DNA of 64,000 bases from Paecilomyces variotii (Eukaryota). Positions 1-64,000 of the stretch are shown here, piece by piece. The position numbers and the translations under genes are program-made. The stretch lies in NCBI GenBank assembly GCA_004022145.1, contig RCNU01000006.1, one strand, 5' to 3'. Every line of letters starts with the position of its first letter. Position 1 is the stretch's first letter. Below the pieces are notes generated by a model, which did no database searches, had not been told where the DNA came from, and saw only the letters and a list, made by a program, of their open reading frames with translations.

Positions 1-470
1 AAATTGGCTTATAGCTCTTCCTAAGAGACTACGTGGATGATCAACTCAATTAAAGCAAGGTTTCAAGAGATCTAATCGAGAAGCAAAGAGCTACTTGAAC
101 AGTCACTATCAAATCTGTTTTCTAAAGTTATCTATAATCTAGGTTTCTAACGACACTTTTCGAACAATAGCTAAGCTAAAAAAGCCTTACTCGATGGAGC
201 TGAATTTATAACAAGACGCATTAGTCTTTCGAAATTAATAATAAGATATTATAGCTCTTGTTCAGCACAGACTTAGTAGGGTCACTAGAAGTATAACGTA
301 GAGATCTTAATATTAACTAGAGAGAAAGTAAACCTAGCATGATGCTAGAGTTCATAGAGCAAAATATCCGACACCGCCACTGATAATTAGACTGCTAGTA
401 GACTATGTAGCAAATATCACCTGCAAACATTTTGATCGAACTTACTCCCGAAGGGCTAAAGAATTCCTGG
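1..470 (+). pseudogene. AT/TpA-rich degraded coding relic, possibly ankyrin-repeat
   Basis: Many in-frame TAA/TAG and TpA excess. 380-418 reads LIIRLLVDYVANI, resembling the ankyrin consensus 'V+LLL..GA++N'. Only this short motif supports the family call. Confidence 0.3.
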
Positions 471-930
471 TTTTTTGGAATCGAAAACCTCCTTCTCCAC
501 CATGTAAACTTCATCAATCAAAGGCCGTGGTAGCTTGTTTGTTGGTCGTGTGGTCTTCTCCGTCGTAGGACCGACCATACAGAATATACACTTTTATAAA
601 AGGCAAAGTGTGGACTTTGACCAAGCAAGGGTACGTATGCTGACATGCCTTACGGGCCAAATAGAGCAAGTAAAGCGGGATAATCCATTGCTGACCATAG
701 TTCGGAAGATGACATGGACACCTAGCATCCTATTAAGCAGCATATAATTCACAATATGTCTTCTCCAGAGTTCCTAGGGTTTTATGATTCAGATTGCCGT
801 TATCGGCCTCGTCGAGGTGTGCCTCGGTGTCGCCTTAGATCAGAAGCCTAGAACTACTTGCTGGACCTAAACACTCGGTGCCGAGAGTTAAACTCAACTC
901 AATGCCAACACTAATTGATTTAAAAGCTGT

Positions 931-1304
931 TCTACAGAGCTCAATTCCCTTACTATCGTACTGCTACGTATTTATAAAGGAGGGCTTAATTCCACGTGCC
1001 TTTATCCGTCCCCCTAATACAACTAGTGCTCGTACCTGCAGGCTCCCCTGCCAATTGAAATAAATATAGCGAATAACATAATGCCACCTAATCAGGTTCG
1101 GCTGCATGGTAGCGTTGTTAGTCTGATATATATGTGGGGATAAACTAACCTATCGCAGCTGTTATTGAATCAATATGGATGTAGATTTTGACTAGATGGG
1201 TTAAAGGCCCTAGATGAAGATCTTTGGCTATCTCAGGTCACAGCTTATGCGAACCCATTACATCTTCTTGGAAAGATCATTTACGAAGGATCTGGTGCTG
1301 TAGG
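931..1304 (+). repeat. Direct repeat copy A: degenerate duplicate of the catalase 3' end and downstream flank
   Basis: Aligns by eye with 5962-6416 (shared TCTACAGAGC.., CTGCAGGCTCCCCTGCCAATT, AATATGGATGTAGATTT, CCCATTACATCTTCTTG, GAAGGATC.GGTGCTGTAGG) with several indels. Confidence 0.9.
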
Positions 1305-1657
1305 AGGCACCACAGATAATACTACAGGAGGTCGTCGTGGAAATGAATCGAGTAGAGAGCCAAATTATCAGGACATTGATTCGCTGATTTGCTGTTTCCA
1401 AGTCCTATGATAGAGGAGTTATCGGCACTAGAATGAGGGGTATATAGTGAGCGCGCAACATATCTGCACTGTAGGCTCTTGGGTGTTGATAGAATGCTTG
1501 ATTCTCTAGGATCGAGCTTGAAGCTCCAAGCCATCCAAACTATCTTTCAAAGCATCTCACTATGCTCTACAGGGGTATGAAGTAGTTCTCAAATGGGGTC
1601 CTCAACATCATACCTATCAAATCCTCCCAAGGTAAGATTCGAGGCATCATGTTCTTC

Positions 1658-2949
1658 TCACTCCGCAGGCATGTCTCTTTCAAGTCCCTCCAAAACATGA
1701 CCCACAAGGACCTTCACTGCCTCGTCCGCTTTCTGTTCAAGTTCGTCGGGAACTTTGTGAACCGTGATACCTGGAGGGGCTATGACAGGAATCTCGTCCG
1801 GGGTACTACTAGTCTTTAAAATGCATTCCATTAGTACACATATGATGAGCCCATATTGACGAACATACCGGGAGGCTACTGGCATAACGTTGGAATACGC
1901 CGAGATAAGAGTCTTTGTGAGGCTCCGCACCGACCTTGTCGACCGCATCTTGGATTAATTCTTCGAACTGTCCAAGTTCATCAGTTCCATCCATGGAATT
2001 CTGTAAGTTGAGACATACCTCATTGATATCCGCGTTTTCAAGAGCATTCTTAGTCGCATTCTTTGCAAGATCATTCAATTTGCAGAGCTTGATGAGTTCC
2101 TCCTTCTCTTGATCGGTCAGCTCGACACCATCTTGGTGAAGAAGCTCACCGGCAGAGGTGTAGAAGTCGTCGAGCACTTCTCCGAATTCGTGGCTGGGGA
2201 GAAATTGGAAGTCCTTCGTATTTTGTGCCTCGAAGCTATCCGCTGCTTTCTTTTCACCAGATCAACTTAGCTGACTATTAATATACGGAGATACAAAGCA
2301 AGATTCCACCTACGTCTGGGGTACCAAATGCCCTCTTCAGCTTCAGAAGCACGAGACTTCCGCGTAGGGAGCTAAATTTCCATCTTTTCTCTAGGCCGTG
2401 ATACCCGTAATGTGCGCTTTCATATACCGTCTTGGCAAATACGTAACAGTTCCTGGTCCGCAAGTCGTAGCCACGTAGCCTATCAGTGACTTCTTTCAGC
2501 AAATTGGCTAAGCTGACGACATTTAGATTGTCGTCGTCAAAGGTCAGCGACAACAGAGGGAGAGGAAGGAGAGGAAGAATGCGACCAGACGATGACGAAG
2601 ACGAAGAAGAACTTCCGAACGAGCTTCCAGCCGAGGTTCCCGAAAGATGGCTCGAAGAAGATGGACTCAAGGGGCTAGTGCCGTATGACCATCGACCGAT
2701 AATGACCTGGTCCTGCTTTTGCTGACGCTCCGCCAGCACACGAGTGCGGCCCTCTGAACTGGAACCAGTATCTTCCAAGATGATTTGCAGATACTCATGA
2801 GCCAGTGCGGAGTTCAGGTTCTTAACGTGTGTGATTCGTCGGACGAAGCAGCGAGCATACTTGGATGCATTTTGGCTCAAATCGGAGTACCACTCGCCTG
2901 TGGTTATGACTTTCTGTTCGGAGGTGAAGACTAGTGGCTGGAAACCCAT
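1658..2949 (-). CDS. Uncharacterised ~390 aa protein with putative permuted papain-like (PPPDE/LRAT-type) N-terminal domain and acidic helical C-terminus
   Basis: Three exons 2949-2314, 2249-1869 and 1813-1658, joined in frame by GT..AG introns with branch points. Motifs AHEYL and GYDLRTRNCYVFA; Ser-rich insert. Confidence 0.7.
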
Positions 2950-3566
2950 ATTGATGAGAAATGAACAGTATCAATATACAATCTTGATATCTGTTGGTTT
3001 GCTCAAGGGAGAGAAGGAAAGAGAGAAATGAAGGGAGATGAAGCTACTATATATGCATTAAGTATACAGGATTACAAGGAATGTTGATTTTACTTGTAAA
3101 GAGATGATGATTCTATTACATTCCAAAATATAATGGAATCATAACTCACTATCCTAGTCAGCTGTGGTAAGATTATAGATTAATTGTCTGCATAGTACTT
3201 ATGCAAGGCTAGTAAAGTGGTGTGTAGATGAGGGGCAGTTATGTGGTATGGCAATACAGATAACCATTTCATACAAACCAGATAAATCAGAATCATTGAA
3301 TAGGATTAGAACGAAAGGATAACAGGACACATGTATATATATGAGACTTACTCGATAGATTGATGTATAAGTATACATATTTTACCGGAAGCAAGAGAAA
3401 TCTTTTCTCATAGATCAAGGCCATCCGTATATCTCTATCCATATATCTCTGAAAAAAAAAAAGGGGGAGGGGGGCTACGTATCCTGCAGCATAGCAAGAA
3501 ATCAATACTTCGGAGATGAATTCCCTTTCGAGTTTCCCTTGTTACTATCATGGATAATGAACAACC

Positions 3567-4032
3567 TGTAGATTCCACGTAAGCAACGAAGCAACACAGC
3601 CTGCGCGTTGCTCGGGTATCACTGCATACTGATATAGATAGTATGGATGGTGAAGAACCTATTCTTTCGGCACTGGCGATCCGATACTTAGTAGGCGATC
3701 TCCCTCACCTTCCGCTTTGGGCTAGTTTTGCGTATAGAGAACCTCTTGAGCTCAATTCCCCCACAATCAAGCATCTTCCACAGGCTCCAAGAGATAATAA
3801 ACTGCCTTTCGGAGCTCCTAGGCTCCTAGTAGCAGATCTCTGCTTATTTGGCCAGCTAGTTGAGTCATCTAGTAGATAACTAGTTATAACTAGCCTCTCC
3901 GGTCACGTAGCTAGAATCAGGAATTCAAGCTTCTTATTAGCAAGCCCAAGACAGCTTGTAGATCCCATGTAAGCAACCAAGCAACATAGCCTGCGCGTTG
4001 CTAAGGCTTTGTTGTTCAGGTATCACTGCATA
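3567..4032 (+). repeat. Two copies (3567-3628, 3957-4032) of a ~60-75 bp motif in the divergent intergenic region
   Basis: TGTAGAT(T/C)CCA(C/T)GTAAGCAAC(G/C)AAGCAACA(C/T)AGCCTGCGCGTTGCT...GGTATCACTGCATA occurs twice and contains the inverted pair AGCAAC..GTTGCT. Confidence 0.9.
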
Positions 4033-4304
4033 ACAATAGAGAGATTGCCCTGATTTCTATACCAAATATGGTCAACCAGAAGTGATGAACAAAAGAAGCG
4101 AAAACAAAAAGAAAAAAGAAAGAAAAGAGAACAGAGAACAGAGAGAAAACGGCTGGTGACTGTTGCAAAGCCGGGCAGCTCGACTTCGGAGCTGGCGCGT
4201 TCTCCGAATCTAGCTGATTTTTAGCATTGTACTCAAGGTATTTAATGCGTTCATTGGGCTTCATTTGGGGACTTTCACGTTCAAGCAGCTGTCGAGAATC
4301 CACC

Positions 4305-5888
4305 ATGGCTTCAGAAGTCGCAACGGCGGCGTGTATGCCGATGCCTTCTACTCATTCACTCGAGATGCCTTCCAGTAATCTAAGACTGAGCAACTCGGGC
4401 TCAGGGGAACTGTCGTTGGCTGTCAATATGGAATGGTTCTGGGATGTTGGCATGTTGCACGTTCGCTTTCTCAATCACGACGACCGCTGCCAGCAGATGG
4501 TGAAAGACGCGGCGAAGATCTGGGAGAAGTACGCGAACATTCGGTTCGTCTTTGACGACTCCTCGGAGGCAGATATTCGCATCCTGTTTGACACGAAATT
4601 GAAGGGTGGCAGCTCGCTGGTTGGAAAGCACAAACAGAAGGAAACGCCGTTAGACAGACCGACTATGATTCTGGGTTCCGGGCTTAGCGACCGGGAGTTC
4701 AAGAGAACGGCCCTTCATGAACTGGGTCATGCATTGGGTTGCGTCCATGAACACTGCAGTCCAGTAGCGAGCATTGACTGGGACGAAGAAAAGGTCGTCT
4801 CTTGGTACGAGGAGAATAGTGGATGTTCCCAGGACAGGGAGTCGCTTCAGAAATGGATTCGGGCCAATATCACCCGACAATACAACTCCAGCTCTTCTTT
4901 CCAAACCACTGAGTTCGACGAAAGGTCGATCATGGTCTACCAGATCCTTCCCGGCTGGGCGAAGAAGGGCTATTGCGTCGACTGGCCAGACAGTCTTTCC
5001 GAGGCAGACAAGATGCTGATCCGGAGGATCTACCGTTCTATCTTGCCGACAACCGAAAGTGGCCAGTATAGCACCCAAGACAGTAGGCTATGGTACCAGC
5101 CGAAGGGGCAAAATGTCATGGAAATCCAGCTCAACAGTACACGCGAAAATGAACCAAATTTCACCGTAGGGATCACACATTTCGATCTGGAGCGTGAAAA
5201 GAACATGCATCTCCAGGCCTATGCGGACGACTTCCAACGGGACAGCTTCAAACTCCATCTGGATTCGATATCCGGCACCACCCAGTACTCAGCCGCCGCC
5301 ACTTGCCTCGTGAGCGAACGCCATGATTTCACGTTCCAATCTGGCACATACGCGACCAGGCAGAAAGATAAAACGTATCCCGATGGCAAGGAGTATACAG
5401 CCCCCATCAACTTCGAAAGAGCCTTTCGGACGACACCAGGCCTGGTTGTATGGCTCAAGGCCTTCCAGTTCGACAAGGGAGGGCGTCTCAACGTTCATGC
5501 GTATGCAGGGAATTCGGACAGGAACGGATTCGATCTGCATATTGATAGTTGGGATGATGCCCGCCTCGTGAGCGCCGAGGCGTCGTGGATTGCCTATGAA
5601 ACCGACCCACCCGGCATCCACTCCGGAGTCCTTACGTTCCAAAATTTCAGAGAGAACGAACAGCAGTATGGGGATACAAAGCGTCATCAAATCAAAGAGA
5701 AAAAACTGGGCGAGTGGCAGCTCAGAACGGTGTATGCTGCTATTTCCAAATTCGATTTTGAACCAGATAAGATACGGCTGTCCCTCAAAGTCAATCCAAG
5801 GGTCTCTGCTTTTGAAATCGACGCAATGACTTGGGCGGACAGCAAATGTCATGGAGCAGAGGTGTCCTACCTGGCGGTTTGTGCTTGA
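4305..5888 (+). CDS. Metzincin (astacin/M12A-like) zinc metalloprotease fused to three H-type-lectin-like repeats
   Basis: Intronless ORF, ATG at 4305 in CACCATGG context. HELGHALGCVHEH zinc motif and SIMVY Met-turn. Three C-terminal beta repeats (P...V.+..FD....+.+..........F.+...W.D....A..S++A). No signal peptide seen. Confidence 0.85.
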   Translation: MASEVATAACMPMPSTHSLEMPSSNLRLSNSGSGELSLAVNMEWFWDVGMLHVRFLNHDDRCQQMVKDAAKIWEKYANIRFVFDDSSEADIRILFDTKLKGGSSLVGKHKQKETPLDRPTMILGSGLSDREFKRTALHELGHALGCVHEHCSPVASIDWDEEKVVSWYEENSGCSQDRESLQKWIRANITRQYNSSSSFQTTEFDERSIMVYQILPGWAKKGYCVDWPDSLSEADKMLIRRIYRSILPTTESGQYSTQDSRLWYQPKGQNVMEIQLNSTRENEPNFTVGITHFDLEREKNMHLQAYADDFQRDSFKLHLDSISGTTQYSAAATCLVSERHDFTFQSGTYATRQKDKTYPDGKEYTAPINFERAFRTTPGLVVWLKAFQFDKGGRLNVHAYAGNSDRNGFDLHIDSWDDARLVSAEASWIAYETDPPGIHSGVLTFQNFRENEQQYGDTKRHQIKEKKLGEWQLRTVYAAISKFDFEPDKIRLSLKVNPRVSAFEIDAMTWADSKCHGAEVSYLAVCA

Positions 5889-5961
5889 TTTGCGTGGGGT
5901 TGGCCAGCATCGCTCTGTTGACGGAGGGGTGAGGTCGGCGAGATGCGATAGCGAGGCGGGG

Positions 5962-6416
5962 TCTACAGAGCTTAATTCCCTTACTATTGTACTGCTGCGT
6001 ATTTATAAAAGCATGCTTAATTCTATTAACTGCCTAACTTATGGGGTTTAAATACATTCTGGTCCCCTTTTATATGCCTTCATCCGTTCCCCCCAATACT
6101 ACCAGTGCTCATATCTGCAGGCTCCCCTGCCAATTAAAAACAATACAGCGAATAATATTATGCCATCTAATCAAGTTCTGCTGTATGGAGGTGTTGTTAG
6201 TCTGATATATCTGTAGGGATAATCTGACCTGTCGCAGCTGTGACTGATAATATGGATGTAGATTTCGACTAGATAGGTCGAAGGCCCTAGAGATTGTAAA
6301 ATATCGAACAGGATCATGAAGATCTTTGAATATCTTAGGGTCCGGTATATGCAAACCCATTACATCTTCTTGAAAAGATCCTCTACCACACCGGTTGAAG
6401 GATCCGGTGCTGTAGG
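5962..6416 (+). repeat. Direct repeat copy B: last ~19 codons of the catalase plus its downstream flank
   Basis: Homologous to 931-1304 and overlaps the catalase stop codon at 6362-6360. Confidence 0.9.
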
Positions 6417-8672
6417 TGGAACGTAACTGACTTCGTGAGGTTGCTCTGCTCCTGCTTCGACACCCACGGTGGTCTGGGCCAGTGTCTTATTAGCGAGAAT
6501 TCTCTTCGTCAAAGCCTTTCTGATCTCATCAGCGAGATCGCTATTAATCAGCTTGAAGATCTCTGTCCCACAGGCGTCAGCAGCAGTAATATGGGCTCCG
6601 TCGGATTTGCACTAGGGTGTTTACTCACCTAGCGATCTCTGTTGTGTCGGTATTATACGGGCCGTAGAGAGAGAAGCCACAACATTCGTCACGAAGTTTT
6701 TCCGCAATTTTGGAGTCATGCTCATGTAGTGATCATTGCATTGTGTGTAGTCCGTGGTGTCCATAGCACTCTTAAAGCGTTCAAGGTTGCCAGACCAGTT
6801 GAGGAAACTTATATTATGGTTGTCCGGGGCGACCTTGTTATCATCGCTTCGAATGTAATTGCGCGCGTTGGCGTAGTTGGTCATGTTGTACGCTCCATCT
6901 CGCCTTGTGGGGCTGTAGACATATGAGCATGGCCGGTTTGTGGGCAGCTGGTCGTTGTTGACGCCGAGACGGTATCGTTGTGTATCTCCGTAGGCGAACA
7001 GGCGAATCTGAAGTACTAACCTGGAAGTTAGCGCCGTCGTATGAATCAACAGGTTCTGACGTACGAGGATCAGGAGAGATATCCCAGCCAGGCACGATAT
7101 TTGCCGGATTGAAGGCGGCCTGTTCTACTTGTGTGAAGAAATTCTGAGGACATTCAGTCAAGGTTATCTTGCCGAATTCTTTCCATGGAAACACATTCTC
7201 TGGGAGGATCTTGGTGGCATCAAAGATGTTCACAGGGCTCATGCTGGGGTCTTTGACTATTTGTGCCATGACCTTCCAGGCTGGGTACTTGTTGTTCACT
7301 GGATCCGATCGCGCTTTCGTAATTTCGGCATATAAAACACGAGCCAGCCAGTCTGGGTCCTTACCAGCCATGGTGGTCGCAGCGCCCAGGTCGAAATAGT
7401 CATTGTCAGGATCGATGGCAGGGTCAGGAACTAGTTTGATCCTGACCAGGGTGTGCTCCCAACTGTGGTCTTGTTTCTAAATTATTTCGCGCATTGTCAG
7501 TATCAAGGAGCGAGCCATGTCACAGAAGATCAAGTTGCAGCAACCTTTTTGGTAAATGTATAACAATGTACACTAGATGCCTGCATTCGAGAGTACGACT
7601 TTGGAGTACCCTCATCACTGAAAATTCTCATCAATGCGTTATACCCCTCTGGGTGGTTGTTGAAGTAGCTTCCCAACATTAGCAAAATATCAATATACAC
7701 TCGAAGAGATTCCCTTACTCCCAAAACTAGGTGCTTGTTAGTCAACCCAAATATGTAAAAGACTGCAGATAGAAGGCCTTACCATGTTGGAGTCCGGCAG
7801 GTTGCTGGCGGGATCACGCTTCGTCGCGTGGACAAGAGAAGGGAACTTGGCAGGGTCCCTGATCAAGAAGATTTCCTTGAATTGCATGTTAGCTAGAAGG
7901 CAAACCCTTTGGCATCCGACGGGACTTACAGGGTTGAGAAACAGCCAGTCAAGGTTCCCTTCCTCAGTGTAAAACTTAAAGGCCGCGCCCTTGGTATCTC
8001 GCACAGTGTCCGGGTAGCCTCTCTCCCCAGCAACAGTCGAAAATCGCGCAAAAAGCCGTGTCTTTTTGCCAGTAGCATTAAGGAACTTAGCATCAGTGTA
8101 ATCGCTTACCGTGAAGTCCTTGTTCGTAACTTCGAACACGCCGAAGGCGCCTACTCCCTTTGCATGCACGTATCTGTTGCAACACAGTTTCTGTGTCAGA
8201 TACTTGTCTTGTCCATTGAGGGACTGCTAGAGCGATAGTAGCGTCTCACCTTTCCGGAATCCGCTCACGGGTAACATGAGAGATGGTATCAATAACATTG
8301 AGATCTTGGATCAGCTGGGAGGCCATTCGATGTTTGCCGTCCAGCTTGTCGACTCTTTCCGTCAACAATGGATCCTCCAACGGACAACCTAAAATGGTCA
8401 AACAATCAATCAAATGCTACTGAGGTAGCTGACGACAAGTTAGACACTTACCATTTGACATGGTAAAAAAGCCCTTTGAGATGGGCGCATCAGGAATCTT
8501 CCCAGCATCAGGACAGAAATCTATGAAAGTCTATAAGCCATTGACTACCACCTTGGGGCTGGGTGATCGTTACCCTGGGCCGAGGTGGGATTGGGCCTTG
8601 CTAGTGACTCCTTGAGGTAGAGTTAGTAATGAATGATATTTGTCTGTAGGATATTCATACTTTATGCTCCAT
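6360..8672 (-). CDS. Small-subunit monofunctional heme catalase-like protein (~575 aa, 11 exons)
   Basis: Exons 8672-8661, 8610-8574, 8520-8452, 8388-8250, 8173-7930, 7875-7783, 7726-7719, 7668-7545, 7476-7065, 7015-6629 and 6562-6360 give an open 1728-nt frame. Motifs FTMSNGCP, RERIPERYVHAKG (distal His), RFSTVAGERG, VEQAAFNP and RLFAYGDTQRYRLG (proximal Tyr). Confidence 0.9.
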
Positions 8673-9497
8673 TGGGACGATGAGATCAGTGATCGCAGTA
8701 GGTTTAAAGAAAGAAGTAGGTTATGATGAGGTACGATTGCTTCTCAAGCATCTCTAGGGTCTATTTATGAGTTGACAGGACGTAGCATCACGAACCTCTC
8801 ACATCATTTCGAAATAGGGTCAGTGTGGTATTGGATCATGGAATGTTAAGGCTGGTTGAATGCAGAACGAGCATGTTACACAAATGACTCCTTGACTTAG
8901 AAATTCTCCGCCAGGAAAACGAAGAATGCACATCTGCAGCAATTCCAAATTATGTTCATCCCATTTCTAATCAGAGCATTCATGCCGTTTGCAAACCGAT
9001 GACCTCAATTATCACTCATGAATCATATGTCCTGATTCATCTTGACCTCAAGACTACCATCCTGACGTCTCTGCAAGGTTACAGTTCCATGCTTGGGCAT
9101 GGTCAATCTGCGGAAACGCTGGCGACATTCAGGGAATTTGTTAATTTGCTTCCTATCACGCTGTCAGTTGAAGGATTTTCTACAGCTCAGACGAATTGCA
9201 CGAAGCAGAGGGGAGGTCTCTTCCATGGTCCAACAACACGCAGCGACACGACAGCTTCCTGATCGACAACAGTGTAGGCATTGGAGAATTGTGCAATCAT
9301 GATCAGTTCTCAAGCCTTACAGTCTGTTTTCAGACGAGGTATCACTCCATACATGCACCTTAGCAATCTTGTGAACGACAGCAGACGCCCATTGTTGTGG
9401 AACGAAGGCTATATCTGCTCCAAGGGATCACTAAGATAATGCATTCGTTACAGGCATATCTTATCGTTTCGAGCACCGTCCACATTGACAAGTCACC
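8673..9497. promoter_or_regulatory. Putative bidirectional promoter shared by catalase and glucose oxidase
   Basis: 825 bp between divergent start codons (8672 on minus, 9498 on plus). Inferred from geometry only. Confidence 0.6.
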
Positions 9498-11417
9498 ATG
9501 AAGCGCTTTCCCCTACTTTGGCTGATCCATGTGGCCGGAGCACTTTCCGAGCCCTTTCAAGCCCCTTTTCAAGTCCCTCCAAGCAGCACAACCCACAGCA
9601 CAATTGCGGCGACCGCCACAGGTGTCATCAGTGACCCTTCGAAAGTTGCAAATCAGACATACGACTATGTGATTGCCGGAGGAGGTCTCACGGGTCTCAC
9701 CATCGCTGCTAAGCTCCTTGACCACCCGGATAAGTTCAATGTTCTCGTGATTGAGAGCGGATTCTATGGATCTGAATATGGTCCCATCATCGACGACCTG
9801 AACACATATGGTCAGATATTTGGCAGCAGCGTTGACCATGCCTATGAGACTAACCCCCAGATTCACAAGCGGGTCGAGATTGTCCGGTCGGGCAATGGCC
9901 TCGGAGGTTCGACTCTTATCAACGGCGGAACTTGGACTCGTCCACACGAAGACCAGGTCAATTCCTGGGAAAATGTCTTTGGAAACCATGGCTGGAATTG
10001 GAAAGGTCTGAAAAAGTACATGGACGAGATCGAAAAGCCTCGAGATCCAATGAAGGACTCAACTGTAACCCCAGGCCATCTTCACTATTATGAACCGAGC
10101 TGCCATAACTCTGATCTTGACAAGGGTAAGGTAGAGGTTGGAGCGCGAGACCGAAAGACCAAATGGTCGCCACTGATCAAGGCCCTAATGCACACAGCCC
10201 ACGAAACGACAGGTGCACCCTACCAACTAGACCTCTGTTGCGGTCGCCCGCACGGCGTGTCCATGTTCCTCAACACCCTGACCACAAAGCAGATTCGCAC
10301 GGATGCTGAGCGGTCGTGGCTGGAGCCCGTGCTCAGGAACAAGGACTTAGAAGCCCGAATTACTGTTCTGACTGGTCAGCTTGTGGGAAGAGTCAATCTC
10401 GAGCAGGATGGCTCGAAGTACAGAGCAAAGGGAGTCGAATTCGGCACCCACAGCAAGGACGGCTGGAGGTTCAACGTCACGGCGAACCAGGAAGTTCTCC
10501 TTGCTGCTGGATCAGCTATCTCCCCTCTCATTCTGCAATGGTCTGGCATTGGCCCTGCCAGTGTACTGGAGCAGCCTAAAGTCAATATCTCACAAAAGAT
10601 CGACCTCCCTGTTGGCCTCAATCTGCAAGATCAAACCACAACCTCCGTCGTCTCCCGAACCACTCCAGACGGCAATGGGCAGGGCCAAGCAGCGTACTTC
10701 GCAACCTTCGCTGAGGTATTCGGGGAGCATTCGCATTATTTCGAGGCGATGCTGAACGACAACGACACACTGCACAAATGGGCCGCCGATACCGTCGCCG
10801 GAGGCGGTTTCCACGACCAGTCTGCTCTCTTCCTCCAATACGTCAATTACCAGAATTGGCTGCTTGGCAAGAACAACGTTTCCTATGGGGAACTTTTCAT
10901 GGATACCGACAACCATATCCACTTTGACCTATGGAACTTGCTGCCCTTTGCACGGGGCTACGTCAAGATCCTCGACAACGACCCCTACCTGCGTAGCTTC
11001 GAGTATAACCCCCGCTATTTCGAAAACGAGCTCGACCTCTACGGACAGGCTGCGATGTCGAAGCTCGCGCGTAATCTGACTCGCTCCGGAGATATGGGAA
11101 GCTACTACGGCGAAGAGACGTTGCCGGGGGCGCTGTTGTCTGAGAACGCGACTTTGGAAGACTGGGCACTCTATGTGAAGCAGAACTTCCGCGCCAACTA
11201 TCACGGTATTGGTACATGCAGCATGATGAAGAAGGAACTTGGAGGTGTCGTCGATGAAACTGCTAAGGTTTATGGAGTCGACAACCTGCGCGTGGTTGAT
11301 GGCTCTATTCCCCCTACCCAGGTGTCCTCGCACGTGATGACGGTATTCTATGGTATGGCCTCGAAGATTAGTGATGAAATTGTGAAGGCCTATGAGAAGA
11401 AGAAGAAGAATAAGTAA
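9498..11417 (+). CDS. gox: Secreted glucose oxidase (GMC oxidoreductase, AA3_2)
   Basis: Intronless 639 aa ORF with an N-terminal hydrophobic signal. DYVIAGGGLTGL FAD motif, YGQIFGSSVDHAYET and RSGNGLGGSTLINGGTWTRPH closely match Aspergillus/Penicillium glucose oxidase. Catalytic His pair in FRANYHGIGT and QVSSHVMTVFY. Confidence 0.93.
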   Translation: MKRFPLLWLIHVAGALSEPFQAPFQVPPSSTTHSTIAATATGVISDPSKVANQTYDYVIAGGGLTGLTIAAKLLDHPDKFNVLVIESGFYGSEYGPIIDDLNTYGQIFGSSVDHAYETNPQIHKRVEIVRSGNGLGGSTLINGGTWTRPHEDQVNSWENVFGNHGWNWKGLKKYMDEIEKPRDPMKDSTVTPGHLHYYEPSCHNSDLDKGKVEVGARDRKTKWSPLIKALMHTAHETTGAPYQLDLCCGRPHGVSMFLNTLTTKQIRTDAERSWLEPVLRNKDLEARITVLTGQLVGRVNLEQDGSKYRAKGVEFGTHSKDGWRFNVTANQEVLLAAGSAISPLILQWSGIGPASVLEQPKVNISQKIDLPVGLNLQDQTTTSVVSRTTPDGNGQGQAAYFATFAEVFGEHSHYFEAMLNDNDTLHKWAADTVAGGGFHDQSALFLQYVNYQNWLLGKNNVSYGELFMDTDNHIHFDLWNLLPFARGYVKILDNDPYLRSFEYNPRYFENELDLYGQAAMSKLARNLTRSGDMGSYYGEETLPGALLSENATLEDWALYVKQNFRANYHGIGTCSMMKKELGGVVDETAKVYGVDNLRVVDGSIPPTQVSSHVMTVFYGMASKISDEIVKAYEKKKKNK

Positions 11418-11904
11418 GCGCATAGAGCAGTATTTCGCGGAATTTGCTAACATCAGGTTACAGAAAACCACCTCACAGCCAACCGCTGGCGTGGGCTGAC
11501 TTGAGATAAATTCAAACGGCAAAATGGCGGATGGTACTAGCCATAGCCATTATTAGTTAACTGATTGGTTATGCGTCATTTATTTTCCTCGTCTATTGCA
11601 GTCATCCTTGTAGGGGTTGAGACATTATGAGATTGGGACTCAAATTCTTACCACATTTCCAGACTGGTAAAGTAGATTTTGGTGCCCCTAGGGGCTCCAG
11701 TATGTATTTAACTAGTCGACTCAATCAAGCATCTTCAGCATCTCTGAGAGCAGACACTTATCGCTTTCTTACCGCAGACCAACGTTCTCGAAGTCCTCAG
11801 AGACTATGCCTAGTACGGCTGCTATTGGTTACTGCCCCCAAGAAAAGGGATACAGAGAAGGACTAACTGTAATATGGATAACGTGTTTGTACAAGCCTGG
11901 AGTT

Positions 11905-12010
11905 ACACCGTAAACGGTCGCAGAGATCGTTTAGCATCGTCTCAGTTATCATTCTTGGTCGACCGCTATAAGTATAGGGGGGCTCAAACATCTCCGAATA
12001 GTCGCAGGTG
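11905..12010 (-). mobile_element. Degenerate Tc1/IS630-like transposase fragment
   Basis: Translation MFEPPYTYSGRPRMITETMLNDLCDRL resembles the GRPR..IT..ML..LC..L linker of fungal Tc1/mariner transposases. No DDE domain visible. Confidence 0.45.
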
Positions 12011-12219
12011 GGAGACGCGTAAGTAGCCGCCCTGCCACCGAGACTCTCTGATTGCAATAAACCAGCTTTCCCAAGGACCGCTCCTTGTCGCAGGATAAAC
12101 ATAATATTAGCTACCTTCATTCACACAGCTGCAAATGATAAAGGTACCTATCAATAGCAGGACCAGAATAAATGGCGTCATTAGAAATTTGCTTTCCATG
12201 TTTACTAGTAAACTGTTAG

Positions 12220-12572
12220 AACATGTAGTATAGGTGGTATTTTAAATTTAAAGATGTTATAAATTTCACAGAATTAAAATATTTGAATTTCAAGAAAAAA
12301 AAAAGTATCTGAAACTTTGAAATTTTACCTATTAATAGTATTTACCTATTAGTTATTTTACCCAAAAAATGAATAAATGAAAAATCTTAACTACATAGTT
12401 ACTAACTAATTCTTACTAGTTTATGTCCCCACTTAATTTCCTTATCTACAGCGCGCCCCATATATAGTCTGTGCATTTTAAATTTCGCAATGAAAAAAAA
12501 AGGGTAGAATTCCAGTATTTCATAAAAGAAAAAGAAAAAATCTAAATTTCACTAGTTACCCTTAACATGTAG
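12220..12572. mobile_element. AT-rich insertion bounded by a 9-bp direct repeat (possible Mutator-like non-autonomous relic)
   Basis: AACATGTAG at 12220-12228 and 12564-12572 brackets a very AT-rich tract. Terminal inverted similarity is only loose. Confidence 0.4.
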
Positions 12573-13101
12573 ACTCTGAAGCTTTTCCCGATATAGAAGG
12601 ATGTAAGAGATTCCATCCATTTAGCTTAATCCTAAGCTTTTCGTCGCAGAACGCTTGTTTTTAGGCTGATTTTAAACCATAAAGAACCCGTTTTTCTCGA
12701 ACATAAAAGCAATGGCTTACAATTAGTCTCCGTTCTTCTATACTAGTTAGTAACTGTCTTCTCTATACGGCCGCAGCGGTCAAAGTTACCTATAATGTTG
12801 TCCAAAGGCTAATAGCAATAGAAGAAGTGCAATCCTCAACCTTCTATCGCTTATTTGGAGGGATGCATCAGTAAAAGACTAAGCAGCAAAGTCATGGTTG
12901 CTATCGGTAGCTCCTTGCGCCACAGATGGAAGATCATCTTCCTCCAGTGGGGCGTTAATGTTGTAACTACTATTGAGAAATCTTTCAATAATCCGATATC
13001 GCGCTAATTTACATCTCAAATGTCCTTGTATGAATGAACACCATTCTTTCGCACAATTACACGGATCAGCTCACTACCAAGCAGTAGCCCATAATGCATA
13101 C

Positions 13102-13911
13102 TTATATTCTCCATGAGATGAAATACCGAAGTTTTGCCAGGCAACCGTTGCCTGTAGTATATGATGAGCAAGACTGGATGCTCTCGGCATGTTGGAAAAG
13201 GGACGAAAGTTTGGAAAAACCCCTTTCGCAACCAGGACACATGTATAACCACCCTCCGTTCTCAAGGTCGCGGCGATACTTTCTGCTCTGATAGCATGCT
13301 CGCGCTAGATCGTCGATCTCGCCCTCTATAGTACCGGAAATGCAAGATCCAGATTCCAAATGTATCAGCATTCCTGAGAAAGTCTTGAATACCTGCTCGC
13401 AACCGTAGCGGTCATGACCGTAACATTCTAAGTCCCGAGGCGTGTGGCGTTGTTTATGCTGTCAGAGTATATCAGTATTTGTCTATCAAATCTCGGTTGA
13501 CCAAAGTACCATTTCCAGATTATTTCTGTTTTGAAAGAATTGACCACAGTCGACGCAGAGGTTATGCTGTTCTACATTATGGTCTCGTAGTTCGTCGCTG
13601 GAGCAGTGGTATATTCCACAAGGTCGACAAAGGTGGTGATCGCTCACGCGATGCGTCTGAAGTTGATCATACGATATGAAATCAAGCGGTACAGGACATT
13701 TCCAGCAAACATTATGAGCCGCTGAGTCTCGAATATGAGCAGCTTTTGCTGATGGTGTAGAGAAATATCGACGACACCTTGCGCACCATTCGTGTCGACT
13801 GGAGGATTTGCGGTGACAGTCAAGGGCATATTGCGAGTTGAAGAACCTCTGACAAGGGGGGCACCAATAATAATCGTCATCGCCATAGCTAGAATCAGAC
13901 CATAGGCTCAT
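13102..13911 (-). CDS. Multi-C2H2 zinc-finger protein (~252 aa)
   Basis: Exons 13911-13510 and 13458-13102 (GTACTT..CTGACAG intron). Repeated CxxC-x3-F-x8-H-x3-5-H units, ending in HLESGSC and YMCPGCERGFSKLSSLFQHAES. Confidence 0.85.
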
Positions 13912-14038
13912 GTTGAACAAGGCTGGGGTGTTGGGCCTTTTTACGGACAGTCAGGAGATAAAAGAAGCTATTTATCTATTCCGAGAGTTAGGAACTGAGC
14001 TCCACTGTTTAGGCTCCACACGTGAATTTCATTGCCTA

Positions 14039-14294
14039 CAGTAAATCCTATTGGTACCTATAACAAACCTAGTCCACCCCACCTAGTCTATCCAATGGGA
14101 TTCGGTAAAATATTGGTTTTAACATGGTATAGCCAATATTTTACTCTCCTTATGCCTATACAAAATTTATTATAGCAAAGTATGTCAATCTAATTAGCTG
14201 ATTTTATGCGCTATACTATTTTAGATTAATAAATTCTCGTTATAATAAATAAATATTCGGGTCTAGTTTAATTTGTTATAGCCAGGAATTACTG
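14039..14294. mobile_element. Tc1/mariner-pogo-type MITE (~256 bp) with TA target-site duplication
   Basis: Left end TA|CAGTAAATCCT..CTATAACAAA; right end reverse-complemented TA|CAGTAATTCCTGGCTATAACAAA. AT-rich interior with the hairpin GTAAAATATTGG..CCAATATTTTAC (14105-14144). Confidence 0.75.
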
Positions 14295-14780
14295 TAATAG
14301 ATTATATAGTATAAATTATTAAAACAAGGGTAGCTTAACTATAACCCCAGTTGAGTTATGTCAGATCCCGCGGCTGCGTTCCGCTGCTGTATTCCCTATA
14401 CAAACCGGATAGTTAGCAGCTGCAACGGGAAGCTACCTAGATTGACCTGCATGGAATCAATAAAGACGGGAGTGGAACCATGGAACAGTTTAATTAGATG
14501 TTCAGCTCAGCTCAGAACAGCCGAGGCATTGGGATAGAGTCGAGGAGCATAAATAAGTAGCTGATATCTAGATTCCGGTGTCAATTGGTTCTTCAAGCAA
14601 TCCAGAGATCATTCCCTTTTCATATAAAAAAAAAAAAATCTTGCTTCCGTGATCCTAGATCCTCACAAGTTAAGCTCGAGAATTCATGAGTTCATTCGCA
14701 AATCTTAAAACCATATCCTTGCTCTCGTAGGATCTGGAAAGATGAATGATGGAACGCTTGATTCGATGTATATATATACT

Positions 14781-14815
14781 TATGTATGTATGTATGTATG
14801 TATGTATGTATGTAC
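14781..14815. repeat. (TATG)n microsatellite
   Basis: Tandem TATG units just downstream of the Zn2Cys6 gene stop. Confidence 0.9.
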
Positions 14816-14823
14816 ATATTCTG

Positions 14824-16433
14824 CTACCACAGAATAGACCGCGTCTCAGAATACCAGTTTCCATCAACCCCATCCGGCTTCGATAGCAGTAGAAATCGAA
14901 CACCATTACCAGTCGCCTCTTCAGGAATAAGTACTTCGTAAACACGGCACGTACTCGCTGGTAAACCCCGCATTTCAACCGGAAGCGATAATTGCTTCTC
15001 TTCTTCCATCACCATAACAAACTCCGCAACCTTCGCATATAATATTCCATCCCACATTCCTTCTCGTCTGTGGTAGCTGGAAATTAAATTAATCGCTTTT
15101 CTCCGCAATATGGGCTCGCGGCATTTGAGCGCCGTGTAATACAGAGGTGATATGATTCCCATCTCCCCACAGAAGATACCGCAGGAGTCGTTAGATTCTT
15201 TCTTCTGATGATTGGTCGTTTCATCGTTTATGAACGTGGTGGCGATGGAGATGATCTCTTCGAAGTCAGAAATGTGGTTGTCGAATACCATCTCGTCCGG
15301 TGATAGGCATGTCTTCAGCCATATTCGCGCGACGAGGTATTGCACTTTCAATATAAGAGGTCCTCGAGAGTCAGATCGTTTGATGCGTTTACTCCTCGTC
15401 AGCCTTTCAAATTGACGCGACCAATTGTCTAGTGCGGTTGTGATGTGGGTTTGTTCTCCTAGGAGTTCCGTTGTCGTCAGACTGCAGTCTTGTCCGCTCT
15501 TCGTAAGACGAATGAATTTCAATGCTCTCTCTGTCAGTGAATCTAACAATACTCTTGCTTCTGAAGTTGTTGAAAATGAAGCTCTGCAGGAGGAGGAATC
15601 CTGGTTTCCTTGTGGAGTATTGAGCGTCATCAGCGGGCGACCAAAGAGCGACTTCTGGATGTTCAAGCGGACGAACAATTCAACCAGTTCTTTATCCACT
15701 GCATCCAAGATACCTCTCCTCTTCAAGTCAGTTATTATCTTTAGCCCCGCTTCGACATGATTGAGTGCTTGGGAAGTTTCCTCGCATGATTTCCAGGAAC
15801 ATGAATAAACAGCATGTAATAAGTGTTGGTTCCACTCTTCCTCCAGTTGGTGATGAGGAATGGGTGATCAAGTGGTGGATGGCCTTGTTGTATTGCTCCA
15901 GTACGAATTTCTCATTTCGCTGCGTTTTCGAGACAGTAGACTGCTGTACAGAGGAAGCAGCAAAGATACGTTGCTCATGAGTGGCACTCACGGCAATGAT
16001 GGCGTGTCTTACAGCTGGCTCCCAAAAGCTCAGCCGAGGCAGCACGCGGCACCAGAATTCTGACGCAAAGAACCCTGCTATAGCCTGGGAGGTCTGGGTG
16101 CAGAAGAGTTCTGCATATTGGCGTTCCTCCCTTGTGCCCGGACGGAGAACCAGACGGCTGTCAGGACTGATACGGGGAGCTGGAGTGTGGTATGTTGATC
16201 TAGGCTTGCCGCTCTTGCTCTGCGTAGGACGGCATTCGTCGTTGTAGCCATCACACGTTCGCTTTGAGCTCCTACATCGACGGCACGCGGGTTTCTCTTC
16301 GTCACATTTAACACGTCGAATCCTACGGATATTGTCAGCTATCTCGCATGAATTGTGAACGATTATCTAACTTGCAAGTGATACACCCTGTCTTTACTTT
16401 GGGCATAAAAGCCCGTTTTTTAGTACTATTCAT
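14824..16433 (-). pseudogene. Zn(II)2Cys6 transcription factor with an internal frameshift (pseudogene or assembly error)
   Basis: ATG 16433 and one intron give KTGCITCKIRRVKCDEEKPACRRCRSSKRTCDGY. The frame breaks near 15771 (EIMRGNF / QALNHVEAGLKII) with no intron signals. C-terminal PLYYTALKCREPILRRKAI..RREGMWDG is typical of this regulator class. Confidence 0.75.
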
Positions 16434-17522
16434 TGAGGGGATGCCTCGATGGCACCAGTCTGTCCTGGTGAGAAAAGAAAAAAAAAAAAAAAAAAAAAAA
16501 AAAGATACTACGAAATTTAGAAATATCGCTGAGATAGAATGATAAGCGTCGTATGGTCTGAGAGATTGCAGAAATAATTATTAGGATCGACTCTGAAATC
16601 CAAAAATAAACCATCGTCCATTGCGGCACTAGCACAAGAGGTTCTGGGGGCCTAAAGGCTTGGACCATTCGCAGAGGAGATAAAAGGCGGACTCGTGGAA
16701 AGCAGCAGGTGGCCTTACATCCAGAGACCACGCTGGCCAGTGAGGGGCTCGCAATGTCTAAACCACCAACATGCTGTGGGATTCCTGTAGCTATACGCTG
16801 GTCGAGGAGAGAAAGTGGGCGTCTGTCCAAATCCATGTGTATTTCACGTCGTAGAATTTCAGGAAGCGTTGTCGTCAGCCTGGATACGTTCAAGGATACT
16901 TAGTTATACCAGGGGTTCTATTTCCAGGGCAAACGATGTTTATAATGAACTAGATAGGTAGTGAACCATGAAATGCCTGTTTGAGCAATTTGCCAATGAG
17001 GATATGATTGATAAGAATTTTATGTATATGCGACCTTCTGAACGACAGGTCAAGCAACAAACACCGTTCTGGTATCACCAACTTGATTCAACATAATTGC
17101 CGTCTATCTACACATAGCCGCCCTCCGTTTCGCCCTGTCCAGCCGGGATGGCATTCAGTTTATACTCTAGATACAGGAAGTTTCATCTATACAACACGCC
17201 GCCAACGCCCTCGACGTCACGAGACGCATAAGTATGCGGAGGTAAACATAAAAAGAGGATAAGATGGCCAAGACCGTGGACGGTAGGCAAGGAGAAAATC
17301 AAAATTAACGGACGAGAGCGAAGAGAAGAAAAAAAAAAGCAAACTCTGTCCGGTTAGTCGCGTAGAGTATTCCAATGGTAAGAAAAAGGGAAGCCATGAT
17401 CCATAATCCATGACGCATATGAGCATGGTTCATCTCATCTCTGCCATTTGTTTCGGCTTGCGGGATATCGACTCCCTGTGGGTATCGTTCATCTTCAACT
17501 CAGAAGTTGCTAAGCAACACAC

Positions 17523-19736
17523 CTATTTTTGTTCGACTTTGGCTGGTTCTGCAGAGCTTTCAGAAGACGGAGCTGGCGTCTCACTATTTCTCGGTGTCTC
17601 TGTCTTCGTCTCAGGGACAGCAGCAGATGCGGCAGCTTCTGGCTCTGATTCGGCAGGTGTGCCACGGAGCTTTGATTCAGCTACCTTCAGCTTCTGCTGC
17701 GTGTCTTCCAGCTCCTGCTTCAGTGCTTTGATGTAGTCAATGGCCATTTCAACCGTGCTGGCCTTGCTGATCGTCTGGTTGCCACCCTTCTCCTTTTCTG
17801 TATTCTTCGGACCACCGCTAGGACTGTCTTTAGCCCTCGCTTGCGCGAATCCGGGAGGGAGCAAGGCCTCGATCTCTTTCAGGGCAGTGTTGATTCTATT
17901 TCGTCGGCCCTGTTCTGCGAGCTTGTGATTGGTACGCTTGGAACTGAGATTTTCGGCTAGCGTCTCTGGATAAGACACTCCTGGAAGAAGAGTGCCATCC
18001 AGGATATGCTGATAATTAGACTTGGACGCTAAATATAGTGCAGATGTCTCTGTGGATACTCCTGAGGCGACAGTTAGCATTGCCTCTCAAAACATGGTCA
18101 GATATTGAGCACTTACCACCATCACCACGGACCAGTGGCTGGATACTGGGACTGATCCTCGGCCGCAATGCCGGACTGATCTGCGAGCTGACACTCTGGC
18201 GTTTTCTGATGCCAGCCTTGGGGTCCGGCTTTCTCCCCACTGGTCCACTGGGAGATGGCATCGGACCGGTCCGCGGGCTCGGGGCGACAGAGACAGAAGA
18301 AGCTCTGTCCACGACCGACCGGGGCTCTAACGACGGGGTCTTCTTGGCAGACGTCGTGGGAGTGTGTTCACCGCTACGCATAGCAGTCTGAATGCGAGTC
18401 AGACTTGGCCTGTTATCTGCGGCAGCATCAGGAAGCTGGACATCTTCCATAATATCATCCTGCTGACCGCCGCTGGGGACCAAGCTCGCCTGGCCCGTAA
18501 ACCGGCCGGTTGGATCCTGGGTATGCTGAGCTTTGTGAATACGCATGAGCGTGGCCGGCGTGACAACTGCACCGCTCTTCGGACCCGATGTCTGCGGCTC
18601 GATTACAGGCGACTTGCGATTTTGAGGGAGCGCCGGAGGAGGCATCAACGGCTCCGAGAGAGGCTCGGGGGACACAGAGTCCTGAGAGCTTTCGGTGCTT
18701 CCAAAACGCAGATTACTGCCTCCATTGATGGGCGCACGGGCGTCTTGGTTGAGCGCATTGGAGATTTCCTCCGATTGCAGTTGACTGCTAAGAGCCTGCT
18801 TTCTCCGCGTCTGCGCGCGTACGACGGGAGACTGCTTGCCTGCGCGACCGGTCACTCGCGTAGTAGCCGAGGGACGGCGTCGTTGCTTCCTCTGCAATCC
18901 AGGGGATGCGGGGGTTGAGACAGGCACCCCATTGGCGTCGACGGGGGAGTGTAGGTATCCCATGTCCGAGGCCTGGGTCGTCTGGAACGGGTACCCAGAA
19001 CTGGAGCCTCGCGCCTCGAGAGCGGGCGAGGTCAGCGGGGTGAAGTACTCGCCTGGGATGGTATACTCGGGCAACCGAAATTGAGTCTCGAGCGGGGTCA
19101 TAGCTGGCGAGATCAGGGGGGTATAGAAAGCCTGTTACGAGTTAGTACTCGAGTTCTGCCTGTCCGCGATATACATCTTGTTGGCCGTCCTACCTGTTCA
19201 TCGTTGACACGACCGTAGCGACCATACATCTCCGCATTCTCTTCCACCCGCTGGGGATACCTGACGGCACCGCCATGGAGCTCGATACTGTTGGGGGTCG
19301 GAGGAACCATTGGCTGACCGGGAGCATAGCCATGGTGCTGAGGATGCTGGTGCGACGATTGGCGACGTAGCTGGTGTTGCTCCTGGAAGAAGTCGTTATC
19401 GACATTCATGCCGTTGTACGGCTGGGAGACCTGGCCCTGGCCCTGCTGGGACAGGTCCATGGGCAGATCGCCCATCATGTGATTGTACTGTGAAGATTGA
19501 CCCTGCGCGTCTGTCTCCATGCGGTTCATGCCGTCGTCGGGCATCGTGGTCGTAATGGCATGGTTGGATCCGTGGAGGGAGCGCTCCGGCTGAGCGGAAG
19601 CATGGCCGTCGAGGTCGGGGAAATTGATGCCAAACTCGAGGAAGTTGGAGAACTCATCTCCGCCGGTCGCAGAGACGAGCGATTCGTCCTGCATCTGGTC
19701 CTGCCACGACATTGTGGTATCTTGATTCATTGCCAT
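17523..19736 (-). CDS. palcA: Phosphate-acquisition bHLH transcription factor (Pho4/NUC-1/PalcA orthologue)
   Basis: C-terminal bHLH SKRTNHKLAEQGRRNRINTALKEI..SKASTVEMAIDYIKAL; conserved PGEYFTPLTSPAL and ASKSNYQHILDG blocks; many SP/TP sites; two introns (~19190-19131, ~18117-18071). Confidence 0.88.
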
Positions 19737-21209
19737 CACGGTGATCGTCTTCTAGACAGACGCAATTCTCGATGAGGGATGTCCTTTTTTTTTGAAATTT
19801 TTTATGATCTTGGCGTCGTCCAGTTCTAATCGCTATCTATCGTCGAGGCGCAAGCTGAGGGGGCCGCAGGTGGCTGCGGCTTCGGCAATGAGGAATTAAC
19901 ACGACCACTGGATGTTCATGGCGCAGCCCACCATCACACACACGCAACGAGAGATGAATTTGTAGAGACGAGGTCGTGGTGAGGGAAACGAAGGTTGTGG
20001 GAGAGAAGAGACGAGACGAGAGCTGTTCGATTCCCTCCGTTCGGGTGTCCCGACTTGGCGCAGCAGTCGGGGGGGATCGGGCTGGCTAGATGGGACGGAC
20101 CAGAAATGAGCAGAGCCAGTAATAGTGGCCGGCAATGCGACTCTGCAAAAAGCCTCGTTATGGCGTCGTTAGTGCAATAATAAGAATCCATGGGATGGTT
20201 GCCAGTAGTACGTAGTACCACTTCGCTAAACTAAAGCGGTGGCATCTCTAGAAAAAAAAATGTACATACTAATTATTATTAAGGACGCCCGCTTGCTGGA
20301 GCTTTCCCTCGTGCGGGGTGTAGGCTAGAATAGCCTCTAGTTAACTACGGAGCATACTCGTTCTGCATTGATTTTCGCTTCTATTCTAGGTGGTGTCCTT
20401 TTTGCTCTACTCTACTCTAGACTATTACTCTCTACTCTGCTCTGCTCTATAATAATAATAATTAATTATCACATCGTCCTCTTTGCAGCCAATTGACGCC
20501 TTTTTTTCCCGTTCCGATGGGGAAACTTTCCTGTTTGGGCCACACCCCTCTCGGCGATACAGTATCCCCGATCCTCCGGCTGAGCCGTCCAAATGCGGTA
20601 TCGCGTATTGCCCGATAGATAAACCGAGATAGATACGGTGATAAGGATGGGCGTTGGGATAAGTACTCACGGATTTAATTCACCTAAATTAAATTAAATT
20701 AACTCTCCTCGTCTCATCTCGAAGGTCTGTGGAAAGTAAAATTCATTAAATAAGGATTTCTCAATCAACACAAGTAATATGGCTTTTTATTTTATTTTAT
20801 TAATTAATCAATAGCTTAATGGTGTAACTAGTCAGTTTGGGGCCAAACGCGTTGATGAAGAGGCATCTATCTCTATGTTAGGTACTCCGTAAATCCTCGT
20901 CAAAACAAGTCGAGTAGTTAGTTCGTGAAACGAGCTGAGATCGAGATCCTCCGCGTCAAACTCACCCTGTAGATGATTCTAATTCCTCGACACTGGTCTG
21001 GAATTCCATCCTGGCGACGGCCGACAGTTCCTGAGCTGCCAAGCGGGTGTCTGTCGCCGGCTTGACTCCGCGGGGTTGGGCTGACGACTCCCAGTGACAT
21101 ACTTACATGACCCTCCATCATCAGACCAGCCCGATACTTACTATCGATCGTCTTCACTTCTCTCTCCTCCTCCTCGGTATTCCCGGTTTGCCTTCTCTCG
21201 TCTGGCACC

Positions 21210-23455
21210 ATGAGGCCGGTCGTCCCTGACGGGCTACCGTCTCACTCCCGTAAACCGTCTGTCGTCGAGGCTGTTCCGCCCTGGTCCGATCTCCGCAGCG
21301 CAGCGCCCACGACCTTCTTCCTCTCCCGGGACGATGGCCGTCAGGATAGCTCCCCCACCGATCCAGAGGCCGCCCGAGACAGCATGTACGGCGTCCAGAG
21401 CTTAGAGGAGACCATCAACAGTCTCTCTGCCCCCGAATCCATATTCCCACCCGAAGAAGATGCCGTTCAAGACTCCCAGGACAACGACGACGACAACAAC
21501 CCTCCAACGATCACACGGAGATCCACCCTGAAACCGTTCGACTTCCACGACGACCACCGCACCGAAGCATCGTCGCGGCCCGTCACTCCCTTGAATCTGG
21601 GGTCTCTCGAGGACCCTTCCTCGCTACCCAGCAGTCCCAAATCCACATCCAACCAGTCCCTCAAGCCGCTCGACGACATCTCGATCACCGATGAGATCAG
21701 CAGCCAGGCCCTCGCGTCCGGCGACGAAGAGGAGCCTGTCGAAACGCAACAGCCACCGGACAGTGCCTCCCAATTGATCATGCCCAGCATCAAGATGCCC
21801 AGTCGTCGGCCTTTTACAGACAGAGGGAAGACCATGGGTCGCCTCAAGGTCCTCGTCGCCGGTGCAGCGGGTCAGGACACCCCGCAACAAAAGACTTGTT
21901 GGGACACATAAGCTGACACTGTACAGGCTCAGGCAAAACCTCGCTGATCAAATCCATCTTCCAAGCCTGTGAAGATATCGTCCACGTTGATCCACTTCCG
22001 GCCCCGCTACCTCCGCAATCTAATCGCTCTGGCCGGTCCCGCTCCAGGAACCGGTCCAAACGGACAAAGTCAAGTCCAACCATTGCAGAAATATACGCCA
22101 GCACGAAGCCATATCCCTCATGGTGGTCCGACCTGGAGGACTCCCGTGTCCTCCGCAGGCGGAAGAGCATGGGCGACATCGTGCTCGAACGCAACCTCTG
22201 TTTCGTCGATAGCCCCGGGACTGGCCTTTCACGGGCCGCACAGACCGACTTGGTCATTCAATACATGCACCAGCAGCTGATGCGGGCCATGGCTGCTTTT
22301 GATAGCATCAATGCCGATCTACAGGGTATGCTAGGAGGGAACGGAGGTTCTCAAGTAGACGCCGTCTTGTATCTCATTTCCGAAGGTGAGCATGTCCCTC
22401 TGCCACATGTTGATCCGCCATACTGATCCACTCCAGACACACTGTCGACCGATGTAGAGTGTATCCGGAGGCTCTCCGAATTCAGCAACGTCATTCCCGT
22501 TATCTCCAAGGCCGACCTGCTGACTCCCTCTCAAGTGACATCGATCAAGCAATCGTTCCACACCCAGGCACAGAACGCTGGAATCAAGACCTTCCTCTTT
22601 GGAGATCTACCGCCGGGGTATTACGACAGTCCCCAGTCTCCATTTGTTGTGTCCTCGGCCCTGTCAACCGACGACGACAACATGGACGCGAGTGTGTTGA
22701 TGAGCCCGGATTACGAGCAACCGCTGGCTCCATCAGAGCTCGGAATCCTAATAGAGAAAATGTTCGATCCCGAGAATTTGTCCTGGCTACGACACTCTTC
22801 AGCCAAGAAACTCGCACAGCATCGTGCTATTCCTCAGAAACCTCCGTCTGCACCGAATGCTTCCCTATCTCGATTGAACGCTTCTGGATATTCATCGCCA
22901 GCTACTTCTTCTGTACCAAAGGTTCTGGTCTCATACCCTGGAGATGGCTCGTCTAGTTATACCCTGGCGCGTGTCTCTGACTACACGCAGCGCGAGGAAA
23001 GGATGGCCCAAGTACGGTTGGCCAAGTGGGCTGCAGACCTGCAGCGCAGTTTACAAAATGAGCGCGAGAGATATGCCGCTCTGGCAAGAGGAGAGCGGGC
23101 TGTCTGGCTAACGGAGCGACTCAATGAGTGTGTCATTGACGGCACGCTCGTCCCGATCACCCAGACCCCGGGTTTCTCTGGGTTGGGGCGAACGGCAGAA
23201 AGGGCTGGCAGCCACCATCTCGTGCGAACAGGAAGTGGAGGAAAGGCAGAGTATTGTGTCACCGATCTCAGTCCGCACGATCCTTTCGGCCTGATGCTGT
23301 GGAACGACGATCTCAGACGAAAAGGATGGGTTGCCATCCAAGTTGTAGGCAGCTTTGGTGTCGTAGGGGGCTTAGCCCTATGGCTCTCGAAGAGCTGGGG
23401 CGTATCATCGCAGAGTCTATCGGACTGGCGTTTCAACTGGTTTGGCAGTGATTAG
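21210..23455 (+). CDS. Septin-like P-loop GTPase with C-terminal membrane anchor
   Basis: Introns 21871-21926 and 22386-22436 reconstitute GAAGSGKT (G1), FVDSPG (G3) and NVIPVISKAD (septin G4). Hydrophobic C-terminal segment. Confidence 0.8.
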
Positions 23456-24081
23456 CATACTTCAAACGCACAGAGTCGAGAAGAGTAGACATCCTCGTGA
23501 AGATGTTCTCTCGTTTCAAGTCTTGTCAGGTCAACGCAGAGCATCATTGATCTTGTTCTCCGGTAACGACCTTGGTCCGATATCCTTCATGTCGACCTCT
23601 TCCTTTTTTTTTTTTTTTCTTTTTTCCTTCTCTCATTCGATTTCCTACTAATTCCCATGTGCTTTGAATACTATTGTCAGCATGCATGAATGGCACGGTA
23701 GGGCTCATCATCATCATCATCATCATCGGACTGGCGCATTCACGGATAGTCTTTCGGCCTTCTTTCCCTATATCCACTCGATCATTCATGTGTCTCCTCC
23801 TTGTCTACGCGTCATCCTGCCTTTTGTGTCCATTGATCGGTGTCTGTGATCGGGACCGACAGTTTCTCCTGTCAGTCATCAAAAGGGCACGGCGGAGTCA
23901 CGGTCCATTCCGGGAGTTAGCAATACAATACCCCTGGTGCAGTAACTAGGAGGCTCTTGTTTTAGATGCTCAATCCCAATTAAACCTCTTCAATTTGAAA
24001 GATGCAGGCCTGTAAACGTTGTAAATTATCTTGAAAAAAAAAAAGAAAACATCGGTCTTGACCTGACCGCCCAGCATTCGT

Positions 24082-25854
24082 TCAAAGCAAATACTCCCTC
24101 GCCCCAACCACCACACTCAAAACCCCATACACCCCTCTCAACGGCCATATCTCCTTAACCCATCCCCAAACCCGCCTCCCCCAACCATTATTACCTTTCC
24201 GTCCATCCACAGCATTATTATCATCCTTAACCCTAACCTTCTCCCACAAATCCGGTAGATATTCCGCGTGATACTTCTCCCTCAACTTCCGATACGTCTC
24301 TCGATCGTATATCGCCCAAAACTCCTCTTCTGTATAATATGTATGGGCGTATAGACACTTCTGGCCGCCGAGAGAATGGACTTTTTGCTCTAGACGGCGA
24401 TTATAGGCTTTGAATTCTGAGGGAGAAGATGAACCCCAGGGACAGGGGCCCCATATTCCGACGTTGATGGACTCGGGAATCAAGCTAGTATCAGTATCTT
24501 CTTGTTGTTCGTTTCCGTCTTGGCTCCGCGGACGAGTCTCTTTCTCTGCGTCCTCGGCAAGAATAATAATAGGCCCATACCCCTTCTTCCTCTTCTGGTT
24601 ATTTCCAACACCGCTCGCTCCTTGTTCCTTCAAGGGACAAATCCATAATGGATAATAACCAAATTCCTCATGGAGATAGTCCACGAACTCATCCAATTTG
24701 TCACTGGGTATACCCACATCTTGAATGATGTATCGTTTCGCGAGACCGCTTTTATGTAATGCGTGATACATGACGCGTGTGTGCATGAATGGGTCTAGGA
24801 CCCAACGTGTGAAGGCGTTGAAGGGCACAAGGAAGTAAGAGAAGGAATATCTGCCGCCCCAGAAGGCACCGCGGTCGTAGCGGAAGAAATAGTCTGTTGT
24901 GGGGATGAGTTCGGTGTGAAGAAGAGAGGAAGATGATGTCTTCGATGATGATGATGATGATGATTCTGGTGACTTAGGATAATATTTGGTGAGTACATCT
25001 TCAGCATGTGTATAGAACCATGGATCTTGCGGACGGGTGAAGTGTTGGATCGGGAGGCATTCTTCTTCTTTCGTTTTCATTTTCGATACCGACGACGTCG
25101 ATGATGATGAGGAGGAAGACTCCTCCCTATCAGCCAGGAAGCCAGCACAAACCACACCCCTATCTTTTCCGAAAAGTATCCCATCGAGATACTCATATTT
25201 CATATCCAATGCAACCTCATTGATTTTCTCTCTCATCTCTTCCGCGCTAGAGATGGGGAAATAGCTCAATTGCACAAAGGGCTTCGCGTCCCGTAGCTTC
25301 ACCTCCAGACATGTCGTGATACCTAACGTTCCAAACGAGGATGCTGCGCCGTAGAAGAGGTCTTCATTCTTCCCTTTTCTTTCCCTTTCCCCTTCTTCTT
25401 CATCTTCTTCTTCATCTTCTGAAGACGCAGAAGCCGGATACGCCTCCACAATCTCCCCATCGGCCAACACCATCTCAACCCAACACACGATCCGATCGAA
25501 AAACCCATACCGAAACGAACTACTCTCACCACTCGTCCCTGCAAACCCACCCCCGACAGTAATGCCCGGAAACTCCATCACGACCAACGGCACCAGCCCC
25601 TCCTTTAAACAAGCCTTCACCAACACGTCCATGGAAACATTCGGTTCAACGAGGGCTGTCTTTTTATGGGCCGTGTTCGTGATGCGGAGAACGCGGTTGA
25701 GGGAGCTGGTGTCGATGGTGTTGGAGCGCGTGTAGGAGGCGCGACGAGTGCTGCTGGTCGTCCCGTGGTATATATGGAAGGGCAGTTTTTGAGAAGAAAA
25801 GGATTGGACTTGTTGGGAGATATGGAGGACGGTGGCATTGTGGTGAGGATCCAT
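24082..25854 (-). CDS. FAD-binding oxidoreductase, delta24-sterol reductase (DHCR24)-like
   Basis: Intronless 590 aa ORF with VEPNVSMD, PLVVMEFPGITVGGGFAGTSGESSSFRYGFF, YFFRYDRGAFW and YPLWICP motifs. Confidence 0.85.
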   Translation of the reverse strand: MDPHHNATVLHISQQVQSFSSQKLPFHIYHGTTSSTRRASYTRSNTIDTSSLNRVLRITNTAHKKTALVEPNVSMDVLVKACLKEGLVPLVVMEFPGITVGGGFAGTSGESSSFRYGFFDRIVCWVEMVLADGEIVEAYPASASSEDEEEDEEEGERERKGKNEDLFYGAASSFGTLGITTCLEVKLRDAKPFVQLSYFPISSAEEMREKINEVALDMKYEYLDGILFGKDRGVVCAGFLADREESSSSSSSTSSVSKMKTKEEECLPIQHFTRPQDPWFYTHAEDVLTKYYPKSPESSSSSSSKTSSSSLLHTELIPTTDYFFRYDRGAFWGGRYSFSYFLVPFNAFTRWVLDPFMHTRVMYHALHKSGLAKRYIIQDVGIPSDKLDEFVDYLHEEFGYYPLWICPLKEQGASGVGNNQKRKKGYGPIIILAEDAEKETRPRSQDGNEQQEDTDTSLIPESINVGIWGPCPWGSSSPSEFKAYNRRLEQKVHSLGGQKCLYAHTYYTEEEFWAIYDRETYRKLREKYHAEYLPDLWEKVRVKDDNNAVDGRKGNNGWGRRVWGWVKEIWPLRGVYGVLSVVVGAREYLL

Positions 25855-25876
25855 GGTAGTGGATTTTGGGATTGAT

Positions 25877-25877
25877 A

Positions 25878-25912
<35 letters not shown>
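25877..25912. repeat. (GATT)n microsatellite
   Basis: Tandem GATT units immediately upstream of the DHCR24-like start. Confidence 0.9.
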
Positions 25913-25914
<2 letters not shown>

Positions 25915-27128
25915 GATATTCTCCTTGGCCCAATTAAGTAGAGGTAGGTGTTGGCTTTCTTTCGTAGAACAAGCTCCCCTTAAGTCGAAAATAATGATCC
26001 CACATACAAAGCTATGAGCTATGGTTTGATAGGAGAGTCAACTTTCACCTTCCTACCGAATGGGATGATACTCGCGGTCACGAGACCAGAGTGATAATGA
26101 ATACAACTCACCAAGAGGATGTTAAAGAAACCCAGAGGACATTCAGCCGCAATGATTTCTCCAGCCAGTTCAGTCTATATAAACAGTATGGACGCAATTA
26201 GGATATCTGACTAGGTATTCTCTCTCAATGAGAGAGATAACAAACAGATTGCTCGACCACCTAGGTAGGTACCTATCTAGTGACGTCTTATACGAGCTAA
26301 GTGATGATACACTCAACCACGCTCTTCAAAAGAGAAGATCGATGGAAGATGGGCAATGGTGTAAATGGGATTCGATATACAGCTCGATCCTACATGATAA
26401 ATGAGCTCCAAGAGGAGATTGTTCTCGCCAAAGCTGCTTATCAAGGGACAATTACGTATGCTGCCAATGCCGACCCCACCGGTAGATGCGTGCAGTAGTT
26501 AGTTATTTAACTATCAGCCAATACTTACTAAGTAGTTCATTAATGTATAACTATATACAGTTCAAGTGATTTTCGTATTCTTATATGCTTACATTATATC
26601 CACTGATGCATCTACTCTACCTAACTGCATTAGAATCGCTGCACTCAACTTGAACTGCGGAGGCGGCGGAGCGGAGACATTTTGAAGCGCTTGACGTAAC
26701 CCTACTTCACAACCTTGGGCTTGAGCATCGCCTTGCCCACAATATAAATGTTCTACAGGATCTGATGTCTTATGGGAAAGAAATGTGGAAAACGTAAGTA
26801 AATGCTTTTCATAATCTACCTACAGACTCCGTCCGAATCTTCCGAGAGCACTTTCAATCTCAAGAGGCACGGAGCTCTCATGAACCAGTTACACACCAGA
26901 GAAATGAAAGAGACGAAGCACTGGAAAACCGCTCGAAACGCCGCGTGACAAAGCACAATCAAAGGCTCATCCCCTCTCGTTCCGAAAACAAGGCGCTCAG
27001 AGTAAGAACGTCTGAGGCGACAGGCCGAAACATTAGGTAGAATTAATAAAAGGAAATGAAAACTATAGGAAATTCATGAAACCAGTAGATGTTACACCCA
27101 TTTCATCATATCGCATGGCAGACATCAT

Positions 27129-29302
27129 TTAGTCAACCTCCTCCATGGCGCTCTCGCCGGTGGCCTCGGCGGCAGGAGCCTCCTCGGTCTTGGTCTCGGC
27201 CTCAGCCTCCTCGTCGACATTCAGGCCGAGAGAGACCAGCTTGTGGATGCGCTCAGCGAAGCTGGCAGGCTCCTCAATGGTGAATCCAGAGACCAGCAGG
27301 GAGGTCTCGTAGAGCAGCTGAGTGATTGACTTGACGGTGCGGTCATTCTCACCGTCAGACTCAACCTTCTTCTTGAGCTCCTTGATGATGGGAGACTTGG
27401 GAGAGATCTCAAAAGTCTTCTTGGAAGACATGTAAGAGCTCATGGAAGTGTCACGGAGGGCCTGGGCCTTCATGATACGCTCCATGTTGGCGGACCAACC
27501 GAACTGGCCGGTACGGATGGCGCAAGGAGAGCCAATCAGCTTGTGAGAGACAACGACCTTCTCAACCTTGTCACCAAGGATGTTCTTGAGGCTCTTGGCG
27601 AGACCCTCGTATTCCTTCTCCTCCTTCTCGCGCTCAGCCTTCTCCTCGTCGGTCTCCTCGAGCTCGAAGTCCTTGGTGATGTCGACGAGCTTCTTGCCCT
27701 CGAACTCCTTCAGCTGAGTCATGGCGTACTCGTCAATGGGGTCAACCAAGAACAGAACCTCGAAGTTCTTCTGCTTGAGGGTGTCCAGGAAGGGAGACTT
27801 CTGGACGGCCTTGAGGGACTCGCCAGTGATGTAGTAGATGTTCTTCTGGTGCTCCTGCATGCGGGTGATGTAGTCGGTGAGGGAGGTGGCCTCGTCACCA
27901 CTCTTGGTGGAGTTGAAGCGGAGGAGCTTGGCAAGAGCAGGGCGGTTCTGGGAGTCCTCGTGGATACCGAGCTTGATGTTCTTGCTGAAGGCAGAGTAGA
28001 ACTTGTCGAACTGCTCACGGTCCTCAGCAATCTCGTTGAAGAGCTCGAGACACTTCTTGACAATGTTCTTCTTGATGACCTTCATGATCTTGTTCTGCTG
28101 CAGGGTCTCACGAGACAGGTTGAGAGGCAGGTCCTCAGAGTCGACAACACCCTTGACGAAGCTGAGCCACTCGGGAATGAGGTCGGTGGCATCGTCGGTG
28201 ATGAAGACACGGCGGACGTACAGCTTGATGTTGTTCTTGGTCTTCTTGGTCTCGAAGAGGTCGAAGGGAGCACGCTTGGGAACGAAGAGGATGGCGCGGA
28301 ACTCAAGCTGACCCTCGACGGAGAAGTGCTTGACGGCGAGGTGGTCCTCCCAGTCGTTGGAGAGCGACTTGTAGAAGGCGGCGTACTCCTCCTGGGTGAT
28401 GTCGGCAGGGTTACGAGTCCAGATGGGCTTGGTCTTGTTGAGCTCCTCCTCCTCGATCTTAGACTCCTTGACCTTCTTAGTCTTCTTCTCCTTCTTCTCC
28501 TCCTCCTCGTCGACCTCCTCGACCTTGGGCTTCTTCTCCTCGTCCTCCTCCTTCTTCTCCTCTTCCTCCTCCTCGGGGACCTCCTTCTCGGTCTCCTTCA
28601 GGACGTGGAGGTAGATAGGGTAGGAGATGAACTCGGAGTGCTTCTTGACAACCTCCTTGATCTTGCTCTCGTTGAGGTAGTCCATCTGCTCATCCTTCAG
28701 GTGGAGGATGATCTTGGTACCACGGCCAAGCTGCTCGCCCTCGGTGTCCTGGGTGATCTTGAAGGTACCACCGGCAGAAGACTCCCAGACGTACTGTTCG
28801 TCATCGTTGTTCTTGGAGACAACGGTGACCTTGTCGGCCACGAGATAAGCGGAGTAGAAACCGACACCGAACTGACCAATCATGGAGATATCAGCACCAG
28901 CAGTCAGAGCCTCCATGAACTGCTTAGTACCGGAGCGGGCAATGGTACCCAGGTTGTTAACCAAGTCCTGTCATTCTCTGTTAGTCCACTGCTCTCCCCA
29001 CACACACACCTCTCTATATGAAAGGATTCCTGTTGGTTACTTACCGCCTTGGTCATACCAATACCGGTATCGCGGATGGTCAGCGTTTTGGCCTCCTTGT
29101 TGGGGATGATGTCGATACGGAGGTCCTTGCCCGAATCGAGCTTGGACGGGTCTGAAAGAGCCTCATAGCGGATCTTGTCCAGAGCATCGGAGGCGTTGGA
29201 GATCAGCTCTCGCAGGAAGATCTCCTTGTTAGAGTAGACGGTGTTGATGATCAGCGAGAGCAGCTGAGAGATCTCAGCCTGGAACTCGAAAGTTTCCGAC
29301 AT
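27129..29302 (-). CDS. hsp90: Cytosolic heat shock protein 90
   Basis: [14 protein letters not shown].., [31 protein letters not shown] and C-terminal MEEVD. CDS intron 29044-28968; probable 5'-UTR intron 29484-29337. Confidence 0.99.
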
Positions 29303-29969
29303 GGTGAAAGAAGTGTGTGAAAAAGAGGGGGGGTATCTAGAGATATGATTGCGTTAGCACTCGAGAATTTGAAAATCTCACTGCTGCTGCTGCTGCTGTT
29401 CGTCGAATTTATTTAAATTCTCGTTGTGAGGCCCAAGCTCCTGCGACCGACGGACAAACAAATGACGGAGGCAAAACCACTTACAGAACGGAAGAGAAAT
29501 GTGGAGGAGGATGTAGAGGTGAGACAGAGGTGGTAGATATGAGAACTGCACGGCAAGCAGATCCAAAGGATATGGAGGATGATAGTTGTCTGAAGAAAGA
29601 AGAAGAGGGAAGAGTCGGAGAGGGGAAGCCCTTTTGTTCTTGAAGCAGCAGCAGGCACAAAATTCGACGGGCGCTAGAGATGATTCTACAGCGATCCAGC
29701 GACTTCCACGCTCTCCGCCATCCGCTAAGCCGCTTCGGGCATGCTCGATTGTTGCCTCCAGCGACATTATAATTATTAGTATAATAACTTGCGCTTCCAG
29801 CGTGTTCTACCGCCTCCAGGAAAAGTCCCGGCTGGCCACCAGTTCCTTCGTTTCCACGGCCACTGCAACTCATTCCATCCCCAGCAAGTCGACTCCCCGA
29901 CCAGCGGTTCAGCCCTCAAACAAACCTCCAAAGAACCCCTCCAAAAAGCTGTCCGCTTGCTGCCCCTCC

Positions 29970-30100
29970 ATCTAGAACGTTCCGCTCCACCAGTCACCGC
30001 CGCCGTTGCTGGGCCACCGCGACTATCCAGGCGCCGCCCCGAGCTTCGGCACAGACTCCGTTCGCGCTCCGCCTTGTCATTCCGCCAGAAATTTCTAGAC
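29970..30100. promoter_or_regulatory. Heat-shock elements upstream of hsp90
   Basis: aTCtaGAAcgTTCc (29970-29983) and aGAAatTTCtaGAc (30087-30100) match alternating nGAAn arrays. Confidence 0.7.
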
Positions 30101-31947
30101 TATTTACGGTTATCTGTTGATATGTATGGTATTCTTATCGCACGTGTCGTGGAATCTACGGTACTAGTGATGGTAGCATCCCCGGGACCTGCGATACTTA
30201 CTTAAGTAGGGGGTGGCGCAAAATTGGGAGAGGGCAGGGACCTTGGTAGCTAGAAGTGCTTCCACTGTCGAGGGTGACCCTGCGTAAGGATATAGTATGC
30301 TATTATTCTTGGTTACTGAGCTTCATGGTTTCTCTTCTATTTCGGTATAGCCTCCTTCTGGGAAAATTCTGCCAAAGGTGGTACTGAGCAGAGTAGATCC
30401 AGACGCAAATGGGAATGCTAAGTATACATTAATTGAGGGTAAGATTCCAAGCGTCGAGCAGATCAATTGTTTTGCGTTGTTTCAAGTAACCACTACTCCA
30501 TAATTAAATAAGGCGCAGAACTTATTTCCCTTCTTCTTGGCAACATGCACGCCTTAAAGGTCTGGTTTACATTTTATTTCCTCGCGTTTACGGGTAAAAA
30601 GAAAAAGCTGAAAATCCCAAATCTTTATCTCACTCCGTCTCTTGTAGCAGCTCATAGAGTCACTAAGAACCTCTACGCAGTGGATAAATCAAGAGAGAAG
30701 GCGAATCTCCTACCTCACTGTTAAGTTACGCCGTCTATATCTATATTGAATAGAGTTGGCTTAAAGGTCTATATTGGATATACTAGTATGGGACGAGAGC
30801 CCATATACTACCCGTATATCTAGGTAGCTAACATCCTTTCCCCCCGGAATAAATCCTCATTAGAATGTTAGACTGTCTGGGTGAGAATGAAGAACCTGCC
30901 AAAAAAAGCACGACATTAAAAGATGGCAACTATAGCAGGCTGGAAAAAGGCTTTGTGGAGTCCTTGGAATGCTTATCCATATTACACCTTTCCTATCCCA
31001 TTATGTCCGACACTCGACAGGTTCCCCCTAAGTATTCCTTAAAGACAATCTTGGCAGGCTTTGCGTTTCATGCAGAACAACTCCGTTAAGATTCTTCACT
31101 TCCATCAAGTCTCCCATCGCACTCTACCAATTTCTATCCCATAATTGCTGTATCACTTGGATATACTTCTAGGCATCCCCCTCTTCCACCAATTACATGT
31201 GGAAGCAAAGCTTAGCCTTGAAGCTTGGCACGCGCAGGTACCAACGCGTGGGGCCATACTTAGGACAACGTCTTCTCATGTCGCCTATGATGCATAAGAT
31301 ACTGTTGTCTGAATTGCATTATCATCTTTCGATCAAGTTTCATCGTATATATAGTAGGAGGAAAATATCATATCCGCTGTTCCCCTCTCTCATGGCCAGC
31401 GCTTATGCATGTACATACCTAGGTACACAAGCTCTAAACCGTCGATCATCAGATTTATCTCGGCATTTGGCGAGATCCAATACCTTCGACAATAGCACAC
31501 AGAGATAGTTGCAGTAAGACGTTATCCTCCTGGAATTCGACAAACTCGGTCTATTTGTTCTGCTTGTCAACGTTCAAGGACACTCCCGAATGGCTCTTCT
31601 ACCAGCCCAAAAGAGTCTGTTATTCCTTTGCCTTGTACAGCAGCAAAGTAGAGTCAGAGAAACCACTGCTGGTGAAAATACAACCTACGAAACCTAGTCA
31701 ATAATCGCTTACCCCGCCAAGTAGGATTCAACTTCTAGTTAATCCCCGCTTAATATTTCGGATTGACCCCCAAATCGAACGTAAACAATTATGCTCAGAC
31801 TTGAATGGAGATCAATACTTTATGACTCGACCTGGGGCCTCAGACCACAATAGGACTGTCAGTACCAGGATAGAGCCTAATTTGATCCCGACAGCAGCTG
31901 CGAGAGTTCAGAAACTTGCTGGCTACACTTAAATATCGTCTGCAAAA

Positions 31948-32375
31948 ATGAGCGAAATAGACGAGGGAAAGCCTCGCTGGAAAAAAAGTGGCCATTGTGA
32001 GCGGCTCTAGCTCGGGAATCGGTGCAGCAATCATCACCCAATTTAACTCACGCGGCGCATACACAGTCATTAACTATCCCTTGTCTTAGAGATGAATCAG
32101 AGAAGCTCATTGAATCATTGTTAAAAGCACCTGCAATTTCCGCGGAAGCAGACCAGGCAACCGTCTCGGGGCCTCGGAAACTGGTACCTAGACGCGACAG
32201 TTGCCAATTGGGGAAATATCGATATATTGATTCAGGGGGGGGGGGGGGGGGTTGGCGGTCAATAATAAACCTTTCGAGGAACAGATGTTGGTCGGTGCGG
32301 ATCTAGCAGCGCTGAAGCATCCTACGAAAGGCAGCTCTCGAATTGTTAGTTAACATTGCATCGATATCTTCGCGT
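31948..32375 (+). pseudogene. Short-chain dehydrogenase/reductase pseudogene
   Basis: Fragments in shifting frames: SLAGKKVAIVSGSSSGIGAAI..RGAYTVINYP, AISAEAD..TVSGPRKLV, DATVANWGNIDILI and VNIASISSR. Stops, frameshifts and a poly-G run; no YxxxK seen. Confidence 0.8.
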
Positions 32376-33462
32376 GTTTCTGTTTTTGTACTGTATCATG
32401 TTCCCTTGGCGGATGTCCAGCACATAAGTATAAAGCCCATTTTGGTCATGAGGTGTTTTCAAAAGGGCCTATTTGATAGCAATTCGTGTTCCTATAGCAG
32501 CATTAGGATGGACCTGGCTGTCTATATAATGACTGGAGGATTTGATTCTCTTTCTCGTTTCAAAATGAACTCGGAGAGATTTTCATGCATATGACCTATC
32601 TGCTAAAGAAACAAAAGTATTCGCTCGCAGCGGTCGATGCAACTCGACTAGAATACTCATTACCGCGTCTCGAGGATCATGCTCAGAAAACTGCACTTTT
32701 GAAGTTCAGAGGTAAAACATGATACATCACTAGTTCATACATACATACAAAGTGGACTAGATAAAAGATAAAAACACCTGTGAAAGAAAAAGAGTAACGG
32801 CTCAAGGAGGAAGGTATTTTGAGGCGAGTTGCAGAATTACGTTCATAACTTCAATTCTAGGCAAATACGTCCCTTGTGTTCTCTTTGCTGGTCATGAATT
32901 CCAATTGATTGCCACGACTCCGTTTTTCCATCCTAGCCACCCCCAGAGCGATGCCTCGGAACAAGAGGACAAGCGCATAATTGTAAAGGAAAAAGAAAAG
33001 TCCCAAATCCGAAGAAAGGGGGGAAAAGTGAAAAAAAGAAATAGGAGCAGGAAAGGAATACATAGAAAAACCAAAGTCATCAATTTACAGACCCTGAAAA
33101 TAAGAAAAGGAATAAAGACGGGAAATGTAAAAGATGAGGACCTTGGGCTCGCTATGCTGGAAAAATACACGTCAGAGAATCGAGAAATGACAGAGACGGA
33201 AGAGTCGCGCATCGAGAACCGAAATAACAGCAAGGATATGATAAGAAATAGCACCGAGTAGGAAATGAAGAACTTTTCCAACCGCTAAAATGCGAGCGTG
33301 ACACATAGTCGTCACATAACACATGTCATTAAGAGGATATGGGAGTGGCATCTTCAGGCAGTTACAGCTCAAATCGATGCGCTGAATGGGCCTATGTGAA
33401 GAGCATCCCCTGAGGTGAAACAGGATACATCATGAGAAGAGGAGCTGAGCATGATTCAGCGT

Positions 33463-35243
33463 TTAAGCGGCCTGGGCCTGGCTGCGGCCCTTGGGAGCGA
33501 CGTTGCCTCCGCGGCCACGAGGAGCGAAGCCACCGCGGCCAGAGTCGCGCTGGAAGCCACCACCACGGCCCTGGCTGCCAGCACGGTCTCCACGGCCACG
33601 GGCACCGCCCCGACCAGCACCAAAGTTAGCGTTTCCACCGTAAGCGTTAGAACGAGGACGGCGCTCCTCGACAACGATCTGCTCCGATCCGATCTGGTGG
33701 GGATTGGCAGCAACGGCGGCGGCGTATCCAGCAGGGTCGGCGAACTCAACAAAGGCACAGTTCTGCGATAATTGTTAGACATATTCTAAAAGGAGATGAC
33801 AGAAATTGGGATATATATTACCTTCTGGCGGCTGACGTCGAAGTACTTGATCTTTCCGTAGCGCGAAAGAGTCTGTTTCAACAGACCGGCATCGACCTTC
33901 TCGGTAACGTTCTTGATGTAGGCCAGAACATTCTGCTCCTCGCCGGCGCGGGATTGTCTCTTACCGTGGTCCGCACCAGCGGTCTGCCAGCCGGAACCGT
34001 CGTTCGAAGAAGGCTGGCTGACTCCTTTCTCCGAGACAGGGGCGGAGGGGGTAGCGGGCTGCTGCTGCTGCTGTTGGGGCTGTTGGGGTTGCTGTTGGGG
34101 CTGCTGCTGGGTTTGCTGCTGGGGTTGCTGAGGGGCGCTCGCAGCAGCAGGCTTGGGCGGAGCAACGGGAATGACAGGAGTAGCGACTGCGGCGCCAGAC
34201 TTAGATGCGATATTGGCCCAGGTCTTGGGGAGAGCAGGGGCAGCCTTCGCCGGGGCAACGTTCTCCTTCTCTGGAGAAGGTGTGGTGCCCTTGGCAGGAG
34301 CTGCAGCAGGCGTAGGAGCAGGGCTCTTCGGTTTCTCTTCCTCAACAGCCTCTGGCTCAGCAGGAATAGCTTCAGCAGGAGCAGCTTCGGCTGGCTTCTC
34401 TGGTTCAGCGGCGGTCTCGGGAGCCTGAGCAGCGACCTTTGGTACTTTCTCGTTTTCGCCGTTGGTGGCAGCCTCCTCAAGCTTCTCGTCCACGACATGC
34501 GCCGCAGTTTCATTGTCCACCTGCGCCTCCACAGCTGGCTTAGAGGTCTCAGCCTCGACTTCCACGGGAGCTTCAGCAGTGGCTTCCTCGTGGGTATTGG
34601 TTGGCTCAATCGCGCCGGCTTCATCGGCCACGATCTCCTCCTCCTCATCGATGAGGTAACGGAAGACATCGTTGAGCACGTAGTAACCGTTTGGCTGCTC
34701 AGCCAGCACGAAGGTCTGAACGAACTTGCGCGAAGGTTCCGATCGGTTGGAGATTTCACCAATGACGCAAACCAAGATGTTGTCGAAGGAGGCCTGAGAG
34801 TCGACGTTCAGAACGCGGACCTTGCAGTCCTGGAAATCGAGCTGCTTAATCTTCTCGTGGATGGCCTGCAAAGGGAGCAGGAGTCAGCATTACTCCGGAG
34901 ATATCCGCTTTTTAGGGGCTAAAGGGATACACACCTTCTGGCCAACCGCGACAGGGACAGATTCGGCCTCAGAACCGGAGACGAACTGCGACCGCCGAGA
35001 GTAGAACAGGTGAAGCTTCTCTGGGCTGCGGCTCAGAGTGGTGTAGTACTGCTCCACGAAAAACCATCCGACTTCGTCCTTGGGGATCTCATTCTTCTGG
35101 GTTTCGTTTGTTTGCGCACTCATCGGGGTGGATGACTGTGCAGGCTGGAAGTTGGAGACATGGTTGTGACCGTAGGGCTCGGTGGCATACGCGTGATGCG
35201 CAGCATAGTTGCCGTTGACAGGAGCTTGAGTTGTGTCGGCCAT
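33463..35243 (-). CDS. nxt3: NTF2-RRM-RGG protein (G3BP/Nxt3/Bre5 family)
   Basis: EVGWFFVEQYYTTL and KFVQTFVLAEQPNGYYVLNDVFRY (NTF2-like), acidic/Pro-Gln linker, RRM (NCAFVEF) and RGG tail. Two introns; stop TAA at 33465-33463. Confidence 0.9.
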
Positions 35244-37355
35244 TATGGAAGGTACGTAGGAAAATCGTCTAATGTATGGAGAAGAATAGGTCGAAGAGCA
35301 GTATGGGCAGGAAAAGGTGTCTATGCGGTGCTGTCGGAGACGAGTCTAAAACTTTTTCTTTCGCTTGAAGACGAAACTTCGCAGCTGGTCAGTCGCTGGC
35401 GAAAATGCGCACGCGCACGCACACACCCAGAGAGAAAGAGAGACAGGCCCAAGGCGTCAATACGTACAATGCAAAATAGGTGATGTACAGATGCGGAGAG
35501 TGGAGAAAAGGATATCTCTCTTCTCAGGTCAAAGGAGAATCTGGTAGTTTGAGGGGGAAAGAATCGGGTGATGTGCGGCTTTTCGGGATCTTAAAGGCTT
35601 GCAAGAGATTGGTAAGGCTTGTTAGGCGCTGGAGAGAGCAATGAGGACGGGAGAGCAACGCAGAGAGACAGAAGTCAGAGTAGGAGAGGGGAATCCCTTG
35701 CGGCGGTGGTAGGAGAAAGATGAGAGCTGGAGACAAGGTGTAGCGTGAGTAGTGGTGCTGGGCAGAACGAAGCTTCCTGGGAATTCGCCTTCAAGTCGGG
35801 TCAAGTTCTGCTCGGTTCACTTCTGGTGCGCGCGGCTCTTTTAGTGCCTAGCTTGACCTTGCAGCTTCCCAGGGACGTTCCCTTTACTTCTCCAATCCAG
35901 GAGCAAAAAAAGAGCAGAAACAGCTTAACGATACCTCTTTTCTTTTCTCTTTATTGTTCTTTCTTCTCTCCAGGGATCTCCATGTGGTAATTGCAGTACC
36001 ATTATTGATGGCTTGACGCCCTCTGTGTGATCTCGGATATACTGTTTCTCCGACATGAAGCCCTTAAGTATGTCCTTGATGGCCAGCTCATTGTCTCTTG
36101 AACAAGGAAGTCTTCCTTTTCAGAAACCGACGTCCTTGTAATGGGCCAATTACCGAATATAGGAGATTATCTGTGGTACTTCTCCAGCACGTTGCCAGAG
36201 CGACGGAGACTACCTACCTGATCTAGTCACTAGGTCTTACTCTAATAATTCTAATACTAGGTGCATGTATGATATCATCCCATGAATTTATGCAGCTGAT
36301 ACAGAAATGCCCTACTAGATAAGTTTTCAAGCAAATGCCATCAAATTAGCGGGACAGGACGCAGTTTCCCCCGCTAGTAGTGGTTCCTCCCATCAGAAAC
36401 GGCGGCCTAAGAGTGAGTGGAAAGGCGGAATCTCTCTCGCTATATTGAACTGGCTGCGTTCAAAATCGTACTACATATATATATACGTGGGATTTCTGTC
36501 CTAGAAACTGGGTATGTATGATTGCAGGTGTCGCTGCCTCAGCACTCCAAAAGACGTTGAGGTTATTTCCTTGCGGCCAAATGAACAAATGCTGCATTTT
36601 TCCACTTCACACAGAATGCAAAACGTCCGAGAGAGGTAGTTCAATTCCCTTCATAATCCCAAGAACTCATCGAAGCCTTCCTCATTCTCTTTATCCTCTT
36701 CAGTTGCCATCGAAAACTCCTCTCTGCGAATGCAACATATTCGATCGTATTGTCCGATGTCCAATCGAGTCACCCAGATTGTATAAGCCAAAGCGGTGTG
36801 AACGAGTCTGAGGAGCCAATGGAACCTAGACTTGTCATCGGGGAGTCTTGTCTGCTGCATGTGAATGATGGCCGCCACACAAAGATACTAAGACTCTGCT
36901 CGGGGATCCGCAGTGTACAGAGATTATCAGTTTCTATTAACAGCTAACATTTAGAGTAGCAGACATGGTAATCAAATCCAGACAATGTGTCCCAGTACAT
37001 GTAAAAAAGCGGTCGAATCGGGGTAATCGCAAAAAAAAAGACGTCAAAAAGAGCTCATAAAATGCAGCAGTATGGCGGAACGGATTTCGCAAAGAACGTA
37101 AAAGACATGACTAGAGTATCTTCTCGCAATAACAAGGCATGAATCTGCGGCCTGACAATGCCGCAGTACTAATCTGTCAATGTGGTGGCGGAATATTGCG
37201 TGAACATGTCGACATGTCGAAGGAGATCACCGCGTACATCACAGGTCGGATGTACTCTGGAGAGTCGACGTGATGATGACTGTTGACGGCAACCTGCCTG
37301 TCGCATAGTGGGGGAATCAAAGGTCGGCGTTCGCTCAAGCATCTCCGATAGGAAA

Positions 37356-37801
37356 TCAGATTTGCTTCTCATTCAATAGCGGTTTGCGCATAACCGCGTC
37401 CTGGTTGGTCATCCGGCGTCCAAGAGAACGCTCAACCTTTGCGCCAAGGGCCAGTTTGTTCAAGTTGGCGGCCTTCTCTTCTGTGGGAACGAAGCGTTGC
37501 TGGGTCAAGGGCTTGTTCTCGAGGCGCTCGAGTCCGTCTGACAACTCCTTGATATCGGCCATCTTGGGGTCACCGCTGGGCAGGGTGCGATCCGAGTACG
37601 CAAGAGAAGGGCTTCCGCTGAGGGTGGAGAATCTCTGAGAATTCCGCTGCTGTGTGTCAGGTCCGGTGTGGCAAAGAAACAGAAGCGTAGCAATGTCTTT
37701 CAGACGTGCTCTAGCGGAAGAACTGCGATATCTGATCGAAAGACACGACTTACAGCTGCCATAATCGGCCTCTCCGACTCGAACGAGGGCTGACGAGCCA
37801 T
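37356..37801 (-). CDS. Small protein of unknown function (~115 aa)
   Basis: MARQPSFESERPIMAA, then a GTAAGT..CTGACACACAG intron, continuing in frame into QRNSQRFSTLSGSPS..MADIKELSDGLERLENKPL..KLALGAKVERSLGRRM. Confidence 0.65.
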
Positions 37802-40528
37802 CTTTTCTATCCGGCGGGGTAGGTTGGAAAAGGATGAGAAGCGGTAGGAGCGGTGTGATGCTCGGTGCGCAATGACGATCAGAGGCTAGAGGGTCCTCCC
37901 CTATTAGACACGGGATGCTTAACCTCGGAGGAGGGGTGGTAAATGTACGGGCGATGTGCTTACCGTGGGAAATTAGACGATAGCTGATCCCTGATCGATT
38001 CGAGAAAGCAGGGTTTATGTGAGACGCTGAAATGACTGCACGGTGATACAGTTGGAAATTGTAGGAAGGAAAACGACGGGGAAAAACGGCGTCGGGGCGA
38101 TAAAAACGCAGGGGACGTGGAGAGAGTTAAGTCACAAGTCGTATGAGATCGACAAGTGATAAAACCAACAACAGGCCGAACAGACGCCTCCCGCGCACGC
38201 AACAACGATATTCCTGCCTAATGTATGTATAATCGGCTATAGGACGAAAATAGCAGTGCGGACGACGAGTGCAGACAGGATCTAAAACAGCGTTTGCAGT
38301 CCCAACAACGGCGAATTTCTTCAACTGTCACGAGCCCGAGCAACGCGAGTCTGTAACAGTGTAACGGCTGAGAAGGGTGGGTCAATCAGAAAACAACCGG
38401 AGGATTGCGCTGGTGATGGTGGAGATGAAGGGTTCAGGGCCTCTTGAAGGCCATCGTGCCATCGAGATAATAGAGAACGGCCGTTGAACCTTGAGAGATG
38501 CGACCTAGTACAGGGAGGGTTTAGACAAAGCCTCCAGGGGCTTTCAGTTAAGGCAGAAGTTGTTAAAAACTTAAGGGGTTCCTACAGTGGAGGTCCAACC
38601 CTTGCCGGCGCTTTGCTTGCCACGTGCAGCTACCTCAGCTCCCGCCACGCGAAAGCCCCTGGAAAAACCGGTGGACCATTGTCTATCATTTCCTGTCCAG
38701 CCCGAGCTGATATCAATTATCCTCCATGTTAGACCAGATCACCGCCGATCGAGGTCAAAGACCCATGTTGTGCAGATGATATAATAATAATAATAGGTAC
38801 TGCGGTCCCCAATCCTCTGTCTTCTGCGCAGGAGGCACAGGTTGATCTATCAGATGGAGTACAGACCGCGATGTGCCCTTAATAATATTTATCTCACAAT
38901 TGTCTCGAAGAAACGCATCAGAAAGAAGAGGAGAGTGAATTCCTTGGTGCCACACCTGCATAGCGCGCTTGTTATCACAAATCCGGGGACTCCGGAGGAA
39001 GGCAGATGACTTATGCGCAGAGCTAACTATCCTTCAGGTCTCCTGGCTAGGGTAATCATGGCTCTCTTTCCCCTATCCATGCTGTGTAACCCCCAATGCG
39101 GGAAGGCCTTTAGCTCGCCCAGAAGAATTACTATACATATCTACTCCGTACGGAGTACATCTACGGAGTCCCAGAGGTCCCTGTGAGGCTGAGAGCAGTC
39201 CGTACTTCTGCTGCAGAGTAAGCACCCGGGCCGACGAGCTTGTTCTGTTGAACAACCTTCCGCATGGTATTCCCTGTCATCCACGCGGGCCATGGATTAT
39301 GACGATCACTTGCGGGCTCGAACTAATTCATCATCAAAAAATCCTTGTTTTGGGGCCGCGACTGACTGCCGTCCCCGATCTCCCTTTCCAGACCTGGACG
39401 TCAACCGAGCAAGAGATCATCGCAAAGGTTGACGACTATCTCATTCTCACGTCATGGGGACTCCAGAGGATTTGCTTCTCGAACAACTGAGATTCTCTTG
39501 ATACTGCGCCACTGTCTTTGGCGATCATCCTGGGATTTGCTTTTATGGCGCGTCTGAATCTTTATGAGATACCATATACCTCGGGGCACCGTACACCCTA
39601 ATCTTTCCCTGGACGTCTCGCACCCATAAATTTCGTGTGGGAGTGGGCTTCGCCCGTACGCTAGAAGGAAGTATAAGATCCCGAATCTCGCAGATGCTAT
39701 GCATATCGAGTGCTAAGCGTTATGTGCCTCTGTGGCCTGTCTCCCAGTCTGCTTAGCTCTTAAACCGGGTTATCCGGTGTATCTACTCCGTATACTCCGT
39801 GGAGTACTCCGTAGTAGCAGATCGTTCCCTCGATCAAGACTACCAAAAGCATCAGCCTGGAGACTTACCCACAAACTTGACACAAGGTGGATCAACAGGT
39901 AACGACTCCAGCAGTTGGATGTCCTGGCTGTAGAACAAAGAACCAAGCGTCATGAAGAGCGTCCGTGTTCGAAACGGCAAGGCTTAACTCTGAAACACGG
40001 GGTCGATTTTAGTGCCCGTTGGAATGTTCCTGGCGTCTTCTTAGCCAGCAGTTGGGCCATCTCTAACACACAGGTCCCCCTCACTGATCCAGACCAGCGA
40101 GCAAGAAAGCACAGCCTACGGAGTCCGTACTACATAGAGTACTTACCTCTTTCATATACTCCGTTGATCCTTTCAGGTGACGAATCATGCCGAATCACGT
40201 CTAGACCCAGACGAGGAAGCCCGCAAGATATCCATGGAAAATATTGATGGTCAAGTATATTCTCCAGAACAGTACTACCATAATCCAAAACGACAAAAAA
40301 TAATAACCATTGATCTGACTATCCGTGCTGCTCTGGAAGTTCAACACTCAGATAGCCGGGCCCATCAAAAGTCCGGATTCCGGGAATCGACGAAGCCAGC
40401 TTTCCCCACCTAGGAAAGCAAAGCGAGATCCAGTAAAAAGCTGCAACCGTGCATCATCGTACTGAGCACATCCATCCATCTATCTATCTATCTATCGCAT
40501 CTTGTCAGAAAGGCAACGAGCTCCGAAA

Positions 40529-42612
40529 ATGCCGAAACAAAAATCTTTTCTGAAGGAGACATCAAAGACGAAGAAAAAGACCAAGCAGCCGCAGGTGGGT
40601 TTTGTCTTCAGTCATGTTGCCGTGGGAGGAAATCGCTATTGATTGTTTTATTTTCCTCTCCTGCACCCCCGTATTATGCTGAAACACATGACCTCATGAT
40701 TCTCATGCGCACTTCAAAAGCAACAGAACAGATTGGACTGACAGCTGCAAATAGGAGCCTCAGACAGCAGATGAATTCTTAGCAGGTAATTATTAGGCTT
40801 CATTCATTTCTTTTCCCTTTATTCATGGTTATGTCAATTTGATTTGGCATTAAATATTGATACATCACTTTTTTTCTTTCTTTCTTCCCCTCCTCCCTCC
40901 TCAACGCGGTGTTGCTGTTCTATCCCGGAGCGCTTCGCATGTTATAATCCCCACTGTTATTAATATGCAGTGGCTAGTTAGTTGGGGGGGTCGGGGGGGT
41001 TGCATGAATGATTACTATAACTCTAGATCATATCATCTTGCTAACGCAAAACCGGTTTGGTGCACACACAGCGGGCGTCGATCTCGAGGAAGCCGGAGAG
41101 AAATGGCGTGCCGGTGATGCAGTGAAATCCATGCGCTTTTTTATGCGCGCTATTGAGACCTACGATAATGGATTGGGCAAGTATCCGACTTCATTTGACC
41201 TGGCTTATAACAAGTAGGTAGCTAATTGTTCATATTCCCTGTCTCTGTCCCTGCCCCTGGTTGCTGATCGACATGTGTCTCGGGATGCACCATGTTTGCA
41301 AAAACCACTTAAACAAAGTCAGAAAATACGGTACAAGGCTGACGATCATTTTAGGGCGAGAGTCCAGTATGAGATCACACAACATCCTAAGCTGGCTAAG
41401 TTGCTTTCTGCACCTCTGGTGAAGGTCCTGCAGGTCGCGCTTCAGTCGCACAGGGAGGCACTCGCCCTCGATCAGGACAATGCAGATGTGCTGTTCAATA
41501 CGGCGCAAGTTTTGACCAGCATAGCTGAAGCACTTACAGAGGCGAAGCATCCGTCTGATCGGCAAATCCAGGAAGCATTGCAGAATCTCAGAGAAGCGCT
41601 TGAGCTTTTCCAACGATGTCTGGTGGTGCAAGAGCTCCGGTATACTGAGGCTCAGGAACAGATTCGAATGATGGAATCGGGAGAGCTTGGAGGAGCCGAG
41701 CAGCAGATGCAAGAACCTGAGCAGGCAGAGTCATCTACTGCAGCTGAGCCGGAGCAAGAGCAGTGGGCCGCTGTAGTCGAACCCGTCACGAAGAACACAC
41801 TTGTCGACACGGCTGTAGCACAGTTGCAGACACTGGCGACGCTATGCAATCTTCTTACATTCAACCCGGACGGCAAGGACGTGGCTTGGGTAGAAGAATA
41901 TTCTTTCGACCTGCTCAACACCAAGATAGCTGCGTACGTGGACGGATCAGACAAGCACTATGAGGTCGCTCTTGCGCGGGCGGAATTCATGGCTGCTTTA
42001 AGCGAACTCTCGTATCGAAGCGGCCGCATCGAAGTCGACACTTATCAGAGAGAACTCGAGGCTGTCTTTGGTCCTAATCTGGACGTGTCTGATGATCCAG
42101 AGGGTCTTTGTAACAAAGCTGAGGCGCTTGTGTCGTTTAACTCAGCCCTAGCCGATTTCCCACCTCCGCGTCCAGAACAAATCAGCGAGACTCTGGTCCT
42201 GCGGTGGCAGGCACTATCTTCAGCTTTAGATGCCCTGACCGCAGCGTCAAAGCATCCCGACGCTGACAACCTCCCTAAGATCCACGTGGCACGCGGTGAC
42301 GCGGAGATGTACAGGTGGCGGCTGGGGTGCCCTCCTTGGGAGTATAAGACAGCTCATGATAACGCTGCGACCCTCCTTCGGAACGCCCAGACGTACTACC
42401 GGGGTGCCGCTGCTCTTGCTCGGAGGGATGGAGCCAGAGATGAAGAAAGAGATGGCACATGTAAGGAAGCGATCGCGGCAGCCTTGGCTGGCGACAGGAC
42501 GAAGTTGGACCAACTTCGAAGCACTGCGGCAAAGGACGTCATCGCTGTAGCTGAGGACATGGTGGGAGACAATATGGCGATGGCATCCGACCTCGAGCCT
42601 CTGCTTTCATGA
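40529..42612 (+). CDS. TPR-like helical-repeat protein of unknown function
   Basis: Four exons (MPKQKSFLK.., EPQTADEFLA, GVDLEEAGEKWRAGD..FDLAYNK, ARVQYE.. to stop). TPR-like ALALDQDNADVLFNTAQVL. Confidence 0.75.
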
Positions 42613-42718
42613 AATCCATGGCCGGAATGAATGAAAATTTCCGATGATCTTTCACCATGACACCTGTTCCTCTCGAGACTCACATCGATGCGTAGAGTAG
42701 GATTGCCGTAGTAGCCGT

Positions 42719-43486
42719 TCATACATCCTGTCGAGCTCTAACTTCCTCATCCATCCTGACAACTTCCTCGCGGAGACTATTCTCCTTGCTATACTGCGCC
42801 GTAGCTGTAGCAGCTCCCTCCACATCGGCCACAATGGCCTCCAATCCAGATAGCAGGCTCTCAATCTCCAGCCTCTGCTGCCGAATCTTCTCCGCTAGCT
42901 CCGCGTTCTGCGCCTGTGTCGCTTCCAATTTCTCATTAAGCGCATCTTGCGCATCTCGTAAATATGGCGCCAAATGAGCCTTGTACAACTCCTCTGCACC
43001 AAGAGTATGCGGACTGTCCAAAAAAACAACAAACAAAAAAAAATCAGCATGGACCATCCAAGGATAAATAAATAAAAAATAAAAAGTAAAACTCAACATA
43101 ACATACCCAACAACATTCCCTTCCTCCCCATTCTCCATCCTCAACTTCGCCTCCCCCACTAATCTATCCAACTCATTCAACCCCCTAACCGCATCCTTCT
43201 CGCGCATAATCTCATCAAACTCCGCCTTGGCGCTCTCTTCCAGCTTCGCGTTCAATTGGCGCCACACGGACTCCAAACTCGCAGGCACATATTTCGCAGG
43301 CGTCGGGAAACATGCTGAGAAATTGGCGTAGGAGTTCGCGCGTAGTGTCCGGGAGAGGGCTTCGGTGTATACTTTTTCGAGACGCGACGCGCGTGGTCCG
43401 GGTGTGAGAGGGACGGGTGCGGGAGGCGGTGGTGAGGGAGATGCTTCGTGATGAGAGCCGTTTTGGGATGTGGTCGTTGATGGCAT
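42719..43486 (-). CDS. nnf1: MIND/Mis12 kinetochore complex subunit Nnf1
   Basis: PGPRASRL..ANSYANFSACFPTPA..LNELDRLV plus C-terminal coiled coil. One T-rich intron (~43106-43016) is read through in the ORF track. Confidence 0.8.
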   Translation of the reverse strand: MPSTTTSQNGSHHEASPSPPPPAPVPLTPGPRASRLEKVYTEALSRTLRANSYANFSACFPTPAKYVPASLESVWRQLNAKLEESAKAEFDEIMREKDAVRGLNELDRLVGEAKLRMENGEEGNVVGYVMLSFTFYFLFIYPWMVHADFFLFVVFLDSPHTLGAEELYKAHLAPYLRDAQDALNEKLEATQAQNAELAEKIRQQRLEIESLLSGLEAIVADVEGAATATAQYSKENSLREEVVRMDEEVRARQDV

Positions 43487-44162
43487 GGTGTGTGTATAAC
43501 TGTGTTTTGTGTGTCCGTGGTGTTCAATTTTCTATGTTGTTGGGTGTGTAGATTCGATGTGTTTGGAATTGGGGGGCCATTTGAGATTAACTCAAGTCGA
43601 TCTTGAATTGCGGTAAATACAGAATTGCCGTTTGATGGGGGCCCGAGGTGAAGGCGGTCTAACTAGTAGAAGGCTGAACGCGGGGTACGCATCACGTGTC
43701 TTACTTACAACGACGTACTATGTAGGTATTTACTCGAACGCCCTATCTCCTACCATTTTGCTGCTGCTTAATCTTGAACGAATTAACGTTGATATCATAC
43801 CTTCAATTGAGGCAGTACCTGGTCACTGGACACAGTATTTTGTGCAACACTTAGAGCGTGCTTGATTGGAAACAGAAAAAAAAGGGAAAGTCGTGCTCTT
43901 GATTCCAGGCATCAGTTACAATTAAATCCCTCAATGAGGTTTCCGAGACATATGAATTTTTTTTTTGCCGGCGATTTTTCTCGACCGCTTTTACAAATAG
44001 AAAGAATCATCAAAAGAAAGCAACTGCAAAATTCGTGACAAATGTGTCCTGGAGATATGTTGCGGTACACAAAGATATTGAGTATAATCCGCTGCATATA
44101 AATCCAGCTTCATCTGTTGACGATACCCAAATCATTCCTGCTTTTTTTTTTTCATCGCCAAA

Positions 44163-45623
44163 TCAGACTGAACCCTTGGGCTGTGGGTGCATCGCGAGCT
44201 CAGTCGTACTCTCGTTGCTATCGGAGTCTTGGCGTCTGAAGTTAGGCGCGTCAAGATTGCCATTGGCGGCAGTTATTCTGATTGGATACGGCCGTGACGC
44301 TTGACGAACGTTGGCAATTACAGTCTTCACGGAAGGCCAAGAGACTGCGACATAGATAAGGCCATTCCACAATCCTTGAAGGGGAAGGACGATGGCTGAT
44401 GCGTAGTCGAGGCCCATAGATTCTCCGTCGGGGTAGACCAAAGTGTATAGTCGGTTCAGACTTGACGGGACCTACGTGAGAGGATAGTTAGTGTGCCATA
44501 GATTAAAGAGCCAGATCAAAGGAATTGACGAACCCATGTGATGACCAAGGCAATAAAGAAAAGCATGGCACATTTAGTATACGCCCAAGCAGCTTTATTA
44601 GATTCCACAGCTGCAACCTGACGTCTGAAGTTGACATTTCCAGTTTGAGGCACCGGTGGCAGAGGCTGCATCGATATCTCCTCCTTTTCCATGTGTGGCC
44701 CAGTTTCTATCTTGATAGAGTACGGGCTGTAGTCTGACGTGCCAGGGACTCGACCTCTGTCGGCGGAGATTTCCATGGGCTGCGTAGATCCCACAGAGGA
44801 AGTGACTACCTGTTCAGTTGTTACACGGATTTCCGTCAATTTCGCCCCTTCTTGGAATGGATCATCGATAAAGTAGCTTGAGCCGATAGTATTCGTGTTC
44901 GCGCTCTGCAGCTGCCGCCGCTTCTCGAAAATGACTTTGCCGGCACGGATATAGATTGCGAATGTCAACACCAAAATGAACCAGACAGGGCCATAGAAAG
45001 TGGCAATTCGCAAGGCATCCCATTTGAGCGAAACCCAACACCATAGCTACACAACGGTTAATAAGGCACACATGAACTGCGAGGATCCTGTGGATTGGAT
45101 CACACTCACCACTGCCTCACCGTATATCTTGCCCTTGGCGGGGGTATCGACGAAGCAATATATGAAAGCCGGGACGAACGGGATGCCATAGCAGGCAACG
45201 AAATATTTCCATTCCAGCTTTCGCAACTGAGACGAGTCGAATTTATGGAAGAAGGTAAGGTAGACATTGAGCGCCATTGCGAATGCCCAGAGAGCGTCAG
45301 CTGGCATGAACCTAGAATAACCAGTCAGACGACAAATCAGATATACCTGGATTTGAACGAACGCACCACTGGATCAAGAATCCCTGCACCTGACACAAGG
45401 AAGTTCCAGTCCCATGGGCGTATCCTGCTACTGAAATCATTGTGGCGACATTGGACATGATATTTCCCCATGAGGCGTAGAAGACAAGACGGTTGATGGG
45501 CTTGCGAAACAGATTCGAAGAGACAAAAGTGCCGATGATGACGCTCGTTGAAATGAGGGATAGAACCGAGCAGACGCGCTCAGAGACTTCAATGAAGCGT
45601 GACTCGTAAGCGGATGGCCCCAT
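44163..45623 (-). CDS. cAMP-receptor-like 7TM GPCR (GprH-like)
   Basis: Exons give FRKPINRLVFYASWGN, CQVQGFLIQW, ADALWAFAMALNVYLTFF, FYGPVW, AWAYTKCAMLFF and LPLQGLWNGLIY. Three introns. Confidence 0.88.
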
Positions 45624-48600
45624 GGTGGCAGAAGACCGTGAAACGTTCTATAGATGAGCAGCGAATCCTTTTTCTGAGTGATCTGAATACCGTCCCAGAG
45701 ATATTCAGTATGCTGTATTGGACTCGGGGGGCCTCGAGTAGAGATATGGCGTTAAGAGAACGTGATGGTCAAGGTTGTGTGATGAAAGAAACGCCGGAGA
45801 GATGAGACGTGAGAGCATTTGACCCTTGAGTAGTGCGTCCACATCGCCTGGTTGTGTTATTCTCGCTCTAGCTCACGGAGAGCTATGCACCATGCCTGTA
45901 TACAAACCCTGACTAGGGGAAAGATCATCTAGGTGGTTCAAAGAAGAATTATCACTGCAGGCTTCTAGTAAAGAATATATGATACCATAATCAAGTAAAC
46001 AGTTCAAGTGCTATGCACACAAGGAGCGACAGTATAGGGGTTGATAATGTCCGGGGCATCATGAGCCAAGAACAAAGTTGTCGCGGCACAGTGCTTACTT
46101 CTACTCCAAGTATTGGCCTCGCCATTCATATCGGCAAGTGGGCAAAGCCGCTGGTGCCAGAGACGGCTTAGAAATTCTAGAGTCTTGAAACCGTGCGCAG
46201 GACTCCCTGGGCTTAAGGTTGAAGCTGGCAAGGATTCGAGTCAAACCAACATGGGCCTGAGCTCTGAAGAACACCAGCGTCGACTTATTATGCAGCCCAT
46301 TACCCCGTTGCGGCTGATTTCCGATTCCGCGGTAAAGAATGGGGAGGAGACCAAAAGTGAGCCCTGCGGACAGTCCCTAGTGCCTGGTCTTTATCTAATC
46401 ACGAATGAAAACTCTGCAGACGAAATGGATACATGATCTTAGCCATTGAGTCTCTCAAAGATAGACGCCAATCCGCCCCATAATGGAGTCAATAGGTCAA
46501 TCTAAGCTTTATGGCTTTGTTTCAGGGCTCCAGAATGGACCGTTGAGCTCCATGACAGGAAAGGACATCGAACACAGAGTCTCCCAATACATGTTTGTCG
46601 ACTTCCATTCGATATCCTCAGTCATTCTAGGGATCTGACACGCGATCAAGTAGCGAAAGCGGCTAATCTTCGGGGGTCATGACCACGACATCGGGGACCA
46701 TACAGGTGGCGAACAGCGTTATTGATACGAGGTTCGATCTCATCTCGAAGAAGATCGTTACCTCTGCAGAAACGCTTTGAGCACTTATTCCAACCGGATG
46801 CAGGTCCGGCGGCGCTAGCTAGGGCCAGGGGGTTGGTACGCTATACTGATGGACACCGATGAGAAAGTGGAGGAAGTGGACGAGCAGCACTGAACATTTA
46901 CTCTACTTCGCTCCGCATCCAATTGATACGTGTTTTATGCTCTTGTTATGACCCTGCACGATGAGAGCTGCCATGATCGAATGGAATAGATCGATGCTAT
47001 ATCGGAACTGTTCTCAGATTCCCCAAGGGCGAAGAAAACTTGCTTTGGAGGCATACACTGTATAGGTAGTTACCCCGGAATCTCAGAGACAAATACCACG
47101 ACAGCGGATGGATGTCGTGGCGTGAGAGAGACAAGAGTTCTTTCCCTGCGTAGAATACCCTAGATAGCAGGTCCTGTCTAAAAGCCTCGAATGGCTCCTT
47201 TGACGGAGATACTTGCACATGAAGCAGTCTCACCGAGTCTACTACTGTAGTAGAATACTCGCCGGTTACGTTCGCTAAGTAGGTACAACAAACCAGCCGA
47301 CTCCAGAAAGCGGGGCGAGTTCGCTGCGGGGAGAACCCTCGTCTACTTAAGTAGTAGTAAGTACAGTACTTCCTCGGCCCAGGAACGCACGGCTTATGTG
47401 GCCCTCGCTCTCGATTCACCGAAGCATCCAGGAGCAGAATAGCGCTGACCAGAAAGATTAATCAGGCTTCCTGATGTTCTGTTGTTACCGATCAGCCTCA
47501 ATCGGCCTGAGATGAATATGCATTATTCCCTTAGGAAATCAGCTGGATACGAATCGCGGTTGGGGAGCTGAGCAATGGAACACGATCAATGATCGTCATC
47601 ATATCGCATGCCCTTTGACGTCCAAACCATAGTATATCAGAATATTCCAATATCTGGTGGCGTTTGTGCGCATGCGAGTATAAGGGGCGAAAGGAGATCT
47701 CGACGCCACTTTTTGGAAATCGTGCGCATGGATCGCGAGGTAGAATTCCCCTGACAGGAAAACGGCCCGAAAGACTGGAAAAGCCCAAGAAGGAGATGCA
47801 GAAAAAGGTTTGTAGCTCAGACGCCATCGCTACGGTGCTGACATCCTCCTCGATGGATACGTACCAAGAGCATCAACAAACTTGGTTGGCCACCACAAGA
47901 CAGCAGCACCGTCAATCGAAGCTTTCTGAGCATCAGGTCGTCGGGTCATACCGAAGATTCGGGCCTTTCCGTAGCCTGTATGTACGCAGAGTGTGAAGTA
48001 CTAGAGTTTCAATAGCCCCTGATGAAACAATCTGTATAGTTCACCAAACGCTTATCATCGTCCACCATCAAAATATCATGCATCTAGGCTAGGCATTATG
48101 CGAATCTGCCAAAAACTAGCTAGTGCGACATCATCTTAGCAAATACAGTGGCCGATATTGAAAGATCACCGTTGTAAGACCCTGACAGGCCCAATGGTCC
48201 CAAGAAAAACTTCTGCCTTTTCCCCCTTGCATCCCAACGTGAAAGCCACCACGTTCATGTTGTATCTTATGTAGACGGAGCATACTTTTACCGTCTCACA
48301 GGTGCATCATTCAGAACTGCACCCCGTTAGCTTTATGGGCAAAGCGTCTGCTGCGATTTTACACGAACCAAAACCGATTCTCCAAACATGTTTAGTCCCC
48401 CTCAAAACCTCTGCGGTTTCCCACAGGTTTAGAGACGATCCCTGAGTCAAGTTGAGACGAGACGAGTCATCAGAATGATCTTCCTGAAAAGCTAATCCCA
48501 CAAGACCTTGGAACGAAGTTCCGTATGGAATCCCTACGGGGAGAGAGAGCGCAGCTGACAAGAGCTCTAATGTCGTTCATAATTATCTCTTTTTTTGAAC

Positions 48601-49041
48601 TCCTGATCCCTCGTATGCATGAGTCATGACTGTTGTAGCGCCTCTACCTAATTGTATGGTACTAAGATCTGAGGTCACCCTGGAATAATAAAGAGAGCAC
48701 TGAAGGGAACGGCTTCAAAACAATTAAATACGAAATTATCAGGCAGGGTTATGATTTTTATTACCAATGCTTAAATAAGTCCATGGCGAAATTCAGAACA
48801 TTTGGTACTATGTCGAGCCGCGTTGTTCGGATTATACCCGATGTCTGCAGCGCACACTTCGATGGATTTAAACGATGGCCGATCTAGATGAGATATATAT
48901 ATATATGTCTATATATGTTTATATTTATCGGAATAAACAGAAGTTGTAAATCCTAGAATAAATAAATGAACAAAGATCACAAGGGAATAAAACAGAACAC
49001 AAATATTTATATCTATACACAGGTACTGTTATGCTGGGGGG

Positions 49042-49089
49042 AATTAGGGAAGGAAGGAAAATGCAAATTAGGGAAGGAAGGAAAATGCA
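49042..49089 (+). repeat. Perfect 24-bp tandem duplication
   Basis: AATTAGGGAAGGAAGGAAAATGCA twice in tandem. Confidence 0.95.
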
Positions 49090-49792
49090 TCTATGTTTCA
49101 GCAGCGGAGTCTAGGAGCTTCTCAAAACCAAGCAGTTTGACGTAAAGCCCGTAGTAAAAAGCAAAACACGAAGAGAAGTTAATTCCATAGGCACGGCAGT
49201 ACGACCTAGATCCAATTCATTCTCCAGTCCCAACACAGCATACTGCCCTGATCCCTCTGTCCTTTAGCTCAGCGGCTCTATATGGAGTCATTTAATGTCA
49301 CGCACAATACTGTCTGGGATAAGATATTAAAGCTATTTAAGAGACATAAGGAGTTACTAGGACTCTGTGCATTTTGTTGCCTTTGTATGGTTTATCTGTC
49401 AAAGTATAAATGGCACTGAAGCAAACAGCTGTATTGAATCTCTCGCAGATCGCTAATTGCTCCCTTAGCTGATTATAGATCACTGGGATCCTTGCTACAT
49501 TATCTTCTTAAGCATGCAAAAAAAAGATCATGACCGGTATCTGCACACATTCCTTGTTCGCTGACGTTACCACAAACCAGTTCATATCCCCATATTAGGC
49601 AGGTGAGCCCATAGTATCATCAATTTATCCTATCCTCGGCATCTTTAATCTCTATCTCACATCAATATAATAGCATGCACAAGAGAAATGAAACCACCAT
49701 AAATCAATATCCTTTTCGGGTATAAACGCCATGCTCTCCTCACCCGCAGTTCCCAAGCGTCATGCCATCGTTCTTTCCAAACGCCAACTCCT

Positions 49793-50884
49793 CTAGTAGC
49801 CTGGCTGTGCTGCGACCATTCCAGGATAACCACTGGCCATCTGTTGCTGCTGTTGTTGCTGCTGTTGTAGCTGTGCCTGTAGCTGCGGCAGGTCGTTGAA
49901 CCAGGGATGCCGCAGTGCCTCCGCTGCGCTGATGCGCATTTCCGGACGCAGTTGTAGCATCCTGTTGAGCAAGTCGAGTCCAAGCTGGTCAACCTGCGGA
50001 AGGATAAGTCTCAAATCTTGCGTGGCGTATACGTGCCAATTTGGCTTGTATTCTGGGAACTGAGAGATTCCGGGCCAAGTGCGCTCCGACGGCGTACCCA
50101 TCAACCGGAAGATCTTCTGCAGCTGGTCCTCGTTTGTAGTACCGGGGAAGAGAGGTCGACCGGTGTACATCTCTGCCATGATGCATCCGGCAGACCAGAT
50201 GTCGATACTGGTGTTGTATGTTCTGCTACCCAGCAGCACGTCGGGGGCACGGTACCACAGTGTTACGACCTCGTTCGAAAAAGTGTTCACAGGAATACCA
50301 AAAGCTCTGGCAAGACCGAAATCTGCGAGTTTCAGTTGGCCCTTCTTGTTGATGAGGAGGTTCTGCGGCTTGAGATCTCGGTGCAGGACACGGTTCTCGT
50401 GGCAGAAGGCAATGCCTCGAAGAAGCTGGTGCATGAACGACTTGATCGTAATATAGTCCAACTGTCCGCGATCTCCTCGCGAATCCATATATTTCTTTAG
50501 ATCCTTGTCCATATATTCGAACACCAGCATCAATTTGTTCTCCGTGTGGATGACATCGTAAAGGGATACGATGCTCTCGTGTTTCAGCTCCTTCATCAGC
50601 GAAATCTCTCGAATCGCCGTTGACGGTGTACCTTCTTCCGAATCAAGGTGGATCTCTTTGAGGGCCACCATCTCACCCGTCTGGCGGTTACGGCCCTTGA
50701 AGACCTGTAGTGACAGTGGTTAGGCAATGAAGGAAGTAGGGGCGTAAGAGGGGCGTGTTAACGTACGGTCGCATAGGTACCTTCTCCCAGCTATCAAGAG
50801 TCAGTGGATATTCGCACTGAGACATCATCACGATCCGCTTACCTTTTCCAGCTGCTGGAAGGAGCTGGGTTGCTGCTTGTCCAT
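49793..50884 (-). CDS. phoA: Cyclin-dependent kinase Pho85/PhoA
   Basis: [14 protein letters not shown] / LGEGTYAT / [73 protein letters not shown]. Two 5' introns; poly-Q tail. Confidence 0.95.
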
Positions 50885-51418
50885 CGTTTGCGCTGGCGAT
50901 CTCGGATGCGGCGACTTCAGCCGTGGCGGGGCTCTGACACGCTGGGGGAAGAGAAAGGAAGACGGAGCGACGATAGAGGAAGCCAGATCGAGGTAGGAAG
51001 CAGTGCTGGCGATATGGGAAGGACGGCTCCTGGGTGACTTTAAAGTCCGATTGTCCATGTCCAACTTGATAACAGCCAGCCCTGCTGGAGCCCCGCGCCT
51101 TTCTGGATGGCGCTACCCAGGAGTGAATCGGTGATGGATACCCACTCGCCCGCGCCTTGAAGACAACACGGCAACGGAATTATTAGGCACGGCGCTTAAG
51201 GTTCTTCCAATAGTCTCCATCGATCGATCCTGTGGATAAATTTGGACCAGACGCCCTTACTTACTACTCGCAAGGACTTGCGATCTATCCTCGCTATCCG
51301 GGACTGCTCAAGTGGTTCAGTATCAGACTATCTAACACCGTCATTATTACTATGGATCACACTGAAAAAGAACTGAATGATCATCGTCGTTTTCTATTTA
51401 TTTTTTATTCTATTCTCT

Positions 51419-52555
51419 CTAATTAAGAGGATCAAGCCGCGATGCGACTTCGGGCAGTATCAGTTCAGCCCTGTGGCTGCACCGTACGTGTGGTCCTGGC
51501 TCTTTGTCACTAGGGAAGATGACTGTTTCGTTGCGGACGCCGCCCAAGTTCAATATCCCTATGGGCATGCCTCTTTTGTAGGCTCTTTCAACTAACCTCC
51601 ACGCAGAAAATGTCGCAAGGCTACTACCGACTACTAGCAGTCTGCCAGCATCGTCAATCGCCTCTTCGGCTGCAATCTTGACGTCGAGGCCTATATTCTC
51701 GCCGAACATAATGACTGCAGGTTTCAAGATGCCTGCAGTAGAGCCTGGAGACCAAGCACCGTCACTCTCAACGTCCACCCTGGATTTGGACCCATCTGCA
51801 AGTAATGGTGGACTTTCCAGACAGTGCGGACAAGCTGGGTACCGGAACATAGAATACGGGGCATGTGCAAGATCAACATCGCCATCGGGGTTCACCTTGA
51901 GCCCTCTTCGCCGTTGCTCTTCAGGATTATCCGTATCCAGAGCCCCAGACTCGACTATCTCATCCAAGAACTCCGCCCAGGCTGGATTGAGCCTTCTCAA
52001 CGACTGCTGGTATTCCTCTCGCGGGATATGCCTTCGGCAACTGATGCATATTACCGATCTCAGGTATCCGTGGAGTTCCAGCGTATGTAGGTTCGGATGT
52101 GCAATCGAATGGAAAGAATCGACATTTTGGGTCACGACAGAGCTGATGTAGCCCTTCTCACCCAGATCGCGAATCGCCCGGTGAGTAGCGTTTGGCTTCG
52201 CCCTCAGCAGGCCGGGCCATCCGACAAAGCTTCTGGCCCAATATCGCTTCCGTGCCTCATGCCTGGTCACGAACTCATGATAGTATGTCGGTCTGTATGA
52301 TTTATTCCTGATGTAGGTGCCGTTTTCGCCTCTGTAGTCTGATAAGCCAGAGGCCACCGATATCCCAGCGCCAGTGAGGAGGACAGTTTGCGCGTTTCTC
52401 CCAACGTCGACGCCTCTGAGCAGGGGGGACGGGGGAGCCGTAAAGAAGGAGGTGATCGCATCGATAGCCCCCGATACTGTGCTTGCGCTTCGCGGAACGA
52501 TGATCGGAGGCGGCAAGGGACCCGTGAAGGGGATTCTAATTGCTGGAGTCGTCAT
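51419..52555 (-). CDS. Sir2-family NAD-dependent deacylase, SIRT4-like (class II)
   Basis: GAGISVASGLSDYRG, RKRYWARSFVGW, TQNVDSFH, LHG, CxxC..CxxC, NPDGDV and GSSL motifs. First ATG at 52555. Confidence 0.9.
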   Translation of the reverse strand: MTTPAIRIPFTGPLPPPIIVPRSASTVSGAIDAITSFFTAPPSPLLRGVDVGRNAQTVLLTGAGISVASGLSDYRGENGTYIRNKSYRPTYYHEFVTRHEARKRYWARSFVGWPGLLRAKPNATHRAIRDLGEKGYISSVVTQNVDSFHSIAHPNLHTLELHGYLRSVICISCRRHIPREEYQQSLRRLNPAWAEFLDEIVESGALDTDNPEEQRRRGLKVNPDGDVDLAHAPYSMFRYPACPHCLESPPLLADGSKSRVDVESDGAWSPGSTAGILKPAVIMFGENIGLDVKIAAEEAIDDAGRLLVVGSSLATFSAWRLVERAYKRGMPIGILNLGGVRNETVIFPSDKEPGPHVRCSHRAELILPEVASRLDPLN

Positions 52556-53220
52556 GGAGGAGACATCGTCGGCCAGAAATAGAGAAAAAGGACGACGCGG
52601 GTATTCTTCGTATAAATTAACTCTGATTGGAAATCTGCTGGAGTTGATATGGCTGAAAAGCAAGCACTATGGAATTATTATTAGTATTAGCTCGACTGCG
52701 ACTGATCGATCGATCCCCTTGGCTCATTGCGTCGGCGGCTGCGGAGCTCCCGCGAGTTATCGTGGGGCCTCCCCGGCCACTCCAGGGCTTTAGAAGACAA
52801 CAGAACAAGAAGACCAGGATGAGCTGAGCGTTAGTAGTAAGAGTGACGAATGTGGATCAACAATAATAATAATAATAGCAGAAATTGGCTCTCTTGAATG
52901 AGCATCTCTGAAATGCCAAGATTGGCAATCTCTCTCCGCGCAGAGCGGATGGACGCGCGGAGCCCGGCGGCTCCGAAATCAGCACATGTCGGTATCTACT
53001 CGCCGCTGCCGGACTTCTTGTGCCTTTTGAAGGAGACATACAGTAACTAACAGACCAGTATTTTCCCATTCACAAGCTCTTGGGCGACTGATCATCCTAC
53101 ATTACTTGCAACTCTCGTGCAGGCCTGGCGATGGGCTTATTTGACCTATCCAGAAAGCAAAAGAACACTCTGTCCTTAGCATTCTCGTGTTCGTGCGCGT
53201 AATCCCGGTGCGTCGCCCTG

Positions 53221-54755
53221 ATGGCGCTGACGCACCCCCTGTGGTACAGGCACCGTTTCCCGCCAGCGCTCCGCTGTCTCAGTGCCCGTAAGGAGCTGTC
53301 CAGCGTGTATCGCTCCCGGTGCTCTCGCCAGCTGCGTGTTGTCTGGACGCCAACTGTCTCGCGTGGTCGCTGTCCTCGTTCAGATAACATCTCTCCACAG
53401 TCTCCTCCATCCTCCAATGCTCCTGTCCATACTTCACGTCCCTTGACGCCCATTCCGCTCATGGCCATCCAAACAAGAACCCATGCTGGTCACAGCCACG
53501 GCCACCACCACCATCACCACGACAATGTCTATCTGACCTCGTCAAATAAAAATGATGCTGGAGTTCGCATCACCCGAATTGGCCTCCTGGTCAACCTGGC
53601 AATGGCAATTGGCAAGTTTGTGGGAGGCTATATCTTCCACTCTCAGGCCCTGGTTGCCGATGCGTACCATGCGCTCACAGATCTCGTGTCTGACTTCATG
53701 ACACTTGGAACAGTCTCCTGGTCTCTGAAACCTCCAACGGACCGGTTTCCGAATGGATATGGAAAGGTGGAGAGTATTGGTGCCCTGGGTGTTAGCAGTC
53801 TGTTGCTCTGCGGTGGAGTGTTCATGGGCCTGAATGCCACCGAGGTCCTCCTCGGCCTGTTCCTCCCGGAGGTGGCAGAAACTCTCTCCCACATAGGTCT
53901 CCTTGGCCATGGGCATTCGCATGGACACAGTCATGGATTAGAAGAACTGGGCCCTAACATTAATGCGGCATGGTTGGCAGGCGGATCTATCATTGTAAAG
54001 GAATATCTTTACCATGCTAGTGAGTGCCCCCTTGAATCCAAACCTTGATGGCGATGACTAACCATATTGGTACCTGAACAGCAATGAAAATTGCAAAGGA
54101 TCGCAAATCATCCGTTTTAGCCTCGAACGCCGTACACCACCGTATCGACTCGCTTACTAGCTTTGTCGCGCTATTGACAATCGGTGGTTCTCACCTGTTT
54201 ACAGATGCCTCCTGGCTGGATCCAGTTGGTGGACTGGTGATCTCTATGATGGTTATCCGAGCAGGCTGGGATAATACAAAGACTGCACTTCTCGAGCTTG
54301 CGGACACTACCGTGGATGGAGAGATCAAAGCTTCCGTGAAGAAAGCAACGTCCAAAGCTCTGGCCGAAGCTGGAAACAGTCAATCAGTTGAAATAAGAGA
54401 TGTACAAGGTCTGAAGTCTGGTCAGAACTACCTGATGGAAATTGAACTGGCCGTGCCCGGATCCTGGCCAGTCGATCGATCCCGGGAGATCGAGAAGAGT
54501 GTTCGTGAGCGCGTTGGATCCCGCGTTCGGGGTGTGAAGCGGGTGAAGGTCCGCTTCGTGCCACAAGCCGACAAAGAGGTCAGCTTCACCGAAGAATTCA
54601 TTCCACCCGGAGTCAGCCCACGGAGCAGTCCTGAGCCTGAGGGTTCTGATGAAGTGGACCATGACCATGACCATGACCACGATCATGACGACGGAGACGC
54701 GCACAGCCATTCGCACAGCCATTCGCCGGAAAACAGTGTCCACAAGAGACGTTAA
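53221..54755 (+). CDS. Cation diffusion facilitator, mitochondrial Mmt1/Mmt2-like
   Basis: Arg-rich presequence-like N-terminus, His-rich loops, SQALVADAYHALTD, YGKVESIG, SNAVHHRID and LDP motifs. One intron ~54020-54081. Start codon uncertain. Confidence 0.85.
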
Positions 54756-56018
54756 GATTGCCGGGGTGTGGTTCCTTGGAGGCGGAGGTAATCTCATGTC
54801 GAGGTGCCACCAGCTTTGTCCTGCAGAAACAAGCCTCAACATTACGATACCCTAAGAAGCGGGAGGACAGAACGACCGCACATGATGGTCGTTGCAAGGG
54901 GTCATTCTGGAATATAGAAAATAAGTGGCGTTGTAACTGTCCTGGCTAGAAGGAGCCTTGGAGTACGAAGCAGATAACCTCTTTTTGCCGTTGATGCTCC
55001 TTGAGCTCGAGATTGGACGGATCTTCGGGGGTTTCGCCAAACCTCGATCGTCTGTCCTCATACTTTGAACCATCGTGTCGCTCATGAAGTCTTCTGATAG
55101 TGCTTCATCGAGAATAGAGCAGAGTCTCCCATGTACCAAAACGGCCAGCAGGAAACTGCCATAGATGAACGCACGCACTGCATCAATGCGAAAGTGCATA
55201 CAATGAACCGGGGTCTCGTAAAGCGTCAAGTTCAAGGTGCAGGCAATGGCTTTTCTTAGTAGTACGCAGTGCCTGTTAGTTATTTCTTTTGTGCTGGTAC
55301 TGTCCTTATCAACTATTGTTATCAAGCCAGGCAGAGCTCCCAGCACTACTATATAATCCACGCTAGACTAGACTTTCCTCGAGTCCGGTTAAAATGCGCA
55401 AATTCTTCGGCGCCAGACCGAGTGGAGCCACCATATCCTCCTTCGACCATCCCGCTTTACATCACCGCGGGGTACTCTCGCCCGCACACCGCGCAGCAGC
55501 AACCCGTAAGGATCTTCAACGCTTGCAGGGGCTCAATTGGATTTTTATCTTTTTTCTTTCGCCGCATTATCTCTGATTTGCATCATCAATTTATATAGTA
55601 GATATATATTATATATATATCTCTCTCGGTGGTTCCAGACTGCGCAGCTGCGACGTACTTCGGTACATAATACATACAACCGTAGTCGCGCTGGTGTGAA
55701 GCCTCCTCGTAACTCACACTTTGCCGGTGTGACTACGTGTTAAAAGGGTAAATTGGCTGGAACTGCTGCTTCCCAGAAAGAAGCGATCATACTACCGTTC
55801 CAGATGCACCCTGAGAGTGATTTAGGCATCTCAAATCATCTTGTGCTTTTCCACTGATCTCGTGATCATCTATTATTTTCCCGAGAGTAATCTGTCTAGA
55901 TCTCCTTTTCCTTTGCGTTCCTCCTTTCTTTTTTTTTCTCTCTTTCAGTGCCATCTTAGACAATTACACCGGACATTTACACCCTCCCTCGAGAAAAGGA
56001 GAGACAATTGTCACGAAA

Positions 56019-57821
56019 ATGGGTTCCCAGGGTCCTCTCTACCTTGGGTTCGACCTTTCGACTCAGCAGCTGAAGGGTCTCGTGGTGACCTCGGATCTGA
56101 AGGTTGCCCACATTGCCAAGTTCGACTTCGATGCCGACTCGAAAGGCTTCGGCATCAAGAAAGGCGTTCTTGCCAATGAGGCGGAGAGAGAGGTCTTTGC
56201 GCCTGTGGCCCTCTGGCTTCAGGCCCTTGACGGCGTGCTGAGCAAGCTGAAGGAGCAAGGACTGGACTTCAGCCGCGTGAAGGGTATCAGTGGTGCGGGG
56301 CAGCAACATGGCAGTGTGTACTGGAGCCACGACGCGGAGAAGCTGTTGAAGACCTTGCAGAAGGAGAAGACTCTTGAGGAGCAATTGCAGGGGGCCTTTT
56401 CTCATCCGTACAGCCCGAACTGGCAGGATGCCAGTACGCAGAAGGAATGCGATGAGTTTGATGCTGCCTTGGGGAGCCAGGAGGAATTGGCCAACGTGAC
56501 GGGAAGCAAGGCGCATCATGTGAGTTCTATTCTTCCTCTTTAGCCTCGTCTTTGAAGTATGTACATGTGCTGACGCTTCTGTCCTTTATAGAGATTCACT
56601 GGTCCCCAGATTCTCCGTTTCACACGGAAGCACCCGGATGCCTACAAGAAAACCGCAAGGATATCTCTGGTGTCTTCGTTTTTGGCCTCGCTGTTCCTTG
56701 GTCACATCGCACCTTTTGATATTTCCGATGTCTGTGGAATGAACTTGTGGAACATTAAGAACGGCGCCTACGATGACCGCCTTCTCAAACTTGCCTCTGG
56801 TCAATTCGGCGTTGAGGACTTAAAGAATAAACTGGGAGATGTCCCCGAGGATGGAGGCCTTGACCTAGGCAAGATTGATAGGTACTTCGTGGAGCGATAT
56901 AACTTCAGCCCGGATTGCACGATTATTCCCGCCACCGGTGACAACCCCGCCACTATTCTTGCTCTGCCTCTGAGATCGTCAGATGCTATGGTCTCACTGG
57001 GAACTTCGACTACTTTCCTGATGTCGACTCCTCACTACAAACCAGACCCCGCCACTCACTTCTTCAACCACCCTACCACGCCCGGCTTGTACATGTTCAT
57101 GCTTTGCTACAAGAACGGAGGTCTCGCTCGTGAACATGTCCGGGATGCAATTGATGCGAAGCTGGGCAAGGACTCTGCCAATCCCTGGGCTAACTTCGAC
57201 AAAGCTGTGCTGCAGACGCCAGCATTGGGCCAAAAGACCGACTCGGAGAAGATGAAGATGGGACTCTTTTTCCCGCGACCAGAGATTGTTCCCAATCTGC
57301 CTGCTGGACAGTGGCATTTCAATTATAACCCGAAGGATCAGGCGTTGCAGGAGACGACTGACGGCTGGGACAAGCCACTAGATGACGCTCGTGCGATTGT
57401 CGAGAGCCAGTTGCTTTCCCTCCGCCTCCGTTCGAAGGGACTTACCCAGAGCCCCGCGGAGGGTATCCCCGCACAGCCTAGACGAGTGTATCTCGTCGGT
57501 GGCGGATCGAAAAACAAGGCCATCGCCAAGGTCGCCGGCGAGGTCCTTGGAGGCGTCGAGGGCGTCTACAAGCTGGACGTTGGTGACAATGCATGCGCTC
57601 TGGGCGCCGCCTACAAGGCCGTGTGGGGTCTGGAGAGGAAGCCCGGCCAGACCTTCGAAGAGCTCATCGGTCAGCGATGGAGGGAGGAGGATTTTATCGA
57701 GAAGATTGCCGATGGATACCAGAAAGATGTCTACGAGAAATATGGCCTCGCGGTGGAAGGCTTCGAGAAGATGGAAAAGGAGGTTCTGGCGGAGGAAGCC
57801 GCCAAGCACGGCAAGGCGTGA
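56019..57821 (+). CDS. xkiA: D-xylulose kinase (FGGY family)
   Basis: [40 protein letters not shown] and VGGGS motifs. One intron ~56520-56592. Confidence 0.93.
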
Positions 57822-58598
57822 ACCTGGAGATGGAAATATTAATGACAGGCATGACGTATCTTTGCTCCTTTATATATATAGACAGTCGAATCGCATCTAG
57901 TCTTCAGTGTCCATTTGGGCGAATCCCTTTCAAGTACGTACTACTCCGTAGTTAGGTCGGACTAGAGGGTTAGAACTACTGCGTGAAACGGCGGGGCATC
58001 GAAAAGGGATCGACTCAAGTATATTTTTGCATATTCTGCATGTAGATAGCTTCCTGCAAAAAAAAAAAAAAAAAGTGTCCCTCTTTCTGTGTCGACTTGT
58101 AATTTCATCTCCAGTTTGTTTCTTGACGATGCTAAATTGCCCGAGAACAAGCGGAGGAAAGCCGGGCACGTACACCGTTGCCTTTTTGGGGCTCCGGCCC
58201 AAAATTGCGGATGCCAAGCCCCCAGATCAATTATTATTATGATTATTATTATTATTATTCTTCTTCCTTCTGTGCACAAACACACAGTGCCTCATCTGTA
58301 TTAGTTTATCCCGCAACTATCATTAATATTCTCTCTTGGTCCGATAGTAAGTCCCTGGGCTAAGCCTTTCTTCCGTGGCTGAACTGGGGCTAACTCATAA
58401 CTGGAGCCTTGAAGGACACAGCCGACACCGCCCGCATGTTCTTGTAACTACCATGGCTCGATGACTGACCTCTGAATGATATGACCTTCCACATTGAATT
58501 TTGAAGCAACAACCGTCACACGAAACTCCCACACGTCCCAGTCGCTCATCGCTTTCAGGGTCATCTACGACTCCGGAAGCAAGTTGGGCTGGCCGAAG

Positions 58599-61500
58599 AT
58601 GGAGGATCAGGTAAAGATTTTGTCCTAGCCCTGAAAAAAAACCCCACGCCCCTCCCCCGGGATGCTACCCCTCTCAGCGAAAAGAGGTCTCCTCCCTCCA
58701 GCAGTAACTAACCAGATGTGCTTCTGTAACAGGTAGCAAGCGCCATAGAAATCGGCTGGAACCCTGCCTCCGACCAAGCCCTCAAAGCGCAAGCCTACGA
58801 CTACCTCAACCAGCTCCGCTCCGACCCGTCTGGATGGCAGGTCTGCCTGTCCATCTTCACCAAAACCCCACGGCACTCCGAGATCGTACGACATGTGGCC
58901 CTGGAAGTGGTCAACAGCGCCGCTCAGGCCGGCCTGATTGACCTGCAAGGTCTTGGGTTCGTCAAGGATGCGCTGATGGCGTACCTGCGTCAAGGGTACG
59001 CACAAGATGGGACGCTGAATCCTGACTCCGCAAATATCCAGAACAAGATCGCCCAGACTCTCACCTGTCTCTTCTGCGCTCTCTACGCCAGCGGTTGGGA
59101 GACTTTTTTCGACGATCTGCTCAGCTTGACGACTAAAAACCCGTCGACAAATGCGCGAGACAACCCCGTCGGGATCGTGTTCTATCTCCGTGTGATTGTC
59201 TCGATCCACGAGGAAATCGGCGATGTGCTGGTGTCCAGATCTCGCGCAGAACAGGATAAGGCCAATGCCCTCAAAGATCTGATTCGCGAGAGAGATGTGC
59301 AGAAGATCGCCAACTCCTGGCAAGAGATATTGTCGCAGTGGCGGGATGGGGATGATTTGATTGCGGAGATGTGCCTGAAAGTTGTGGGTAGCTGGGTGAG
59401 CTGGATCGATATCGGTTTGGTCGTGAACCAGACTATGTTGGATCTTCTGTTCCAGCAGCTAGCACGGGCACAGAGAACGGATGTCAGGCAGGGCGAGGAG
59501 AAGCTGCGGGATGCGGCGATCGATGTTTTTACTGAGATCGTTGGCAAGAAGATGAAGGCCGAGGATAAGATTGATATGATCATGTTCTTGAATCTAGAAA
59601 CTATTGTCGCCCAGCTTTCCAACAGCCCTCCACTACACGATGCTAGATTCACCTCCAAATATGACACAGACCTAGCTGAGACCGTTGCGAAGCTCGTCAA
59701 CATCACTGTCATTGATATTGTCAGGGTTCTGGATAATGAGGCCGCTCCAGCTCCAGCCAGGGAAAAAGCCAGTACGCTCCTCCAGGCCTTCCTTCCCCAT
59801 ATCCTCCGCTTCTTCTCCGACGAATACGATGAGGTCTGTTCGACCATCATTCCTTGCGTGAATGATCTTTTGTCCTACTCCAGGAAGGTCTCGAAAGGAA
59901 ACCCGGCTCTCGCTGCCCAGCATTCCTCCATGCTTCTCCCCATCCTGAAGGCTATAATTGCGAAGATGAGATACGATGAAACATCTTCATGGGGCGATGA
60001 AGACGAGCAAACGGATGAGGCGGAGTTCCAGGAGCTACGGAAGAGGTTGAATGTCCTCCAGCAGATCATTGCATCGGCAAACGAGCAATTATATATGGAA
60101 GCAGTTTCAGAAGTTGTGGGAACTACGTTCGAAAACCTACGGCAGTCCGGTGGCCAGCTCGACTGGCGGGATCTTGATCTGGCTCTCCATGAAATGTTCC
60201 TCTTCGGCGATCTGGCTGTCAAATCTGGGGGTCTGTACAATAAGAACAAGCCAAACAATCCGGCTGCTGATCGACTGGTGGACATGATGCTGAGGATGGT
60301 TGAATCTGGTAAGTCTGCGGTCAAACTATTATTTTCTGGCTGGCGTCTCTGACTCGATATAGACATTCGATTTTTCACTCACCCTGCAACCCAGCTCCAG
60401 TATATGGAAATTTGCGTTCGTTACAACTCCTTTTTTGAACACCACGCGCATCTAATTCCAGGAGTCTTGGAAAATTTCCTCCAGCTAGTTCACCACCCCT
60501 TGAAGAAGGTCAGGACGCGGTCATGGTACCTCTTCCAACGCTTCGTGAAGCACCTCAGAGCTCATATCGGAAATGTGGCTGAAACCGTCATCAAAGCAAT
60601 CGGAGATTTGCTTGTTATCCAAGCTGAAGTGCCAGCAGAGGGGTCTGATGGCGATGAGATGTCTTCAGAGGACCACGAGAATTCAGCAGATGCTGTCTTC
60701 AATAGCCAGCTATATCTATTCGAGGCGGTTGGATCTATTTGCTCGACTGCCGCTATTCCGTCCGACAAGCAAGCGCTGTATGCTCAGACGGTCCTGAACC
60801 CAATATTCATGGATATGGAAAGAAATCTAGCTGCAGCAAAATCAAACGATGAGAGAGCCTTGTTGCAAATCCACCATGACATTATGGCTCTGGGAACTCT
60901 TGCGAGAGGTTTCTCAGACTGGACCCCGGGAACTAACGCTCCCTCGAACCCCCCAGCACCAGAAGTATCAGAAGCTTTTGCTCAAGTTTCAGAAGCAACA
61001 CTCGTTGCCCTGGAATCACTGAAGACGTCTTTTAATGTCAGAACAGCATCTCGGTTCACCTTCTCGAGACTGATCGGTGTTCTCGGCTCGAGAATCCTCC
61101 CCCAGCTGCCAAGATGGATCGATGGACTTCTCACTCAGACCTCATCCAAAGATGAGATGGCACTCTTTTTGCGACTTCTAGACCAGGTCATCTTTGGCTT
61201 CAAGACTGAGATCTATGGCATTCTGGACACGTTGCTTACCCCTTTCCTTCAACGCGTGTTCTCTGGAATCGCTGATCCCATCACGGGCACGGACGATGAG
61301 ATTCAACTGGCGGAATTGAAGCGAGAGTACCTCAACTTCTTGCTTGCGGTCTTGAACAATGACCTGGGAGCCGTGATAATTAGCGAGAGTAAGTTACTGA
61401 CCGCGTCTCCAATAGCATCTCATCTCTAATACTTTTTCTAGCCAACCAACCTATCTTTGAAACCGTCATCTCCACCATTGAACATTTTGCGAGAGACGCA

Positions 61501-61980
61501 GATGACCCTACCACCGCGAAGATGGCGTTCCTGGTCTTGTCTAAGATGGCTAGTTCGTGGGGTGGCCCAGATATCGCTCCGGTGATATCGAACGGAGCGA
61601 CTCCCACCCAACCGGCTCTCCCTGGTTTCGGTCAGTTCATGATCACGCGCTTCTCGCCGCTTTGCTGGGCGCTTCCAGCTACCTCTAGCTTCAACTCGAA
61701 GGATGCGCAGGCAAGGCAGGTCCTTGCTGAGGCAGGAAGCTTGCAGCGGACTATTTATTCCAAAACAGGTGCGGAGTACGTAGAATATCTCCGTACTCGA
61801 GAACTTCCCGGCATGGGAATGGGGGCAGATCTTATCGAAGAGTTTTTGGGCGCTTTGAGTCGGCTGGATACGAAAGGTTTCCGGCAATTTTTCCAGGTAT
61901 GTCTCCTCGCGTTCTAGACCGGCCTGTTAATGCGCAGCTAACATAGCTGTCAGTCCTTTATCCAACGGTTGAGCGCATGA
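58599..61980 (+). CDS. los1: Exportin-T (tRNA exportin Los1)
   Basis: MEDQ / [25 protein letters not shown].. importin-beta-like HEAT protein with [12 protein letters not shown] and [11 protein letters not shown]. Four introns; ends SFIQRLSA*. Confidence 0.85.
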
Positions 61981-63031
61981 TACCACATGATGTTACGCTC
62001 TCTCTCATTCCCAAAATCTACGCCGCCCAGTCTTTTTACTGTTCTCTTAGATTCCCCTGCCTTTTTTCTCTTCGATGAGCTCATCATTCCCATGTATTAT
62101 GCACCGGGATGAGTGTTTCTTTTCTTTTTCCCGTCTGCTTAACTTCCTCTTCTTATTCTCATACAAGCGACTTTCCAGTAATCTTTGCCTTTTTCTCACT
62201 TATCTTGCAACAAGCATTGAAACAAGAAAAGCAAAAGCAAACAACGTGCATAGTTTGTGTGATGCAGCGCGGCATGCATTCTGGGGCGTTCTTCATCTCC
62301 CGTATAGCCAAAGAGACAAAACAACATTTTTCTTCTCTATCATAGGCAACCCATTGTTTGATCTGCTGTCTATACCAGACCGGGCGGGGTTTCCTTGCCG
62401 ATGGATATTTTCTTCTCTTTTCTTTTTTTGTTCTTCCTTATATGATAACTGATCTAACTGATCACGAAGAGATACCAAGAAAGAGAAATGAAATGGCAGG
62501 AATGGATGAGTGTTATCGGACAGGGCTGTCAAAGGATCGAGAGAAACGAGAGAGATATGTCAAACTTATGCATGATGCATGGGAGGGTGATTACTTGTCC
62601 GTTTTGACTTTTGAGGGAAGGACTCTCCAGACCTTGACAAGGGTTTACACTTAACTTAGGCACAGCTGCATTAGGGCAGGTTTAGATTTCAGGTAGATGC
62701 GGGGAAGGCAAAGCAAAGCAGAGCAAAGCAAATGAGATGAGATGATGAAAATGCAGATGATCGATCTTCTTTCTGTATTATTTTTTTTCCCTTTTGAGGT
62801 ATTGGTTGTGTATTTTGGGATACTTGATGGATTGGATTACTAGTAGCGTTTACACTTATTAAGGTATCCTGATAATATCATATATGCCTTCTTGTCGCCT
62901 GATATTAAAAGAAGAAGAAGAAGAAGCGTATATAGTAACAACTTCATTTAATCATGTCATATCATATTATATCGAGGCTCTAGGTGCCTTGGGGTCGCTT
63001 CTACAGAAGTTAGACTCGGAATCTATATCAC

Positions 63032-63032
<1 letters not shown>

Positions 63033-63083
<51 letters not shown>
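63033..63083. repeat. Poly(A) tract (~50 nt)
   Basis: Uninterrupted A run between convergent gene ends. Confidence 0.95.
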
Positions 63084-63084
<1 letters not shown>

Positions 63085-63209
63085 AATCAAGGGATAGAAA
63101 GATAGTTAAAACAAAAAGGGGATTTAAAGAAAGAATATACATATGGAACTTATTTATTCTATCGAAGATAGAAAACGAAAGTTATAATAATGAAATAGGG
63201 TCTCACGCA

Positions 63210-64000
63210 CTAAGCGAACAGATACTTGGCCGCATGCTCTACGTGATCGTCGGCGAACGTGGAGATGAAGTAGTAGCTGTGATCGTAGTCCTGCTGGTAG
63301 CGGACTTTGACGCCCTCGACGCCGGATTCCTTAGCGGCCTTTTCGAGGTTTTCGGGGAGGAGCTGGCCCTGCTTGTAGAAGTTGTCGCCGGTGCCCTAGT
63401 TTAGAGTTAGTGGTAAGTTACTTTTTATATTGATTTTTCATTCCTGGTCCACACGAGGAATAATCAAGCTATATAAGATAAGAAGGGAAAGGGGACATGT
63501 CACATACGACATCAATCAGCACATCAAGCGGGCCCTTCCACTTCTTGATCAGCTCCGTGGCATCGTGCTCCTTCCACTTCTCCTGGTTCTCCGCGCCGAA
63601 GTAGCCAGAGAAAGCCTTCTGACCCCAAGGGCAGTTGATGGGGTTGGAGATGGGCGCGAATGCCGAAACGGACTTGTATTTTCCGGGATTTCGGAGGAAC
63701 TGTTGTTTTTTTTTTTACCAAATTAGTTATCTGGCTTAATAATGTAATTTGGCGGGCATCTAAGCGGGGTAAAAAAGACTCCATTATTACCAAAGTCAGA
63801 GCGCCGTGACCACCCATACTGTGACCCGTAATGCTGACACGGCTCGAGTCGATCTGGTCAAATGCAGAGAAGACGGTCTTGGGAAGCTCTTCCGTGATGT
63901 AGCTGTACATCTTGTAGCCCTTGTCCCATGGGGCCTTGGTGGCGTCGATGTAGAAGCCCGCACCGCTACCGAAATCGTAGGAGTCGTCCTCACCCTCGAT
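63210..64000 (-). CDS. S-formylglutathione hydrolase (esterase D), 5' part outside the window
   Basis: [54 protein letters not shown] and [12 protein letters not shown]. Stop TAG at 63212-63210. Confidence 0.93.

Follow-up and report, generated by a model that had tools for sequence, protein, structure and literature searches.

Glucose oxidase (GOx) is of major industrial importance and is known to serve fungi in antagonism. The usual explanation for how a producer protects itself while leaving its own peroxide intact is that unlinked catalases are induced along with the GOx. Fungal gene clusters with a self-protection gene link the gene for a harmful product to a neutralising gene, and are characterized by a patchy distribution and signs of transfer.

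The closest described system is that of A. niger, in which H2O2 jointly induces GOx, catalase and lactonase (PMC6165874). There, goxC has a 1,221-bp intergenic region in common with its partner gene, the lactonase, whereas for catR no closer link than the same chromosome is reported, and its product is secreted (PMC6165874). The GOx enzymes form a clade of AA3_2 GMC oxidoreductases found mainly in Eurotiales (PMC6509819); the accessible portion of that source describes no sub-clade within it, and the word "catalase" is absent from its main text. Among catalases, the distal Asn is listed as a conserved catalytic residue in the available text of a review (PMC9687031).

A different arrangement is found in a 64,000-nucleotide stretch of Paecilomyces variotii DNA (the window), where a GOx gene and a small-subunit catalase gene diverge from a short spacer. 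The reading favoured here, with some reserve, is that they form a two-gene cluster, conserved in Eurotiales moulds, for making peroxide and protecting against it (make-and-protect). The pair hints at a peroxide producer supplied with its own safeguard and draws attention to a little-studied GOx paralogue clade; as a linked pair kept at 49-59% identity, it also names a candidate self-protection gene. It is transcribed in food-fermentation communities and could influence which bacteria and yeasts survive there.

Structure and transcription of the divergent pair

The pair is organized as follows.

6360..8672, minus strand: catalase gene, small-subunit (clade 3 type), 575 aa, 11 exons, from gene model and RNA joints
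8672-8661, 8610-8574, 8520-8452, 8388-8250, 8173-7930, 7875-7783, minus strand: catalase exons 1-6
7726-7719 (8-nt micro-exon), 7668-7545, 7476-7065, 7015-6629, 6562-6360, minus strand: catalase exons 7-11
8673..9497, no strand: divergent intergenic spacer, candidate shared promoter, 825 bp
9498..11413, plus strand: GOx exon 1 (AA3/GMC), hydrophobic N-terminus, catalytic His569 and His612
11414..11463, plus strand: GOx 3′ intron, 50 nt, GT..AG, joint 11413/11464 in X17 and X11 RNA contigs
11464..11509, plus strand: GOx exon 2 up to the stop codon, from an RNA joint, giving a 653-aa product

The first-pass annotation had described an intact catalase of 11 exons on the minus strand from 8672, and exactly this number is recovered. 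Each of the 10 introns has GT..AG ends, and splicing them out gives a product that agrees with the database protein P0121 at 575/575 residues. RNA contigs of run X11 carry joints for all 10 introns, including both that flank the micro-exon at 7719-7726, and those of X17 do so as well (nine in one joint table, the tenth in another). The product contains the Pfam domains PF00199 (428 bits) and PF06628, and an Atlas look-up returned the label "catalase" and nothing more.

The GOx gene begins at the ATG at 9498 on the plus strand, as had been proposed. Its proposed end at 11417 was wrong, the intron at 11414-11463 having been overlooked, and moves to 11509. The spliced protein matches P0255 at 653/653 residues (both P0255 and P0121 are labelled Paecilomyces variotii), and one contig with a loose poly(A) end places an mRNA end near 11747. 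Its domains PF00732 and PF05199 (GMC N and C, with the FAD-binding motif) score above cut-off, and among solved structures the sequence lies nearer to GOx than to glucose dehydrogenases (about 700 versus about 280 bits). Of the A. niger GOx positions, 16 were checked and all are identical, including both catalytic His and the glucose-binding residues. O2-dependent glucose oxidation is the predicted activity. The earlier description of the enzyme as secreted holds in so far as a hydrophobic N-terminus and seven N-glycosylation sequons make secretion probable.

The spacer (8673-9497) measures 825 bp, the length first reported. A pattern search located CCAAT boxes at 8834 and 9284, a PacC-like site at 8910 and a CRE-like site at 9063, and found no AP-1 consensus in the spacer; these candidate sites are too short to count. 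One spliced X11 contig spans the entire spacer, a span that does not in itself establish one common transcript. Runs X17 and X11 each contain spliced contigs of both genes; these contigs carry no levels or conditions. The two genes may share their regulation.

Under the make-and-protect reading, the secreted GOx would convert extracellular glucose into gluconolactone and H2O2, thereby acidifying the surroundings, withdrawing sugar and poisoning competitors. The divergent catalase, kept in the cytosol, would clear whatever H2O2 enters the producer by diffusion and leave the peroxide outside unquenched, and a single signal acting through the shared spacer would turn on both genes. GOx and catalase would have gone through duplication, loss and probably transfer as a unit, with antagonism as the presumed purpose of the pair.

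Location and active site of the catalase

On inspection, the N-terminus of the catalase is not hydrophobic and holds no signal peptide. A PTS1-like C-terminal tripeptide occurs in none of the 21 members of the linked catalase clade, the P. variotii protein included. Judged from its termini, the protein looks cytosolic. This location and the missing distal Asn described below were both overlooked in the first-pass annotation.

A secreted GOx could also belong to a nutritional or metabolic module and not to a weapon. Glucose would then be turned into gluconate for carbon hoarding, lower pH or mineral mobilisation, and the catalase would only dispose of a by-product and return oxygen. The A. niger GoxC/LctA/CatR system is of this kind and couples the same activities (PMC6165874), and near-identical sequences with a habitat label come from food, fermentation and grain samples; antagonism is only a putative role here. 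However, the known solution for oxygen recycling and GOx protection is a secreted catalase such as CatR (PMC6165874), whereas the P. variotii catalase lacks a signal peptide, and a lactonase is absent from the 26 proteins of the window that were scanned. A purely metabolic role is regarded as unlikely.

In the active site, the distal residues His89 and Ser131 and the proximal residues Arg384 and Tyr388 are kept, and all four are present in 21/21 members of the linked clade; the channel Val and Asp are likewise kept in the residue alignment. The distal catalytic Asn site is occupied by Leu165, at a point where the alignment is ungapped and, in the structure model, inside an unbroken predicted strand (158-166, pLDDT >90). 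Across the linked clade this position is Leu in 17/21 members, Phe in 4/21 and Asn in 0/21, and Leu or Phe is found there in 61 of 111 aligned catalases. The protein is, by alignment, a member of a widespread fungal subtype without the textbook distal Asn. The literature searched (few subscription papers, no supplements) contained no account of the chemistry of this subtype. Moving Asn166 into the catalytic position by a register shift is disfavoured by the ungapped alignment and by the unbroken strand of the model.

With Leu or Phe at the distal Asn position in every clade member, efficient catalatic activity is not assured. The gene product is best described as a catalase-superfamily protein with putative typical catalase activity; the make-and-protect reading presumes both this activity and the cytosolic location.

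The same substitution would suit an oxidase-peroxidase couple or a sensor, in which the Asn-less heme protein is a poor catalase that consumes or senses the H2O2 made by GOx, for instance to oxidise an organic substrate or reduce hydroperoxides. The standing of Asn as a catalytic residue in the review cited above (PMC9687031, available text) and the fixation of the change throughout the clade lend weight to such a role. It would nevertheless have to accommodate the retention of all the other distal, channel and proximal residues, as well as a fold that is that of ordinary small-subunit catalases (model pLDDT 86; the Foldseek matches are catalases). The substitution also predates the pairing, because it is common to sister groups in which no pairing was found, and GOx and catalase are apparently placed in different compartments. 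This possibility is more doubtful still.

Linkage, descent and mobility

Adjacency was read off accession series, which give gene order and not strand. A search for GOx-catalase adjacency in other fungi, proposed with the original annotation, found the two genes linked in all nine named species in which both gene types were found. Accessions are consecutive in eight: P. variotii, P. lecythidis, A. homomorphus, A. carlsbadensis (with two separate pairs), A. wentii (three assemblies), A. spinulosporus, A. cavernicola and A. californicus. In the ninth, P. cf. griseofulvum (three assemblies), one accession lies between GOx and catalase. Within P. variotii, 10 of the 11 listed KAJ-series catalase accessions have a listed GOx neighbour. 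One GOx match and one catalase match each lie on a contig of 12,401 bp.

GOx of this clade also occurs without a linked-clade catalase among the matches listed in 18 named species: six of section Fumigati, five of the A. niger group, P. flavigenum, P. nalgiovense, A. alliaceus, A. nomiae, A. falconensis, A. fruticulosus and A. steynii. For A. niger's own member of the paired GOx clade (one record is labelled GoxB), no partner catalase is among the matches listed. Conversely, 12 named species have the catalase and no clade GOx among the matches listed, these being clustered lists and not proof of absence. As far as the accessions indicate, pairing is not obligatory; GOx without a partner catalase among the matches of 18 species weakens the reading of the catalase as an obligatory antidote. 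P. variotii itself possesses further catalases, P0155 at least. A metagenome profile search with a 36-sequence GOx alignment returned four loci, all of the canonical type and none of this GOx clade; in the DNA covered, no catalase match accompanies any of the four, three of which are on contigs of <9 kb.

Phylogenetic analysis comprised large trees, built as quick trees, and careful trees on 25 GOx and 24 catalase sequences. Both genes fall into dedicated clades. The paired catalases all fall in one clade (support 100/100) on a long branch of its own, separate from CatR and excluding a second P. variotii catalase of this type. The paired GOx all lie outside the GoxC-type clade, in a clade separate from A. 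niger GoxC. Trees had been suggested as a check for congruent, patchy or horizontal distribution. GOx and catalase distances are correlated (Mantel rho 0.85, p about 0.001, 11 pairs; rho 0.81, p 0.007 for the 8 pairs left after sister pairs were dropped), and both trees are non-vertical. Five of eight splits are common to the two trees, and each conflict involves one split with support <=63. Plain vertical descent is rejected by both trees in AU tests, which used taxonomic groups named after the quick trees had been inspected and which do not distinguish transfer from an old paralogy followed by loss. The non-vertical trees fit past transfer.

Recurrence of the adjacency in nine species, co-divergence and splicing in the same RNA samples together point to a two-gene unit and not a chance neighbourhood, as the first-pass annotation had supposed.

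The surroundings of the pair had been described as transposon relics and RIP-like scars, a picture that the flanks do not bear out. No transposon Pfam family was detected in 30 frames of five flanking stretches (stops read as X; one weak DUF hit), and no 1-kb window across the whole 64 kb passes both RIP thresholds. At 300 bp, weak RIP-like patches appear at 1-450, 11700-12600 and 14100-14400, and similar flags occur inside coding exons. The 26 window proteins scanned include no transposase or recombinase family, and within the window no captain recombinase, transposase or terminal repeats that would signal a Starship or transposon were found. No 5S rRNA piece lies in 1-24000, the sole Rfam matches being two sub-threshold ones on a simple repeat, and no long inverted repeat brackets the pair. 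Variable DNA is found to the left of the catalase:

931..1310, minus strand: relic duplicate of the 3′ end of the catalase with its downstream region, 76-89% identity to 5962-6422
1311..5961, no strand: strain-variable block left of the catalase, skipped by one X15 contig

The relic has a 10-bp gap in its coding part, bounds the variable block and lies outside the working pair. Within the block (~5 kb) lie a spliced minus-strand gene that starts at 2949 and encodes 373 aa and, in the plus-strand ORF 4218-5888, an astacin/H-type-lectin gene; Atlas look-ups for its genes returned unnamed fungal clusters only. Contigs of X21, taken by guess to be RNA from spliced joints in neighbouring genes, cover the astacin and bHLH genes and neither pair gene; this would be compatible with the pair being silent as a whole, but missing contig cover is not counted as evidence. 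A comparison of presence and absence across strains had been proposed; the pair is found in many P. variotii assemblies, and the variable piece is the left block.

This variable neighbour, the non-vertical trees and the many species in which each gene has no detected partner would be compatible with historical hitchhiking, in which the two genes were once joint cargo of a mobile element and are still adjacent without mutual need. Yet the most divergent pairs remain adjacent at an identity of only 59% (GOx) and 49% (catalase), which implies long maintenance, and the two activities are chemically complementary. Mere hitchhiking is distinctly improbable. That the cassette, earlier called potentially mobile, is mobile today, bounded by transposon ends or carried in a Starship at this locus, can claim the strain-dependent left flank and is otherwise hardly credible, given the flanks, proteins and repeats described above, the presence of the pair across many assemblies of P. 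variotii and also in its sister species P. lecythidis, and an empty site in the X15 contig where the neighbouring block is missing and the pair is not part of the skipped segment.

The make-and-protect reading can be extended, tentatively and only as a joint claim, to a horizontally exchanged peroxide weapon-and-immunity cassette, in which a dedicated GOx paralogue stands head to head with an equally dedicated, cytosolic Asn-less catalase. Such a unit may have moved between Thermoascaceae, Aspergillaceae and Trichocomaceae, with at least the catalase reaching Hypocreales (Ilyonectria, Clonostachys), and the modified active site of the catalase might suit a sustained internal H2O2 load. A cassette of this kind would be new in moulds; the literature searched (few subscription papers, no supplements) describes no GOx-catalase adjacency.

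Comparison with known systems

The P. variotii pair resembles A. niger goxC/lctA/catR in bringing GOx and catalase activities together and in its identical GOx active-site residues. Unlike in A. niger, the neighbour of GOx is a small-subunit catalase without a signal peptide and not a lactonase, and the GOx itself belongs to a paralogous clade separate from GoxC. Membership in the AA3_2 GOx clade is reflected in scores of 690-709 bits to 1cf3 and 1gpe versus 270-280 bits for the next group, whereas an identity of 54-59% to canonical-type enzymes, a length of 653 aa and a 3′ intron set it apart from canonical GOx. The catalase finds its best sequence and fold matches in the clade 3 yeast peroxisomal enzymes (6rjn, 2xq1, 1a4e), with the heme-binding and most active-site residues kept; it differs from these by Leu in place of the distal Asn, the lack of PTS1, N- and C-terminal extensions and its long-branch clade. 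With respect to self-protection clusters, the harmful product is H2O2 made by one enzyme and not a secondary metabolite, and the link is not obligatory. The likeness to such clusters lies in a producer gene linked to a neutraliser, a patchy distribution and signs of transfer.

The glucose oxidase and catalase genes

The two-gene cluster of a glucose oxidase (GOx) and a catalase in Paecilomyces variotii is real and conserved. It is built of two well-known enzyme families, each contributing a dedicated paralogue, and combines an atypical catalase with a non-vertical history. The cluster is apparently undescribed so far: full-text searches, with most subscription papers and supplementary cluster catalogues outside their range, returned no account of GOx-catalase adjacency, and such catalogues could already contain the pair.

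9498–11509, plus strand: GOx gene
8672–6360, minus strand: catalase gene of 11 exons

From the ATG at 9498, the reading frame and a Pfam domain scan give a GMC oxidoreductase. Among solved structures glucose oxidases match best (690-709 bits, the next group reaching 270-280), and the protein agrees with A. niger GOx at 16/16 positions checked, among them the two catalytic histidines and the disulphide. All of this agrees with the GOx gene called by the first-pass annotation. The end it assigned, 11417, is the stop of the unspliced frame and has to be moved: RNA contigs of sequencing runs X17 and X11 lack a 50-nt intron (11414–11463), so the product has 653 aa and ends at 11509. It carries seven sequons and a hydrophobic N-terminus. 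GOx and catalase each match proteins labelled Paecilomyces variotii at 99-100% identity.

The 11-exon catalase, likewise proposed at first pass, is borne out by identity to database protein P0121 at 575/575 residues and by the presence of 10/10 introns as joints in RNA contigs, including both that flank an 8-nt micro-exon. Its predicted fold is of the small-subunit catalase type (pLDDT 86; structure-similarity search), and His89, Ser131, Val88, Asp145, Arg384 and Tyr388 are kept in the residue alignment. The distal Asn, counted among the conserved catalytic residues of catalases in a review (PMC9687031), corresponds to Leu165 when the protein is aligned with yeast catalases, which needs no gap there. 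Leu or Phe occupies this site in 21/21 catalases of the clade holding the paired genes and in 40/90 non-clade sequences aligned (61/111 small-subunit catalases overall), so the Asn-less enzyme reads as an old subtype and not as local decay. Leu/Phe-bearing members of this alignment include many filamentous-ascomycete proteins labelled catA. Full-text searches, with most subscription papers outside, found no account of the subtype. A non-hydrophobic N-terminus and the absence of a C-terminal PTS1-like tripeptide suggest a cytosolic protein.

The two genes diverge from a spacer of 825 bp, the length first reported. Spliced transcripts of both genes occur in each of X17 and X11, one of these samples being a food-fermentation metatranscriptome; the contigs record presence, not levels or co-induction. 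In a single X17 contig, a loose end of oligo-dT type lies before 9122, inside the spacer, which suggests that polyadenylated minus-strand RNA may end near there.

Linkage and history of the pair

Adjacency in relatives, which the first-pass annotation had proposed to examine, is kept in 9/9 named species with both clade GOx and clade catalase among the matches listed, as judged by accession order, which gives order and not strand; divergent orientation is read in P. variotii only. Among the P. variotii accessions listed, a GOx accession adjoins 10 of the 11 catalases of the KAJ series. Consecutive accessions occur in P. lecythidis, A. homomorphus, A. carlsbadensis (two pairs), A. wentii (3 assemblies), A. 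spinulosporus, A. cavernicola and A. californicus, and one annotated gene separates catalase and GOx in 3/3 assemblies of P. cf. griseofulvum. The P. variotii, A. wentii and P. cf. griseofulvum pairs were picked by species alone; several others were chosen because the contigs of the two genes matched in length. Against an obligatory link speak 18 named species with clade GOx and no clade catalase among the matches listed, and 12 with the converse. These counts do not prove absence, since 120 of 250 GOx matches were surveyed, some proteins are concealed within clusters, and annotation can easily go wrong for a gene with ten introns.

A single clade on a long branch (100/100) holds the paired catalases and does not include the second P. 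variotii catalase of the same type. The paired GOx do not belong to the clade that unites A. niger GoxC, P. expansum GOX2 and the Talaromyces enzymes, in a tree flagged for a long-branch join between the outgroup and the A. cavernicola/A. californicus branch. Across 11 pairs the distances of the two genes co-vary (Mantel rho 0.85, p about 0.001), as they do across 8 pairs (0.81, p 0.007), and 5/8 splits are common, with no conflict strongly supported on both sides.

Species history does not explain these linked trees. Paecilomyces is nested within Aspergillus and Penicillium for both genes. Among groups named for AU testing only after quick trees had been seen, a clade restricted to Aspergillaceae is rejected both for catalase (p-AU 1.9e-59) and for GOx (p-AU 1e-5), six GOx of subgenus Nidulantes species fail to group (p-AU 6e-4), and a Eurotiales-only catalase clade is rejected (p-AU 7.6e-6), with Hypocreales catalases nested beside A. 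spinulosporus (100/99). The latter (P0136 and P0311-P0314, from three Ilyonectria taxa and Clonostachys rhizophaga; I. destructans is not among the sequences in the tree) are candidates for between-class transfer; no GOx partner for them turned up among the matches listed. Judged from sequence trees, plain vertical descent is rejected for both genes, and horizontal transfer or old paralogy with loss would fit alike.

Surroundings of the pair

A setting among transposon relics and RIP scars, as first described, finds little backing: a Pfam scan of 30 flank reading frames, read through stops, found no transposon families, and 0 of the 1-kb windows across the 64 kb passed both RIP thresholds. No 5S rRNA piece was found within 1-24000.

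931-1310: relic duplicate of the 3' end of the catalase gene and of the stretch downstream of it (repeat partner 5962-6422)
2949 down to ~1660, minus strand: spliced 373-aa gene, three introns in X11 contigs
4218-5888, plus strand: astacin-type metalloprotease fused to H-type lectin domains (Pfam)
13102-13950, minus strand: C2H2 zinc-finger gene between GOx and a bHLH gene (Pfam)
14824-16366, minus strand: Zn2Cys6 transcription factor gene, also between GOx and the bHLH gene (Pfam)

The direct repeat (~380 bp, 76-89% identical) brackets a 4.6-kb block holding a gene of unknown family and the astacin/H-lectin gene, the latter covered by X11 and X21 contigs. No Pfam family was found for the 373-aa gene, whose first exon resembles clusters with Basidiomycota as commonest phylum (scores 0.91-0.94). 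A 52-nt repeat occurs twice within the block (3561-3612 and 3951-4002). A contig of X15, a run labelled RNA yet unspliced, joins 978 to 6029, with many first-copy letters beside the catalase; the block is thus missing from that strain, and catalase and GOx are present. Further left, beyond ~890, the contig continues for ~1.6 kb that does not resemble the window. Strains differ in whether they carry the block, and what varies is the neighbouring DNA rather than the pair itself; the variation probably arose by recombination between diverged catalase 3' ends.

On the other side, the C2H2 or Zn2Cys6 gene could regulate the pair, and ordinary genes (bHLH, septin-like, Hsp90) lie to their right. At a dispersed short repeat (14395-14530), contigs of two runs exit the window at 14414 with nearly identical sequence.

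Function and comparison with known systems

Oxidation of glucose by GOx yields gluconolactone and H2O2. The likeliest reading of the pair is a make-and-protect unit, in which secreted GOx would form both products outside the cell, H2O2 entering the producer would be removed by the probably cytosolic catalase, itself switched on from the same spacer as GOx, and external peroxide would be spared and left acting on competitors. A weapon-and-antidote function is plausible. Among rival readings, the pair could be a gluconate module with a purely metabolic role; an oxidase-peroxidase couple or sensor, an idea prompted by the absence of the distal Asn; or a case of hitchhiking. A currently mobile cassette is least supported: the first-pass annotation considered the pair potentially mobile, and the X15 strain lacks only the neighbouring block, leaving current mobility at this site unsupported.

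The proposed make-and-protect arrangement differs from the A. niger GOx system, in which, according to PMC6165874, goxC adjoins a lactonase gene and secreted CatR clears H2O2 extracellularly. In P. variotii the neighbour of GOx is instead a catalase, and this catalase is predicted to be cytosolic, whereas CatR acts outside the cell.
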